Shown: positions 1 through 64,000, counted from the stretch's first letter. The stretch is DNA of 64,000 bases from an uncultured Phycisphaerales bacterium (GCA_963758525.1 CAVWVQ010000003.1:4416001-4480000); one strand, 5' to 3'. A program made the numbers and translations. The notes: generated from the sequence alone by a model not told the origin.

Positions 1-308
1 AACATGTTCTTGCGATGATTCCCGCCGGCGTTGGGATCATTTCCTGGCGCCGAGTTCGTGTACTTGGTCGCGAGCACGACCTGGTCGCGATGACCCTGCA
101 TGAACTCCCCGAGGAAGCTTTCGCTGGTGCCGTTGGTGTACATGTTGGCGGTGTCGACAAAGTTCCCGCCGGCTTCGCGAAAGGCGTCATAGATTTTCTT
201 CGCTTCACCCTTGGCGGTCCCCCATCCCCAGTCCTCGCCGAAAGTCATGGTGCCGAGACACAACTCCGAAACGCGCAAGCCGCTGTTGCCCAATAGACGG
301 TATTTCAT
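1..308 (-). CDS. Aldo/keto reductase (N-terminal part; runs off window edge)
   Basis: Manual translation MKYRLLGNSGLRVSELCLGTMTFGEDWGWG...GGNFVDTANMYTNGTSE...VVLATK; AAGGAG RBS upstream; not in the ORF track. Confidence 0.9.
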   Translation of the reverse strand, partial: MKYRLLGNSGLRVSELCLGTMTFGEDWGWGTAKGEAKKIYDAFREAGGNFVDTANMYTNGTSESFLGEFMQGHRDQVVLATKYTNSAPGNDPNAGGNHRKNM

Positions 309-404
309 TCGAAGCTCCTTCGTGCTTGAAGAAGCATAGGTCTTGAGCGGCCGCTGCGTCTCGCTCCCGTTGGTTTTTCAAGACGGAGGCCGCGGCTCGG
401 CGCA

Positions 405-662
405 TTACTGCTGTGTTGGGTCTGCGACGGACCGCAGCCAGACGTGAACCATCTCGTCGGTTGGGATTTGTGCCCGGCATTGCCGAACGAGCGGGCGAAG
501 CTGTTGCACGCTTTGGTGCAATTGTGAGGAAGGGGTCGCCTGCGAGTGGCATTGAGACAGCACGTCGTCGACTAATCCGAGCAGCGGATTCAAATCCCGC
601 AGCCATGCTCGAATGAGGCTCGACAAGTGCTTTTCGTTTGTTTCAGGCTCCTGTTCCTTCAT
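405..662 (-). CDS. Small hypothetical protein (85 aa)
   Basis: ATG-started ORF co-oriented with neighbours; no recognisable motif. Confidence 0.35.
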   Translation of the reverse strand: MKEQEPETNEKHLSSLIRAWLRDLNPLLGLVDDVLSQCHSQATPSSQLHQSVQQLRPLVRQCRAQIPTDEMVHVWLRSVADPTQQ

Positions 663-884
663 CGCTGTTCACTCGGCTTGCTGTCTGTCGTGCGTTGCGC
701 TTCGCTGATTCGTCAGCGAGTCGCGGCGGGTACTCATTGCATTGGATCGGCGAACCAGAAGGGCAGGTAGATAGGGATAAACGCCCATGCTCGATGAATC
801 ATTGATGTGGTTTACTTTCGAGAGTGCGACGATCGGATCGTACTTCTGAGACATGCCGGCGTGCGACCTTGCGAAAAGGTGCTC

Positions 885-920
885 AAAACACAACCGCCCG
901 GCACGCATGCCGGGCGGTTG
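885..920 (-). terminator. Intrinsic terminator after tRNA-Leu
   Basis: 13-bp stem caaccgcccggca/tgccgggcggttg followed by TGTTTT on the minus strand. Confidence 0.7.
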
Positions 921-942
921 TCTTCACTCGAATTGACTTCAC

Positions 943-1025
943 TGCGGCCGACAGGAGTTGAACCTGCACACCTTGTGAGTACTAGAACCTGAATCTAGCG
1001 CGTCTGCCAATTCCGCCACGGCCGC
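943..1025 (-). tRNA. tRNA-Leu(CAG)
   Basis: Reverse complement GCGGCCGTGGCGGAATTGGCAGACGCGCTAGATTCAGGTTCTAG...GCAGGTTCAACTCCTGTCGGCCGCA: full cloverleaf, long variable arm, CAG anticodon, no encoded CCA. Confidence 0.95.
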
Positions 1026-1080
1026 GAACGATCAGACATCCTAGAGAGGGATCGGTTTCAGTCAAGATGAGTCACTCGTC

Positions 1081-2394
1081 CTACGCATCGGTCGATCTGC
1101 TTGCCAGCAGCAGCGCGAGCTTCAATGCCTCTTCCGAATTGACGACGCTGCCTTCGAGTTGGGCGTCATACACCGCGTCGAGCAATTCGCGAAACTGCGG
1201 ACCTGGGGTGAGCCCCGCGGAGGTCAGCATATCCCCATCAAGCAGTGGCGGAGGCGCTACATCTTCGAGCTCCAGTCGCGAAAGCTGCTCACGCAGCCAG
1301 TTTGCTCGCGCGACAAACTGGGGTGGCGCATCGATCGCGTCCAGCAGCGCTCGAGACCATTTAGCCTCAGCTCCGGCCAAAAACCGCTTCATCGTCGCCA
1401 CTCGTGGCTCGGTGACGTTCAATAAGCGCGTCAAGCCCGACAGCGTTTGCCGCATTCCCTCAGTTTCGTCGTTGCTGATCTTCAGCGATTTTCTCATCGC
1501 ATGCACCGAGGCGCTGACGCGTGGAGGGTCGAATAAAACCCTGGGATCCATCTCGCGCCCGCCTTTTTTCAACTGGTAACAGACCGCTGCGAAGGCCAGG
1601 GCCGCGCCGAAGGGAATGAGCCGTCCCGGCGCGACGCGGGGAAAGAGAAAGTTCGAGGCATCGGGCATGGGCTCGGTGCCGACCGGAAGGAAACGAAAAA
1701 TCTCCCGCGTCAGTTGCAGCCTCCAGAGAAGCAACCACGCGGCGGAGCGCGTCCCGGTCGTCAGCATCATCCGAAGCTCTTCGCCGATCCGTTCCGGGCT
1801 GATGCGGCGAAGCTGAGCCGCGTGGGTTTGAATCGCCTGGGCGGTTGCAGTCTCGATCTCGAATCCCAGCCGCGCGGAGAGGCGCACCGCCCGAAGGAGC
1901 CGGAGGCTATCCTCATCAAATCGGTCGGATGGCGATCCGATGGCACGAAGCAGTTTTGCATTGAGATCCGCTACGCCCCCGACATGATCGATCACTTGAT
2001 CCGTCACCGGGTCAAAGAACAGGCCATTGATGGTGAAGTCACGCCGCCGGGCATCTTCCTCGGCCGTCGTGAAACGCACTTCGGAGGGGTGTCGGCCGTC
2101 GAGGTATTTTCCGTCGGTGCGGAAAGTAGCAACTTCAACGACGCTGCCGCCGGTGCGAACGAGAACAACGCCAAACGCCGCTCCAACCGACTGGCTGTTG
2201 CGAAACAACTCGCGAACGCGATTGGGCGGCGCGTCGGTTGCGACATCATAATCCTTGGGCGTCTTGCCGAGCAGCAGATCGCGCACGCACCCGCCGGCAA
2301 AATATGCGATGTGGCCGGACTCCCGAAGCCTTAGAACAACCGCCATCGCATCCGTGCGATCGGACGGCTGACGTTTAGGAAGCTCCTCGGCCAT
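1081..2394 (-). CDS. cca: CCA tRNA nucleotidyltransferase / poly(A) polymerase family
   Basis: GGCVRDLLLG..PKDYDVAT, EVATFR, RRDFTIN, EDSLRLLRAVR motifs. Confidence 0.9.
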   Translation of the reverse strand: MAEELPKRQPSDRTDAMAVVLRLRESGHIAYFAGGCVRDLLLGKTPKDYDVATDAPPNRVRELFRNSQSVGAAFGVVLVRTGGSVVEVATFRTDGKYLDGRHPSEVRFTTAEEDARRRDFTINGLFFDPVTDQVIDHVGGVADLNAKLLRAIGSPSDRFDEDSLRLLRAVRLSARLGFEIETATAQAIQTHAAQLRRISPERIGEELRMMLTTGTRSAAWLLLWRLQLTREIFRFLPVGTEPMPDASNFLFPRVAPGRLIPFGAALAFAAVCYQLKKGGREMDPRVLFDPPRVSASVHAMRKSLKISNDETEGMRQTLSGLTRLLNVTEPRVATMKRFLAGAEAKWSRALLDAIDAPPQFVARANWLREQLSRLELEDVAPPPLLDGDMLTSAGLTPGPQFRELLDAVYDAQLEGSVVNSEEALKLALLLASRSTDA

Positions 2395-2466
2395 TCTTGC
2401 GAGAATTGAACCGCCATTCGGACGGAACGCAAATACCGCGCGGCCGAAAGCACGTCCTGAACGTCC

Positions 2467-2526
2467 TAGGCTCTGTCTGAAAACCCTAAGCCGTCGTGAG
2501 GACTTAGGGTTTTCAGACAGAGCCTA
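2467..2526. mobile_element. Miniature inverted-repeat element (IS-end-like), TA-flanked
   Basis: Perfect 24-bp IR taggctctgtctgaaaaccctaag/cttagggttttcagacagagccta around a 12-bp loop. Confidence 0.55.
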
Positions 2527-3801
2527 ACAGATTTCCTGGGGAATGGTCCGCCTGACTGCGGGCTCCTTTGCGGGCAGGCGAACGCGGAACGTGCTGCCGC
2601 TGCCGACGTGCGATTCAAATTCGATCTTGCCGCCGTGTTGTCTCACAATGCCGTAGCTGATGCTTAGACCCAGTCCCGTCCCTTCGCCGATGGCCTTGGT
2701 CGTGAAAAACGGATCAAAGATGCGATGACGGATTTTGGGGTCGATTCCGCAGCCGGTATCGGTCACTTCCACGCACGTTCCGTCCTGATCCTGGCGTGTC
2801 ACGATGTCCACGGCCGCGCCCCGCGGCGAGGCATCGATCGCGTTGGAGAGGAGATTCAAGAAGACCTGGTTCATCCGGTCGGGGAAGCAGGGCACTTGCG
2901 GCAGGGGGTTGAGATGCATGGTGATCTCGACTTGCTTCTCCGCCGCGCGATGTCGAAGCATGCTGACGCTCGATTCGATGCCGGCATTGAGATCGACGTT
3001 GTGGAAGTCGTTTTGATCGAGTCGGACAAACTCGCGAAGGTCCTGCACGATCTGCTGGATGCGCCGCAATCCTTCGCCGGATCGCAGCAGCATTTCCTGC
3101 AGGTTCTCCAGCGTATAGGGAAGGTCTATTCGTTCGATGAAATCGTCGATTTCCCGCCGCAGTTGCGGATTGGTTTCTGCAATCGTCCGATCGCAGCGCT
3201 GATAGAGCGCGATCAGCCCTCGAATCGCACCGAGGTCTCGCCGCACCACCGCATTGTTATTGATGACAAACGCAAGCGGGTTATTGATCTCATGCGCCAC
3301 CCCGGCCGCGAGCTGGCCGACGCTCGCGAGCTTCTCATTTTGCAGCATCGCCACGTGCGTCGTCGCCAGCAATTGCGACTGAGCCTGAAGCAGCACCCGC
3401 ATGTCGAGCAACGCGACGCGTGCGTCGTCCCACTCGACGAGCACCGGCTCGTAGGCCGCGGCGTGCGGCCGCTGCAGCGCCGCACTTGCCGCGTCGTTGA
3501 TCGAGCAAGATGCCGGCAGAAGGAGCGGGTCGGGGCAGCGCGAGCGAACGAAAATAGAAATCGGCCGACCGAGGTAGACTTCCCGGCTGTACTGGATGCT
3601 CAGTTCCTGGAAAAACGTCTGCCGCGATACAACGGTCGGGCGATTTCCAAATCGCAGAACGATCACGCCCGGAAGGTCCGGGTTCTGCTGGAGAGCCGAG
3701 ACGATCTGCGAGCCGAGTGTGCTTTCGTCAAACTGCTCCGAATGCGCCGGCAATTCAGCCAGCGTCGCCCCCGGGCCGATATGCGAAAGTTCAAGCGACA
3801 T
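2524..3801 (-). CDS. Sensor histidine kinase (CBS-like N-terminus, HisKA, HATPase)
   Basis: LAAGVAHEINNPL H-box, NLLSNAIDA, DTGCGI, FDPFFTTK, GTGLGL. Confidence 0.9.
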   Translation of the reverse strand: MSLELSHIGPGATLAELPAHSEQFDESTLGSQIVSALQQNPDLPGVIVLRFGNRPTVVSRQTFFQELSIQYSREVYLGRPISIFVRSRCPDPLLLPASCSINDAASAALQRPHAAAYEPVLVEWDDARVALLDMRVLLQAQSQLLATTHVAMLQNEKLASVGQLAAGVAHEINNPLAFVINNNAVVRRDLGAIRGLIALYQRCDRTIAETNPQLRREIDDFIERIDLPYTLENLQEMLLRSGEGLRRIQQIVQDLREFVRLDQNDFHNVDLNAGIESSVSMLRHRAAEKQVEITMHLNPLPQVPCFPDRMNQVFLNLLSNAIDASPRGAAVDIVTRQDQDGTCVEVTDTGCGIDPKIRHRIFDPFFTTKAIGEGTGLGLSISYGIVRQHGGKIEFESHVGSGSTFRVRLPAKEPAVRRTIPQEIC

Positions 3802-3917
3802 CGAGATGGTGTTCGGGACAGCCAGTTTCCCATTGTCGTCCCCTATCGGAACATCGCGCTAAGACTCGATGAAGCTCGCGCGAAGGCGGGTGGGTCTGCG
3901 GGCAATGGCATCGCCCA

Positions 3918-3977
3918 ATTGTGGTGCAGGCTTCCAGCCTGCCATCTGGGAAGCAGGTTGGAAGCCTGCACCACAAT
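3918..3977. repeat. REP-like palindromic doublet
   Basis: attgtggtgcaggcttccagcctgc ... gcaggttggaagcctgcaccacaat. Confidence 0.75.
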
Positions 3978-4222
3978 ACGCCCGCGATCCCTCGCCTTGC
4001 CGGCTTGGCTGTCCTAATATAGGTGCAGCGAGCCTGTTTGCGCCGATAAGTAGCAAACCCGCAGCGCGCTCCGAGCGTTGTGTAATAGAAGCTTTGCTAG
4101 TATCTTACGCACCCCCGTCCAGGCGTCAGCACCCGTTTAATCGGCCTAACTCCCGGCAAAGACTGGCTTTGCGTGGTGGCGAGCAGTCTTGGTTGACCGG
4201 TGCGGGAATTTCGAGACCTATT

Positions 4223-6077
4223 ATGAATTCAGTGCGAAACGACATCCGAAACGTTGCAATCATCGCTCACGTCGACCATGGGAAGACGACGCTGGTGGAT
4301 GCCCTTCTCCGGCAAAGCGGGAATTTCCGCGACAGCCAGCTCACCCAGGAGTGTCTGCTGGACAGCAATCCCCTCGAGCGTGAACGCGGCATCACCATTC
4401 TCGCGAAAAATGTCTCGATCAATTACACCGACCCGACCGGCACGACGACCAAGATCAACCTGATCGATACGCCGGGCCACGCCGACTTTGGCGGCGAAGT
4501 CGAGCGCGTGCTGTCGATGGCCGACGGAGTCTTCCTGCTGGTCGATGCGGCCGAGGGACCGATGCCGCAGACGCGCTTCGTCCTCAAGAAGGCGTTTCAG
4601 CACGAGCTGCGGCCGATCGTGGTCCTCAACAAGATCGACCGTCAGGACGCCCGTGCACATGAAGTGCTCGACGAAGTCTTCGAGCTGTTCATGGAACTCG
4701 GAGCCGACGACGAGACCCTCGACTTCCCCGTGCTCTACGCCAGCGGCCGGGCAGGCACCGCATCGTGGAGCCTGGAGCAGCCGGGTACGGATATTATCCC
4801 GGTTTTCGAGGCGCTGCTGAAGCATGTGCCGGCGCCGCATGGCGATCCGGAAAAATCGCTTCAGATGCGCATCACCAGCATTCAGTACAACGATTACGTC
4901 GGGCGAATCGGCATCGGCCGCATCTCCAATGGTCGCATCAAGACCGGTCAGCAGGTCAAGGTCGTTGACCGCGAAGGCAAGCAGACTCCTTCCAAGGTTG
5001 CCCAGGTGCAGGTGTTTGACGGCCTGGGGCGCAAGGACGTTGAAGGGGCCGAAGCCGGCGACATCATCGCGCTGGTCGGGCTGGAGACAGTCGACATCAG
5101 CGACAGCATCTGCGACCCGATCAATCCGCAACCGCTCGAGGCGGAAGATGTTGAGCCGCCAACGCTCACCATGATGTTCAGCGTCAACGACTCCCCGTTT
5201 GTCGGCAAGGAAGGCAAGTACGTCACCAGCCGAAACCTGCGCGAACGCCTCTTCAAGGAACTGGAGAGCAACGTTGCCCTCAAGGTTGAAGAAACCGACA
5301 AGAAAGACGCATTCCGCGTTTCCGGCCGTGGCTTGCTGCACCTGGGCATTCTCATCGAGAACATGCGCCGCGAAGGGTATGAGCTATCGATCAGCAAGCC
5401 CAACGTCATCATGCGCAAGGGCGAAGACGGGCAGTTGCAGGAGCCGATCGAGTATCTCGTGATCGACGTGCCCGAGAAAAATCTCGGCGGCGTGATGGGG
5501 CTGGTCGGCAACCGCCGGGGCGAACTGGTCCGCCAGGACACCCGCAATGGACAGGTTCATCTTGAGTTCACCATCCCGGCGCACGGCCTGATCGGCCTGC
5601 GGACCCGCATGCTCACGGCCACGCAGGGGCAGGCGATCATGCACCATAACTTCCACGAGTATGCCGCCGCCCGCGGCGAGATTCCCACGCGCACCAACGG
5701 AGTCATGATCGCCAACTCGAACGGCGTCGTAAACGCCTACTCCCTCAACACCCTCCAGGACCGCGGCGTGATGTTCGTTGAACCAACGGAAGACTGCTAT
5801 GAGGGCCAGGTCATTGCCGAGCACTGCCGGCCCGACGACGTTGTCGTGAACCCGACCAAGGCCAAGCAGCTTTCCAACATGCGTACGACGTCGAGCGATG
5901 AGAACATCATCCTCAAGCCCGCGCAAGATGACGCTTGAGCAGGCCCTCGAATATATTGAGGAAGACGAGCTGGTGGAGGCAACGCCGAAGAACATTCGTC
6001 TGCGCAAGCACAAGCTCACCGAAAATGACCGCAAGCGTGCGAGCCGCGGCAAGTCGGTACAGACAGTTGGAGTTTGA
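4223..6077 (+). CDS. typA: Translational GTPase TypA/BipA (one frameshift near 5920, probably an assembly error)
   Basis: [39 protein letters not shown]-terminus [27 protein letters not shown] continues in another frame to TGA 6077. Confidence 0.92.
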
Positions 6078-6084
6078 ACCCCAA

Positions 6085-7152
6085 CTACGGCACCTCCCAC
6101 CTGACGATGGCGATTTCTTCCTTCGCGTCTGTCGATTTCCACGCGAAGAGTGAGCGCGTTTTTGCGGAAAATACCAGACCGTTAGGCTGGAAGGGGATCG
6201 GATCGCCGAGCCTTTGCCAGGTGGCAGCGCCGTCGGTGGAGACTTCCAGTTGCGCGTCGACGGCGGCAACCAGTTTGCCGCCGGGAAGCTCGATGGGATT
6301 CATCTTCACCGGACCCGGCAACGCGACCCATGTCTTTCCCTCATCAGTGCTCTTGATCAGCCCGTGGTTCCAAAGCGTTTGCCAATAAATGCATCCATCG
6401 GAGGCAACCAGTGCTGGCCCGCTGGGCCCGGCGTCCGACACCTTCGCGAAAGTCGCGCCGCCATCGGTCGTGCGAAACGTTCCAAACTCCAGCAGCTTTG
6501 CGCCGTCGCGCTTCCATCCCGCGGCGTTGGCGATGTATGTTCTCGCATCGAAGACCAGCACGTCATTGGAAATATTGGTTTTCTCCGGCAGCTTGTCGCC
6601 GATTTTTTTCCAGGTCTGTCCGCCATCGGTGGATCGATGAAGACTCCGCGTCTGGTCGTGCAGGCCGACGACGAGCGTTTTGCGCTGATCGTCGGTGAAA
6701 TCGATTCCCAGCCCATCGACGTTCTCGATCGTTCCCAGCCGGTGAAACGAAATGCCCCCGTCGTCGGTGCGGAACACGCCCGCGCCGTTGCTGCCGCTCT
6801 CCCAGAAGCTGCGCGGATTCTTGGGGTCGAAAAGGATCTGATAGGGATGATTCGCAATCGGCGTCGCGTCCTTGGCGCCTAGCTTGGTCCAGGTTCGCCC
6901 GCTGTCGGCAGTCGCCCACAGCCCGCTTTCGCTCACCCCTGCGATGACGATTTCGCTGCCCGGCACCGCCGCCATCGCGGTGACTCCGCCAAATCCCCAT
7001 TTGTCGCCGCCGAGGTCATGTGTCACGTTGGTCCAGCGCGTTGCCGCGGCCGGCTCAGTCGTCTGCGCGTGCAGATGCCCGACCGTTGCCGCGAACAACA
7101 CGGTCAGCGCGGTGATCAGAAACTGTTTTCGTGGAATCATCGGAGAGGACAC
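6085..7152 (-). CDS. Secreted BNR/Asp-box beta-propeller protein
   Basis: Signal peptide; repeated S/T-x-D-x-G-x-T-W/F boxes. Confidence 0.8.
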   Translation of the reverse strand: MSSPMIPRKQFLITALTVLFAATVGHLHAQTTEPAAATRWTNVTHDLGGDKWGFGGVTAMAAVPGSEIVIAGVSESGLWATADSGRTWTKLGAKDATPIANHPYQILFDPKNPRSFWESGSNGAGVFRTDDGGISFHRLGTIENVDGLGIDFTDDQRKTLVVGLHDQTRSLHRSTDGGQTWKKIGDKLPEKTNISNDVLVFDARTYIANAAGWKRDGAKLLEFGTFRTTDGGATFAKVSDAGPSGPALVASDGCIYWQTLWNHGLIKSTDEGKTWVALPGPVKMNPIELPGGKLVAAVDAQLEVSTDGAATWQRLGDPIPFQPNGLVFSAKTRSLFAWKSTDAKEEIAIVRWEVP

Positions 7153-7255
7153 ATCCCGGGAGCGGCTTGGTCGCGCAGGTTATATCAGGTTCGCCTGTCA
7201 CTGTGTAACGGACAAGATCTGACGCGCCTTCCGTCCGCAGAACCGCGCGGGGTCG

Positions 7256-7369
7256 CCCGGGTTAGCCGCGACGCGCAGCGGAGCGCGTATTCGAACGAAA
7301 AGTAGCGTAGTGCAGCCTCGCGCAATCCCCAAAAATACGCGCTCCGCTGCGCGTCGCGGCTAACCCGGG
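7256..7369. repeat. Palindromic intergenic element (36-bp perfect IR)
   Basis: cccgggttagccgcgacgcgcagcggagcgcgtatt and its reverse complement; related copy at 20053-20171. Confidence 0.8.
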
Positions 7370-7391
7370 GACTGTCCTTGGAGTAATCGTC

Positions 7392-9525
7392 TCAGTGCTT
7401 TCCTGACCCAAGCCGCGTGGCATACATCGCGCCCCCGACCTCCCGACTCGCTTGAATAAGCTCGGGATACGGATTGCTCACGATGTCAACGAATCCAATC
7501 TGATAGTTCTCCCCATCGTAGACGCGGCCGGTGGTCGGTTCATCCTGATATTGGAACCAGTGGCAGCCGACAATCGCGGGGTTCTTCAACGCGCCACGGA
7601 CGTAATTTGCATAAGCCGCGGCACGCGCAGACTGATTGGCCGTGGGAACCAGACCGGCGTGAAACATTCCCCGGTCAAGCGCACAAAATGAAACTCGCCG
7701 ATCAGCACCGGCACGTCCCCCTCCGGGACCGAGAAAGCGGCTTCGGTCATGGCGTACAGATTAAAACTGACGACGTCGCAGTACTTCACGGCCGCCGACC
7801 GGGCCAGCGGACACGTGGAGGCGAATCGACAGCCCAGGAACAGTTGATGCGGGGCCGCCGCGCACAGCGCATCGCGAACACTGGAGAAATATTGTTCGGC
7901 GATCCGTGAATAAAATGCCGCCAGGTCGGCGTGGGCGAGCTGAAGGTTCGGCTCGTCGCGCGACTGAAGCAGAGCGTCCCAGGATGCGTACGAACCGCTC
8001 CACGCCTGATTGAGCGCCCCGATGTCGCGATATTTTTTCTTCAGGTCGTCGAGAAAAACCCGCTTGGCTGGTTGATCCGCCGGCGATTTTAACGCCGCCA
8101 GCGAGAGCGACGTGTCATCCTGACCCGAGTTGGCCCACGAGAGTTCGTTGCCGACAAAAAAGCCGACGCACCAGGGATCGCCGATGCTCTGGTTCATTTC
8201 CGAGCGAATGCCGCGGGCAAGCTGCCAGCGAAAACTGGGATCGAACGGGTCGGCAAACTTTCCCCAATAACCGGCGCTCCCTTCGATCATCCGGCTTTTG
8301 TCCATGTAGATCTCCGCGACGTACGGCGTCCGCCGCAGCGCGGTCAGTTGCGGATTGCTCCAGTTGCCGATCGTATTGATCCCCCAGCTTCGGAGCCTCT
8401 CACCCGCCAGCCTGATCGAGCCGCGCCGCCAATCGTTGCCGAAGCGTCTCTGGAGATTCGCCTCCTGGAAGGAAAATGTCCTGACGCGCCGGCCGGCGTA
8501 ATGTCCGAGCAGTGGCTCGCCAAATGAAAGACATTGTTTGAATGCAGCCTGATCCCCCGGGAAATCGGCAAACCATTGGTCGCGTTCATCGATGGGAGTC
8601 GAATCGCTCGCATCGACGCAATCGATGCCGTTGGAGAAGAAGAGCTTTCCGTCCGGATCGATGAGCCACCATTTGCCCTGGTATTTCTCAACGCGAAAGA
8701 ACCCGCTGCGCGCGAGCGTAGGACCTGCATTCCATCCTCCAAATCGGTCCCAATTCGTCGGAGCGGGATGCGCGTCCAGATCGGCCTGCTCCACGGCTGC
8801 GCGGGCGTGCAGTTCCGTGAGCGAGTGCGTTTTGCCGGGCCAGTCGCGATGCATGTATTGACCGAAAGTGTCGATGAGCGGGAACAAAACGCCGGGACTC
8901 AGCAGCTTGGGCGCGGTTCCCTCCGCGGCGATGCCAGTGATCTCGAATCCTCCCGGTCGCGTCGGATGGGGGGTAAAGATGACCACATCGCTGACCCTCG
9001 CCGGGTCGAAGGAAACCTTCGACGTGTCGGCCGGATCGATCACTTCATCTCCAAATTCGGCCGGATATCCGCGCATGCCAGAAAGCAATTTCGGCGGCGC
9101 AGGCGCGCCGAGCTTCCCCGCGGCAACGGCACCTGCAGCGTCCCGTGCTCGCCAGGCCGAAGCGCCAAAGAGCCTGTCACACAGTGGTTCAATCCGTCCG
9201 CTCCGGGATTGTCGACCCGGCAGCAGAACATCGCCTCGTCGGTTCCGACATTGGTGAGATTCACCTCGACGCGAAGATAGTGCGAAAGATCGGAATCCGC
9301 GGCGGCGACCGGAAGCGTCACGCCGGGATAGTCGTCGTCCGCGCGGGTGACGAGCCGCAACCCAGCGCCAATGATCTCAACGCGGCAGCCGCGGGCATAC
9401 ATGCCGACGGTGCTGATCGGCAGGGTGCGCGATGGTGGATTCGGATCGATTGCCATCGCCTGCGCGCACGGCAATACCGCGACGAGGCAACAGATGCTGG
9501 TGAGAAGAATTGATCGCCTGAACAC
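7392..9525 (-). CDS. GH50-like beta-agarase/galactosidase, secreted (frameshifts near 9115 and 7685)
   Basis: IDTFGQY, KWWLIDPDGKLFFSNG, WGINTIGNWS, GNELSW, GEFHF[G]ALDRGMF, VGCHWFQYQDEPTTGR spread across three overlapping ORFs. Confidence 0.8.
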
Positions 9526-9593
9526 CTTGGTCCTTACGCATCAAACCCCGATATACTCTATAGTGACGGCCGCTATTGTCGCGGAGCAACTGC

Positions 9594-12500
9594 ATGACAC
9601 AACTCGCTCGCTCGGCGGCATCATTGCAGATCGATGAACGGATCGACGCGGTCGGTCAGAAATTTCGTGCGCAGCGAATCCTTCGCGGCTCGATGTGTTT
9701 TCTGGCGTTCGCGCTGATCAGCGCGATTGCCGCGGCGCTGCTGGCGCATGTTGCAGGTCAAACGCGGTGGACGTCGCTAATTCTGGTAGCCTGGACGACC
9801 TGGCTCCTCGCCAGCGCGTGGCAGTGGATAGCCCGCCCGCTGCTGACCCGTCCCCAGGCGCTGGATGTCGCCCGCCTCATCGAATCGCGCATCGAGGGAC
9901 TCCACAACGGTCTGACCAACGCGCTGCTGCTGGCCCGTCGCGATGACATCGCCGCCAGCCCGTGGCTCCCGCACATCTATGAGGAAGTCGCCCGCGACGC
10001 CCGGCAGCAACGGCTCGTCAGCGCCGTTCGCATGCGCGACCTGCGGCCCGCCGCGCATCGGCTGTCGATTGCGGTGATCCCCGCGATCATCCTGGCCGCG
10101 CTGATGCCCGGCAAAATCGCGCACGGCTGGCAGCAGTTGTTTCATCCCGCAACCTTCATCCCAGGAACAGGCGCCGCACAGCTCCTCGACGTCGAACCGA
10201 AGGACGTGACGCTGATCGCAGGCCAGCCGCTGGAAATTACCATTCGCGCCAAGGCCCCCAACACGCCGGATGCGACGCTCTTCTTCGATCGACCCGCCGG
10301 CGCGACTTCGCCGATGGCGGCAACTATCTCGTTGCCGTTCGCGCGAGCCCCTGGCGCCAGCGATGAGCTGCAGTACAGCTATCGCGTCGATCATCTCGAC
10401 GCCGCGTTACGGTATCGCGTTGAGGTCGCGGGGACGCAAAGCCCGTGGTACACCGTGACGCTCGTGAAGCAGGTGAAGCTGGCTTCGATGGATTTGAAGA
10501 TCACGCCGCCCCCTTACACGGGTCTGCCCGCGCGATCGCTTTCGATGACGTCCGAGGAGATTCCCAAAGAGATCGTTGCCGTTCCCCAGGGGAGTCGGAT
10601 TGACGTGGCGGCAAATGTCGATGTGCCAGTCAGCGGCGCGCTGCTGCAGTGCGGCGACGCAACCCTCGCGCGGATGCAGGAGACGGCCGCGCACGAGCGG
10701 TTTGAAAGCTCGTTCACGCTCGCGGATGACACGCCGATGGCCTTCTTAGTCACCGACGGCGCGAAGCAGATTATTGCAAAACTGCCGGAAGAGACATTCA
10801 TACTTCACTGCGTGAAGGACGCGCCGCCCGTCATCACGATGAAATGGCCGACGCAGGATGTGAGTGTTGCGCCGAATCAGCCATTGAAGGTTTCGGCATT
10901 ATTGCGCGACGACTATGGCGTCGCGTCCGTTCGGCTATTGATGTCCAGCGAGAGCGGAACCTTGGCGCCCCGTCCATCCGCACCTGGAGGTGTTCCCGCG
11001 GAATCGCAGGGATCACAGCCGGGGGCGGCGCCGCCGAAAGATCCGCAACAAGACAGTACATCCGCGGAGCAGCCGCTTGCCGTGGTTCACGAAACATTGT
11101 TCGAGCCCGCTGCGGGCGTAAGGCAACCGCTGGCAGTGGAGTTCGTTCTCGCGCTTCCGGCGGATCAGCGGGTGAACGGCAATTCCATCCGCATGCAGCT
11201 CGAGGCGACCGACAACCGCATGCTCGGATCGGGAAATCCATCGGAGGCCGGTCCGCAGACGACGCGCTCGCCGATATTCCAGATCAAGTTTGACGATCCT
11301 GCCGCCATCGCGAAGCAGCAGAAAGAGAAGAGCGACAGGCTGCACGACGCGCTGCTGGCATTGCTGAAACAGCAGGTGGCGCTGCACGAGAAGACGACGC
11401 CGTTATTGCTGAAACAGCCGGCGCAGTTCGCGGCAGCCGCGCCGCAACTGGCAAGCATCGCGTCAGGGCAGGCGGACTTGCGGGCGGCTATTCAACTGAC
11501 CGCCGACACATTCCCTTTCAGCGCCGATGATCGGCGGGTGCAGAAGACACTGCTGATGCTCGCGGTCGATCCGGCCAAGGACGCGGTCGATTTTGCCGCG
11601 TCGCTCCGCGACGAGTCGGTCGCGAGCGCCCGGCTCCGGCTGCACAGCGACCTGGAAACCCGCCAGCGCCGCATCATTACGACGCTGCAAAGCCTCCTCG
11701 CGCTGCTTGCTGCCGCGCCCGAGCCGACGACGCAGGCGGCGCAGCATCCCCACGAAGATCTGTTGAGCCAGGCAGACGCGTTCAAGAAGCTCGATGAGGG
11801 TCTGAAGCAGTTCACGGAGCAGCAGCAGAAGATCCTCGATCAGACGGCGGGGCTCGCGAAAAAGCCGGTGGATGACTGGGACGACAACGATAAGAAGAAG
11901 CTCGACGAGCTGAAGATGGCTCAGGAAAAGCTCGATGCGTTCATGCAGCAGAAGGTCTCTGATTTCTCGAAGAATTCAGATCAGGACATGTCCAACAGCT
12001 CGATGCTGAAAGACCTGGCGCAGATCTACAGCGAAACGACCATGGCCAAAGACGCGCTGAATCAGAAGGCGGCCGAGATCGCGGTGGCCGACGAGGACAA
12101 TGGGCTGGAGCTGGCCAAGGAGCTTTCGAGCAACATTGAGAAATGGCTGAGCAATGCGCCCGATCGCCAGAAATGGACGCAGGAGGATCCGGCCGGCAAG
12201 ACCGACACGCCGATGCCGGAATTGCCGAAGGATTTGCAGGACATGGTCGGCGAGCTTCTCGAGCAGGAGGAAGACCTCTTCGATCAGGTGGAGGACGCCA
12301 ACGCCAATTGGGCCGACTCGGCTGACAAGGGCGTTGGCATGGACGCCGCGGATGGGCCGATTGCCGACATGAGTGCCAAGGGAGTGACCGGCAACACGCT
12401 GCCCAACGACAATGAGATGAACGGCCGAGCCGGCGAAGGCCGCCAGGGCAAGAGCCAGGGTGAATTTGCCGGCGACACCGCGGTAGGCAAGGGCGGTCGT

Positions 12501-13019
12501 CGCACGCCGACGCGGCTCGACCCCACACCATTTGCCAAAGGGCAGGTGAAGGACACCAGCACCGACCCCAGCGGCGGGGCGACCGGCGGCGGCAAACTTT
12601 CCGGCGAGGGAGGCGAAGGCCTCGAAGGTCCCGTGCCGCCGAAAGTGAAACAGACCATGCAGCGTTTGGCCGAGAAACAGGCCGAATTGCGCAACGCCGC
12701 CGAACGGCTCAATCTCCAGTATCACCTGAATCGCTACGACAATTTCAAGCTTGCCGAGTCCGTGGCTCTCATGCGACGCGTCGAATCCGATCTGCAGTCC
12801 AACCGCTATTCAAACGCACTGCGCCATCGCGACGTCACGCTCGATGACCTGGACACCAGCCGGCTCCTTCTGGGCGGGGAGGTGCACGTGCAGCAGGACA
12901 CAACTCCCAAGACCAGCCAGAAGCTCCAATCGGAGATCAATGATGCGATGAATGGCGAACTGCCGGCGGCGTGGTCGGACGCCCTGAAGGCGTACTATCA
13001 GAAGCTGGGGGAGCGGTGA
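9594..13019 (+). CDS. Large membrane-anchored coiled-coil protein (DUF4175-like)
   Basis: Three N-terminal TM segments, Ig-like middle (DDYGV motif), coiled coil, Gly-rich tail ending YYQKL. Confidence 0.7.
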   Translation: MTQLARSAASLQIDERIDAVGQKFRAQRILRGSMCFLAFALISAIAAALLAHVAGQTRWTSLILVAWTTWLLASAWQWIARPLLTRPQALDVARLIESRIEGLHNGLTNALLLARRDDIAASPWLPHIYEEVARDARQQRLVSAVRMRDLRPAAHRLSIAVIPAIILAALMPGKIAHGWQQLFHPATFIPGTGAAQLLDVEPKDVTLIAGQPLEITIRAKAPNTPDATLFFDRPAGATSPMAATISLPFARAPGASDELQYSYRVDHLDAALRYRVEVAGTQSPWYTVTLVKQVKLASMDLKITPPPYTGLPARSLSMTSEEIPKEIVAVPQGSRIDVAANVDVPVSGALLQCGDATLARMQETAAHERFESSFTLADDTPMAFLVTDGAKQIIAKLPEETFILHCVKDAPPVITMKWPTQDVSVAPNQPLKVSALLRDDYGVASVRLLMSSESGTLAPRPSAPGGVPAESQGSQPGAAPPKDPQQDSTSAEQPLAVVHETLFEPAAGVRQPLAVEFVLALPADQRVNGNSIRMQLEATDNRMLGSGNPSEAGPQTTRSPIFQIKFDDPAAIAKQQKEKSDRLHDALLALLKQQVALHEKTTPLLLKQPAQFAAAAPQLASIASGQADLRAAIQLTADTFPFSADDRRVQKTLLMLAVDPAKDAVDFAASLRDESVASARLRLHSDLETRQRRIITTLQSLLALLAAAPEPTTQAAQHPHEDLLSQADAFKKLDEGLKQFTEQQQKILDQTAGLAKKPVDDWDDNDKKKLDELKMAQEKLDAFMQQKVSDFSKNSDQDMSNSSMLKDLAQIYSETTMAKDALNQKAAEIAVADEDNGLELAKELSSNIEKWLSNAPDRQKWTQEDPAGKTDTPMPELPKDLQDMVGELLEQEEDLFDQVEDANANWADSADKGVGMDAADGPIADMSAKGVTGNTLPNDNEMNGRAGEGRQGKSQGEFAGDTAVGKGGRRTPTRLDPTPFAKGQVKDTSTDPSGGATGGGKLSGEGGEGLEGPVPPKVKQTMQRLAEKQAELRNAAERLNLQYHLNRYDNFKLAESVALMRRVESDLQSNRYSNALRHRDVTLDDLDTSRLLLGGEVHVQQDTTPKTSQKLQSEINDAMNGELPAAWSDALKAYYQKLGER

Positions 13020-13147
13020 CTTCCTCCCAGCGGCTGGAGAGTCTCCGCAGAATGAACGCGCTCGTGACCCTGTGACGGCACCGCCGCTCCGGAACGGGCG
13101 TGCGCGAATTTCCGAGAAAAGTTAATTCAAGGCGATATCCGCTGTTT

Positions 13148-13266
13148 CCCCCTCCCCTGGTACTCCCGCGGGAGGGTTGGGGTGGGGGTTCGTCCGTTCG
13201 GCGGCCCGCTTCAACTTCACGCTCTCCCCCCACCTCGATCCTCCCCCCGGGTACGAGGGGAGGAGG
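13148..13266. repeat. REP-like element (CCCTCCCC...GGGAGGG family)
   Basis: cccctcccctggtactccc..gggagggttggggtgggg ... cccccacc..cctccccccgggtacgaggggaggagg; related to the insert in putA. Confidence 0.65.
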
Positions 13267-13407
13267 CAAGAAGAGACCTCTCCAGAAATTTGCGCACGCC
13301 CTCCGGAGCCCTCCGGAACCAGAAGACCTATTTTTCTTTTCGATTGCGCCTGACGCGGGTACGATCGGCGGCCGATCTGCTTTCTCACACTCCGTCCGAG
13401 GTTTCAG

Positions 13408-14241
13408 ATGGCTGACCTGAACTATCAACCTTTTGCAGCGAACGCGCGAATCAAACGCGCGGCCAACAACGCGCCGGCCATGAAGCGCGGGGAGCAGGAT
13501 CGGGCTGCAGTGGTGATTCTTCAGGAGGCCCTGATTAAAGCCGGATTCGCGATCAAAGATGGCGCCACTGGAGTCTTCGGCGCGGAAACCGCGGCGGCGG
13601 TTCATGCGGTCGAAACGGCACATCAGCTCAACGTGGACACGGGCGACGCCGGGACGCAGGTGATCCACCAGCTCGACGCGCTGCTCACGGGGCGGCACGC
13701 GAAATTTTTCATCCGCTCGGCGGATCTGCAGCTTTTCTTTCAGCAGACCAGCACGCAGGGCGGATTCACGCACGATTCCTACGTCACCAAGGCGCGGAAT
13801 CTCCTCGAAGCCTTTGGTCTGACGTTGAACATCACCAATCTTCGCACGCCGGAGCTGAGCTTCGCCGAGTTGGTCGATCCCAGCAATCGATCGGACATCG
13901 AAAGAGTTCGCGTGGCGGCGGAGAAGAGCACGCCCGGAATGATTGGTACGCTGCGGGTGATCTTTTGTCGTTTTTCCAGCGGCAATCCCTTCAACGCGCT
14001 CACCGACGGCGGGCCGCGCCCGTTGCCAAGCGGTCTGCAGGTTCCGGATTTCACCCTCATCGACGTGGGAAAAAGAAGGGCCGACCAATGCGTCCTCATC
14101 CACGAGATGATTCACGCCACCGGCCTGGAGCAGCACGACTCCGATATGGAGAGCGTATTTTCCGAGGGCTCGAACCGATCGGTTCTCAAGCCTGAGCACG
14201 CAGAAAGGCTCAGCAACGCGTTCTTCGCGCGACGCCGTTAG
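13408..14241 (+). CDS. Peptidoglycan-binding domain + zinc metallopeptidase
   Basis: LQEALIKAGF..GATGVFGAETAAAV (PG_binding_1-like); HEMIHATGLEQH metzincin-like motif. Confidence 0.7.
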   Translation: MADLNYQPFAANARIKRAANNAPAMKRGEQDRAAVVILQEALIKAGFAIKDGATGVFGAETAAAVHAVETAHQLNVDTGDAGTQVIHQLDALLTGRHAKFFIRSADLQLFFQQTSTQGGFTHDSYVTKARNLLEAFGLTLNITNLRTPELSFAELVDPSNRSDIERVRVAAEKSTPGMIGTLRVIFCRFSSGNPFNALTDGGPRPLPSGLQVPDFTLIDVGKRRADQCVLIHEMIHATGLEQHDSDMESVFSEGSNRSVLKPEHAERLSNAFFARRR

Positions 14242-14370
14242 GAGACCGCGAAAAATCGTGAGACGTGCCCGTTCCGGCGTGCTTTTGGTAGAATGCCACC
14301 GCAACAAATTGGTAGAGTCGCGATCTTTCGCGATCATTGGGTGTCCCGAAGCGCACATTGGGAAACAATC

Positions 14371-14652
14371 ATGCAAGTTTCTTTAAGCCCCCAAGTCGAG
14401 AAGCTCGTTGAGAACCAGTTGAAAGCCGGGCGATTCGCGTCGGCTGACGAGGTGATCGAGGCCGCGATTGTGCAGCTTGCCAAGTACGATGATGCGGCTG
14501 ACTGGGAGCCTGCAGAACTCGACGATCTGCGAGCACACGTTGCGGTCGGAATCGGCCAACTCGAGCGCGGCCAAGGAACCCCCTGGAGCATCGACAACGT
14601 GCGGAGAGAGGGACAACGACTTCTGACGGATACCAAAAAAGAAGAGCGCTGA
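14371..14652 (+). CDS. parD: ParD-family antitoxin
   Basis: MQVSLSPQVEKLVENQLKAGRFASADEVIEAA ribbon-helix-helix pattern; abuts toxin gene. Confidence 0.8.
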   Translation: MQVSLSPQVEKLVENQLKAGRFASADEVIEAAIVQLAKYDDAADWEPAELDDLRAHVAVGIGQLERGQGTPWSIDNVRREGQRLLTDTKKEER

Positions 14653-14947
14653 ATGCGTCAGCCGATCAGATCCCCGGAGGCAGAACTGGACGCCGCGCGC
14701 ATCTGGCGCTACATCGCCGAGCAGAATCTGCCGGCAGCAGAGCGGTGGCTCACCAGGATCGACGAGACAATTCGTTTGCTTTGCGAATACCCAGGCGCGG
14801 GGCAGCGCCGTGACGATCTGGCCCCGCACCTGCAGTTACCCGGTGGGACGATACTTGATTTTCTATCGCACCACCGAAATTTCGATTGAAATTGTTCGAA
14901 TTCTTCACGGCGCGCGACGGCTTCGGCGAATCATCGCGCAACAATAA
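14653..14947 (+). CDS. parE: ParE/RelE-family toxin (frameshift near 14833)
   Basis: SPEAELDAARIWRYIA..PGAGQRRDDL; C-terminus SYPVGRYLIFYR..IEIVRILHGAR in shifted frame. Confidence 0.8.
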
Positions 14948-14969
14948 CTTTTCCGAATTTGCCGAGCCG

Positions 14970-15728
14970 TCACCAGCCGAAAAACTCCGTCGCATTCGTC
15001 TCAACGATCCGGCCAAACTCCGTGTACTCGAGCTCTTTAATCTCTGCCGCGACCTTTGCAACCAGAACGACCAGCGCCGGCTCGTTTGTTTTCTGCTTGC
15101 GCATCGGCTCGGGCGTGAGATACGGAGCATCCGTTTCCACGAGAAGCCGATCGATCGGCGTCATCTTCACCACCTCGCGCAGCTCCTGATTCTTCTTGAA
15201 CGTGATTGGGCCGGTGAATCCCAGCATGTATCCGGCATCGAGAATCTGTTTCGCCTCGGAGAGCGAGCCGGTGAAGCAATGGAAGTCCGCGCGGATGGAC
15301 GGGAAGTTTCGCAGGATCGCCAGGCAATCGTTGGTTGCTTCCCGGCAATGGATCACAACGGGACGATTGAACTCCGTCGCAAGCTGAAGCTGAAACTCAA
15401 AGACGGCCTTCTGCTTCTGTGGCGGCGAGCGGTCGTAGTGATAATCGAGTCCCATTTCTCCCAGCGCTACCACCGACGGATGGGACTGCATCTCGCGCAG
15501 CCGGGGAAGATCGGAAAGTTCTGTCTCGGCGCTGTAGTTCGGGTGGACGCCGATCGCACAGCGAACATCGGGAAGTCGCGCGCACAGGGCGATCACCGCC
15601 AGGTCGTCTTCGAGTCCGGTGCCGATGGAGATCATGCGGGTGACGCCTGCGGCGGCCGCGCGCTGCAGCACACCGGCGAGCTGATCGCCAAGGCGGGAAT
15701 CGGTGAGATGGCAATGAGTGTCGATCAT
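14970..15728 (-). CDS. tatD: TatD-family deoxyribonuclease
   Basis: MIDTHCHL, GVHP, GEMGLDY, HCRE, HCFTG, ETDAPYL. Confidence 0.93.
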   Translation of the reverse strand: MIDTHCHLTDSRLGDQLAGVLQRAAAAGVTRMISIGTGLEDDLAVIALCARLPDVRCAIGVHPNYSAETELSDLPRLREMQSHPSVVALGEMGLDYHYDRSPPQKQKAVFEFQLQLATEFNRPVVIHCREATNDCLAILRNFPSIRADFHCFTGSLSEAKQILDAGYMLGFTGPITFKKNQELREVVKMTPIDRLLVETDAPYLTPEPMRKQKTNEPALVVLVAKVAAEIKELEYTEFGRIVETNATEFFGW

Positions 15729-15738
15729 TTCGAATACA

Positions 15739-15935
15739 GGCACGAAGGCACGGAGGCACGGAGGCACGAAGGGAAAGGCAAAGGACGTGAATGCGCGGAA
15801 CTATTCCATAAATTTGCAGTCAAGGCTTCACCTGTAAAAGTCTGCGGCAACGGCACGGAGGAACGAAGCAAAATCGGCAGAGATGATCTTCCTTCCTCAC
15901 CCTTCGTGCCTCCGTGCCTCAATGCCTTCGTGCCT
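15739..15935. repeat. Inverted arrays of 8-bp units
   Basis: (ggcacgaa/ggcacgga)n at left, (ttcgtgcc/tccgtgcc)n at right. Confidence 0.65.
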
Positions 15936-15940
15936 TCCCC

Positions 15941-16348
15941 TTAAAACGTCGCTTCAAATGCCGCCGGCGTATGCCGGATCTGCGGCTGGCGTCCCGGGGG
16001 CCAGATGATCGCCACCACGTCAAACCGCGCCGGCGGTTGCGGACTTCCGTACCGGGCGAGATACGTTCGGGCGGCTTTGGTGATCTGGTGCCGCTTGATC
16101 GGATTCACCTGCTGCTCCGGCGTCGGGTCGTCGTCCACGCGGGTCTTGACCTCCACGAACACCAGCGTCTTGCCGTCGCGGGCGATGATATCGATCTCCC
16201 CGACTTCCGTGCGGAAATTCCGTACGATGATTTTCATTCCCTGCGTGCGCAGATACTTGGCTGCCATGTTCTCGCCGCGATCGCCCAGCGCATTGCGCGG
16301 CGGCTTGGGCTTCATGCGGTTCAGGAGCTGATCGAGCCAGGCAGGCAT
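15941..16348 (-). CDS. yraN: YraN/UPF0102 family putative endonuclease
   Basis: GDRGENMAAKYL, RNFR, GEIDII, FVEVKTR, RFDVVAI. Confidence 0.9.
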   Translation of the reverse strand: MPAWLDQLLNRMKPKPPRNALGDRGENMAAKYLRTQGMKIIVRNFRTEVGEIDIIARDGKTLVFVEVKTRVDDDPTPEQQVNPIKRHQITKAARTYLARYGSPQPPARFDVVAIIWPPGRQPQIRHTPAAFEATF

Positions 16349-16730
16349 CAGTTCAAGGGTAGCTGGGAACCAGCCGGGCAGGCAACAATTACACGGCGTC
16401 TGCTCAGCGAGAGAAATCAACAGCCTCGAAGGAGCCAAGACGGTCGTCACGGCGACTGAACTGCTACAGCCCGAATCGGGGGGAAGGGGAGCGAAGAGTG
16501 AGGAGTTGCAAGTTGAGGGAGTGCAAATTTCAAATTCAAATCTCAAATTTGCGAGCGACGCCCGAACGCGGCGATATTTCCAGCTCGCCAGCCACGCCGC
16601 CGTGGCTTGCCCTTCGCGGTGGTCTTCATTGATATCGCGCGGTTCCCTGTTTTTGAAACAGCATTTCGCCGCTGCTCCTTCGCGACTATCTCGCGCCTTC
16701 GCTTCGATGCGGCTCTTTTTGTCCAGCAAT

Positions 16731-17153
16731 CTACGTCGCGGCAGCGACCAGTTCGGGCTGAGGAGCGGCTGCGACGGGCGCGGCAGCTTCGCCGTCCTTC
16801 TTCACGCGACGCTTTTCGGTCAGGCGGACAGCCTTGCCGACGCGGTGGCGGAGATAGAAGAGCTTGGCCCGGCGGGCCTCGCCGCTTCGTTTGACGGTGA
16901 CCTTGGAGATGAACGGCGAATGCAGCGGGAAAATACGCTCGACCCCTTCGTTGTTGACGATGCGACGAACGGTGAAGGTCTCATTGATGCCCCGGCCCTT
17001 GCGCATGATGACGGTGCCGGTGAAGACCTGAATGCGCTCTTTCTCGCCTTCGAGGATTCGCGTGGCGACATCGACGGTGTCGCCGACGTCGAACTGCGGG
17101 GGATTCTTCTTGAGATAGGCGGATTCGACGCTTTCGATAATGCGGTTGATCAT
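16731..17153 (-). CDS. rplS: 50S ribosomal protein L19
   Basis: VGDTVDV..ILEGEKERIQVFTGTVI..FTVRRI..GVERIFPLHSP..RRAKLFYLR. Confidence 0.96.
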   Translation of the reverse strand: MINRIIESVESAYLKKNPPQFDVGDTVDVATRILEGEKERIQVFTGTVIMRKGRGINETFTVRRIVNNEGVERIFPLHSPFISKVTVKRSGEARRAKLFYLRHRVGKAVRLTEKRRVKKDGEAAAPVAAAPQPELVAAAT

Positions 17154-17252
17154 GACTGGTCTCCGGTCAGAAGTTCTCTCGTCCGCCGGCGACGGCCGGT
17201 AAAGCCGCAAGGGACGGATCGTTTAGCCGCTGCCCCGGGGGGCAGCGTTCAC

Positions 17253-17957
17253 TCATTCGCTCGTCGCGTCGTTCAGGTACCTCTTCCAGAGGTCGGGACG
17301 CTGCTGTTGGGTCCTTAGTTTTCGCTGCTCCAGCCGCCAGGCCGCTATTTCCGCATGGTTGCCGCTCAACAGCACCGGCGGCACCAGCATGTCGCGATAC
17401 TCCCGTGGCCGGGTGTATTGCGGATGTTCCAACAGGCCATCGGCAAACGACTCGTCCGCCGCTCCGTCGGCCGCTCCCAGCACGCCGGGCAGCAGCCGAA
17501 CCACCGCATCCACCACAATCATCGCGGCAATCTCGCCGCCGCTGAGCACATAATCGCCGATGCTCAGTTCCATCGGCGCCAAGCCTTCGACGATGCGCTG
17601 GTCGAAGCCTTCGTAATGTCCCGCAATCAGGAGCAGGCGCTCCCGGCCGGCCAACTCCGTGGCCAATTTCTGATCGAACAACCGTCCTTGGGGGCTTAAC
17701 AGAATTCGTGTCGCGGGACGTGAATCCTGCCGTTCGGCATGCTCGACGGCGTCAAACACCGTCTGACACATCATCACCATTCCCGGCCCGCCCCCGAAGG
17801 GCTTATCGTCAACCGATTTGTGCGCGTCGGACGCGAAATCGCGGATCTGGGTCAGGTGATATGATACGATTTTTTTTTCAGCCGCCCGCTTTGGAATACT
17901 GGTTCCAAGCAACGGCCCAAACATCTCCGGGAAAAGCGTCAGGATGTCGATCCGCAC
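17253..17957 (-). CDS. trmD: tRNA (guanine-N1)-methyltransferase
   Basis: MRIDILTLFPEMF, VDDKPFGGGPGMVM, GHYEGFDQR, SIGDYVLSGGE. Confidence 0.96.
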   Translation of the reverse strand: MRIDILTLFPEMFGPLLGTSIPKRAAEKKIVSYHLTQIRDFASDAHKSVDDKPFGGGPGMVMMCQTVFDAVEHAERQDSRPATRILLSPQGRLFDQKLATELAGRERLLLIAGHYEGFDQRIVEGLAPMELSIGDYVLSGGEIAAMIVVDAVVRLLPGVLGAADGAADESFADGLLEHPQYTRPREYRDMLVPPVLLSGNHAEIAAWRLEQRKLRTQQQRPDLWKRYLNDATSE

Positions 17958-17989
17958 AACGTTCGCGCCTTCTCTCCACCAGCGAAAGC

Positions 17990-18331
17990 TTACGCAGTCG
18001 CAGCTGCAGTCGCTTCCTTCTTCTCGCCGGCAGGAGCCGCGACGACTTTAGGCTTGCCCGGCCGCGGGAGGCGGAGCGACTTGTGCTCCAGACCGTTCTT
18101 CTTGAGCAGTGACGAGACTGTTTCCGAGGGAACCGCGCCGACGTCAAGCCAGTGCTTGCAACGGTCAAGCTTTACCACAAATTGTTTGGTGCCATCCTTA
18201 TTGGTCGGGTCGTAATACCCCAACTCCTCGATCACTCGCCCGTCGCGCGGGGAGCGGGAGTCAATGGCATTGAGCCGGTAAAACGCGTGGTTGGTCCGGC
18301 CAAGTCGCTTGAATCGTAACTTCACTGACAT
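17990..18331 (-). CDS. rpsP: 30S ribosomal protein S16
   Basis: MSVKLRFKRLGR..FYRLNAIDSRSPRDGRVIEELGYYDP. Confidence 0.96.
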   Translation of the reverse strand: MSVKLRFKRLGRTNHAFYRLNAIDSRSPRDGRVIEELGYYDPTNKDGTKQFVVKLDRCKHWLDVGAVPSETVSSLLKKNGLEHKSLRLPRPGKPKVVAAPAGEKKEATAAATA

Positions 18332-18529
18332 TCAGGGTCTCCATCGTCTCAAAAATTCAGCAGAATCGGAGAGTATAACGGGTCGCCGCCGGCTGACAAG
18401 TCGTCGGTTGGGAAATTCTCGGGGCCGGCCTCGACCTGCGGGGCGGCGGCTTCGCCACCGTGTCAAACGCTCAACTAAACGCTGCAACCTACAAGTACCA
18501 CACAAGGTAGAGAGCAGCAAAAACCTGGG

Positions 18530-18778
18530 TCATGTGGAAAGACGCCGCGTTCCCAATAGCGAGTCCGGAATCTTGTTTCTTTCAATGTGCGCCGCCACTT
18601 CCTCCTGATGGTCGCTAAAGTAACTCAGGGCATCGAAGACCTGTGCCATTTTCAAATGCGGCAAGCGCGCAGGAATCTCCTCCGGAGCGATCCCTGCTCT
18701 CCACATTTCAACGATCGCGCGAACCGATGTCCGAGTGCCGGCAATGATTGGCTCACCGCCGAGAAGAGTCGTCATCAC
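18530..18778 (-). CDS. DUF433-family (antitoxin-like) protein
   Basis: LGGEPIIAGTRTSVRAIV..G..PEEI..LPHLKMAQVFDALSYF; TATACT 5 nt before GTG. Confidence 0.8.
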   Translation of the reverse strand: MMTTLLGGEPIIAGTRTSVRAIVEMWRAGIAPEEIPARLPHLKMAQVFDALSYFSDHQEEVAAHIERNKIPDSLLGTRRLST

Positions 18779-18867
18779 CAAATAGTATAGCACAACGCAA
18801 CGTGGCCCACACAAAGATGCTGATAGGTGGCCGTGCTCCAAATTCGGGCAGCGGGCAGGTCGGCAAC

Positions 18868-19075
18868 CCGAATGACGAAACCAGAATCCCCGAATCAAAC
18901 CAAAATGACGAATGATCGAATGTATTTTCGGCTGCTTGCGGTTTGTCTGATTCGCGGGGGAGTCAACATTGCGCGTCGGAAGACTCCTGTCGGCGACCAC
19001 CCATTCGGTCATTCGTCATTCGTCATTCGGGTTTGGTTCTGGTTTCTGGTTTCTGGTTTCGGAATTCTGATTTCC
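18868..19075. repeat. Heptamer-based inverted repeat element
   Basis: gaatgac/aaccaga units on the left; (gtcattc)n and (tttctgg)n on the right. Confidence 0.65.
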
Positions 19076-19080
19076 GGCCA

Positions 19081-19989
19081 CTATTTCGGCGTATCCGGTT
19101 TGACTATCGGTCGCTCCATGTGAAAGAACTCCGCATATGGATTTTCCGCCGCCGTCACCGGCTTGACCTCAATCTGGTCGATCACCTGCGGCGTCGTCGG
19201 CTTCCCGTTCTGCGGATCGGCGATCGGCGTCTTTTCAATTTCGTGGGCCGTCTTCATCCCATCGACGACTTTGCCGAACGCGGTGTATTTGTGATCGAGC
19301 TGCTGGGTCTGTTTGTAATTGAGACAGATGAAAAACTGGCTGCCGGCGCTGTTTGGATCGGTACTGCGGGCCATGGAGAGGACGCCTTCTTCATGCGGGC
19401 GATCGTTGAACTCCGCGTTGAGATCGTAGCCCGGCCCTCCCATGCCGTCGCCGCGCGGATCGCCGCCCTGCAGCACGAAATCCGGCACGATGCGGTGGAA
19501 CGTGAGCTTGTCGTAATACCCTTCCGACGCGAGCCGCAGAAAACTGTCGACGGTATTGGGGGCAACGTCGTAGTAGAACATGCAGGTCATGTCTCCCTGG
19601 GCGGTGTGAATCACCGCGTAGCGCAAGGGCTCGATCTTGATGCCATCCGCGCCAGAGCCCTGGGGAAGCTCCTTATTCACCCGAACCTCAATCACCAGCG
19701 GCGAATCGACGAAGTCGGCGATTGTCTTGTCCTTGGGAACGGTGTAGAGCACGAACGTCCCGCCATCGGCGATCTTGGGGAAGAGCGTTTTGAGATCGAT
19801 GGTTTTCTCGCCACTCACATCGGCGGGGGCCGCCGGGTCGATCACCTTGCCGGAGAAATCTGTCAGCACCAGTTTCGCGTCGCCTTGAACGCTGACGTTC
19901 ACCGTCACTGGTCCGGCGGGTGGGTTCCATTTATGGGTGGGGGTAAGGGCTGACGTTAGAAATAAGAGCGGCAGCAGAAGCAGATGCAT
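19081..19989 (-). CDS. Secreted cyclophilin-type peptidyl-prolyl isomerase
   Basis: FHRIVPDFVLQGGDP, GVLSMARS..PNSAGSQFFI, YTAFGKVVDG; signal peptide. Confidence 0.92.
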   Translation of the reverse strand: MHLLLLPLLFLTSALTPTHKWNPPAGPVTVNVSVQGDAKLVLTDFSGKVIDPAAPADVSGEKTIDLKTLFPKIADGGTFVLYTVPKDKTIADFVDSPLVIEVRVNKELPQGSGADGIKIEPLRYAVIHTAQGDMTCMFYYDVAPNTVDSFLRLASEGYYDKLTFHRIVPDFVLQGGDPRGDGMGGPGYDLNAEFNDRPHEEGVLSMARSTDPNSAGSQFFICLNYKQTQQLDHKYTAFGKVVDGMKTAHEIEKTPIADPQNGKPTTPQVIDQIEVKPVTAAENPYAEFFHMERPIVKPDTPK

Positions 19990-20052
19990 GATGGTTCCTC
20001 CGGATTGGATGCAAATCTGTTGCAAAGACTGTTTAATATTCCTGCGGCGTCA

Positions 20053-20171
20053 CAACCTGTTTAACCGCGCCGCGAAGCGAAGCGCGTCCAGCGGCGCTTT
20101 TGAATCTGAGTCCCTCCGTCTGATGGTTGCACCTGGACGCGCTTCGCTACGCGGCGCGGCTAAACAGGTTG
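20053..20171. repeat. Palindromic element, same family as 7256-7369
   Basis: 39-bp IR with 2 mismatches caacctgtttaaccgcgccgcgaagcgaagcgcgtccag. Confidence 0.75.
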
Positions 20172-20214
20172 CAGAACTCCAACACTTCCAACGCGGCGGC
20201 ATGTGCCACGGGGA

Positions 20215-21750
20215 TCAGTCACCGCGCCGGCGAATCCACTCAAGGAGCGTCCGCACGCCCCAGCCGGTGGATCCCTTGGAATAGTACGGCAAGTCCTTGT
20301 CGATGTCAGCGACTCCGGCGATGTCCAAATGTGCCCATGGAACCGAGCCGTCGGTTGGGACGAAATAGCTCAGGAACGCGCCGCCTTGCAGAGGATGAGC
20401 CTCGCGGCCGGCGGAATTGACGATCTCGGCATGATGCGACTTGATCTGGTCGCGCTGATCGGGCCCGAGCGGCAGCCGCCAGATCTTTTCCCCGGTGGAT
20501 TCGCCAGCGGAAATCAGCGCGGCGACGAGATCGTCGTTGTTGCTCATCACCCCCGCCATGGTGGTACCCAAGGCAGTCACCACGCCGCCTGTCAGCGTCG
20601 CGAGGTCGACGACCGCCGCCGGCTTGTATGTTTCGATTCCCCACGCGAGCGCATCGCCCAGCACCAGCCGGCCCTCCGCGTCGGTGTTGGTCACCTCGAC
20701 AGTGACGCCGTTGTACATGCGGAGGATATCGCCGGGGCGATACGCCTTTGAGCTGATGGCGTTTTCGGCGCTGGAAAGAATGCCGACCACGTGCGCGGGA
20801 ATTTTCAATTTTGCCAGGGCATACATCACCCCGAGGACGACGGTGCCGCCCGATTTGTCATAGATCATCCGTCCCATGCGATCGGCCGGCTTGATGGAGA
20901 TGCCGCCGGTGTCAAACGTGACAGCCTTTCCGACGACCAGCAAAGGGCCGCCATGAGACTTCGGCTTTTTCGCCAGACCGTTGTATTCGAGCACGATCAT
21001 CCGCGGCGGCGTCGCGATACTCCCCGCGCCGACCGCGAGAATTCCCCCCATTTTCAGCTTCGCCAACTCCTTCTCATCGAGCACCCGGCATTTCAACTTC
21101 GCCTCGCGCGCCATCGACTGCGCGGCCTTGGCAAGCGTTGGAGGAGTGATGTCATTTCCCGGTCGCGAAGCGATCGTGCGGGCATAATTCTGCCCGTCGG
21201 CAATCGCGTGACCGCGGGCCACAGCCTCACGGACGGATTTCTCTTCTGAAACGACGGCAAGTTCCAGCCGCGCAGGGGATTCAGCGTCGTCCTTCGACCT
21301 GGCGGCGCCCTTGTATTCCGTGTAATCGAATGACGCCAACAACGCTCCGACCACCAGAGCCTCTGCCGCTTCCGTCGCGGAGACAGACTTGAATGAGGCC
21401 GGCACCACGAAAGCGGCGGAGCCGATGCGATGCGAACGCAAAGCGCGAATCGCGGCGCCGGCTGATTGCCGCAGCGATTCGCTCGTGAGTTTGTCGGCTT
21501 TTCCCACGCCGACGGCATAGACCCGTCGCGTGTTTCCCGCTGCGGTTTCCACGATCTCAAACGCGATTTCCCGTGACTTCCCGGTCGCGGCGCCGTTGTC
21601 GATGAGACGCCGCAGCGCCGCGCCCTCCGCTTTGCCGAGCAACGGTTGGTCGTCGATCTCCTTCGATTGCGTCACGAACACCAGAACGGCGTTGACATTT
21701 CCGACGGAAGCTTTGACGCTCAATCGAACATTTGTGCTCGTGGGCAGCAT
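20215..21750 (-). CDS. pepA: Leucyl aminopeptidase (M17)
   Basis: GKAVTFDTGGISIK, NTDAEGRL, DLATLTG, WAHLDIAG. Confidence 0.94.
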   Translation of the reverse strand: MLPTSTNVRLSVKASVGNVNAVLVFVTQSKEIDDQPLLGKAEGAALRRLIDNGAATGKSREIAFEIVETAAGNTRRVYAVGVGKADKLTSESLRQSAGAAIRALRSHRIGSAAFVVPASFKSVSATEAAEALVVGALLASFDYTEYKGAARSKDDAESPARLELAVVSEEKSVREAVARGHAIADGQNYARTIASRPGNDITPPTLAKAAQSMAREAKLKCRVLDEKELAKLKMGGILAVGAGSIATPPRMIVLEYNGLAKKPKSHGGPLLVVGKAVTFDTGGISIKPADRMGRMIYDKSGGTVVLGVMYALAKLKIPAHVVGILSSAENAISSKAYRPGDILRMYNGVTVEVTNTDAEGRLVLGDALAWGIETYKPAAVVDLATLTGGVVTALGTTMAGVMSNNDDLVAALISAGESTGEKIWRLPLGPDQRDQIKSHHAEIVNSAGREAHPLQGGAFLSYFVPTDGSVPWAHLDIAGVADIDKDLPYYSKGSTGWGVRTLLEWIRRRGD

Positions 21751-21814
21751 GATCGCCTTTCACTCGAAGATTTTGAGATCGGGCAACGCATGTGCTGGTG
21801 CATCAGTTCCCCCG

Positions 21815-21934
21815 CGTGGCACGGGCGTCCCGCGCGCCCCGCCCGTGTTAGCTGCGTGGAACAGGAGAGGACCTGGATATCGAACCATTCTCTTCTGTTT
21901 CACATCGCTAACACGCGGGACGCCCGTGCCACGC
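21815..21934. repeat. REP-like doublet
   Basis: gcgtggcacgggcgtcccgcg ... cgcgggacgcccgtgccacgc. Confidence 0.7.
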
Positions 21935-22038
21935 AGAGAGTTCGTCAAAGTCCGCCGCAGCTTTCCGATCGGGCCGACGAGTATAGGTTGCGGCGTTGGT
22001 CTCGCAACTGAGGACGGCGGCGATAGGATGATGGCGTG

Positions 22039-22230
22039 GTGCGTATCCGTCACATCCTCGATCCAGACCTCCGGGCGAGAATTGTCGCCGCGCTGGCCGA
22101 GCGGCGCGGCTGTTCAACGGCGGCGATTCCCGAGTGGTTCGAACTGGATGACGCGGACTACGTCGATCTGCTCAACGATCTCAAGGAAAAAGAGCAGCCG
22201 GGTGAGGATCGCGATGATCCGAGGAGTTAG
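22039..22230 (+). CDS. Small acidic hypothetical protein
   Basis: MRIRHILDPDLRARIVAALAERRG..WFELDDADYVDLL; protein-like composition. Confidence 0.45.
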   Translation: MRIRHILDPDLRARIVAALAERRGCSTAAIPEWFELDDADYVDLLNDLKEKEQPGEDRDDPRS

Positions 22231-22391
22231 CTCGGAGAGGGGTGGGGATTGCGTCCCGGCGCGCCGGGAGCAAGCTGCAAATCTCAAGGGGGATAACACG
22301 ACAACACGCGCGTCTCGGCGTCCCCCCGTTCATCCAATTTGCATTTTGCAATCCTCAATTTGCATTTTGCTATTCCCCGCTCGCGCTCCGC

Positions 22392-23393
22392 TCACCGGCC
22401 CGCCACCGATGACGAAATCACAATCCTGTCGCGCCCGCCGTCCTTGGCCTGGTAGAGCGCCGCGTCGGCGGCCGCGACAAGTTCGTCTCCGTTGGCCGAG
22501 CCATCGGACAAGAGGGACGCCACGCCAAACGACATGGTCAGCCCTTCGTTGCGCCGAAGGATCATGGCGGACGCCTTGCGGTAATCCTGGCGGATGCGCT
22601 CGGCAATCGTTGCCGCTTCAGCGCCGGCGGCGCGTGGCGCGAGGATGACGAATTCGTCGCCGCCGTAACGCGAGGCGACGTCCATCCCCCGCATGTTGGC
22701 GGTGATGGCGCGAGCCGCGACCAGCAGCAGGCGGTCGCCCACCTGGTGGCCACACGTGTCGTTGAGTTGTTTGTAGCCGTCCAGATCGATCATCACGATC
22801 GACATGTCAGTCTCGTAACGGCGCGCCTCGGAGAAGAGCTGCGACAATACCTTGTTGAAATGCCGGCGGTTGTAGAGCCCCGTCAGCGGATCCGTCGCCG
22901 CCGCCTCTTCGGTTTTTCGCAGCGCCTTTTCCAGGGCGGTGTTCTTCTCCCGCAGCGCGAGCATGGTTTTTTCCAACTCAGCCCGCAGCGCCTCGTTTTC
23001 CCGCCGCATGTTCGCGACGGCCAGACATTTCTCCACGACCAGCGGCAGCGCGAACAGATAGTCGCCCACCTTCACGACGTAGTCCGTCGCGCCCTTGCGG
23101 ATGGATTCGGCGGCGACATGCCCGATGTTTTCGCCGGTCACGAGAATCAGAGGAGTGTCGCATCGTCGACGCACGTGCGCCAGCAATTCCATCCCCGTTC
23201 CATCAGGCAGGTTGAAGTCGGAGAGGATCAGATCAAATGTCGCGATGTCCTGCCCCATCGCAGCGGCGATGGTCGATACGTCAACGATGTTTCCCGACCC
23301 GAACCGTTCACCCAGCGTCTGGCGGACCAGCTCGCGCTGGTCGGGATCGTCCTCGACGATCAGGAGGCGGAGGTTGGCTGAAGTGTGAGTCAT
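22392..23393 (-). CDS. Response regulator diguanylate cyclase (REC-coiled coil-GGDEF)
   Basis: LIVEDD, SDFNLPDGTG, TDPLTGLYNRR, RYGGDEF. Confidence 0.93.
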   Translation of the reverse strand: MTHTSANLRLLIVEDDPDQRELVRQTLGERFGSGNIVDVSTIAAAMGQDIATFDLILSDFNLPDGTGMELLAHVRRRCDTPLILVTGENIGHVAAESIRKGATDYVVKVGDYLFALPLVVEKCLAVANMRRENEALRAELEKTMLALREKNTALEKALRKTEEAAATDPLTGLYNRRHFNKVLSQLFSEARRYETDMSIVMIDLDGYKQLNDTCGHQVGDRLLLVAARAITANMRGMDVASRYGGDEFVILAPRAAGAEAATIAERIRQDYRKASAMILRRNEGLTMSFGVASLLSDGSANGDELVAAADAALYQAKDGGRDRIVISSSVAGR

Positions 23394-23411
23394 GGAAGAT
23401 TGCCGCGCCGG

Positions 23412-25074
23412 TCAGGCCGCCTGCGCCGCGGGCGTATTGATGACATACTCGCCGTTGATGGTGAAGCGAAACGTGCTTCCTTTGCCGGGCGTGCTCTGGG
23501 CCCAGATGGTGCCGCTGTAGGTCTCGACGATGCTCTTCACGCTCGCCAGGCCGATTCCCCTGCCGGGAATTCCGGCCAAGCGGGCATTGGCGCCGCGGCG
23601 GAAAACGTGGAAGAGCAGCTCGAGATCACGCGCATCGATGCCGATTCCGGTGTCGCGCACATAAAACTCGCACTCTGCCGGACGCAGGATCCAGCCCACG
23701 TGAATTTCCCGCGGCTCACCTGCCGGCGGCTCGCCCATGTATTTGATCGCGTTATCGATCAGGTTCTGAAAAACCTGTCGAAGCCGCGCGCTCGCACCGC
23801 AGTTTCGGCAGCGGGCCGTCAACCACAAATTGGATGTCGCGCGTCCGCAAATCCGCTTCGAAGATGCCGGCTACTTCGTCGACGAGCAAGTGCGTGTCGA
23901 GCGTCTCCATCTTCAGCCGCCGCGTCTTGATCTGCGACAGCTCCAGCAGCTCGCTGATCAGGTTCGTCTCCACCTCAACATTTTTCTGAATCCGCTCCAG
24001 GCGGTGAATCACGCTGGCGTCGAGTGTTTCGCGGTCGCGCATCAGCATTTCGGTCATCCCCGAGATATTGCGCAAAGGGGCGTTGAGGTCGTGCGAAACA
24101 GCCCGCAGGAAATCCTCCTTCTCGGCGATCTCGCTGCTGAGTCGTTTGTTGGCCGTTTCGAGCTGAGCTGTGCGTTGCTGAACCTTCGATTCCAACTCGC
24201 GATTTGCCGTCGCCAGGGCATCCTGCTGGCGGCGGATGCGGAGCACCATCTGATTGAACGAGCGCGCCAACCGGCCGATCACGTCCTGCCGGTCGATGGC
24301 GACTTGGGCGTCGAGGTCGCCGTCAATAATGCGCTGCGTGGCTCGGACGAGATGACGAATCGGATCGAGCAATTTATGAATGAGCATCGCCGCCAACGGA
24401 AAGCAGCCCAACACCGTCAGCGTGCCGATCAGAACGACTTTCAGGCGAACCGCGTCCATCTCATTGTCGGCCGAATTGTCCGAGACGCAGACAGTGATAT
24501 AGCCGCTGACATGAAGCCCCCGTCGCGCGGCAGGATTGATCGTCGTGCCATCCTCCTGCTGCGGCTCCAGCGACAGCACCGGAGAGGTGATCGCCAGAAA
24601 CCAGCCGGCCCGGGGCGCGTAGCAATGCACGGGCTCAAATGCCGTGACCTTGGCCGATGGCGCGGGAAGGAACGCGAGCAGGTCCGCGCCCTCCCCGATT
24701 CCGCTCGACGATGCGAGCAGCCGTCCCGAGGAATCAAAGATGCCAGCGGTGATGACGTCGCGCTGAGCCAGCAATGCGCGCGCGATCCGCGACAACTCGG
24801 TCCGATCGTTGCGCTCCAATACGCCGGGGCTGATCGCCGCCAGCCCGCGCGAAAGCGTCATGGCGCGGTTTTCGACCATGGAGTCCGCGGTGGCACGCTG
24901 CTGCTGCAGGATCAAAAAGCAGCTCATTGCGACGGCCATCGCGACGATTCCAATGAAGCTGAGCAGCAGCTTGCTTTCAAGTCCGGTGCGCATCCCCAGG
25001 AATCGCGCTCCGTGCGTGCCGGGGCCGGCGGGCAAGGTCGTTGGCAATGAGGATTGCGACAGCGCAGTTTCCAT
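23412..25074 (-). CDS. Membrane sensor histidine kinase with HAMP (frameshift near 23787)
   Basis: Two TM helices, HAMP, VSHDLNAPL; RLRQVFQNLIDNAIKY, DTGIGI, GIGLA in the second frame. Confidence 0.85.
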
Positions 25075-25239
25075 CGAGCGACGCTGCACGCAACCAGCCC
25101 CGACAATAGTCGCGCAGCGCATCGTGCGCGGGACGTTGGCAGAGACCGCTGGGCGCGGCATCGTTGAGTTCATCGTCGCTGCCGGAGCACGGGTTAACTT
25201 TTGGCGGGGTGAAAAGCTCGCAACTCACGGAATGTAAAG

Positions 25240-25455
25240 CTATTTGGGCGGGCGGGGAGAACCACGCAACCGCCCGATTTCGAGGATCGGATCGCCCAGG
25301 ATCCAGATCGCCGCGCCCAGCAACCAGGCGAGTCGTGGAAAGCCCAATTCCCAGACAAAGCCGAGCACCACTGCCCCCAAGAGTCCGATAAAGAGGGTCT
25401 CAACGACGATCCGCTGAATCGTCCGGACATGCTGGTTGGGATCAGACGGCGGCAT
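25240..25455 (-). CDS. Small membrane protein
   Basis: Two hydrophobic segments. Confidence 0.4.
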   Translation of the reverse strand: MPPSDPNQHVRTIQRIVVETLFIGLLGAVVLGFVWELGFPRLAWLLGAAIWILGDPILEIGRLRGSPRPPK

Positions 25456-25561
25456 AGGTTCGCTTAGGAATTATAGCTTCGAGACAATTTCGCCGCAGCA
25501 ACCCAAATTATCGGGCGCCGATGCCCGCTGCAGAAGATCGAATCACTATGATCGCTCTGTC

Positions 25562-28500
25562 ATGCATTGGGACGACGCCCATCTGGAAGAGCGAACCAAG
25601 GAGATCGGAAAAGCGATCTTCGCGCGCGTGAAAGCGGCCGACGGTCATTCGCTGGCGGGATGGTGGCAGCGACACACGATGGGCTGGGGGATGCACGACG
25701 AACGCGTGAAAGCGCAGTTGTTTCGCTTTGTGGATGTGCTGCCAACCCTGGCAACGCCCGAGCTGATTGCCGGACATTTGCGCGAATACCTCATCCCTGT
25801 GCGCGATCGGCTTCCGGGGCCGGCAGCGCTCGTAATGAATTGGCTGCCAACGGACGGCTGGACGAGCCGTCGCGTCGCCGATGCGGCAAAGCTTGCCGCT
25901 GAGTCGATGGCGCGCCACTTCATCGCCGCCGCTGATTTGGAAGAGGCGATACAAAGCGTCGCGAAGCTGCGCCAGCATTCGCTCGGCTTCACCGTCGATC
26001 TATTGGGCGAAGCGGTTCTTTCCCGGGTTGAGGCCGAGCGCTACCGTGAGACCTATCTCCGCATGATCGACGGCCTGGCAGACGCCGCGGCCGAGTGGAC
26101 CCGAAATCCGCTGCTGGATTCCGATGGCAACGGCCGGCCGGTGCCCCGCGTGAATGTGTCGGTGAAACTCTCGTCGTTGTTCAGCCAGTTTGATCCGATC
26201 GATCCCCACGGCACGAGCTCCGCCGTTTGTGAACGGCTGCGGCCGATCCTGCGGCTCGCCCGCCGGCGTGGCGTGTTCGTCAACATCGACATGGAGCAAT
26301 ATTCTTACAAAGACATCACGCTGCAAATATTCCGCGGCATCCTCGACGAATCGGAATTTCGTGATTGGCCGGATGTCGGCATCGCCATTCAGGCATACTT
26401 GCGCGACTGCGGCGATGATCTGGCCAGACTCGCCGATTGGGCCGGCCGTCGCGGAACTCCGGTTTGGGTGCGGCTCGTCAAGGGAGCGTATTGGGATTAC
26501 GAAACGATCGTTGCCGCGCAGAACGGCTGGAACATACCCGTCTTTGCGCACAAGCATGAGACGGATGCCAACTACGAAAAGCAAACCGCGTTTCTGATCG
26601 AGCATCACGAACAGCTCCGTCCCGCGATCGGGAGTCACAACATCCGCAGCATCGCCAGGGCGCTGGCGCTGACAGAGGCGCACGGCCTTCCCCCGCGCAG
26701 CATCGAGTTTCAAATGCTCTACGGAATGGCCGATCCGGTGAAGAGCGCATTGGTGAAAATGGGCCATCGCGTACGTGTCTACGCGCCAGTGGGAGAGCTG
26801 CTCCCGGGCATGGCGTATCTGGTGCGCCGGCTGCTTGAAAACACATCGAACGAATCCTTCTTACGGGCTGGTTTTCTGGATCACGTGCCCGAGGAGCGTC
26901 TGCTGATGAATCCCGCACTCACATCTCCTCCAACTGTCGCCCGGCCGCAAGACACGAGTCCGGCTCCGCAACTTCCTGCCTTTCACAATGAGCCGCTCAC
27001 CGATTTCTCCCGCGCCGCCGAACGTGAAAAGATGCGTGCGGCGCTGGACGCGGTCAGGAGCCAGTTCAGCGCAATTGCGCCCGCGCGCGCTCTTTCCTCC
27101 TCCCCTGGTACTCCGGCCTTCGGCTCTGAGGCTCAGGCTCGAAGAGGGGAGGGCCGGGGTGGGGGCGGCGTCGAGCTTCCAGAGGACGGCCCCCACTCTG
27201 TCCCTCCGCAGGACTACCAGGGTAGGGGAATCGAAACCCAGACGCCCCCAATTGCGCAAAGCCAGTTCGGAAATTCGCATCCGCTGATCATCGGCGGAAA
27301 GACCATCACGCGCAACGAGACGATTGAGTCGTTCGACCCGTCGCACCGCCGAACCCTCGTCGGTCGCACGGCCCGCGCAACCGCCGACGACGCCCGGCTT
27401 GCGGTAACGGCAGCGACCGACGCCTTCCCGGCTTGGCGCGACGCTGGCGTAAAGCGCCGTGCCGAATTGCTGATGGCGTGCGCCCGGATTTTGCGACGAC
27501 GGCGCTTCGAGCTCTCGGCGTGGGAGATCGTCGAGACCGGCAAACAATGGCGCGAGGCCGACGCTGATGTCGCGGAAGCGATCGACTACTGCAGCTTCTA
27601 CGCGAACGAAGCCGTCCGCCTGGCCGAGCCGCAACGGCGCGACGTGCCCGGCGAGGAGAACCGCACCTTCTACGAGCCCCGGGGAGTCGCCGTCGTCATC
27701 GCACCCTGGAATTTCCCCCTGGCGATCTTGTGCGGGATGACTGCCGCGGCCCTGGCGACGGGAAACACGGTGGTCATGAAGCCGGCGGAGCAGTCGCCGA
27801 TCATCGGCGCGAAGCTGATGGAAGTGTTCATCGAAGCGGGACTACCGGCCGGCGTGGTGAACTACTTGCCCGGTCTTGGTGAAGAAGTCGGACCGGCTCT
27901 TGTGAATCATCCGGACGTTGCGGTGATCGCTTTTACCGGCTCGCGCGCCGTCGGTCTGCAGATTCAAGCCGACGCGGCCCGCGTGCCGGCGGGGCAGCAA
28001 CACCTGAAAAAAGTGATCACCGAGATGGGCGGGAAGAACGCGTTGATCATCGACGAAGACGCCGATCTCGACGAAGCCGTGCATGGCGTCGTCGCAAGCG
28101 CCTTCGGATATGCGGGGCAAAAATGCTCCGCCTGCTCGCGCGCGATTGTGCTGGCGTCGGTGCATGACGCTTTTCTGACCCGCCTCGTTGAAGCGACGCG
28201 CAGCCTGAAGATCGGGCCGGCGGAAGATCCGTCGTGCAGCGTCGGGCCGGTGATCGAAGAAGACGCGCGGCGGCGCATTCTTCAAGCCGTCGAGAAGGGA
28301 AAAAGCGAGGCCCGGCTGGTCTATTGCGCCGATGTCAGCGCGCTGGCGGACGAAGGTTGGTACGTCGGCCCTCATATATTTGCCGATGTGCCCGAGGGCG
28401 CATCGATCGCACAGGAAGAAATCTTCGGCCCCGTGCTGACGGTCATCAAAGCCGCGAATCTGGACGACGCGCTCCGCATCGCCAACGGCACACCATACGC

Positions 28501-28753
28501 CCTCACCGGCGGCATCTATTCACGTAGTCCTGCCAACATCGAGAAAGCCCGCCGCGAATTTCGCGTCGGCAATCTCTACATCAATCGCAAGATCACCGGC
28601 GCGCTCGTCGATCGCCAGCCCTTCGGCGGCTTCAAACTCTCCGGCGGCGCCACCAAAGCCGGCGGCTCCGATTACCTCCTCAATTTCCTGCTCACCCGCA
28701 CCATCACCGAAAACACTCTCCGACACGGTTTCGCGCCCGCCGAGGCCACGTAA
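25562..28753 (+). CDS. putA: Bifunctional proline dehydrogenase / P5C dehydrogenase with 67-codon insertion
   Basis: VDLLGE, RLVKGAYWD, EFQMLYGM, YLVRRLLEN, PWNFP, EMGGKN, AGQKCSA, EEIFGP, QPFGG. Confidence 0.95.
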   Translation: MHWDDAHLEERTKEIGKAIFARVKAADGHSLAGWWQRHTMGWGMHDERVKAQLFRFVDVLPTLATPELIAGHLREYLIPVRDRLPGPAALVMNWLPTDGWTSRRVADAAKLAAESMARHFIAAADLEEAIQSVAKLRQHSLGFTVDLLGEAVLSRVEAERYRETYLRMIDGLADAAAEWTRNPLLDSDGNGRPVPRVNVSVKLSSLFSQFDPIDPHGTSSAVCERLRPILRLARRRGVFVNIDMEQYSYKDITLQIFRGILDESEFRDWPDVGIAIQAYLRDCGDDLARLADWAGRRGTPVWVRLVKGAYWDYETIVAAQNGWNIPVFAHKHETDANYEKQTAFLIEHHEQLRPAIGSHNIRSIARALALTEAHGLPPRSIEFQMLYGMADPVKSALVKMGHRVRVYAPVGELLPGMAYLVRRLLENTSNESFLRAGFLDHVPEERLLMNPALTSPPTVARPQDTSPAPQLPAFHNEPLTDFSRAAEREKMRAALDAVRSQFSAIAPARALSSSPGTPAFGSEAQARRGEGRGGGGVELPEDGPHSVPPQDYQGRGIETQTPPIAQSQFGNSHPLIIGGKTITRNETIESFDPSHRRTLVGRTARATADDARLAVTAATDAFPAWRDAGVKRRAELLMACARILRRRRFELSAWEIVETGKQWREADADVAEAIDYCSFYANEAVRLAEPQRRDVPGEENRTFYEPRGVAVVIAPWNFPLAILCGMTAAALATGNTVVMKPAEQSPIIGAKLMEVFIEAGLPAGVVNYLPGLGEEVGPALVNHPDVAVIAFTGSRAVGLQIQADAARVPAGQQHLKKVITEMGGKNALIIDEDADLDEAVHGVVASAFGYAGQKCSACSRAIVLASVHDAFLTRLVEATRSLKIGPAEDPSCSVGPVIEEDARRRILQAVEKGKSEARLVYCADVSALADEGWYVGPHIFADVPEGASIAQEEIFGPVLTVIKAANLDDALRIANGTPYALTGGIYSRSPANIEKARREFRVGNLYINRKITGALVDRQPFGGFKLSGGATKAGGSDYLLNFLLTRTITENTLRHGFAPAEAT
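27059..27268. mobile_element. In-frame MITE/REP-like insertion in putA
   Basis: 9-bp direct repeats agccagttc (27059, 27260), inner IR gcgcaattg/caattgcgc, core related to the repeat at 13148. Confidence 0.65.
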
Positions 28754-29560
28754 CACGGGTTCCCAACCCGTGCGAACATGCCCCGAAGTAACACGGGTTT
28801 CCAACCCGTGCGAACAGCGCCCCGAAGTAACACGGGTTTCCAACCCGTGCGAGCAGCGCCCCGAAGTAACACGGGTTTCCAACCCGTGCGAGCAGCGCCC
28901 CGAAGTAACACGGGTTTCCAACCCGTGCGAACATGCCCCGAAGTAACACGGGTTTCCAACCCGTGCGAACATGCCCCGAAGTAACACGGGTTTCCAACCC
29001 GTGCGAACATGCCCCGAAGTAACACGGGTTTCCAACCCGTGCGAACATGCCCCGAAGCAACACGGGTTTCCAACCCGTGCGAACATGCCCCGAAGTAACA
29101 CGGGTTTCCAACCCGTGCGAACATGCCCCGAAGTAACACGGGTTTCTAACCCGTGCGAACATGCCCCGAAGTAACACGGGTTTCCAACCCGTGCGAACAG
29201 CGCCCCGAAGTAACACGGGTTTCCAACCCGTGCGAGCAGTGCCCCGAAGTAACACGGGTTTCCAACCCGTGCGAGCAGCGCCCCGAAGTAACACGGGTTT
29301 CCAACCCGTGCGAGCAGCGCCCCGAAGTAACACGGGTTTCCAACCCGTGCGAGCAGCGCCCCGAAGTAACACGGATTTCCAACCCGTGCGGGCGGCGCCC
29401 CGAAGTAACACGGGTTTCCAACCCGTGCGAACAGCGCCCCGAAGTAACACGGGTTTCCAACCCGTGCGAGCAGTGCCCCGAAGTAACACGGGTTTCCAAC
29501 CCGTGCGAGCAGCGCCCCGAAGTAACACGGGTTTCCAACCCGTGCGGGCGGCGCCAGAAG
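28750..29560. repeat. Tandem array of 21 palindromic 38/39-bp units
   Basis: GTAACACGGGTTTCCAACCCGTGCG-(AACATG|AACAGCG|AGCAGCG|AGCAGTG|GGCGGCG)-CCCCGAA; counted by hand. Confidence 0.92.
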
Positions 29561-29792
29561 TACAAGCCGTTCGGATGGTCATTAAAGCGCCCGCTGTTGA
29601 CGCGGTCCGCCGGGCTTGCCGCTTCAGCGGCGAGATCTGCGGGAGGTTCAATTGTATTCAGGATCGCGCACCGACTCGATCAAGTTTCCCGCTGAAACGA
29701 CTGTAAAGAGACCGCGAGTCATGCGATTAGTCTAGCTGGGAAGTACGCGGAGCTCTTCAATTCAAACGGTTCAGAGCGTAAACACGCATCCG

Positions 29793-30524
29793 TCAAGCTT
29801 CGCGCGTCACTTCAATCGCATCCCGCAATTTCAAAGTCCCTTCATACAGGCTCCGCCCCACAATCACCCCCCAAAACGGAAGATCCTTCATCATCCGGAT
29901 ATGTTCGATCGTTCCGACACCGCCGCTGGCAATGACGGGGACTTTCCCCGCCTTGGCAAGCTCCAGCGTCGACTCGACGGCCGGCCCCTGCAGCATGCCG
30001 TCTTTGCTGACATCGGTGTAGAGCAGCGCCGCGAGCGGCCAATCGCTGACCACTGCCGCAAGCTCGGTCGCGCACAGCGCCGAGGTTGTCGTCCACCCGC
30101 GCGTCGCGACCATCCCGTCCTTCGCATCGAGCGCCAATACCAGTTTGCCGGCAAACTCTGGCTCTTCCGCCAGCGATGTAAACCACTTCCAGTCTTCGAT
30201 CGCCTTGGTTCCAACGACCACCCGGCTCGCGCCGGCCGCCAACAGCCGGCGGATATCTTCTGTCGAGCGAACGCCGCCGCCGGCTTCCACTTTCAGACTC
30301 GAAGACGCGATGATCTTCGCGATCAGCTCCGTCTGGACGGGACGGCCCTCTTTCGCTCCGTCCAAGTCGACGATGTGCATCCAATGCGCTCCCGCCTCGG
30401 CGAAAGTAGCTGCGGTTTCGACCGGGTCGGCGGCGTAATTGATCTGGCGGCTGTAGTCTCCTTGCTTGAGGCGGACAACGTGTCCGCCGCGCAAATCGAT
30501 GCTTGGCACAATTTGGATCGCCAT
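29793..30524 (-). CDS. hisA: ProFAR isomerase
   Basis: IVPSIDLRGGHVVRLKQGD, HIVDLDGA, GGGVRS, TDVSKDG, IASGG. Confidence 0.95.
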   Translation of the reverse strand: MAIQIVPSIDLRGGHVVRLKQGDYSRQINYAADPVETAATFAEAGAHWMHIVDLDGAKEGRPVQTELIAKIIASSSLKVEAGGGVRSTEDIRRLLAAGASRVVVGTKAIEDWKWFTSLAEEPEFAGKLVLALDAKDGMVATRGWTTTSALCATELAAVVSDWPLAALLYTDVSKDGMLQGPAVESTLELAKAGKVPVIASGGVGTIEHIRMMKDLPFWGVIVGRSLYEGTLKLRDAIEVTREA

Positions 30525-30532
30525 GTCCCCTA

Positions 30533-30644
30533 TGTACCACGGGTTTCCAACCCGTGCGAACGGCATAGAATAAGCAAACGCTGCGGTTCCAAGGGTTGCT
30601 CTTTAATTTGACGCCGGGCGCACGGGTTGGAAACCCGTGGTACA
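30533..30644. repeat. REP doublet of the same unit as the 28750 array
   Basis: tgtaccacgggtttccaacccgtgc ... gcacgggttggaaacccgtggtaca between divergent hisA and uvrC. Confidence 0.85.
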
Positions 30645-30646
30645 GG

Positions 30647-32013
30647 ATGATGGACCAGCGACTTCAAAGACTTTCCGACAAAGCTAAAACGCTTCCCCGA
30701 TCGCCCGGCGTCTATCTCATGAAGGATGAGAAAGGCGACGTCATCTACATCGGGAAGTCGTCGTCGCTGCGCGAAAGAGTTTGCAGCTATTTTCAACTCG
30801 CCACCAAACTGGAAGCCAAGAAGGCGCCGTTGCGCGAGCTGGTTGTCGATTTTGAAGTCATCGAGACCGACAGCGAGGTCGAGGCGCTGCTCGTCGAGAA
30901 TCGGCTCATCAAGGACATTCAGCCGAGGTTCAACGCCCGGCTGCTCGATGACAAAACGTATCCCTATCTGATGGTGACCACCGACGACGAGTTCCCCGGC
31001 GTCTACGTGACCCGCGAGCCGCGAACCGCCGGCGTCAAGCTCTACGGGCCGTTCACCAGCGTCTATGCCCTCAAGGAAGCGGTCACGCATCTGCAGAAGG
31101 CATTCAAGTTTCGCACCTGCCATCTGGAGATTCGTGAAAACGACGACAGCCGGCGGTTCTTTCGCCCGTGCCTGCTCTATCCGATTCATCAATGCACCGC
31201 GCCCTGCGCCGCGAAGATTTCGCGCGACACCTACAACGAAGACATTTCCCGGCTCATCAAATTTCTCGAAGGAGGAAAGAAGACCGTCCTTGCAAATCTG
31301 GAGAAAGAAATGCAGGACGCCGCGAAGCAGTTGCAGTTCGAACGCGCCGGCCGACTGCGCGATGAGATCAAGGCGCTGCAGGCGCTGGGCGCCCGGCGCG
31401 AAGAGGAGATCAGGAATACTGGCAGCCCGAATCCTTTGTCGTCAATCCCAGAGAAGCAGTGACCGAATTGCAGACCGCTCTTGGATTGAGCGAGCCGCCG
31501 CGGATCATCGAGGGAATCGATATCGCTCACCTGCAGGGCGGAGAAATGGTCGGAAGCAAGGTCTGCTTCATCGACGGCGTGCCGTTCAAGGACGGCTATC
31601 GACGCTTCAAGATCAAGCACGGGCAGGGAAACAACGACTACCTCTCGATTCAGGAGGTCGTCTCACGCCGCTATCGCGAGGCGGGCGCGAGCCAGGAACT
31701 GTATCCCGACGTGATCCTGATCGACGGAGGCCTGGGGCAGCTTCACGCGGCAATGGAGGTATTTGCTCAAATGGACGTCAAGCCGCCCATGGTGATTTCG
31801 CTCGCCAAGAAGGAAGAGCTCGTTTACACGCAGGCCAAAAGCGAGCCTATTCGGCTGAAAAGGAATCACGTCGGTCTGAAGCTTTTGCAATACGTCCGCG
31901 ACGAGGCGCATCGATTTGCGCAGCATTATCATCATATCCTGCGTCGCAAAGCGCAGCTTGAAGAAGAGGTCAAGCGCGGCCGGCGCCCGCCGCGCGCAAA
32001 GCGCGTGTTATGA
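30647..32013 (+). CDS. uvrC: Excinuclease ABC subunit C, short form (frameshift near 31409)
   Basis: PGVYLMKD..YIGKS GIY-YIG domain, Cys cluster, UVR motif FERAGRLRD, then DIAH, DGGLGQL, RDEAHRFA. Confidence 0.9.
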
Positions 32014-32085
32014 GATCAGCTCCGATAAGACACCCCGTTCTCGCCCGCGTGGTGTATTTCCGCCGCTTTGGACGATAGAACTGAA

Positions 32086-33063
32086 ATGCATGCAACTTCT
32101 GGCCCGATGCGATCTGTCCTGCTCGGTTTGCTGGTTGTCGCGTTCATGTCGGCCGCGGCCAAAGCGCAGATGACCGGAGCGGCTCTGCTGCTCAAGCCCT
32201 GGCCGACGGAGCAGGCGGTTGACGCGACCGCCGACAGCTACTTCCTCAATGCGGCGCACTCCGACTCCGGGCAGAGTCTTCAACTTTCCGACTACACGTC
32301 TTCGGGCCGGCTCCGGCTGCAGCCGGGAAATTTCGTCAGCCCGCGCCTCGGATATGATGTGCGATTTCTCAATTGCAGTCCCGGCTCCAGCATCGTGCCG
32401 AAAGATCTGACCGATCTGTCGATCGCGGTTGGGACGGCGGTGGGGGAGTATCACGGTTGGGTTGCCGGCGCGACCGTCGGCGTCGGGTACGCCGGCGACT
32501 CGTCGTTTGCCCGCGGTTCGGCCTGGTACGGAAAGGCAACGCTGGACCTTGGGCACCAGATCAATCCAAATGATCTGCTGGCGATTCTCATCGACTACGA
32601 TGGCAACCGCCCATACTTCCCCGACATCCCGCTGCCGGGCGTCGCGTATCGTCATCGGATCGACGACACGCTGCTGCTTCTGCTCGGCTTCCCTTACAGC
32701 TCGATCGAGTGGACGCCCACCGACAAACTCAAAATCGCGGCCAGCTACCGGCTCGCGTCGCAGTTCACCGCGCGGCTGGAATACAGAATCCTGAGCAGCC
32801 TCTTAGTGTACGGAAGTTACTATTACGAGCAGGAAGCGTTTCACGTTGCCGACCTCGGCTCCCACCAGCGGCTTCTCTTCTCCGACGAGCGCGCCGAAGC
32901 CGGCCTCGAATACTCCATCAACGACCAGTTGATGCTCCGCCTTGCCGGCGGCTACGCGTTTGACAACCGTTTTACGCGGGGATTCGATTTTTCCGACTTG
33001 CACACCGTGCTGGGCTTTTCGGATGCCCCGTATCTTCATGTTGCCTTGGAGATGCGATTTTAG
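32086..33063 (+). CDS. Putative outer-membrane beta-barrel protein
   Basis: Signal peptide, alternating aromatic strands, C-terminal Phe (ALEMRF). Confidence 0.7.
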   Translation: MHATSGPMRSVLLGLLVVAFMSAAAKAQMTGAALLLKPWPTEQAVDATADSYFLNAAHSDSGQSLQLSDYTSSGRLRLQPGNFVSPRLGYDVRFLNCSPGSSIVPKDLTDLSIAVGTAVGEYHGWVAGATVGVGYAGDSSFARGSAWYGKATLDLGHQINPNDLLAILIDYDGNRPYFPDIPLPGVAYRHRIDDTLLLLLGFPYSSIEWTPTDKLKIAASYRLASQFTARLEYRILSSLLVYGSYYYEQEAFHVADLGSHQRLLFSDERAEAGLEYSINDQLMLRLAGGYAFDNRFTRGFDFSDLHTVLGFSDAPYLHVALEMRF

Positions 33064-33091
33064 AGGTGGTTTCAGAACCGCACATCTGCCG

Positions 33092-33176
33092 ACCACGCCG
33101 AGTCTGAGGTACTCCGAAGGCTCGGATCGAGCGCCGGAAAATGCGAGCCTCCGGAGCGCCTCACACTCGGCGTGGT
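33092..33176. repeat. REP-like palindrome between convergent genes
   Basis: accacgccgagtctgaggtactccgaaggctcg ... cgagcctccggagcgcctcacactcggcgtggt. Confidence 0.65.
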
Positions 33177-33196
33177 GTTGCGAAACCGCCTCCTCC

Positions 33197-34808
33197 TCAC
33201 TTCGCGGGCTCGGTCGCTGGAAACGTCGCCGGTTGGTACAGCAACTTTCGAGACACCGTCGGCTGCGACGCCGGCGGCGCCGCGACAGAACGGGAAGTTT
33301 CCACGGCCAGCGGATTGATCTCCCATCCGCCGCCCAGCGCCTTGTACAGACTCGCCAGATCGGTCGCGACATTGGCTTCGCTTTGGGCCAGTTGATCTTC
33401 CACGCTCAGCAGCGATCGCTCGGCATTGAGCACGTTGAGAAAATCGGTTTGCCCTTGCCGGTAGAGCCGCGTCGAAAGGTCAAAAGCCTGACGGTTGGAA
33501 ATGACGGCCTTGGCCAGCGCGCTGCGACGCTCCTGCTCCATGGCATACGCGATCAGCGCGTTCTCCACGTCCCGCAGCGCGGTCAGGATCGCCTGGCGAT
33601 AAGTCAGAACCGCCTGCTGCTGCAGCGCATTCTGCACCTCGATATTGGCCTCAATGCGCCCCGCCGCGAAGATCGGCCAGGTGATCGACGGACCAAACGA
33701 CCAGATACTGCTCGCCCAATTTCCCAGCGGCTGAATGCGACTTGCTTCCACGTCCACATTGCCGGTCAGCGAGAACTTGGGAAACAAATCCGCCGTCGCA
33801 ACGCCGACCTCCGCCGTGGCGGCATGAAGCTGCGCCTCGGCAATGCGAATGTCAGGACGCCGCCGCAGCAGTTCCGACGGCAGCCCGATCGGAATCGTCG
33901 GCGGGGTGATCGGAATCGGTTCGTTTTCGCTCGACAATTCCTTCAGCAGCGTCGCCGGCTCGCGCCCAACAAAACACTCAGCGCATAGATCGTCTGTTGC
34001 TCGGCAGACCGAATCGGCGGGATTTCGGACTCGGTCGTCTCCGCCTGCGCCTCGGCGTTCGCCACGTCGAGCCTCGCGGCGAATCCTGCGCCGAATCGCT
34101 CCCGCGTCAGATCGGCCGTGCGTCTTTCCGATTGAAGGTTGCGGCTGGCGATGGCGATGCGCCGTTGATCGCCGCGCAGATTGATGTAATCGATCGCCAC
34201 TTCCGACACGAGCGTGACCAGCACATCGCGCCGGTTCCACACCGCCGCCTGGATGCCGGCGTCAGCGGCTTCGACGCCTCGGCGAACCCCGCCGAAGATG
34301 TCGATCTCCCAGGTCGCATCGAGTCCCGGGTTGTACACGTCCGTCGATCGGGAGCCGCGCACGCCGGTGCCGCTGTGCTGGTAGGAGCCGTTGGCATCGA
34401 TCTCCGGAAACAGCGCCGCACTGGCAACGCCTCGCGCGGCCCGCGCCTGGCGCAGCCTGGCGGTTGCCTGCCGCAGGTCGAGATTCTGCTCCGCCGCGCG
34501 GCGCACGAGCGAATCGAGAGTCGGATCATTGAACGCCCGCCACCATTGCACAAACTCCATCGGCTCCGGCGTCGTCTCGCTGGTTTGCGTCGTCGCCGCG
34601 ACGGTCGGATTGATATAGCGACCAGGCATCCACGGCGTCGGCCGGTGATAGTCCGGACCGACGGCGCATCCGCCGCAGATGATCGCCGCGGCGAGGATTT
34701 CCGCCCTGCAGTGAGATGCCAACACCCGGGCGCAGATCCTCCCCAACTCGCACCATGACCGCAGAAGTCTTTTCACGCTCGCAACCCTCTTCCCAAACGC
34801 GTCGAGCC

Positions 34809-34812
<4 letters not shown>
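33197..34812 (-). CDS. Efflux outer-membrane lipoprotein, NodT/TolC family (frameshift near 33965)
   Basis: GCAVGPDY lipobox, WEIDIFGG, PSELLRRRPDI, LYKALGGGW. Confidence 0.88.
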
Positions 34813-36170
<1,358 letters not shown>

Positions 36171-36181
36171 GACACTTGTTC

Positions 36182-36886
36182 CTAAGCGATCTGCGCGTGC
36201 TCGAACACTCCGTCGGCGATCAGCCCGTCGCGGATGTGAATCGTCCGCTTCGCGTGCGCGGCGACTTCCGCGTCGTGCGTCACGAGAATGATCGTAATTC
36301 CTTCATCCGAATTGAGCTTCTGAAACATCCGCAGAACCTCTTCGCTGGTGCGCGAGTCGAGGTTTCCCGTCGGCTCGTCCGCGAACAGCAGCGGGGGGCG
36401 ATTGACCAGCGCCCGCGCGATCGCCACGCGCTGCTGCTGCCCGCCGGAAAGCTGCGAGGGATGATGATCCAGCCGATCCGCAAGCCCGACGCGCCCCAGC
36501 ATCTCCGTTGCCCGCGCTTTCGCTTCGCGATCGGAAATGTCGCCCGCCGTGTATGTCAGCGGCATCATGACCTGGCGCAACGCCGTCGTGCGCGGAAGCA
36601 GGTTGAAGCTCTGAAAGACGAACCCGATCTTCCGGTTCCTCACCATCGCCCGGCCATCCGCCGAAAGTCCTGAAACCAGTTCTCCATCGAGCCAGTATTC
36701 GCCGGACGTCGGGTGATCCAGGCAGCCGAGGATGTTCATCAGCGTGCTTTTGCCCGATCCCGAAACGCCCATCAACGCGACGAGCTCGCCGCGCAGCACG
36801 TCAAGAGAGACTCCCTTGAGCACCGGCACGTCGATTTCGCCGACGCGATAGGTTTTGAAAATGTCGCGGAGTTGAATCAGTTCCAT
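36182..36886 (-). CDS. ABC transporter ATP-binding protein (MacB/LolD type)
   Basis: [27 protein letters not shown]. Confidence 0.94.
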
Positions 36887-36899
36887 GGTTCTCGAAGGC

Positions 36900-38243
36900 T
36901 CAATGGCGTCGGAAGATCTGCGGAGCGAAGGGATTGGTCGTCGTGTCAGCTGACTGAGGATCTTCAACGCCTTCAGCGACCTGATCGCCGACATGAAGCG
37001 AATCTCCGATCAGCTCGGTGAGAATGCTGTCACTCTCACCGACGCGCACCTTGACCGGCCGCACGTATTTCCCATCCACCACCCAGACGGTCCCCTGGGC
37101 AGATGTTTGCTCGTCGTGATGATGATGCCCGGAGGGACGGGTCGCGGCATTGTGCGGGCTGACATCCTTGTCAACGCTTTTCTGGGCGTCTGCCACCGCC
37201 GCGTCGCGCTCCGATGGGAGGATCATCGAAACTTCCGGATACCATCGCAGCGCGCTGTTCGGAACCAGCAGCACGTTTTTCTGGTTGCTGATCTCGAACT
37301 TCACGTTCGCCGAGAGATATGGGAGCAGCCGTCCGTCGGAATTGTCGGTGTTGACCTCCACCGTGTACGTCACCACGTTCTGCGTCATGCTCGCGTTCAG
37401 GCGGATTTTCCCGACGGTTCCGTGGAAGGTGTCGTTGGGATATGCGTCGACCGTGAACGCGACCGGCTGGTTCGGATGGATGTTGCCGATGTCCGCTTCG
37501 TTCACCGAAACCCAAACCTGAATCTGCCGCAGGTCTTTGGCGATCAGAAAAAGGCTCGGCGTGTTCAAACTGGAAACCACGGTTTCGCCGATGTTCACCC
37601 GCCGGTCGATGATCACGCCTTTGACCGGCGAGCTGATCGTGCAGTAGCCCAGGTTCTGCGTCGATCGCTTCAACGCCGCCTCGGCCTGCGTGACCGCGGC
37701 CTTCGATTGCTCGATGATCGCTTCATCGACGCCGACGTTGGCCTTGGCCGTGTCGAACGCCGCCTTGTAGGAGTTGTAATCGCTCTGCGAAAGGGCATCC
37801 CCCTCGCCCAGTTTTTGGGCGCGTTCCCAGTCGCTCTGCGCCTGCTCCAGCTTCGCCTGCATCTGCGCCAGATCGGCAATCGACTTGGTCACGCCCGCTT
37901 TCGCCTGCGCCAGCGCCGCGTTCGCATTGGCGGCATCTGCCTGATACAGCGTGTCGTCGATCCGCGCCAATACCGTGCCCGCTTCGACCGTCGATCCGTA
38001 GTCGATCATCTTCCCCTTGTCGTCGGTTCCGAAGGAGATGATCTGCCCTTCAACCTGCGCGCCAACGTCGACCACTTCCTGTGGCTCCACCGTCCCCGTC
38101 GCACTGATGTTGGGAACCAGGTCCCCGCGCGTCACCGCCTCAGTCCGAAAAACCGTCGTCGGCTTCGACTTCGCCCGCCAATAGCTCCAGCCTCCCGTTA
38201 CCAGGAGCAGGGCAATCACCAGCATCACAACCCATTTCATCAC
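36900..38243 (-). CDS. MacA-like periplasmic adaptor
   Basis: ATGTVEP..VDVGAQVEG, helical hairpin, ISSPVKGVI, VNEADIG. Confidence 0.92.
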   Translation of the reverse strand: MMKWVVMLVIALLLVTGGWSYWRAKSKPTTVFRTEAVTRGDLVPNISATGTVEPQEVVDVGAQVEGQIISFGTDDKGKMIDYGSTVEAGTVLARIDDTLYQADAANANAALAQAKAGVTKSIADLAQMQAKLEQAQSDWERAQKLGEGDALSQSDYNSYKAAFDTAKANVGVDEAIIEQSKAAVTQAEAALKRSTQNLGYCTISSPVKGVIIDRRVNIGETVVSSLNTPSLFLIAKDLRQIQVWVSVNEADIGNIHPNQPVAFTVDAYPNDTFHGTVGKIRLNASMTQNVVTYTVEVNTDNSDGRLLPYLSANVKFEISNQKNVLLVPNSALRWYPEVSMILPSERDAAVADAQKSVDKDVSPHNAATRPSGHHHHDEQTSAQGTVWVVDGKYVRPVKVRVGESDSILTELIGDSLHVGDQVAEGVEDPQSADTTTNPFAPQIFRRH

Positions 38244-38740
38244 GCAATCCGCCTGGTTCTGTTGAGGGAGGTAAAGGGAATCCGCCTCCGCCGAAACCGG
38301 CGGATGCCTGAAAACATTAGCGCTCGCTCGACCCTCTTTCCAACGCCGCGCAACCGGCCCGGCTCCCTATCAATCAAACTCTCGAAATGGCAATTCGTTG
38401 CAGGCTCTGCCCTTACACCGCGAATTTCAGCGGAGAATCGCGCACAACGGCCAAGCGCCGCCTGCCACCAGAAACCCGCGGATTGCGTTATCCGTGAAAT
38501 TTCCCCGCTTAGCGCAACCCCCGCCACACCCTGAAAACCGCTATCGAGTTTACATCTTTTTACATTTTGTTACGTGCAGGAAGGAGAGGTCAAGCAGCAG
38601 TCAAGCTTGACAGCCGTGGCACCCGCCGCCCCCCCGGCTCTCTGCTCCCCGACTGCCGGCCTGTTCTTCGACGGGAGAGGTGCCGCCATGCGACTTCGCG
38701 CGACAGCTTTTGCATCGCCGCATGTCGCATCCGATGAGGT

Positions 38741-40654
38741 TCAGTGCCCTCGCGCCTTCGTCCCTTCCGACTGAAGCTTCTCCCAGATCGGACCGGCGAG
38801 ATCGTCGCCGTTGACGAGCAGGCAGCCGGCGATCGTTTTTTGATTGTTAATCGTCGCCTGGATCAGCTTCCGGTCGCCCACGGATCGCTTCACTCCGAGC
38901 GAAAGCGAATCAACGCGTGCGGCAACTTCCCAAACGTCATTCGCGATGGTGCTCGTCAATTGTGCGTGAGATAGTCGCGCGGCAATCGCCTCCACATCCT
39001 CGCCCTCCGCGGCTGTCACCAGAAACGCAACCCGCAGGGGACCCGCTTTCGATGTGGGTTGTTGTATCGCTGGCTTGAGAGCCAGCCGGACGGCGTGATG
39101 GGCCAGCCCGTCGGCGTCAGAGATGAGCGAGTAGCTGAACGCATCGGGATTGTCGCCTCCGGCGAGTTGAAGCCGAACTGCAAATGTAGCGCCGTGGAGC
39201 GTTGCCGATACGACAGCGGTTTTCGCCAGCGTGATCGACGTTGGCTCCGAGAGCCGCGCGGTGTTCCGGGCAGCGGCGATGGTCCCCTCCGCCGGGAGAA
39301 TCAGGTTGATGCTCAACCCGACGGCATCGGCCGGCAGCGCTGACGGCGCAATCTCCAACGTCAATAGTGCGGTCCCTTCTTTCTGCACGCTCACCAGATT
39401 TCCCGGCAGATGGACGGGTTTGGAATGGCCGCTGCGGTCCTTTGCGCGGCGCAGTCCATAGGGCGATTCATACGCATCGATGACCAGGCTGATTTGCGTC
39501 TGATCCGCGGGCCCGGCGAAGGTCGTCGCGAAGAGCTTGTCCTGTGGTCCATAGGTGCCGCTCGTGCAGCCGAGGGAAATGTGCTGATCCTGCCAGTTCC
39601 AGCGCGTGCCGGTTGCGGATTCATCCCACGTTGAGATCACTTCCCGTCTTCCGCTTTGTGCAAGGTGGGTGCTTTGCGGCGGCGGCGTATATCCGCCGGA
39701 ACGCGCGTTATCGAGCAGGAAGACGCCGTCGATTCCAGCCGGCACTTTCGGGTCAGCGGGAATCCAGCCGGCATCGATGAGCCATGTGTTCAGCAGCCCA
39801 TCGCCATCGAGAAAGGCGTAGTCCCGGCTGTAAGGGCCGCCAATCTTGTTGCCGGCGGGAAAGAAATTGGCGGCAATGTCGGTCCAGAAATACTCGAGAA
39901 TCACCTCCAGCTTCCGACGGTCATTCGCATCACTGGCATATCGCCGCCCCTCGACCAGCGAATTCAGATCGACGGCGTAATACGTCGGACTGTCAAACTC
40001 ACGGATGCCTGTCCTGCGCGTGTAGTCGATCCATTGGTCGAGCATATGACGGCCATCGGAAATGGCCGTCTCGTCGTTCATTGCTTGCCCGAGCAGAAGC
40101 AGGTTGACGGTTTTCATGAGGAAGATGTTGGTATACGAAACGGGGACCTTGTGCGCCCGCATCGCCGCCAGCGCGGCCACGAGATGCGGCTGCAACTTGT
40201 TGACGAACTCCGATGACTGCTCCTTCCCGTGGCTTAGCAGCAGGGGGGCGAGTCCCTCCACCACGAATTCGACGGCGTTGCGATCGGTCACGGAGTCGTC
40301 GATCGTCATCCATTTGAACTGCCCGTAGGTTTTGCTCGAAACCTCCATATCCTGGGCTTGCAGCGATGCGTTGAGGAGGCGTTCAGCCGTCTGGGGCTCT
40401 TTGCCCATCATCAGCGCCGCGAAGGCGGCGTTGACCAGATCGCGCGTGCCCGAGCCGGCAGATTTCGCCTCAGCCTTTTCGATGCGATCCAGCCGGCTTT
40501 CCAGCAGGGTTCTCATCCAGTCGCCCCGCGGTTGCACCTGCGACTGGCCGAGCGATGCGAATGCGAGAACAGCGGCCGCGAAGGCAATTGGAGAATACTT
40601 CGAGCCGCTCGTGGCCCGAACGGGGTTGCGATATTTAAAGTGGCGCCAAGCCAT
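38741..40654 (-). CDS. Secreted hypothetical protein (possible carbohydrate-active alpha-barrel)
   Basis: Signal-like N-terminus; YTN and EFDSPTY motifs; 637-aa uninterrupted ORF. Confidence 0.6.
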   Translation of the reverse strand: MAWRHFKYRNPVRATSGSKYSPIAFAAAVLAFASLGQSQVQPRGDWMRTLLESRLDRIEKAEAKSAGSGTRDLVNAAFAALMMGKEPQTAERLLNASLQAQDMEVSSKTYGQFKWMTIDDSVTDRNAVEFVVEGLAPLLLSHGKEQSSEFVNKLQPHLVAALAAMRAHKVPVSYTNIFLMKTVNLLLLGQAMNDETAISDGRHMLDQWIDYTRRTGIREFDSPTYYAVDLNSLVEGRRYASDANDRRKLEVILEYFWTDIAANFFPAGNKIGGPYSRDYAFLDGDGLLNTWLIDAGWIPADPKVPAGIDGVFLLDNARSGGYTPPPQSTHLAQSGRREVISTWDESATGTRWNWQDQHISLGCTSGTYGPQDKLFATTFAGPADQTQISLVIDAYESPYGLRRAKDRSGHSKPVHLPGNLVSVQKEGTALLTLEIAPSALPADAVGLSINLILPAEGTIAAARNTARLSEPTSITLAKTAVVSATLHGATFAVRLQLAGGDNPDAFSYSLISDADGLAHHAVRLALKPAIQQPTSKAGPLRVAFLVTAAEGEDVEAIAARLSHAQLTSTIANDVWEVAARVDSLSLGVKRSVGDRKLIQATINNQKTIAGCLLVNGDDLAGPIWEKLQSEGTKARGH

Positions 40655-40734
40655 CGAATCTCCGTTCAGTTGGCGAATCGTCTCTCCGCGCCGGCAGTGG
40701 TCGTTGCCCCGAATGCGGGCCTCGGGCGAACGGC

Positions 40735-41607
40735 TTAATTCTTCCTTAATGCATACACCTTCACACTCGCCGCGTATTCGTTCACGTCATGAGCGGCAAG
40801 AACCTGGCGGAGTCCCGCGTGAAGGCTTCCGCCTGCTGCGGCCATGCCCGGCGAGCAGCATGCGGTCTGTCCATCGACTTTCGCGTAAGCGTTCAGGTCC
40901 GCGTGGCTGTCGATGATTTCGACCGCACAAAATCCGGCGGCTCTCAAACCGGAGCGAAAGTCTTCCGTCGAAATAGCTCCCGCGATGCAGCCGACGAGTG
41001 CGGCAACGTCTGACGCGAGCTCCGGCGGAAGTGGTTTTTTAAGAGCGATGTCGCTCACCGCAAGGCGGCCCCCTGGCTTTAGCACGCGAGCGGCTTCGCG
41101 AAAGACCGCGTTCTTGTCCGGGGCGAGATTGATGACGCAATTACTGATGATGCAATCGACGGAAGCATCTGCGAGCGGCAAACGGTCAATCGTGCCTAAA
41201 TGAAACTCGACATTCTCGATTCCGGCCGCGTTCCTTTTCGCTCGCTCGATCATGGCCTCCGTCATATCGATGCCGATAGCTCGGCCGGTCGGGCCAACAA
41301 GTTTCGCGGCAAGAAGCACGTCGAGCCCGCCGCCACATCCAAGGTCAACGACCGTTTCCCCTGGCCTAAGGTGTGCGGTTGCGGTCGGGTTCCCGCATGA
41401 AAGCCCCATGTTGGCTTCGGCCGGAATGGACGCGAGTTCTGCTGCTGAATATCCGAACGCTTCTGCCACAGCATGCACGCCCGCATCATTACTCGAGAGT
41501 GAGCTCTCGGCGACAGCCGCGTACTGGTCGCGAATCACTTCCGTTGATGATTTTTCGTCTTTGCAGCAAGAGGGGCCACAGCACGGAGCGACGTTTAGTT
41601 TTGTCAT
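40735..41607 (-). CDS. arsM: Arsenite S-adenosylmethionine methyltransferase
   Basis: [32 protein letters not shown]; position in ars operon. Confidence 0.9.
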
Positions 41608-41626
41608 TGGTTCTCCACCATAAAAC

Positions 41627-42730
41627 TCAGTTGAGGACTGTGGGACACCCGACTTCGATGCCGGGAGCAGGCGTGTCGTCCACGGCAACTCCAAAATATT
41701 TCCGTTGCAATCGAAGAGCGACGCTCACAAGTCCGATGAGGACCGGCACTTCAACGAGCGGTCCAATCACGGCCGCGAAAGCGGCGCCGTGATTGATTCC
41801 AAATACGGCGACCGCGACGGCAATCGCCAGCTCGAAGTTGTTTCCGGTGGCGGTGAGTGAAATCGTTACGGTCTTCGAATAATCGGCCCCGGCTTTGACA
41901 CCCATCCAAAAGCTCACAAAGAACATGAGCACGAAGTAAATGAGGAGCGGAATTGCGATGAGGAGAACGCCGACAGGATTTCCGATTATCTCTCCTCCCT
42001 GAACTGCGAACATCACGACGATTGTGAATAGGAGTGCGATAAGTGTGAGGGGGCTGATTCGGGGGATGAAAGCTTTCTCGTACCATTCCCGGCCGCGAAG
42101 CTTTACGAGCATGGCTCGCGTGAGAAGCCCCGCAATGAAGGGAATTCCTAAATAGATGAAGACGCTCTTCGCGATCGCTCCGATCCCAATGTTGACCGTG
42201 ACTCCTGGCAACCCGATGAGGGGTGGCAAGACACTGAGAAAAAACCATGCGTATACGCTGTAGAAAAGAACCTGAAAAACGCTGTTGAGTGCGACCAGAC
42301 CGGCAGCGTAGTCCGTGCTTCCCTTTGCGAGGTCATTCCACACAATCACCATTGCGATGCAGCGGGCGAGACCGATGAGAATTAGCCCCGTCATATATTG
42401 GGGATGGTGTCTCAGAAAAAGCACCGCGAGAGCGAACATCAGGACGGGACCGATGAGCCAATTTTGCAAAAGGGAGAGAGCGAGTATCCGCTTGTCGCGG
42501 AACACTTCGCCAAGCTCCTCGTAGCGAACTTTCGCGAGGGGCGGGAACATCATGACGATGAGGCCCACCGCAATCGGCAGACTCGTCGTGCCGACTTGAA
42601 AGCGGTGCACAAGCTCCCGCACACCGGGGACGGCGTAACCGAGCCCAATCCCTGCCGCCATGGCGGCAAAAATCCAGACCGTCAGATAACGGTCGAGGAA
42701 CGAAAGCTTCTTGGTGAGTCTCTCGCTCAT
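41627..42730 (-). CDS. acr3: Arsenite efflux transporter, ACR3 family
   Basis: [43 protein letters not shown]. Confidence 0.95.
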
Positions 42731-42839
42731 GCGCGCGCTCCTGCGTCGTTGTGCATTGAAATTCCGGGCCGGTTCACTTCGGGCTCCCATGTTCTCATCG
42801 CGTTTCCGATGAGGTCTCGCACTCGTCTGAATTCCCTTA

Positions 42840-44070
42840 GTGGCCCTGCTACGAAGTCCTGCAAGAAATTAGCAGTGCTAAGATAGTAAATGGATTCTTT
42901 TTGTTATTCACGGAGGATTTTCCATGCGCGGTCGAAGGCCTTGCCCGTTGATTCTTTCCGCAGACGATGTTCGGGCACTCGAGTGCGTTTCCCGAAGTCG
43001 GAGCCGGCCTTTCTTCCAAGTGCAGCATGCCCGCGCGGTCCTGGCAGTCGCAGGCGGCCAATGCATTGCGACCATCGCATCCGACCTCCATTGCGACCCT
43101 TCAACCATCTGGCGACTCTGCCGCCGCTATGAGCGCAGCGGCATCGATCAACTGTTGGCGGACCAGCCTCGCTCGGGCAGGCCCCAGCAGCTTTCCCCCC
43201 CTCCAAAGGGCGCGGATCGTCGAGTTGGCCTGCCTGGAGCCGATCGCCGAGGGGTTGCACATGACTCATTGGACCAGTGCCGACCTGGCTCATCAGGCCG
43301 TCGTCGACGGAATCGTCGACACCATCAGCCCCAGCATGGTCCGGCGAATCCTGCAGGACGTGAACTTGCAGCCGCATCGCACCCGGTATTGGCGGACCGC
43401 GCGACTCGATCCACTGTTTAAGCAGCGTGCGGAAAAAGTGCTCTGGTGCTATGCCCAGGCGGCCCATCTGGCCCACTTGGGCGTCTGGACCGTCGCGGTT
43501 GACGAAGTCCCCAACCACCAGGTCCTGGAACGAAAGCCGATCCGGCCAGCCATTCCCGGCTCGATCGAGCAACAAGAGTTTGAGTACACCCGGCATGGGA
43601 CCGTCAATTTGCTGCTGTTCCTGATCCTCCATAGCGGGCGGATGGAGTCCGCCGTGGTGGCAAAGAAGGATGCCGAACATTACATCGAACAACTGCGAAG
43701 GTTTCGCAGCCGCCATCGCGGTCTCCACGGAGTGTTCTTGATCCAGGACGGAGATCCCAGTCATACTTCGGGCGAAACCGCCGCGTATTGGGCCGAGTGT
43801 CATCACTGGTGGCGGCCCCGCTTTACCCCCGCTCACGCCTCGTGGCTCAACCAAGCGGAGTTGCTGGTCGACAACTTCGGCTTGCACTACCTTCGCCGCG
43901 GTTCCTGGGAAGATCGGCAGCATTTCATCGACCATGTGACTGCCGCGTCCGACGAGTACAATCGGCGATACGCTCATCCGTTCCAGTGGACCTGGACCAA
44001 CGAGCGGATGAGACGATGGTACGCCGAACACGTGGCCTCAATTTCTTGCACGACTTCGTAGCGGGGCCAT
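42840..44070 (+). mobile_element. IS630-family insertion sequence (1231 bp)
   Basis: 31-bp imperfect terminal IRs, TA duplication (42838-39 and 44071-72). Confidence 0.93.
42924..44061 (+). CDS. IS630 transposase in two frames (junction at T3C7, 43192-43201)
   Basis: HTH with DQPRSGRP, then AVDE, EYTRHGT, IQDG, TPAHASWLNQAE DDE motifs. Confidence 0.88.
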
Positions 44071-44428
44071 TAGCTTCTCCTCTTCGGTCCCTTCAAACGA
44101 TGCCGGGTCATCGAAGGGCATGAATGTTCGCGAGAACGTGCCCGGCCAAATGCGGGGACAAGTCCCGTTCGCCTTGTCGCACACGATGAGGATGTGTCTC
44201 ACGAGTGCTTTTCCGAGATATGTGCTGACTGATTTCGGCCGCTGCTGACTAATGTCAATTCCGACTTCCGCCATCACCTTGACGGCAAGCGGATGAATCT
44301 CGGGGCGTGGCTCCATTCCCGCACTATGCGGGTCAAATTTATCGGGCTGATAGTGCCGCAAAAAACCTTCCGCCATCTGACTTCGGCGGGAGTTCCCGGT
44401 GCAAAGTATGAGAACTATGGGTTTTCGG

Positions 44429-44884
44429 TTAGCTGGCACGTGTCACTCCCTTCGGCAGCGAAAGACGCTCATCGATGTGCTCGACAAATTCCCGGATTTC
44501 ATCCCGAACTCGGCGATAGTGCCCGAGTGCTTCCTCTTCGGTCTTTGCGTATCTCGCGAGCCTCGGCGGGTCGTCGAAGCCGACGTGAACGACTTTTGTC
44601 TTGCCGGGAAAGAGCGGGCAGCTTTCCTGAGCGTTGTCGCAAACCGTGACGACATAGCAGAACGAAATATCCTTTAGCTCATCGACGTGTTTTGATTTCT
44701 GGCCGCTGATATCCACGCCAGCCTCTTTCATTACCCTCACCGCGTTCTGATTGAGCCCGTGCGGCTCAACGCCGGCGGAGTAGGCGTCGAATTGGTCGGC
44801 CTTCAGGTGTTTCGCCCACCCCTCGGCCATCTGACTCCGGCATGAGTTTCCGGTGCAAAGAAAGAGAATGTTTTGAAGACTCAT
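44429..44884 (-). CDS. arsC: Arsenate reductase (thioredoxin-coupled, LMW-PTP fold)
   Basis: LCTGNSCRSQMAEG, VTVCD..ESCP, FDDPP. Confidence 0.93.
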   Translation of the reverse strand: MSLQNILFLCTGNSCRSQMAEGWAKHLKADQFDAYSAGVEPHGLNQNAVRVMKEAGVDISGQKSKHVDELKDISFCYVVTVCDNAQESCPLFPGKTKVVHVGFDDPPRLARYAKTEEEALGHYRRVRDEIREFVEHIDERLSLPKGVTRAS

Positions 44885-44897
44885 CTTTTTTAACTCC

Positions 44898-44913
44898 ATC
44901 CGCTTAAGCGAAT
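44898..44913. promoter_or_regulatory. Probable ArsR operator upstream of arsC
   Basis: Palindrome atccgcttaagcgaat; near-identical site at 45296-45311. Confidence 0.55.
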
Positions 44914-44931
44914 ACATAAGTGCAAAAAAAA

Positions 44932-45297
44932 TCAGTCGCAGCACTTTTCCTTTTCACAGCATGCGCGGCCAAGTTCCTTCTTGTCCTTGGCAAGCTCGGG
45001 CACGTCTGTAAAACAGCAACCGAGACACTCGATAAGCTTTCGGTGAAAATCGCTCTTTGCCGGGGCGAGCTCGTAATACATCCAAAGCCCCTCTTTGCGG
45101 GCCGTCACAAGCCCGGCTTTTCGAAGATAAGCCAAGTGCCGCGAAACGGTCGGCTGCGGTGAACCAATCACCCGGACCAAATCGCAAACGCAAAGCTCCC
45201 CTGGCCTCAAGAGGTTCAGGATGCGGAGCCGCGTTCTGTCCGAGAAAGCTCGGAACATCGTGTCAACGCGGTTCTTTTTGGGCGCAACGCCATGCAT
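44932..45297 (-). CDS. arsR: ArsR/SmtB transcriptional repressor
   Basis: FRAFSDRTRLRIL, ELCVCDL, QPTVSRHLAYL; Cys-rich tail. Confidence 0.93.
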   Translation of the reverse strand: MHGVAPKKNRVDTMFRAFSDRTRLRILNLLRPGELCVCDLVRVIGSPQPTVSRHLAYLRKAGLVTARKEGLWMYYELAPAKSDFHRKLIECLGCCFTDVPELAKDKKELGRACCEKEKCCD

Positions 45298-45337
45298 TCG
45301 CTTAGACGAATATAGTGCTACTCTGAACAGCGGTCAA
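45296..45337 (-). promoter_or_regulatory. arsR promoter overlapped by operator
   Basis: TTGACC-17-TATATT; palindrome ATTCGTCTAAGCGAAT over the predicted start site. Confidence 0.6.
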
Positions 45338-45426
45338 GTTTCGTCGTTCCTTGGTGTCTTCTTCCCGTCGCGCCGCTGTCCCTCCGACCGCAGCGATCCG
45401 CGGCGGCGGATGCCTTCCCGGTCCTT

Positions 45427-46146
45427 CTATTGAGGTTGCCCCCGAACCACAGCCGCCGGCTCGTCGCGGGTCAACGCGGCTTGGAAATTTGGGTCGGTTT
45501 CCAGAGTACTCATCTGCATCTGGACAATTTGCTGACGTGCTTCCAACGCTTGCCGGGCAGCGAGCCGGATCTGGTCCGAATCTTTTTGGCCGCCGCTGCG
45601 CAGGGCAGCGACCTTCTGCTCGGCTGACGCAAGGCGCGCCACCGCCGCCCGGTATTCCGGTTGGCTGCTCAGTTCGGCCTGCATTTGTGAGCTGGCCGCG
45701 TCAATCTGTGCCCACATCGCGTTGCTGGTCCTGGGCGCCACCGTCGTTGCGGATGCGTCGGTGCCAGCGCGCACTGCACCGCTCGAACCGATCTGGCGGC
45801 TCCGGTTCTCGACTTCATTGAACGATGGGATGGCCGGCTGAATGGTCGTCGGCGGCGACACGTAGCCGATGGGCGAATCGGTCACCGGCACCAAGTCCTG
45901 CACCGGGTCGTCGTCGGTGACGGCAGATTCCGCGGCAGGTTCCGCGGTCGCGGCGCGCGCGCCGGCCGTCTTGTGCACTGGAACAGGAGCAGGCGCCGCC
46001 GCTCCAACGGTGGGGACCTTGGGAGGCTGCGCGGAACCGGTTGAACGATGTTTCGCCGTTGTCGATTTCGACGAGCCATGGGCCGGCTCCGGCGTCCCAT
46101 TCCCTCGTCCCGCTCCCTGGGCGGGCAACGCCAACAGTGCCAGCAT
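45427..46146 (-). CDS. Hypothetical Ala/Pro-rich protein with helical C-terminus
   Basis: Signal-like N-terminus; start uncertain. Confidence 0.5.
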   Translation of the reverse strand: MLALLALPAQGAGRGNGTPEPAHGSSKSTTAKHRSTGSAQPPKVPTVGAAAPAPVPVHKTAGARAATAEPAAESAVTDDDPVQDLVPVTDSPIGYVSPPTTIQPAIPSFNEVENRSRQIGSSGAVRAGTDASATTVAPRTSNAMWAQIDAASSQMQAELSSQPEYRAAVARLASAEQKVAALRSGGQKDSDQIRLAARQALEARQQIVQMQMSTLETDPNFQAALTRDEPAAVVRGQPQ

Positions 46147-46409
46147 TCCGCCAACGATGAATCTGCTGATGTGTCGCGTACGTCACCTCATTTTCCCGCG
46201 GCACCAGACAAAGCTTGGGCCGCGATACGAAAATGAGGGGCAACGCCGATGCCAGCCCCTGCAATTTTCGCAGGAATCTGGCCGTAGCAAGTGTCTGATA
46301 ATGTGGAGATCCTACGCAATCGCCCGGCGCGGAAAAGTCGGGTCCTGCGTCAACCCGCGCACCGGATTCCGCTCCACGCGAGTCTGGATGTTTTCCAATC
46401 CGGGTCTGC

Positions 46410-47522
46410 TCACTTCCGCCGCCGCGGCGCGGCGGGTTTCTCCCGGCCTTGCGCCTCCGCGTGCAGCCAATCTTCTAACGCTCTCCCTTGCTGCCTGCCG
46501 CGGTGCTCCCAGATGTAGTAAGCGGCCACGGCAAGCCACTCGTGCGTGATCTGCACTGCGATCTCCGGGAACACAGGTGGGGCGCCGAGTGCCGGACTCT
46601 CGTTGACTTGTGGGGCGACGGTATGGGGAGCCGGGGCGACCTGCGGTGGATTGATTTCCCGCGGCACGTTGACCGCGGCATTGCCTGGCTCGCTGGCCGC
46701 TTCGCTGGCCGTGCCGGCGGAGGAATGCCGCGGCGCCGGAATCGACTCCGCGGGGGGCGGTGTCGAGACTGGTGTGGCTACCTTTGGGGCAGGAGCGACC
46801 GGTGACGCCTGCGGCTGCGGGGGCAAGTCCGCCAACACGGGGATAGGGGCTTTCCCAGTCTGCGAATCGGGAGACATCGGAATGTCGATTGTGCTGGGTT
46901 CCTCTGGGGAGCTCGAGTCTTCGCCGTGAAACCCTGTGGGGGGAGAGTCGGTCCCGATCGCAGGACCGAACCCTGATGAAGGGCTTGGCGACTGCGCCGC
47001 AGGCGTCGGAGGGGGCGCTACGAAGGTCTGATGCTGCGAGGAAACTTCCGGATATTGTGCCCATGCACTCTGAGCCGCCACTGCTTCCTGCAGCATGGCA
47101 TCAATCCCCTTATCCAAGGCGGCGCGTTCCGTCGGGATCATTGAACGACCCAACGCTACTGTCGCCCGTTCGACGATGACTCGGCGGAGCAGCCGGTCCT
47201 CCATCATCATCGCGCGGATGTCGAAACGATGTTGGAACGGGCTTGGCTCTTGTGCGGGGGAAGGTTGCGTCAGGTCGTCAGCGTCGTGCCGGGTGATGCG
47301 ATCCATCGCGGCAGCCATTTTTGCAATCATTGCAGGCAGGTGTTCTTGCAGTTCCTGGGATGGAAGACCAGTTGCCGGCGGGATGGCAGCTTGAATCGCA
47401 CCGATCCACGCTTCGACGATCTGGTTCGCCTGCGATCGCAGCGCACTTGCCAGTTCTGGCAACGGGCGATCGGTTGTCATCCCGGCAGCAGATTCCCCGT
47501 CTGATTCATTTGATTGTGCCAA
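46410..47522 (-). CDS. Hypothetical protein: RsbRD-like N-terminus, Pro-rich linker, DUF2934-like C-terminus
   Basis: LRSQANQIVEAW..; AVAAYYIWEHRGRQQGRALEDWLHAE. Confidence 0.6.
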   Translation of the reverse strand: MAQSNESDGESAAGMTTDRPLPELASALRSQANQIVEAWIGAIQAAIPPATGLPSQELQEHLPAMIAKMAAAMDRITRHDADDLTQPSPAQEPSPFQHRFDIRAMMMEDRLLRRVIVERATVALGRSMIPTERAALDKGIDAMLQEAVAAQSAWAQYPEVSSQHQTFVAPPPTPAAQSPSPSSGFGPAIGTDSPPTGFHGEDSSSPEEPSTIDIPMSPDSQTGKAPIPVLADLPPQPQASPVAPAPKVATPVSTPPPAESIPAPRHSSAGTASEAASEPGNAAVNVPREINPPQVAPAPHTVAPQVNESPALGAPPVFPEIAVQITHEWLAVAAYYIWEHRGRQQGRALEDWLHAEAQGREKPAAPRRRK

Positions 47523-47767
47523 CGGTCGCTCCTTTGGGGGCGGGGAGATTGCCGCTTCAAAATTTGGACGTTCGGCCGATTTCTTTCATTCTCTGTTGCG
47601 TGAACTTCGTGTTGGTCATGCAAGTCGCCATTGGAAACTGCTCCAAGAAAGCGAATGGACGATAGTCTATCACAAACCCGCCAGTCGCAGGACTTCATGA
47701 GGGCGCCACGCCCAGAGAGAATGAAAATGGGTTGCGTCTGGCATTGGGTAGCGTCTCATTTCAGAGC

Positions 47768-47892
47768 AGAAATGTCCAAGGCCCAATGGCCAACAAAGCC
47801 CCAAGGTCCAAGTCCCAAGGCTGGTTCTCGCATTGGTCATTGTGATTATTGTGATTTGGGATTTTGTTGGCCATTGGGCCTTGGACATTTCT
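47768..47892. repeat. Heptamer-based inverted repeat element
   Basis: 30-bp IR agaaatgtccaaggcccaatggccaacaaa / tttgttggccattgggccttggacatttct. Confidence 0.7.
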
Positions 47893-47985
47893 TGGTCTCC
47901 CACACTCTTTTCGGAGCAGTTTTTGCGTCGCGGCGGACGCGGCGGCTACTTGTAAAATGCCTCTTAGCGATGGAAACTCGCGCAC

Positions 47986-48689
47986 ATGATCATGCTGACG
48001 GCTGACGAATCGCGCGTGCTGGGGGTGTTGGTCGAGAAGGCGCTGACTACGCCGGACCAATATCCGTTGTCGCTCAATGCGATCGTGAACGGGGCGAACC
48101 AGAAAAACAATCGAGATCCGGTGCTTGCCATGACCGAGCAGGCCGCGTTCGAGGCGGCGGAGGGGCTGAGGGAGAAGCAGCTTGCGGTGCGGGTGGATCA
48201 AGCCGGAGGACGGGTGCATAAATACCGGCATTCGGCGATGGAGACGCTGTGTGTGCGGACAGCGGAACTGGCGGTGCTGGCGGAACTGCTGATGCGCGGG
48301 CCGCAAACGCTGGGGGAATTGCGCGGTCGGGCCTCGCGGATGCATCCGCTGGAATCGATCGAGCGGGCGAAGGAAGTGCTCCGGCGCTGTCCGAACGGCC
48401 CGAGCCGTATGTGAAGGAGATTCCGCCGTCGCCCGGGAGCCGGGCTGAGCGGTACGTGCAGTTGCTCTGCCCGGAGCTTCACGACATCAGCGACGCGGCC
48501 CAGCCAGCATCCTCGCCGGCGCTGAGCGGGTCACCGGCGGGCAACCCGTTGGCCACGCGTGTAACGCAGTTGGAGGCGGAGGTTCGATCGCTCCGCGACC
48601 TGGTTGCAAAACTGGCGAGCGCGGTCGGGGAGGAAGCGATCGCGCGGGAAGTGGCTGCCCCCGCGAGGCCAGCGCAGTCACAGTTGTAA
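47986..48689 (+). CDS. yceH: YceH/DUF480 family protein (frameshift near 48384)
   Basis: ESRVLGVLVEK..TTPDQYPLSLNA..NQKNNRDPV, LLMRGPQTLGELRGR; RVTQLEAEV in second frame. Confidence 0.85.
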
Positions 48690-48712
48690 ACCCCTGTTCT
48701 GGGACACGAGGC

Positions 48713-49114
48713 TCATTCCTTGGGACCTTTCAGTTCCTTCGCCCGCTTAGGCTTGCCGCCCAAACCACGATGCGTTTGGCCCTTTGGAACTTGAATCTTC
48801 GGTCTCGGGTGAGTGACGTTGCCGCCCCAGTCGATATTCAAGTGATCACCGTTGGGTAGCTGAACGTCCCATTCCCAATCTTCAGCCTCGGTGCGGGATG
48901 GCCCCTTGCGCCAACGCCGACCTTTCGAGTCGATGTACTCGCCATTGGAATTTTTTCTAAGAGGTTGGTTGGATCGCCAGTGCCTTGGAGGGACGAACGG
49001 GAATCCGCCGCCGGTCGGCAAATTGTGATCGCTCAACACCTGCCGCTTAAGCTCTTCCTCGTCCTGAACTGCATCGTCAGCGGGTTGAAGCGGTTTCTCT
49101 TCGTGCTTCGCCAC
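48713..49114 (-). CDS. Stand-alone polymorphic-toxin RNase-like domain (Ntox17-like)
   Basis: FVPP..W..PL..YIDSKGRRWRKGPSRT..EWDVQL..HLNI..GNVTH pattern recognised from memory; AGGGGG RBS. Confidence 0.65.
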   Translation of the reverse strand: MAKHEEKPLQPADDAVQDEEELKRQVLSDHNLPTGGGFPFVPPRHWRSNQPLRKNSNGEYIDSKGRRWRKGPSRTEAEDWEWDVQLPNGDHLNIDWGGNVTHPRPKIQVPKGQTHRGLGGKPKRAKELKGPKE

Positions 49115-49126
49115 GATACCCCCTGG

Positions 49127-49582
49127 CTAAGCGACGAGCGTGCCGTTCCCATCGGCGTCAACTCGCACACGCACTGTCTTGCCGCCGCCATAAATGACAT
49201 CTTCAGGAACTGTTTGGCCGGTGTCCCATAGGGCTTGCCCATTCAGCACGAACGTTTCCTGAATCGAGGGAAAGTAGACGGAGTAGGTCCAATCTCCATT
49301 AGAATTCTGCGCATCCAAGACGATGCCCGTGCGTCCTCGGGCTAAAGCCACTTCATCGGCCTGTCCGACGGCAACCACCTTGGCGTACTCGGGCAGCGGT
49401 ACGCGCGGGCTACGTTGCGAACGTACCACCGCCAGTATCCCCGTATGAACAAGCTCATCCAGAATGATACGCATTTCACCGACCATCTGGACAAGGCTCG
49501 CCAGCTCGGTTGGCTTTGCCCGCGCGGAGCGCGGGCGCTTTCGTAAGGCCGGTGGTTTGCGTGTTTTTTGAGCTGTCGCCAT
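49127..49582 (-). CDS. Immunity protein (Imm31-like) with N-terminal basic/helical extension
   Basis: EYAKV..GRTGIVL..WTYSVY..TG..EDVIYGG..VRVRVDADGNG pattern; GGGAGG RBS. Confidence 0.6.
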   Translation of the reverse strand: MATAQKTRKPPALRKRPRSARAKPTELASLVQMVGEMRIILDELVHTGILAVVRSQRSPRVPLPEYAKVVAVGQADEVALARGRTGIVLDAQNSNGDWTYSVYFPSIQETFVLNGQALWDTGQTVPEDVIYGGGKTVRVRVDADGNGTLVA

Positions 49583-49816
49583 CGTTCCTCCCCGGAATTA
49601 TCCTCTGGCTCGAGACGAAAGTCGAGTTACCGGAAACGAATGAACAAATCTGGTGATGTCTATTTTTCACGCGTCTATTGGTCAGCTATGATCCGCGGTT
49701 TGCCGGCGATCAGCCTGTGGAGATCGTCGCTGAAGGAGCGTTCCCTGACGGAGCGAAATCGCAGGAGTCGCCAGCAGGCGGCTTTTTTCGAACAGATTCC
49801 GGCTCATTGTAATTGA

Positions 49817-52093
<2,277 letters not shown>

Positions 52094-52224
52094 TAGCCGC
52101 CCCGTGCCAGCCGGCGAGAAGATTTCCCCGAACGCCGAGGGTCTTGCACCCTCGGATAATCTCGCTCGCCCTTGTCGCGAGGAGCCAGGGTATCCGCTGT
52201 CGCATGCTCGCGTCCGGGCGCGAA

Positions 52225-52923
52225 CTATGAGCCGAGTCTGCTTCTGCGTCGACGTGAGAGCAATACGGTCGCAACGGCCCCGAGCAGACTGAGCGATGCA
52301 GGCTCGGGAACGGCGCCGCCCGGCGCGGTGAGTTCGCCGGAGATCGCGTAGAGAAATAAACCGTTGCCGGCGCCGTAGGTGCCGTCGTCCCAGCGAATAC
52401 CACCAGGATCGGAAGGGTTTCCGAAAACCGGGCTGGCACTGCCTAATTCATTTCCGGTCGCGGTGGCGCCGTCGTTAAGCGTGCCTGTCCACGCGGGGAG
52501 TACCGTATTGCCACCCGCCTCACCGATCCCAGGCACCGAAGCGGAGAAGAGCGCGGCCAGGTCGGAGGCGATCAGCACCTCCTGGTTGGACGCATTTGAA
52601 GCCTGGAATATCGCAGGGTCGTCAGCGGCAGGCAAGGCGATGTGATCGATCGCGGAAACGCTTGACGTGGAACCGATCACTTGCCAGGTTGTTGTCAACC
52701 CGGCGAAGCTCGGATTGGCCGTCGCATCCACGGTGACGTCGGCGTCGTAGTCCGCAATATTTGACGAAGTAGCTGAATAAAGATTATTTGTTAAAAAAAC
52801 CAGGCGATACTTTTCGCCCGGAGTAGCGTCGGTCGGCACGATGCCATTCGCCAGCGCTGACGATGCGCACAGGAGCGCCGTTGCTGCCGCGATAATCCCA
52901 TTCTTCAAAGCGATGATCTTCAT
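52225..52923 (-). CDS. PEP-CTERM exosortase substrate
   Basis: Signal peptide; C-terminal VPEPASLSLLGAVATVLLSRRRRS. Confidence 0.88.
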   Translation of the reverse strand: MKIIALKNGIIAAATALLCASSALANGIVPTDATPGEKYRLVFLTNNLYSATSSNIADYDADVTVDATANPSFAGLTTTWQVIGSTSSVSAIDHIALPAADDPAIFQASNASNQEVLIASDLAALFSASVPGIGEAGGNTVLPAWTGTLNDGATATGNELGSASPVFGNPSDPGGIRWDDGTYGAGNGLFLYAISGELTAPGGAVPEPASLSLLGAVATVLLSRRRRSRLGS

Positions 52924-53271
52924 ATGCACTTTCTCCACATTGATTATCGATTGCCCATGAGGTGTGTGTGTAGCATCTCCGGTCGGCGTTCCTCGCACCG
53001 ATCGGCACATCAGCCAATTCTGTTGGCGGCCGGTTAAAAACGGCCTGCATCGAGAAGCTACAGTGGAACGACATGACCCCGCGGCCACCGACTTGGCCAA
53101 CCCACTGCCTCTGCGCGAGCGGAATGAAGCCCAACATCCGCGCACTGTTTTAGCGAGCGGGAGCGTAACTCACATGGAGCTGGATCGCAAGAGACAATTT
53201 TTTGATATTTTATATTATTGCTCGGCAGCAAAATCTGCGGGCTGACTCCGGTTGAGGCAGATGGCCGGGTG

Positions 53272-53631
53272 TCATGCCGGAAGGAAGCCACGCAGGGCGC
53301 GGGTGAACAGCTCGGCACGTTTCAATCCAGAGCGATTGGCGTAGGCGTCTGCCTTTTTAAGCAGGTCGCGCTCCACACTGAGCGAAATGACTTTGACCCC
53401 ACGGCCGATCTTCGGCCGGCCCATCCGCTTTTTCTCCCGCTTCACCTCGGCGCGTTCGGCGGTATTGAGCGGGCGCATCTCCTTGCGATGCTTTCCCTGC
53501 TCATAGAATCGGGCGACTTTTTCCTTATCCTCGGCGCTGAGGGCGTCGAACTCGGTGCCGTTGCTGAAATCGGGGAAGTCGTCCGCTGCACCGGTCGTCT
53601 GTTTCCCGCGTGCCCTTGTAATCTTGCTCAT
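53272..53631 (-). CDS. BrnA/CopG-like antitoxin
   Basis: GRPKIG..VISLSVERDLLKKADAYA..GLKRAEL RHH; follows BrnT-like gene. Confidence 0.7.
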   Translation of the reverse strand: MSKITRARGKQTTGAADDFPDFSNGTEFDALSAEDKEKVARFYEQGKHRKEMRPLNTAERAEVKREKKRMGRPKIGRGVKVISLSVERDLLKKADAYANRSGLKRAELFTRALRGFLPA

Positions 53632-53655
53632 GTCTATCGCTCCGTGCCTCCGGCA

Positions 53656-53886
53656 TTACCGGTAGGGCATTGCGTGGATGACGTAGAAAGTCCCATCCGG
53701 GTCCTTCACGTACACCACTTCAACCTTGCGCCCGCTGATTCCGCGGCCGTGGACAACCCACGAGCCCTTGCGATGTCTGCGATGTTTTCTGGCATTCCGC
53801 ACCACGCGTTCGGTCTCTTCCGGTGTGACGCCGTGCTTGGCGATGTGTTGCACGTTCCACGCGTTCCATCGGAACTCGACTACCAC
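53656..53886 (-). CDS. BrnT-like toxin
   Basis: EFRWNAWNVQHIAKHGVTPEETERV..GR..GRKVEVVY..YVIHAMP. Confidence 0.75.
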   Translation of the reverse strand: MVVEFRWNAWNVQHIAKHGVTPEETERVVRNARKHRRHRKGSWVVHGRGISGRKVEVVYVKDPDGTFYVIHAMPYR

Positions 53887-53892
53887 AAGTTT

Positions 53893-53921
53893 ATTATAGA
53901 ATAAAGTCCGGCGATGGTCAA
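53893..53921 (-). promoter_or_regulatory. Sigma70 promoter, probably leaderless toxin mRNA
   Basis: TTGACC-17-TATAAT, 6 nt before GTG 53886. Confidence 0.7.
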
Positions 53922-53976
53922 CGACTGAGTTCTGCATCGTTGTCAGACCCCCAAACGTCGCCGGTTGCAGCTTGGG

Positions 53977-54078
53977 CGAAGTCTATGGCAGCGCCAATGC
54001 GCAGAATAAAATTCGTCCACGATTTCGTGGGGGCCTGGGATCAGGTCATGACCCTCGATCGGTTTGATCCGCCGTGAT
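53977..54078 (+). repeat. Degenerate copy of katG 3' end
   Basis: Aligns with 51994-52094 (cgaagtctatggcagcgcc...aaattcgtccacgatttcgtgg...ctcgatcggtt..gtgat). Confidence 0.88.
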
Positions 54079-54110
54079 GCGGGCGGTGCTCATTCGGCTA
54101 GGATAACGCC

Positions 54111-54791
54111 ATGGGCAGGTTTAGGCGGGCAAGAACTATTGCGCTCCTGGCGGGGCTGGTTGTTTGTCTGATTGTTGCCGGCGCCTTTCTCACACCCACA
54201 CAGCGATGGTCGGATTCCGGCAGTCAGGGGACGACACCGATTTGTTTCGCGCACACCGCAGACGCCGCACGCACGCTGATTGCCGAAGGCGCGGATCCAA
54301 AGGTTCGGAGCGATTACGCTGCGACGCCGCTTCATTTCGCAGCCGGCCGTGGCGACTGGGAGGTGGCCGCGGTCTTGATCGCGGCCGGCGGGGATGTGAA
54401 CGCCAGGGATGTCACGGGCGACACGCCTTTACACTGGGCCACATGCGAGAATTGGGATCCGGATGAGGGCAAGCACTGCAGTGCCGGACCGTTTGATCCG
54501 CAACGAAAGTTACGCGTTGCCCGCCTGCTGGTCGAGCATGGCGCCCGCGTCAACGCGGCCGGCGCTTTCGGTGGGAAGACACCTTTGTTCGAGGCAGTCA
54601 GAACGAATGTGGAGCTGACCCGATTTCTCCTGGATTCTGGCGCGTCAGCAGACGCACGCACGTCCGATGGGTACGCACCCCTGCATCAAGCGATGAATGC
54701 GGAAGTAGTTCGGCTGCTGATTGAGCACGGCGCGAAAGTGAACGCGCGAGAACGTCTGGGAGCAGCGCACTCCGCTCTATTTTGCACATGA
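54111..54791 (+). CDS. Membrane-anchored ankyrin-repeat protein (3' end possibly frameshifted)
   Basis: TPLHFAA, TPLHWA, TPLFEA, APLHQA repeats with GADP/GARVN. Confidence 0.85.
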   Translation: MGRFRRARTIALLAGLVVCLIVAGAFLTPTQRWSDSGSQGTTPICFAHTADAARTLIAEGADPKVRSDYAATPLHFAAGRGDWEVAAVLIAAGGDVNARDVTGDTPLHWATCENWDPDEGKHCSAGPFDPQRKLRVARLLVEHGARVNAAGAFGGKTPLFEAVRTNVELTRFLLDSGASADARTSDGYAPLHQAMNAEVVRLLIEHGAKVNARERLGAAHSALFCT

Positions 54792-54947
54792 GCCGGACGT
54801 GATTGCGGAACTGACAAAGGCCGGTGGCACCAAATAGCGCATCCTAATCGCAAAACGGGACGGCATTTTCCGTATTCAAAACGAGGCATCTTGGACCATG
54901 CCGGATCTGCCGATATAATAAAGTATAACTAAAAACGTGGAGGCGGC

Positions 54948-55202
54948 ATGATGGTCATGGTGAAGAAGCTGGGCGGCAGCGTTGCCGTTGTCATCCCCAG
55001 GGCATTGGCGCGCGAGATGGAACTGGTTGAAGGGACTCCGCTGGACATCAGCGTCGACGCCGCGGGCATTGTCCTGAGGAAGCAAGGGCGTCGGCCGCGG
55101 CGCTCGTTGCGCGGGATCGTGGCGCGGATCGACCCGAAGAGCTACCGCCGTCACAGTCGCGAGCTGTCGGAAGACCGGCCTGTCGGAAGGGAGATCTGGT
55201 GA
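54948..55202 (+). CDS. mazE: AbrB/MazE-family antitoxin
   Basis: VKKLGGSVAVVIP..GREIW; overlaps toxin start. Confidence 0.85.
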   Translation: MMVMVKKLGGSVAVVIPRALAREMELVEGTPLDISVDAAGIVLRKQGRRPRRSLRGIVARIDPKSYRRHSRELSEDRPVGREIW

Positions 55203-55555
55203 GCAAGCGAACCTACCATCCCGATCGCGGCGATTTGATCGAAATGAACTTCCAACCCGCGGCCGGCCGCGAGATCGACAAGCGACGTCCCGCCGTCATC
55301 CTCAGCCCCGTGACGTACAACCGTCGCTCGGGCATCTGTCTCGCCGTGCCCACCACCACCGACTTGACGCCTGGCCCGCTCTGGCTGCCGATGCCCGCCG
55401 GTTACCTCGCTTCGCCGAGTCTCATTCTTTGCGACTACGTCAAGAGCTTTGACTACCGTGAGCGATCCGCATCTTTCATAAACCGGCTGCCTCTTGAACT
55501 GGTCGAGCAGATCATCAGCAACATTCTGGACCTGATCGACCCGGCCTCGGTATAG
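55199..55555 (+). CDS. mazF: MazF/PemK endoribonuclease toxin
   Basis: PDRGDLIEMNFQPAAGREIDKRRPAVILSP..YN..VPTT. Confidence 0.9.
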   Translation: MSKRTYHPDRGDLIEMNFQPAAGREIDKRRPAVILSPVTYNRRSGICLAVPTTTDLTPGPLWLPMPAGYLASPSLILCDYVKSFDYRERSASFINRLPLELVEQIISNILDLIDPASV

Positions 55556-55642
55556 TCGATCCCTGACTGTCGCGGCATGGGCCCGGCCGCGACGATAGCG
55601 CGCAAAAGAAAAGAGGCGCTCGTTTGCACGAGCGCCTCTGAC

Positions 55643-56770
55643 TCACTCCTTATTGGCAACCAGCCCGCGGATCTGCTCCGTCAGATCCCCGTTGCCGAAG
55701 ACGAACGTCGCCTTGGTGCCGGCGAGGACTTCCTTCAGCATTTCCAGCTCCTTGAGCCGGGCAAGCTGCGGACTCTCCGCCAGCAGCTTCGCCGTGTTGG
55801 CCTGGCTGCGGGCGGCGGCGGTCTCTTCACGCCGCTTGATCAGGTTCGCCTCGGCTTCCTTCGTCGCTGCGATCACCTGGTTCAAGAGCGTCTTCATGTC
55901 GCCCGGCAGGATGATGTCCCGCAAGCCGACACTCTTCACCGCCACGCCGATTGCCTCGGCGCGCGCGGCCAATGCCTGACGCACTTCCGCACCGACCGCT
56001 TCCTTGTCGCCGAGCAGCGCATCGAGCGTCTTGGTCCCGACGGCCGCCCGGAGAACCAGCTGCGCTTCGCGGTAGAGCGCCTGCGCGTAATCGCCGACGC
56101 TCGTCACGGCCTTCACGGCATCCGTAACGACCCAGGTCACCAGCAGGTTCACGCGGAGCGTGACCTTATCACTGGTCATGATTTCCTGGCCCGCGACGTC
56201 GGCGACCTGCTCCCGGCGGTCGATCGTCTTCCAGGTCACCTTGCCGGTGCCCTTCCAGAAAACGTGCAACCCGCCAGCGAGCCGATCGACGAGAATGCCG
56301 TCGCGGTAGAGAAGCACATCCTCTTCCGCGCTGACCATGACCCCGTCGAACCACTTGGTCGCATCCGGCGACGCCAGGATCGTCTGGAGCTTGGCGTGCT
56401 CGAAGCGGAACGATTCGATCGAAAACGTCTCGACGTTCAGCTTCGCGGCCGTCTTCCAAAACGCGTAGCGCCCGGGTCCGAGGATCGCGAACAGCCGGTC
56501 ATCCTTCCAGACGACCGCCCGCTCCCCGTCGGCCAGGTCCACGACCTGCAGTGCCTCGCGGAGCTGCGCGTTCACGAGCAGCACCTCAAGCAGTGCATGC
56601 TCGAAGCGGGTCTTGAGCGTGTCGGCGATCTCGACCTTGTCCCCGTTTACTCCACGGCCCAGGCCGAGCAACCACCGCGACTTGACGTGGGCGCCGGGCA
56701 TGAGCAATTCCGCGAAGTCTCCATCACGGAACCACAGTCCACGCTCGTGCTGACGAATGCGAATCTTCAC
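55643..56770 (-). CDS. SPFH/Band-7 'slipin'-type protein
   Basis: Repeated ERGL/ERAV-x-DG..L.PG.Y.FW units, then GQEIMTSDKVTLRVN, LRDIILPG, RREETAAARSQANTAKL; GAGGTG RBS before GTG. Confidence 0.85.
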   Translation of the reverse strand: MKIRIRQHERGLWFRDGDFAELLMPGAHVKSRWLLGLGRGVNGDKVEIADTLKTRFEHALLEVLLVNAQLREALQVVDLADGERAVVWKDDRLFAILGPGRYAFWKTAAKLNVETFSIESFRFEHAKLQTILASPDATKWFDGVMVSAEEDVLLYRDGILVDRLAGGLHVFWKGTGKVTWKTIDRREQVADVAGQEIMTSDKVTLRVNLLVTWVVTDAVKAVTSVGDYAQALYREAQLVLRAAVGTKTLDALLGDKEAVGAEVRQALAARAEAIGVAVKSVGLRDIILPGDMKTLLNQVIAATKEAEANLIKRREETAAARSQANTAKLLAESPQLARLKELEMLKEVLAGTKATFVFGNGDLTEQIRGLVANKE

Positions 56771-56779
56771 GATGCACCT

Positions 56780-57166
56780 CTCTTTCATTCCTTCTGCAGC
56801 CGCCTTTGGCGGATTCACCCAGCCGCGGCCTCGCCGATCGCGGCACCATTTCGAACCTCTTCCGTCCAAACACCGTTGCTCAAACAACACAGGCCGAAGC
56901 CCGGCCCGCCCGTGCGCCCGCCGATCCGGCGGGATCGAGTTTCGACGCGGTTCGTCGCGAAGATCGAACCGGCGCACGCCACCCTTCGTGCAACCGGTCT
57001 TGTTCCATGGCGACGACGCCGCGGCAAACTTCCTCGACCGCAAGCCATCAACGGCGTCGCGGATGCCGCAGGAACCAACCGCCGAAGCGGTCAATTCGCC
57101 ACGATCATCCGCCGGCGTCCGTGCGGGCCGGGGTCTTCGAACCTGTTCAGTTACGCTTCGCAGCGT
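56780..57166 (-). ncRNA. Putative structured RNA upstream of slipin
   Basis: Multiple GC hairpins, two TTCG tetraloops, three GGTTCGA motifs. Confidence 0.45.
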
Positions 57167-57238
57167 TGTTAGTGACGGGAGTCGAACCCGCTACCGCAAG
57201 GTTATGAGCCTTGTGCTCTTCCAATGAGCTACACTGGT
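57167..57238 (-). ncRNA. tRNA-like RNA, CAT anticodon, defective acceptor stem
   Basis: ACCAGTG TA GCTC ATTGGAA GAGC A CAAGG CTCATAA CCTTG CGGTA GCGGG TTCGACT CCCGT CACTAAC A. Confidence 0.75.
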
Positions 57239-57363
57239 GGTCTTCATTCATGGCGTTTCGATGCCGTTCGCGGAACGCGCGCAGGGAATCTCCCAGGCGG
57301 GCCGCCGGCCGCCCTCAAACGAAGTCGATCGATGCCCCGGCACACGCCGGCGCATCATGTATC

Positions 57364-57401
57364 AAAACAAAGAACCCCGGAGGGAAACGCCTCCGGGGTT
57401 C
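57364..57401 (-). terminator. Intrinsic terminator / attenuator
   Basis: GAACCCCGGAGG-CGTTTC-CCTCCGGGGTTC followed by TTTGTTTT. Confidence 0.85.
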
Positions 57402-57425
57402 GGTGATTGCAGTATATGAATCAAC

Positions 57426-57536
57426 CTATCGCGGAGGACATCTCCCAATGATGTACAGTCCATTGGCGTATGGCATCACGCCGCCGGCTGCTGATCGGAG
57501 TTCCGATTCAAATTGTGATTTCGTCCACGCGTTCAC
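57426..57536 (-). CDS. Putative leader peptide (36 aa) ending GRCPPR
   Basis: GGAGA RBS + GTG; lies between promoter and terminator. Confidence 0.6.
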   Translation of the reverse strand: MNAWTKSQFESELRSAAGGVMPYANGLYIIGRCPPR

Positions 57537-57562
57537 GAGTATCTCCAATAACTGAGGCGGGA

Positions 57563-57590
57563 AACATAACTCAGAAAATAAAGATGTCAA
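57563..57590 (-). promoter_or_regulatory. Sigma70 promoter
   Basis: TTGACA-16-TATGTT in an AT-rich patch. Confidence 0.65.
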
Positions 57591-57658
57591 TAAAAATCTG
57601 ATCATAATTTCTGTTTTTGATACGTGATGCACTTTGGTCCGATTGTCGTGGTGACAAC

Positions 57659-58624
57659 TCACGGTGTCACGTGCATACCGTCCCGGGCAAAACGCACCGG
57701 ACCGTCGAAATTGCGGCGGATCGACGCTAGAACGGCCACGTGCGCCTCGTCGATCGTTGGATTCAAATGCGTGAGCAACAACGCGCCGACATGTGCCCCC
57801 GCTGCAACTTCCCCTATTTTCTTCGGCGGCGTGTGCAAGGCATATAGAATTGCCGGTGAGCCCGGCGGATCCAGCACAACGGTATTGAAAACCAGCAGAT
57901 CGCAATGATCGGCGATGACGCGAAGATTTTCCAAACCGGTCGCATCGATGTCGCCGGAAAACACCACGCTACGGCCTTTATAGTCGACGCGATAAATGAC
58001 GGCCGGGGCGTCGAAATGATGGCCCGCGATCGCCTCGATCCGCAGTCCATTCTCTGCCAGCAATGTCTGCGGCCGAGCGCCCGGCTGCAGTCGGGCATCC
58101 ACATCCGTTGCAGCGATCGTCAGCGGCGCGGAGAAATCAGCAAGATACGCAAACGCGCCCTGCTTGCCGAAGAGCAAATCTATGAACCGTTTTGTCGATG
58201 GAAACTCAGCAGCGCCGCTGGGGCCGAACACCTGAAAATCGATTGGACCTCGGGTAGCGACTACGCGCGCCTTGAATATTCCCGGCAATTCGCTGGCATG
58301 ATCGATATGCAGATGCGTGAGCAGAACCAGGTCGAGGTGATCGAGCGAAACATTGGCTTCACCAAGCCGGGCGAACGCACCCGAGCCCGCGTCAATGAGA
58401 ATTCTCGGCGAGCCGTCGAGCGAAAGAACAAAGCAGGTCGACGCGCGACCGACGGCGCCAGGGCCGCCCGAACCCAAGACGATCAGATCGAGTATTGCTG
58501 GCCGCGATTCGGCCAAGGGCGTTCCTGAGCGTGCATTTGCGGGTGAGTGCTCGGCTGGCGCGCACCCGGTTCCGATCATGAGGCACAGCACCGCGATCCT
58601 TGTGCAAATCCGCGGGACTAACAT
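57659..58624 (-). CDS. MBL-fold metallo-hydrolase (RNase Z/arylsulfatase-like), probable lipoprotein
   Basis: LGSGGP, IDAGSG, THLHIDH, FSGD, LHT, LTHL; N-terminal GTGC. Confidence 0.85.
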   Translation of the reverse strand: MLVPRICTRIAVLCLMIGTGCAPAEHSPANARSGTPLAESRPAILDLIVLGSGGPGAVGRASTCFVLSLDGSPRILIDAGSGAFARLGEANVSLDHLDLVLLTHLHIDHASELPGIFKARVVATRGPIDFQVFGPSGAAEFPSTKRFIDLLFGKQGAFAYLADFSAPLTIAATDVDARLQPGARPQTLLAENGLRIEAIAGHHFDAPAVIYRVDYKGRSVVFSGDIDATGLENLRVIADHCDLLVFNTVVLDPPGSPAILYALHTPPKKIGEVAAGAHVGALLLTHLNPTIDEAHVAVLASIRRNFDGPVRFARDGMHVTP

Positions 58625-58654
58625 CGATTCGCTTCCTCCGGGCCTGGTCCTGAC

Positions 58655-58831
58655 GATGAGAGAACGGCGACTTCAACATCCTCCCGCGCCGAGCGGGCCG
58701 AGATCCACCGTTTCGAGCACCATCTGCTGCTTTGCCGCCTTGGCAACCCGCGCCTTATAGTTTGCGGGCTTTCCCGGCTGCTGCTTCGTTGCGCCCGCTT
58801 TCTCGCCGCGTGTCTGGGTAAGTGTTGACAT
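58655..58831 (-). pseudogene. N-terminal remnant of a zinc-dependent alcohol dehydrogenase
   Basis: YKARVAKAAKQQMVLETVDLGPLGA[E]DVEVAV, then similarity is lost. Confidence 0.5.
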
Positions 58832-58943
58832 GGTTGTTCCTTTGGAGGGTGGAAATATTCGCATCAACCAATCGGCTCGCGCGATTCGGGTTTCGAACAA
58901 AGCCTCGTGGTCCAACCAGAATTTGCGGTTCGTTCAATCTGCG

Positions 58944-59002
58944 GCAGGGCGGGATTCATCCCGCCGCGGTTTGAGAGACGGCGGGATCAATCCCGCCCTA
59001 CA
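58944..59002. repeat. REP-like doublet (GTAG type)
   Basis: gcagggcgggattcatcccgcc ... ggcgggatcaatcccgccctac. Confidence 0.7.
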
Positions 59003-59027
59003 TCAGCAGCTTCGAGCGGAAGACCCG

Positions 59028-59396
59028 CTAGTGCGCGCCATCATAGAAGAACTGCTCGCGGCTGATCTTGTCCTCCTGATTGACTGTGTATACGCCCACT
59101 TCTTCGAGCGTGATGCGCTTGCCGGTGGCTTTGGGGGTAATGTCGAGAGTGAAGTAGACGACAAACTGATCCGGGTTCGCGCCGTTGAAGAACGGGCCGG
59201 CCACGGTTTCGCCATTGAACGCCTTGTCAGAAACCCAGTCCTCGGATTTTTTGATCACCGGCCCCTGTCCGGCCGTCTCCTTGCCATCCCCTTCGACGGA
59301 GACGATGTTCGGCGCGTACATCGTGCGCATCACGTCGAAATTCTTGCCTGCTCTGCACAATTCCACAAACTTCCTGCCAACACTTTGAACGCTCAT
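59028..59396 (-). CDS. SnoaL/NTF2-like protein
   Basis: KFVELCRAG..YAPNIVSVE..EEVGVYTV..KISREQFFY; AGGAG RBS. Confidence 0.8.
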   Translation of the reverse strand: MSVQSVGRKFVELCRAGKNFDVMRTMYAPNIVSVEGDGKETAGQGPVIKKSEDWVSDKAFNGETVAGPFFNGANPDQFVVYFTLDITPKATGKRITLEEVGVYTVNQEDKISREQFFYDGAH

Positions 59397-59496
59397 GATA
59401 TTGCTCTCCTTCGATAGTTCGATCCCGTTCGATCCTCACAGCGAACTGAACCATTGAACCATCCGACTCGCTCAACGACAGCGCGGAAACTCATAT

Positions 59497-61857
59497 TTAT
59501 TTCAGGTTAAATTCAATTTGTTTTGCGCGATTGATAGACATGTGCAGTGTTGCGTCGCGAAGTTCCGGCCGGGAGACGAGGAATTTTGCCAGAGGGGTCA
59601 CGACGAGCGTTTCGATGGCGCGCTGCAGCGGGCGAGCGCCGTAGCGGTGATCGTAGCCGGCGATACACAGCTTTTTGCAGACGTCGTCGGTCCAGCTCAA
59701 GCGGATGTTGCTGGCTCGCAGCCCTTCGCGCTGGCCGAGCTTTTTCAGCTCTGCTTCGGTGATCCCGCGGATGGTCGACTCGCTGAGCGGAGCGAACGTG
59801 ACGACGGCGTCGATGCGGTTGAAAAATTCCGGGCGGAAAAAGCTCATCGCCTCGCTGTCGTAGTCGCTGGCCGGCGCGGTTGAAAGTCCGAACGACTCCA
59901 TGCGGTCGGCGCCGAGATTCGACGTCATGATCATCAGCGCGCTGCGGAAGGTCGTGAGCCGCCCGAAACGGTCAGTGAGGCGTCCTTCGTCAAAGACGCC
60001 CAACAAGAGATCAAACACTGCGGGGGCGGCTTTTTCGATTTCATCCAGCAGCACCACCGTGAAGGGTTGCTCGCGGAGGCGTTTGATCAGTTCCGACGGC
60101 TCGCCACCGGGCGGGCCGATCAATCGTTCGGCCGCCCCCGGGCCGGCGAATTCGCTCATGTCGAGCCGGAGCATGCGCTCGCTTTTCTTGCCCATCGCCC
60201 CGAGCTGATCCTCACCTTGCCCGAAGAGAAAATCGGCGATCGTGCGTGCCAGCTCAGTTTTGCCGACGCCGGTTGGACCGCAGAACAGCAGCACGCCAAG
60301 CGGACGCCGCGGGTCGTTCAAGCCGGCCTTGAACGTGGTGATGACCCCCGCGGCGGCGGCGTACGCGGTCTCCTGTCCCATCACTTTCGCACGAAGCGCC
60401 GCCACAACGTCTTCAACTTTCAGCGGCAGTTCGTCGCGCAGAAAAAGCTCGGGCAGGCCGGTGAGCTTGATGAAGCGATTGATCACACTTTGGGAAGTTA
60501 CGATTCCTTTTGTGCCATCAGTTGCATGATGTTCGATGTCGGCGCGGTCCTTTGTGCTGCGGGCGGCAGTCGCGGCGCGTGACGTGCGGTCGAACAAATC
60601 GCGCAAAAACCCCGCGGCGCAGCCGGGGAAACTCTGGTACGGCATGAACCGCGCGAAGAGGCGATAGATCTGGGGAATGGCATCGCGCGCGTAATCGATC
60701 TTGAGATTTTGCTTCGCGACTGCGGCGAGTTGATCGAGGGCGGCAATCGCCTGCGAGGCATTGAACGGGGGGATTTCCACGATGGAGAAGCTTGCCGCGA
60801 AGCTCGGGAGCAATCGCCGGCAGGCGTCGAGCTCGGCGATGGTGGCTTCCCCGACGACCCGCATCTCGCCGCGCTGCAGGTATGGGACCAGGAACGCGGC
60901 GACGCTGTCGCTGGGCGAAGAGCCGCCGGTGCGAACAAGCTCCAGCAGGTTATCGACGCAGAGAATACCTTCTATATCGGAGAGCTTCTCGATGACCTCT
61001 TCGATGCGCTCCTGCCATTGTCCCAGATATTTCATCCCCGCGATGAGCCTGGCCGCGCTGCTCAACCAGAATCGGCTGCGCACGTGCGCGGTGTTTGCGG
61101 CATCGGGATCATCCGATTCCAACCCGTCGCGCTCCAATTTGCGCGCCGCTTCGGCCAACACCGTCGTTCTGCCAGACCCGTTTTCCCCCAGCAGCAGCAC
61201 GCTGGATCGCGAGCGGCCGAGAATGTCGACGAGCCTTGCCACTTGCGCATTGCGCTGCCACGGCCGCGAAAGACGCCGCCGCGTGCCGCGACTGCCCAAC
61301 GGTTCGGCAATGAGCGGCAGCGGATCGAGATCGGGCGGAACCTCGCGCTCCGATGCTCCCGACGGAATATGCACCGTGGCATCGTCCAAGTGCACGTCTG
61401 CCGGCGGCAAATAGCGCGACAACTCGCGCGGACTTTTTCCCTTCATCGCAGCCTGTATGTAGTGCGGCGCCAGGCCCTGCAGATCGGCCTCATCGTCGTA
61501 GGTAAATCGCACGCCGATGGTGGGCATTGAGCAGAGATACAACTGCGAGCGATCTCGTCCCAGCACCGACGGAACCCGCAGCGTGATCGTCTGCTTCAGC
61601 GAAAAGACTCGATCCTCCGTCTTATATTCCGGGCGAACGTCTGCCATCAGCCAGACAAGCTTTGGCTCGTTGAAATTGGGGCGGGAGAGCGCCTGGCCTC
61701 GTTTCATCCGCCATTGCAGAAGCTCCTTGATCTGCCCTGCGACATCGGCGCCGGTAATGCCGACGGTGGCAATGTCGTTAGGATCTTCCACCAGGCAGCC
61801 GGTGCAGCCACCGCCGGAATGCTGCCAGATGAGAATGGGATATCGGTAAGTCGGCAT
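59497..61857 (-). CDS. ClpA/ClpB-like AAA+ ATPase with atypical N-terminus
   Basis: Module 1 GENGSGRT/CVDN (degenerate); module 2 GPTGVGKT, LLDEIEKA, TSN, FRPEFFNRID, YGARPL. Confidence 0.88.
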   Translation of the reverse strand: MPTYRYPILIWQHSGGGCTGCLVEDPNDIATVGITGADVAGQIKELLQWRMKRGQALSRPNFNEPKLVWLMADVRPEYKTEDRVFSLKQTITLRVPSVLGRDRSQLYLCSMPTIGVRFTYDDEADLQGLAPHYIQAAMKGKSPRELSRYLPPADVHLDDATVHIPSGASEREVPPDLDPLPLIAEPLGSRGTRRRLSRPWQRNAQVARLVDILGRSRSSVLLLGENGSGRTTVLAEAARKLERDGLESDDPDAANTAHVRSRFWLSSAARLIAGMKYLGQWQERIEEVIEKLSDIEGILCVDNLLELVRTGGSSPSDSVAAFLVPYLQRGEMRVVGEATIAELDACRRLLPSFAASFSIVEIPPFNASQAIAALDQLAAVAKQNLKIDYARDAIPQIYRLFARFMPYQSFPGCAAGFLRDLFDRTSRAATAARSTKDRADIEHHATDGTKGIVTSQSVINRFIKLTGLPELFLRDELPLKVEDVVAALRAKVMGQETAYAAAAGVITTFKAGLNDPRRPLGVLLFCGPTGVGKTELARTIADFLFGQGEDQLGAMGKKSERMLRLDMSEFAGPGAAERLIGPPGGEPSELIKRLREQPFTVVLLDEIEKAAPAVFDLLLGVFDEGRLTDRFGRLTTFRSALMIMTSNLGADRMESFGLSTAPASDYDSEAMSFFRPEFFNRIDAVVTFAPLSESTIRGITEAELKKLGQREGLRASNIRLSWTDDVCKKLCIAGYDHRYGARPLQRAIETLVVTPLAKFLVSRPELRDATLHMSINRAKQIEFNLK

Positions 61858-61860
61858 TGG

Positions 61861-64000
61861 CTACTGCTTCGGGCTTGCGGAAAAGTCCTGCGGTATCGGA
61901 AGCTGCGCGAATATGAGTTTGCGAAGTTCGACGGCGCGTGGCAAACCGCGCATCGACATGCCGGTGCGAAGATCGACGGTGACGTTCGCAGGGTCGTAGG
62001 TTCGCACGATCGGGTTGAGCGGAAATGGATTGGGTGTGTCCGCGTCGCGTTGGATCGATGCGCGCCAGGCGAGATCGCGAGCGCGAAGTTCTCGCAGGAC
62101 GGCGTGGGCATCGGCATGGCCAAGGGGTATCACAGTCACCTGAACGACGATCACCTGCTGGCGTTCGCCGATAAACAGATGCGTGCCTTGTTCGCTGGCC
62201 ATCACGATGGCAATGCCGGGCATTTCCATGACGATCGCGTGTTCGCGACAAGCGGCAGGATCCGGCGCGTGAATCTCGCCCGTGATCCTTGCTGCGGGCG
62301 TCTGCTTGGCGGAAGTTGTCTGCGTGGAGCGTTTCGATTTGGATGCTTTCGTTGCGGTCTTGTTGGGCGTGCCATCATGGGCGGATGAATGCGAAGCAAG
62401 ATCGGACGCCACGAATCCGTATCCCGGGAGGAACAACTGGTGATAAATTCCGGCAAGCGCTTTGAACTGCTCGGCGGCGCTGGGGTTGGGGGTGCGCATC
62501 CAGACAAGGCAGCGGTCTGATGCGGGATCGCTCGTGGCGATCACTTCAAGCAGGGACACCTCGTGGATGAGTTCGGCCAGTCGATCTTCCAAGATGTGTT
62601 CGTCGGCGCTTTGCGGGTCGCCGAAGGTGTGCCCATCGGGCTCGAGCGCATGAAGCTGCGCTTCGGTATCCGCTGAGGCGCGAAGGCCGGCGCGGTTATC
62701 TCCGTCGGAGAGGGCGCGCAATTTCTTGCCCGAGCGTGGGGCGCGAATTGGGGGGCGAAAGGCGATGGTCTTTTTTGGCGCAGCGGCGAGTCGATCGATG
62801 CTGGCAATGAACCTGCGGATGTGGTCCGCGTATTCGCGCGCTGCCAGGTAGCGAAACTGCGCGGAGGATACTTCCCCCTGTTTCAGCGCAGGCAGGCTTT
62901 GTGAAGCGGCTGCGTTTTGTTCGAAGCGATGGATCGCCAGCTCCGCCCGGTCCAGTACGTCTGCCCAGTCGGTCAGATCAATCGTCACCGGCTTCAGCGA
63001 GCGTCGCTGGGCGTTTACCAGCGTCTCAACGCGCACCGCAATTCCCGAGTGTGCGGGATAGAGGTGAATCACGGCCGGAGCATCGGGCGCAGCCCCGGCA
63101 AGGTGAGCGGCGACGGGGCCGGTCAGTTGCCGCTCGATTGCGCGTTTCAGCGCCCTGCGCCGAGTTGCGGGTGATACCCCTCATCAACGACCTTCTCCAG
63201 CGCCGCGGGATCGACTGACATCACGCTACGGCGATGCGCCAGCCCATCACGACGCAGGATGTCGCCGATCAACCGCTCGGCGATTTCCCCGATCTGCCGG
63301 CGCGTAAGCCGCTCGAACGGAACGATACGGTCGATGCGGTTGACGAATTCGGGGCGAAAGAAATTCTCCGCGGCGCCGATATACGACTGGCGGTCGGACT
63401 GCCCGGCAGGACGAAGACCGAAGTGGGCGCCGGCCTGGCGCGCACCGAGGTTAGACGTCATAATGATGATCGCATTGCCAAAATCCGCGGTACGGCCCAG
63501 CGCATCGGTCAGGCGGCCTTCGCCGAGCACCTGCAACAGCAGGTCAAACACCGCCGGGTGCGCCTTGTCAATCTCATCGAGCAGCACCACTGAAAACGGC
63601 TGGCGGCGAACCGCGGCAGTCAATAAACCGTCGGGGTCAGACGATGTCCCGTTCAATCGCGCGGCGGCGTAACCGTCAGGAAACTCGTTCATGTCGAAAC
63701 GCAGCAGGCGCGTTTCATCGCCGAAGAGATATTCAGCCAGCGCCTTGCGCACTGAGTTTTGCCCACGCCCGTTGGGCCCAAAAACAGAAACGCCGCCAAC
63801 GGCCGGCCCGGATCGTTCAAGCGCGCTTTGGCGATGACGACGGCATCAGCGATCGCGTCCAGCGCCTCGGTTTGTCCGGTAACGTGCGCCGAAAGCGCCG
63901 TGATGACTTCTTCCCGGGGCAGGCGATTGCGATCGTCGAGAAACTGCAGCGACAGCCCGCTGCGGCTTCGGATTTCACTGAGCACCTCCTGGCGGCCGAT
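61861..64000 (-). CDS. Second ClpA/ClpB-like AAA+ ATPase with long C-terminal extension (partial; frameshifts near 63750 and 63156)
   Basis: GPTGVGKT, LLDEIDKA, FRPEFVNRID, LGA[R]ALKRAIE across three ORFs. Confidence 0.8.

Follow-up and report, generated by a model that had tools for sequence, protein, structure and literature searches.

A conserved tRNA-like RNA and slipin unit headed by a putative translation-gauging attenuator in an uncultured Phycisphaerales bacterium

Introduction

The closest described counterpart of the locus studied here was predicted by Burroughs and Aravind (2016), who placed a tRNA-like RNA (b7a-tRNA) and a Band-7 protein next to RtcB; according to bioRxiv 10.1101/312249, this association has not been validated experimentally. 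Other bacteria also bring SPFH proteins and RNA repair together, as in Pseudomonas aeruginosa, which has an SPFH gene in its rtc locus (PMC13086221), and in Anabaena, where TrcR, a repressor linked to translation stress, controls a slipin gene along with rtcB and a tRNA array (PMC10272220, PMC8421152), and where mutation of this repressor derepresses the slipin gene 42-fold, along with rtcB (PMC10272220). RtcR has been described as a sensor of cut tRNAs (PMC7790460), and YrlA as an RNA with a permuted T-acceptor-D order (PMC4201824). Regarding control by translation, efficient translation of the uORF preceding whiB7/wblC in Actinobacteria leads to termination and inefficient translation to an antiterminator (bioRxiv 10.1101/2023.06.02.543512). 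Ribosome arrest motifs of the R-x-P-P type are real, x being Gly, Ala, Ser, Pro and partly Asp (PMC12992588), and RCPP is absent from the main text of that paper.

Here we describe a locus found in a stretch of 64,000 nucleotides from an uncultured Phycisphaerales bacterium (GCA_963758525.1), referred to as the window, in which positions are counted from the first letter and all the features described lie on the minus strand. An earlier note, made from this sequence alone, had read the locus as an operon in which a translation-sensing attenuator, turned on by ribosome arrest at an R-x-P-P motif, precedes a tRNA-mimic RNA and a slipin gene.

Results

All the parts listed in the earlier note are present in the window, the uORF starting with GTG and not with ATG. 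A promoter-like element (TTGACA-16-TATGTT, 57590-57563) that matches 10 of the 12 consensus positions predicts a transcription start near 57556, and it is followed by a ribosome-binding site (GGAG, 57546-57543) and a uORF of 36 codons that extends from the GTG at 57536 to the TAG at 57426 and ends in R-C-P-P-R-stop. The stem of an intrinsic terminator (57364..57401) starts 24 nt past this stop and has 12 bp (57401-57372), nine of them GC pairs, followed by the U tract TTTGTTTT. Next come a conserved 5' RNA domain that we call motif A (57244..57320), consisting of an 11-pair bulged helix with a variable hairpin cap; a pseudo-tRNA of the b7a-tRNA-like kind (57167..57238), with a CAU anticodon and 51.4 bits against the Rfam tRNA model; a 3' RNA domain region (56916..57092), where the diverged blocks B (~57092-57052) and C (~56946-56916) were placed by eye; and a weaker hairpin with a U-rich tail (56889..56909) that may be the 3' end of the RNA. 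The slipin gene (55643..56782), separated from the pseudo-tRNA by 396 nt, has its own ribosome-binding site (GAGAGG, 56782-56777) and encodes 375 aa between the GTG at 56770 and the TGA ending at 55643, after which a terminator (55612..55639) closes the operon. The region 56770-57370 has a folding z of -5.8 when compared with 20 shuffles.

The source genome (6.47 Mb) contains one slipin gene and one rtcB, which is not adjacent to it but lies on the same contig at a distance of ~870 kb, behind another tRNA cluster. RtcR, RtcA and TROVE were not found genome-wide in this 90.9% complete assembly and, in agreement with the earlier note, neither rtcB nor rtcR nor TROVE is among the slipin neighbors scanned in the window. 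The proposal of a minimal stand-alone system consequently applies to the locus only, as rtcB is present in the same genome and is a neighbor in many homologous loci (see below).

We collected 72 slipin loci from GTDB contigs and 24 from 301 genomes of the class, where slipin has a patchy distribution (24/301). Removal of four duplicates left 92 loci, and setting aside 12 with less than 700 nt of upstream DNA left 80. These comparison loci, identified below by L numbers, cover Planctomycetota, Acidobacteriota, Desulfobacterota, Lentisphaerota, Bacteroidota and Clostridia, and the same order and spacing of promoter, uORF, terminator, tRNA-like RNA and slipin gene are repeated in dozens of them in several phyla, a recurrence that, judged from these comparisons, exceeds chance. 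When the neighboring ORFs were clustered and one representative of each of eight clusters was annotated, the commonest neighbors in the 92 loci were rtcB (22), rtcR (15) and rtcA (14), and TROVE was absent from the annotated recurrent families. The metallo-beta-lactamase-fold gene upstream and the mazEF genes downstream of the unit in the window are not recurrent neighbors either, and we have not counted them as parts of the operon. RtcB is encoded in 24/24 genomes with slipin versus 22/30 others, which is weak evidence of a link given that RtcB is common anyway.

A head terminator, picked without regard to ORFs, was found in 34 of the 80 loci with enough upstream DNA. Two of them (L064 and L067), in which the terminator follows a long gene, were dropped, leaving 32 leaders for analysis; the terminator scan overlooked leader-like hairpins in L008, L010 and L055, which are outside the 34. 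Counted in 11-nt bins over these 32 leaders, 31 stop codons lay 22-32 nt ahead of the stem, whereas eight other bins held 4-14 each, and a sigma70-like promoter was found 144-327 nt upstream in 25/32, versus 1/32 control stretches. The best promoter-like site between terminator and slipin matches only 6/12 positions, so the proximal slipin promoter that the earlier note had named as evidence against its own reading has no good candidate. Thus, what is conserved in the uORF is the position of its stop and not the sequence of its peptide: the predicted peptides are mostly of ~20-60 residues and unrelated to one another, with the limit that the start codons of the homologous uORFs are predictions, some of them doubtful, and that L020 has no stop in range. 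A terminal Pro-Pro is present in 11/32 leaders, with Arg two residues ahead in 2 of these 11, and most of the other 21 retain both the spacing and the pairing described below. The pooled leaders contain no runs of a single amino acid, and their 10% of Ala represents no alanine enrichment. The fact that the peptides share no sequence fits a general gauge of translation. The conservation that the earlier note had anticipated was therefore found for the uORF (as the position of its stop), the terminator and the tRNA-like fold, and it was not found for the peptide sequence or R-x-P-P. A genome-wide scan for leaders of the same type yielded amino-acid attenuators and gene-end terminators, and none was noticed heading RNA-repair genes; examples of attenuators rich in Trp and Leu codons occur in the source genome.

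The 3' end of the uORF is complementary to the 5' arm of the terminator. In the window, the putative antiterminator strand (57422..57445) has the core CCTCCG (57437-57432), which corresponds to the Pro-Pro codons, and its partner CGGAGG (57395-57390) is within the terminator 5' arm. Both partners co-vary in other loci, as in L008 (GAACTCCG with CGGAGTTC), L006 (TCTCCGGG with CCCGGAGA) and L012 (CCGTCTTC with GAAGACGG). The mean energy of the cognate duplex in the 32 leaders was -17.0 kcal/mol, compared with -10.9 kcal/mol for upstream windows of the same loci (cognate lower in 31/32), -13.1 kcal/mol for arms taken from other loci (cognate lower in 26/32) and -11.6 kcal/mol for 140 terminators of the source genome; the comparison loci are related and not independent, so p-values overstate the significance of these differences. 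The cognate arm was ranked as the best partner in only 5/32 leaders, because many arms are alike.

We assumed a ribosome footprint from -12 to +17 when modeling the folding of the nascent leader. For transcripts exposing the 5' arm, the probability of the antiterminator was ~1 when the RNA was free or when the ribosome was at codons 1-28, and 0 with the ribosome at codons 29-37, a stretch that takes in Pro-Pro as well as the stop. When the modeled transcript lacked the last three bases of the stem, it gave the antiterminator as free RNA and the terminator when covered by the ribosome. In the full-length equilibrium, the terminator wins by ~5 kcal/mol in the model even without a ribosome, so that the ON state would need co-transcriptional trapping. 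An antiterminator fold that overlaps the uORF end and excludes the terminator, as the earlier note had expected, is thus available in the computed structures provided that it is trapped kinetically. As the Pro-Pro codons double as the antiterminator strand, a ribosome placed on them favors the OFF state, and the trigger in the earlier note is likely inverted according to the model.

The control of homologous units is not always of this type. A divergent rtcR is present in 14/80 loci, 12 of which have a sigma54-like site, whereas none of the 34 terminator-headed loci has such a site, and the rtcR and terminator sets are disjoint among the 80 loci (Fisher p 2e-4, rising to 2e-3 with L055 assigned to both sets; the significance is overstated as the loci are related). 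L055 may carry both an rtcR and a leader head. Other slipin modules follow rtcA or close tRNA arrays with up to 24 tRNAs, and the arrays of L009, L027, L048 and L068 have an attenuator head; L048 is a named cultured carrier, Singulisphaera sp. PoT. The possibility that the attenuator is restricted to genomes without RtcR was discarded, because RtcR is present elsewhere in 2 of the 10 attenuator-headed genomes checked. On the basis of these arrangements, RtcR appears to do the job of the attenuator for the same RNA-slipin module in other bacteria.

With respect to the RNA, the helix of motif A is 96.7% paired over 39 sequences and 11 pairs, nine of which change on both sides, exceeding 500/500 shuffles and all slid controls. 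The derived model gave 65 matches in 85 sources, 39 of them being training sequences, and the window copy, a member of the training set, scores 53 bits. In the scan of 151 genomes of the class, with 29 candidates scored per genome, motif A matched 11 (7 of which were in training), once each, on the same strand as slipin and always 0.5-0.9 kb before it. The tRNA-like part could be parsed in 52/65 motif-A loci. In the window, its acceptor pairs 1-3 are broken, leaving a 4-bp acceptor base, and CCA is absent, while the D, anticodon and T arms are intact and in the normal order. Similarly, acceptor positions 1-2 are paired in 18/52 pseudo-tRNAs and positions 5-7 in 50-51/52, whereas in the 30 tRNAs parsed among the 82 of the genome every acceptor position is paired in 29 or 30; at least six acceptor pairs are formed in 28/30 of these tRNAs versus 20/52 pseudo-tRNAs. 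The short acceptor is, by this comparison, the norm of the family and not a local decay. Furthermore, 22 different anticodons were counted among 39 seven-base loops, the other 13 loops being of other sizes. The broken upper acceptor and the varied anticodons make it unlikely that the pseudo-tRNA decodes, and identity as a functional tRNA-Met or tRNA-Ile2 was ruled out by the 4-bp acceptor in place of one of 7 bp and by the freedom of the anticodon across homologs. Extra T-loop-like fragments are seen 3' of the pseudo-tRNA in the window.

In the 3' domain, the block GGATACCG is found in 31/65 loci versus 0.2 in shuffles, and it pairs with a CTCAAG-CTCCG block ~90-135 nt downstream. Several of the pairs covary strongly in 30 sequences (one of them is GC in 14, AU in 13 and CG in 2), and one of the four helices drawn was discarded as it was only 52.8% paired. 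The blocks end ~70-230 nt or more before the slipin start codon, and a U-rich tail often follows block C. The copy of the window was not matched by the profile of this domain; this result and inspection by eye indicate that its outer blocks survive and its core is altered. The canonical core is retained in 11/14 rtcR-headed loci versus 12/34 terminator-headed loci, a lower retention that may represent decay. From these sequence patterns, motif A, the pseudo-tRNA and the 3' domain would together form an RNA of ~450-500 nt. Good pairing between the ends of this RNA is seen in L025, L066, L068 and L071 and is not general, so we do not claim that the RNA is closed in this way. In the window and in two homologs with better-kept 3' domains, tRNA was the only real Rfam match, weak matches to His_leader and miRNA families being attributed to generic hairpins. 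An extra gene is inserted between the RNA and slipin in three loci.

The slipin protein contains a Band_7 domain (Pfam PF01145, E 8e-26) and its nearest named relatives are from Phycisphaerae and Tepidisphaeraceae (68-71% identity). The AlphaFold2 model (mean pLDDT 86.6, 52 sequences in the alignment; L035 was left out of the slipin protein alignment) consists of three short beta repeats, the SPFH domain and a long helix. Its best structural matches are stomatins, HflK and prohibitins, with a stomatin-type fold at Z 18.9 (rmsd 1.0, 104 residues aligned). The N-terminal repeats best match the first SPFH subdomain, weakly (Z 5.4, rmsd 2.0, 43 aligned), with the MVP repeat at Z 3.4, and the Foldseek matches of the whole model to MVP arise via the SPFH domain. 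No membrane helix was predicted by hydropathy and, by analogy with these relatives, the protein likely forms a soluble ring or cage.

Finally, one soil metatranscriptome contained low-depth contigs from relatives that cover parts of the RNA and slipin and none over the leader, at a depth too low for ends or expression level.

Discussion

In this work we have analyzed an operon that is fairly probably controlled by an attenuator gauging the ribosome, which would release a structured RNA containing a tRNA-like part together with slipin when translation falters, as a likely accessory of RtcB-type repair. The unit is real and conserved across loci, and it is probably functional. According to the proposed mechanism, RNA polymerase would initiate near 57556 and a ribosome keeping pace with it would reach the last ~8 codons of the uORF and mask the antiterminator strand, leaving the 12-bp stem free to form and to end transcription at ~57365 (OFF). 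With the ribosome absent, or stalled before codon ~29, the uORF end would trap the emerging 5' arm and allow read-through (ON); candidate triggers are antibiotics, cut or uncharged tRNA and damaged ribosomes. The terminal Pro-Pro, when present, may hold the ribosome on the antiterminator and tighten the OFF state. Considering the conserved geometry and the folding model together, we regard the attenuator as drawn as quite probable. The earlier idea of a translation sensor placed before an RNA-repair-linked tRNA mimic and slipin is thus supported by the conservation of geometry, terminator and tRNA-like fold. The three unrelated controls found for these modules, RtcR, TrcR and the attenuator, point to one condition, failing translation, and we see in this shared condition the strongest case for the switch as well as for the role of the module.

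The read-through RNA would comprise, once folded, motif A, a tRNA elbow whose acceptor is short and whose anticodon is free, and the 3' domain. The weakest step is what it does afterwards: it would most likely bind slipin oligomers, as a non-decoding tRNA-shaped scaffold or as a nuclease decoy for RNA repair, a role for which the most likely analogy is the Ro60-Y RNA pair. We propose the RNA-slipin complex itself tentatively, and would sooner doubt it than assume it. Taken further, an uncatalogued RNA of ~500 nt and a soluble stomatin-like cage would make up a repair ribonucleoprotein, the SPFH counterpart of Ro60-Y, with RtcR/sigma54 or uORF heads swapped freely across phyla, and the uORF leaders of the source genome, by also heading its rtcB and spare-tRNA arrays, would constitute a factor-free translation-stress regulon; this wider picture is on balance unlikely to hold as a whole.

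How the leader works could be read in other ways. The version of the earlier note, in which the unit is turned ON by a RAPP-like arrest at R-C-P-P, has very little chance of being right. Arrest motifs of this kind are genuine and Pro-Pro is encoded near the C-terminus in 11/32 leaders, with differing codons in some of them, so that the peptide may be under selection; however, the window has Arg-Cys-Pro-Pro, whose Cys is outside the x residues listed and thus not that of a RAPP/RGPP arrest peptide (PMC12992588), Arg stands two residues ahead of Pro-Pro in 2 of the 11 only, most of the 21 leaders without Pro-Pro keep spacing and pairing, and in the model a ribosome at R-C-P-P masks the antiterminator and gives OFF. 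Hardly more probable is an attenuator specific for one amino acid, or a plain small-protein gene and its terminator followed by an unrelated unit. A short ORF before a terminator does resemble biosynthetic attenuators, including those rich in Trp and Leu codons of the source genome, but the pooled leaders lack runs of one residue, the peptides are not conserved, the pairing partner changes with the terminator and there is no good internal promoter.

Other readings accept the switch and concern the RNA. It is improbable, with a modest chance of being correct, that the long RNA acts in cis, as an mRNA leader for processing or translational control of slipin, and is not a free partner, as could be suspected because motif A was found once per genome, nowhere but immediately before slipin and on the same strand, and because the end pairing that would close a free RNA is seen in some loci only. 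Against this, the RNA blocks stop short of the slipin start and are often followed by a U-rich tail, and in three loci another gene sits in between. Moreover, a tRNA elbow is a usual mark of RNAs that are processed or bound by protein. With a smaller chance still, the unit of the window could be the decaying remnant of a stress-induced tRNA array, whose switch may work while its RNA has lost the function: homologous modules lie at the tail of arrays, the 3' core of the window is mutated, extra T-loop-like fragments are present after the pseudo-tRNA and slipin has a scattered distribution in the class. Nevertheless, motif A keeps its score in the window (as a training sequence), slipin has an uninterrupted frame and shares 69% identity with relatives, and a short acceptor is the norm across the family. 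We therefore retain the ribosome-gauging attenuator followed by a released RNA and slipin as our preferred reading. It provides predicted ways of turning the unit on, namely translation inhibitors or one start-codon change, and the RNA, with covarying domains now defined, is available for expression and structure solution. The existence of two unrelated sensors before one module, RtcR that binds damaged tRNA and an attenuator paced by the ribosome, would also point to recovery from translation damage as its job.

When compared with known systems, the locus resembles the b7a-tRNA module in the position of a Band-7/SPFH gene after a tRNA-like non-coding RNA and in having rtcB, rtcA and rtcR as the commonest neighbors of its homologs; here, in contrast, rtcB is not adjacent, a uORF attenuator is at the head and the tRNA-like part is between two more RNA domains, although the 2016 paper may mention flanking structure. 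The rtcBA operons under RtcR/sigma54 and rsr-yrlBA-rtcBA also combine a tRNA-mimic RNA with an accessory protein in an RNA-repair setting (PMC7790460, PMC4201824), and 14 homologous loci are under a divergent rtcR, whereas TROVE, RtcR and RtcA were not found in this 90.9% complete genome. The RNA is not a YrlA or Y RNA, as its D-anticodon-T order is normal, it has no Rfam YrlA match and Ro60/TROVE was found neither at the locus nor in the genome. In Anabaena, translation stress induces tRNA arrays, rtcB and slipin, and many homologous modules sit in such L-arrays, but control there is exerted by a DNA-binding repressor (PMC10272220, PMC8421152), and no tRNA array is left at the window locus. 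GOLLD and ROOL are likewise large structured RNAs of tRNA arrays, sometimes with an embedded tRNA (reviewed in PMC12990946); the long RNA described here differs in its strict link to slipin, and GOLLD (RF02032) was matched in 0/5 carrier genomes at E up to 1, with GOLLD and ROOL unmatched in three locus scans.

The head of the operon is closest to whiB7, with which it shares a long, sequence-diverse uORF and the same gating logic, here as a prediction, and it differs in controlling an RNA and slipin instead of a transcription factor, in the lack of alanine enrichment and in belonging to other phyla (bioRxiv 10.1101/2023.06.02.543512). In the open-access literature we found no report of slipin, rtcB or tRNA arrays being controlled by an attenuator, nor of the extra RNA domains, part of which may be covered by the 2016 paper or its supplements. 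Both kinds of system were therefore already known, and what appears to be new is the combination of a Band-7/tRNA-mimic accessory with a whiB7-like switch, together with the RNA domains that accompany it.

A second leader type at tRNA clusters

The source genome of the window contains a second type of leader, in which the sequence CTCCYCGCC lies immediately 3' of a stop codon and is accompanied by a hairpin (GGCCGGGAGTTCTTCCCGG) and, downstream, by a complement resembling CCGGGAAG. We have found three copies of it in this genome (G000:C3:3599838-3599870 and 3763788-3763821 on the plus strand, and 44264-44297 on the minus strand), and all three head a tRNA cluster, one of which ends in rtcB while another is an array of 15 tRNAs. 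Two further copies are located in the homologous slipin locus L019, near positions 1497 and 5772. The hairpin has no U tract directly 3' of its stem, and the exact pattern was absent from the 250 other genomes of the phylum that were searched.

The first member of the tRNA cluster preceding rtcB is a further tRNA-like element with a GAU anticodon (G000:C3:3599999-3600072), which lacks a canonical T loop and was missed by ARAGORN. This program also made five tRNA-Ser calls within the window (28750-29546), which are artefacts of a tandem repeat (39-bp unit, 20.6 copies, 96% matches) and have no Rfam support. Since the 39-bp unit also occurs next to rtcB and close to the tRNA array, it is a REP-like repeat of genome-wide distribution.

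Gene content around slipin

In the window, an intact mazE-mazF pair (54948-55555, plus strand) is convergent with the slipin terminator, and a gene for an RNase Z-like protein of metallo-beta-lactamase fold with a signal-like N-terminal stretch (57659-58624, minus strand) lies immediately upstream of the leader promoter. Neither is a recurrent neighbour among the homologous slipin loci. Large ClpA/ClpB-like AAA+ ATPase reading frames form a run at 59497-64000 (minus strand), with an unassigned 403-aa ORF between them.

Motif A, the conserved 5' RNA domain, is absent from the clostridial slipin-rtcB loci L062, L064, and L067; the gene ahead of slipin-rtcB there matches the WYL domain weakly and is possibly a fourth regulator. 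Three other loci (L005, L011, and L076) carry, between the RNA and slipin and about 100-700 nt before the latter, a gene for a protein of ~110-130 aa with no match in Pfam or NCBIfam. Finally, six loci (L025, L032, L037, L047, L066, and L068) have an HNH endonuclease gene within the tRNA arrays that precede the module. In this they resemble the cyanobacterial L-arrays, for which an HNH endonuclease gene inside the tRNA array has likewise been reported (PMC8421152).
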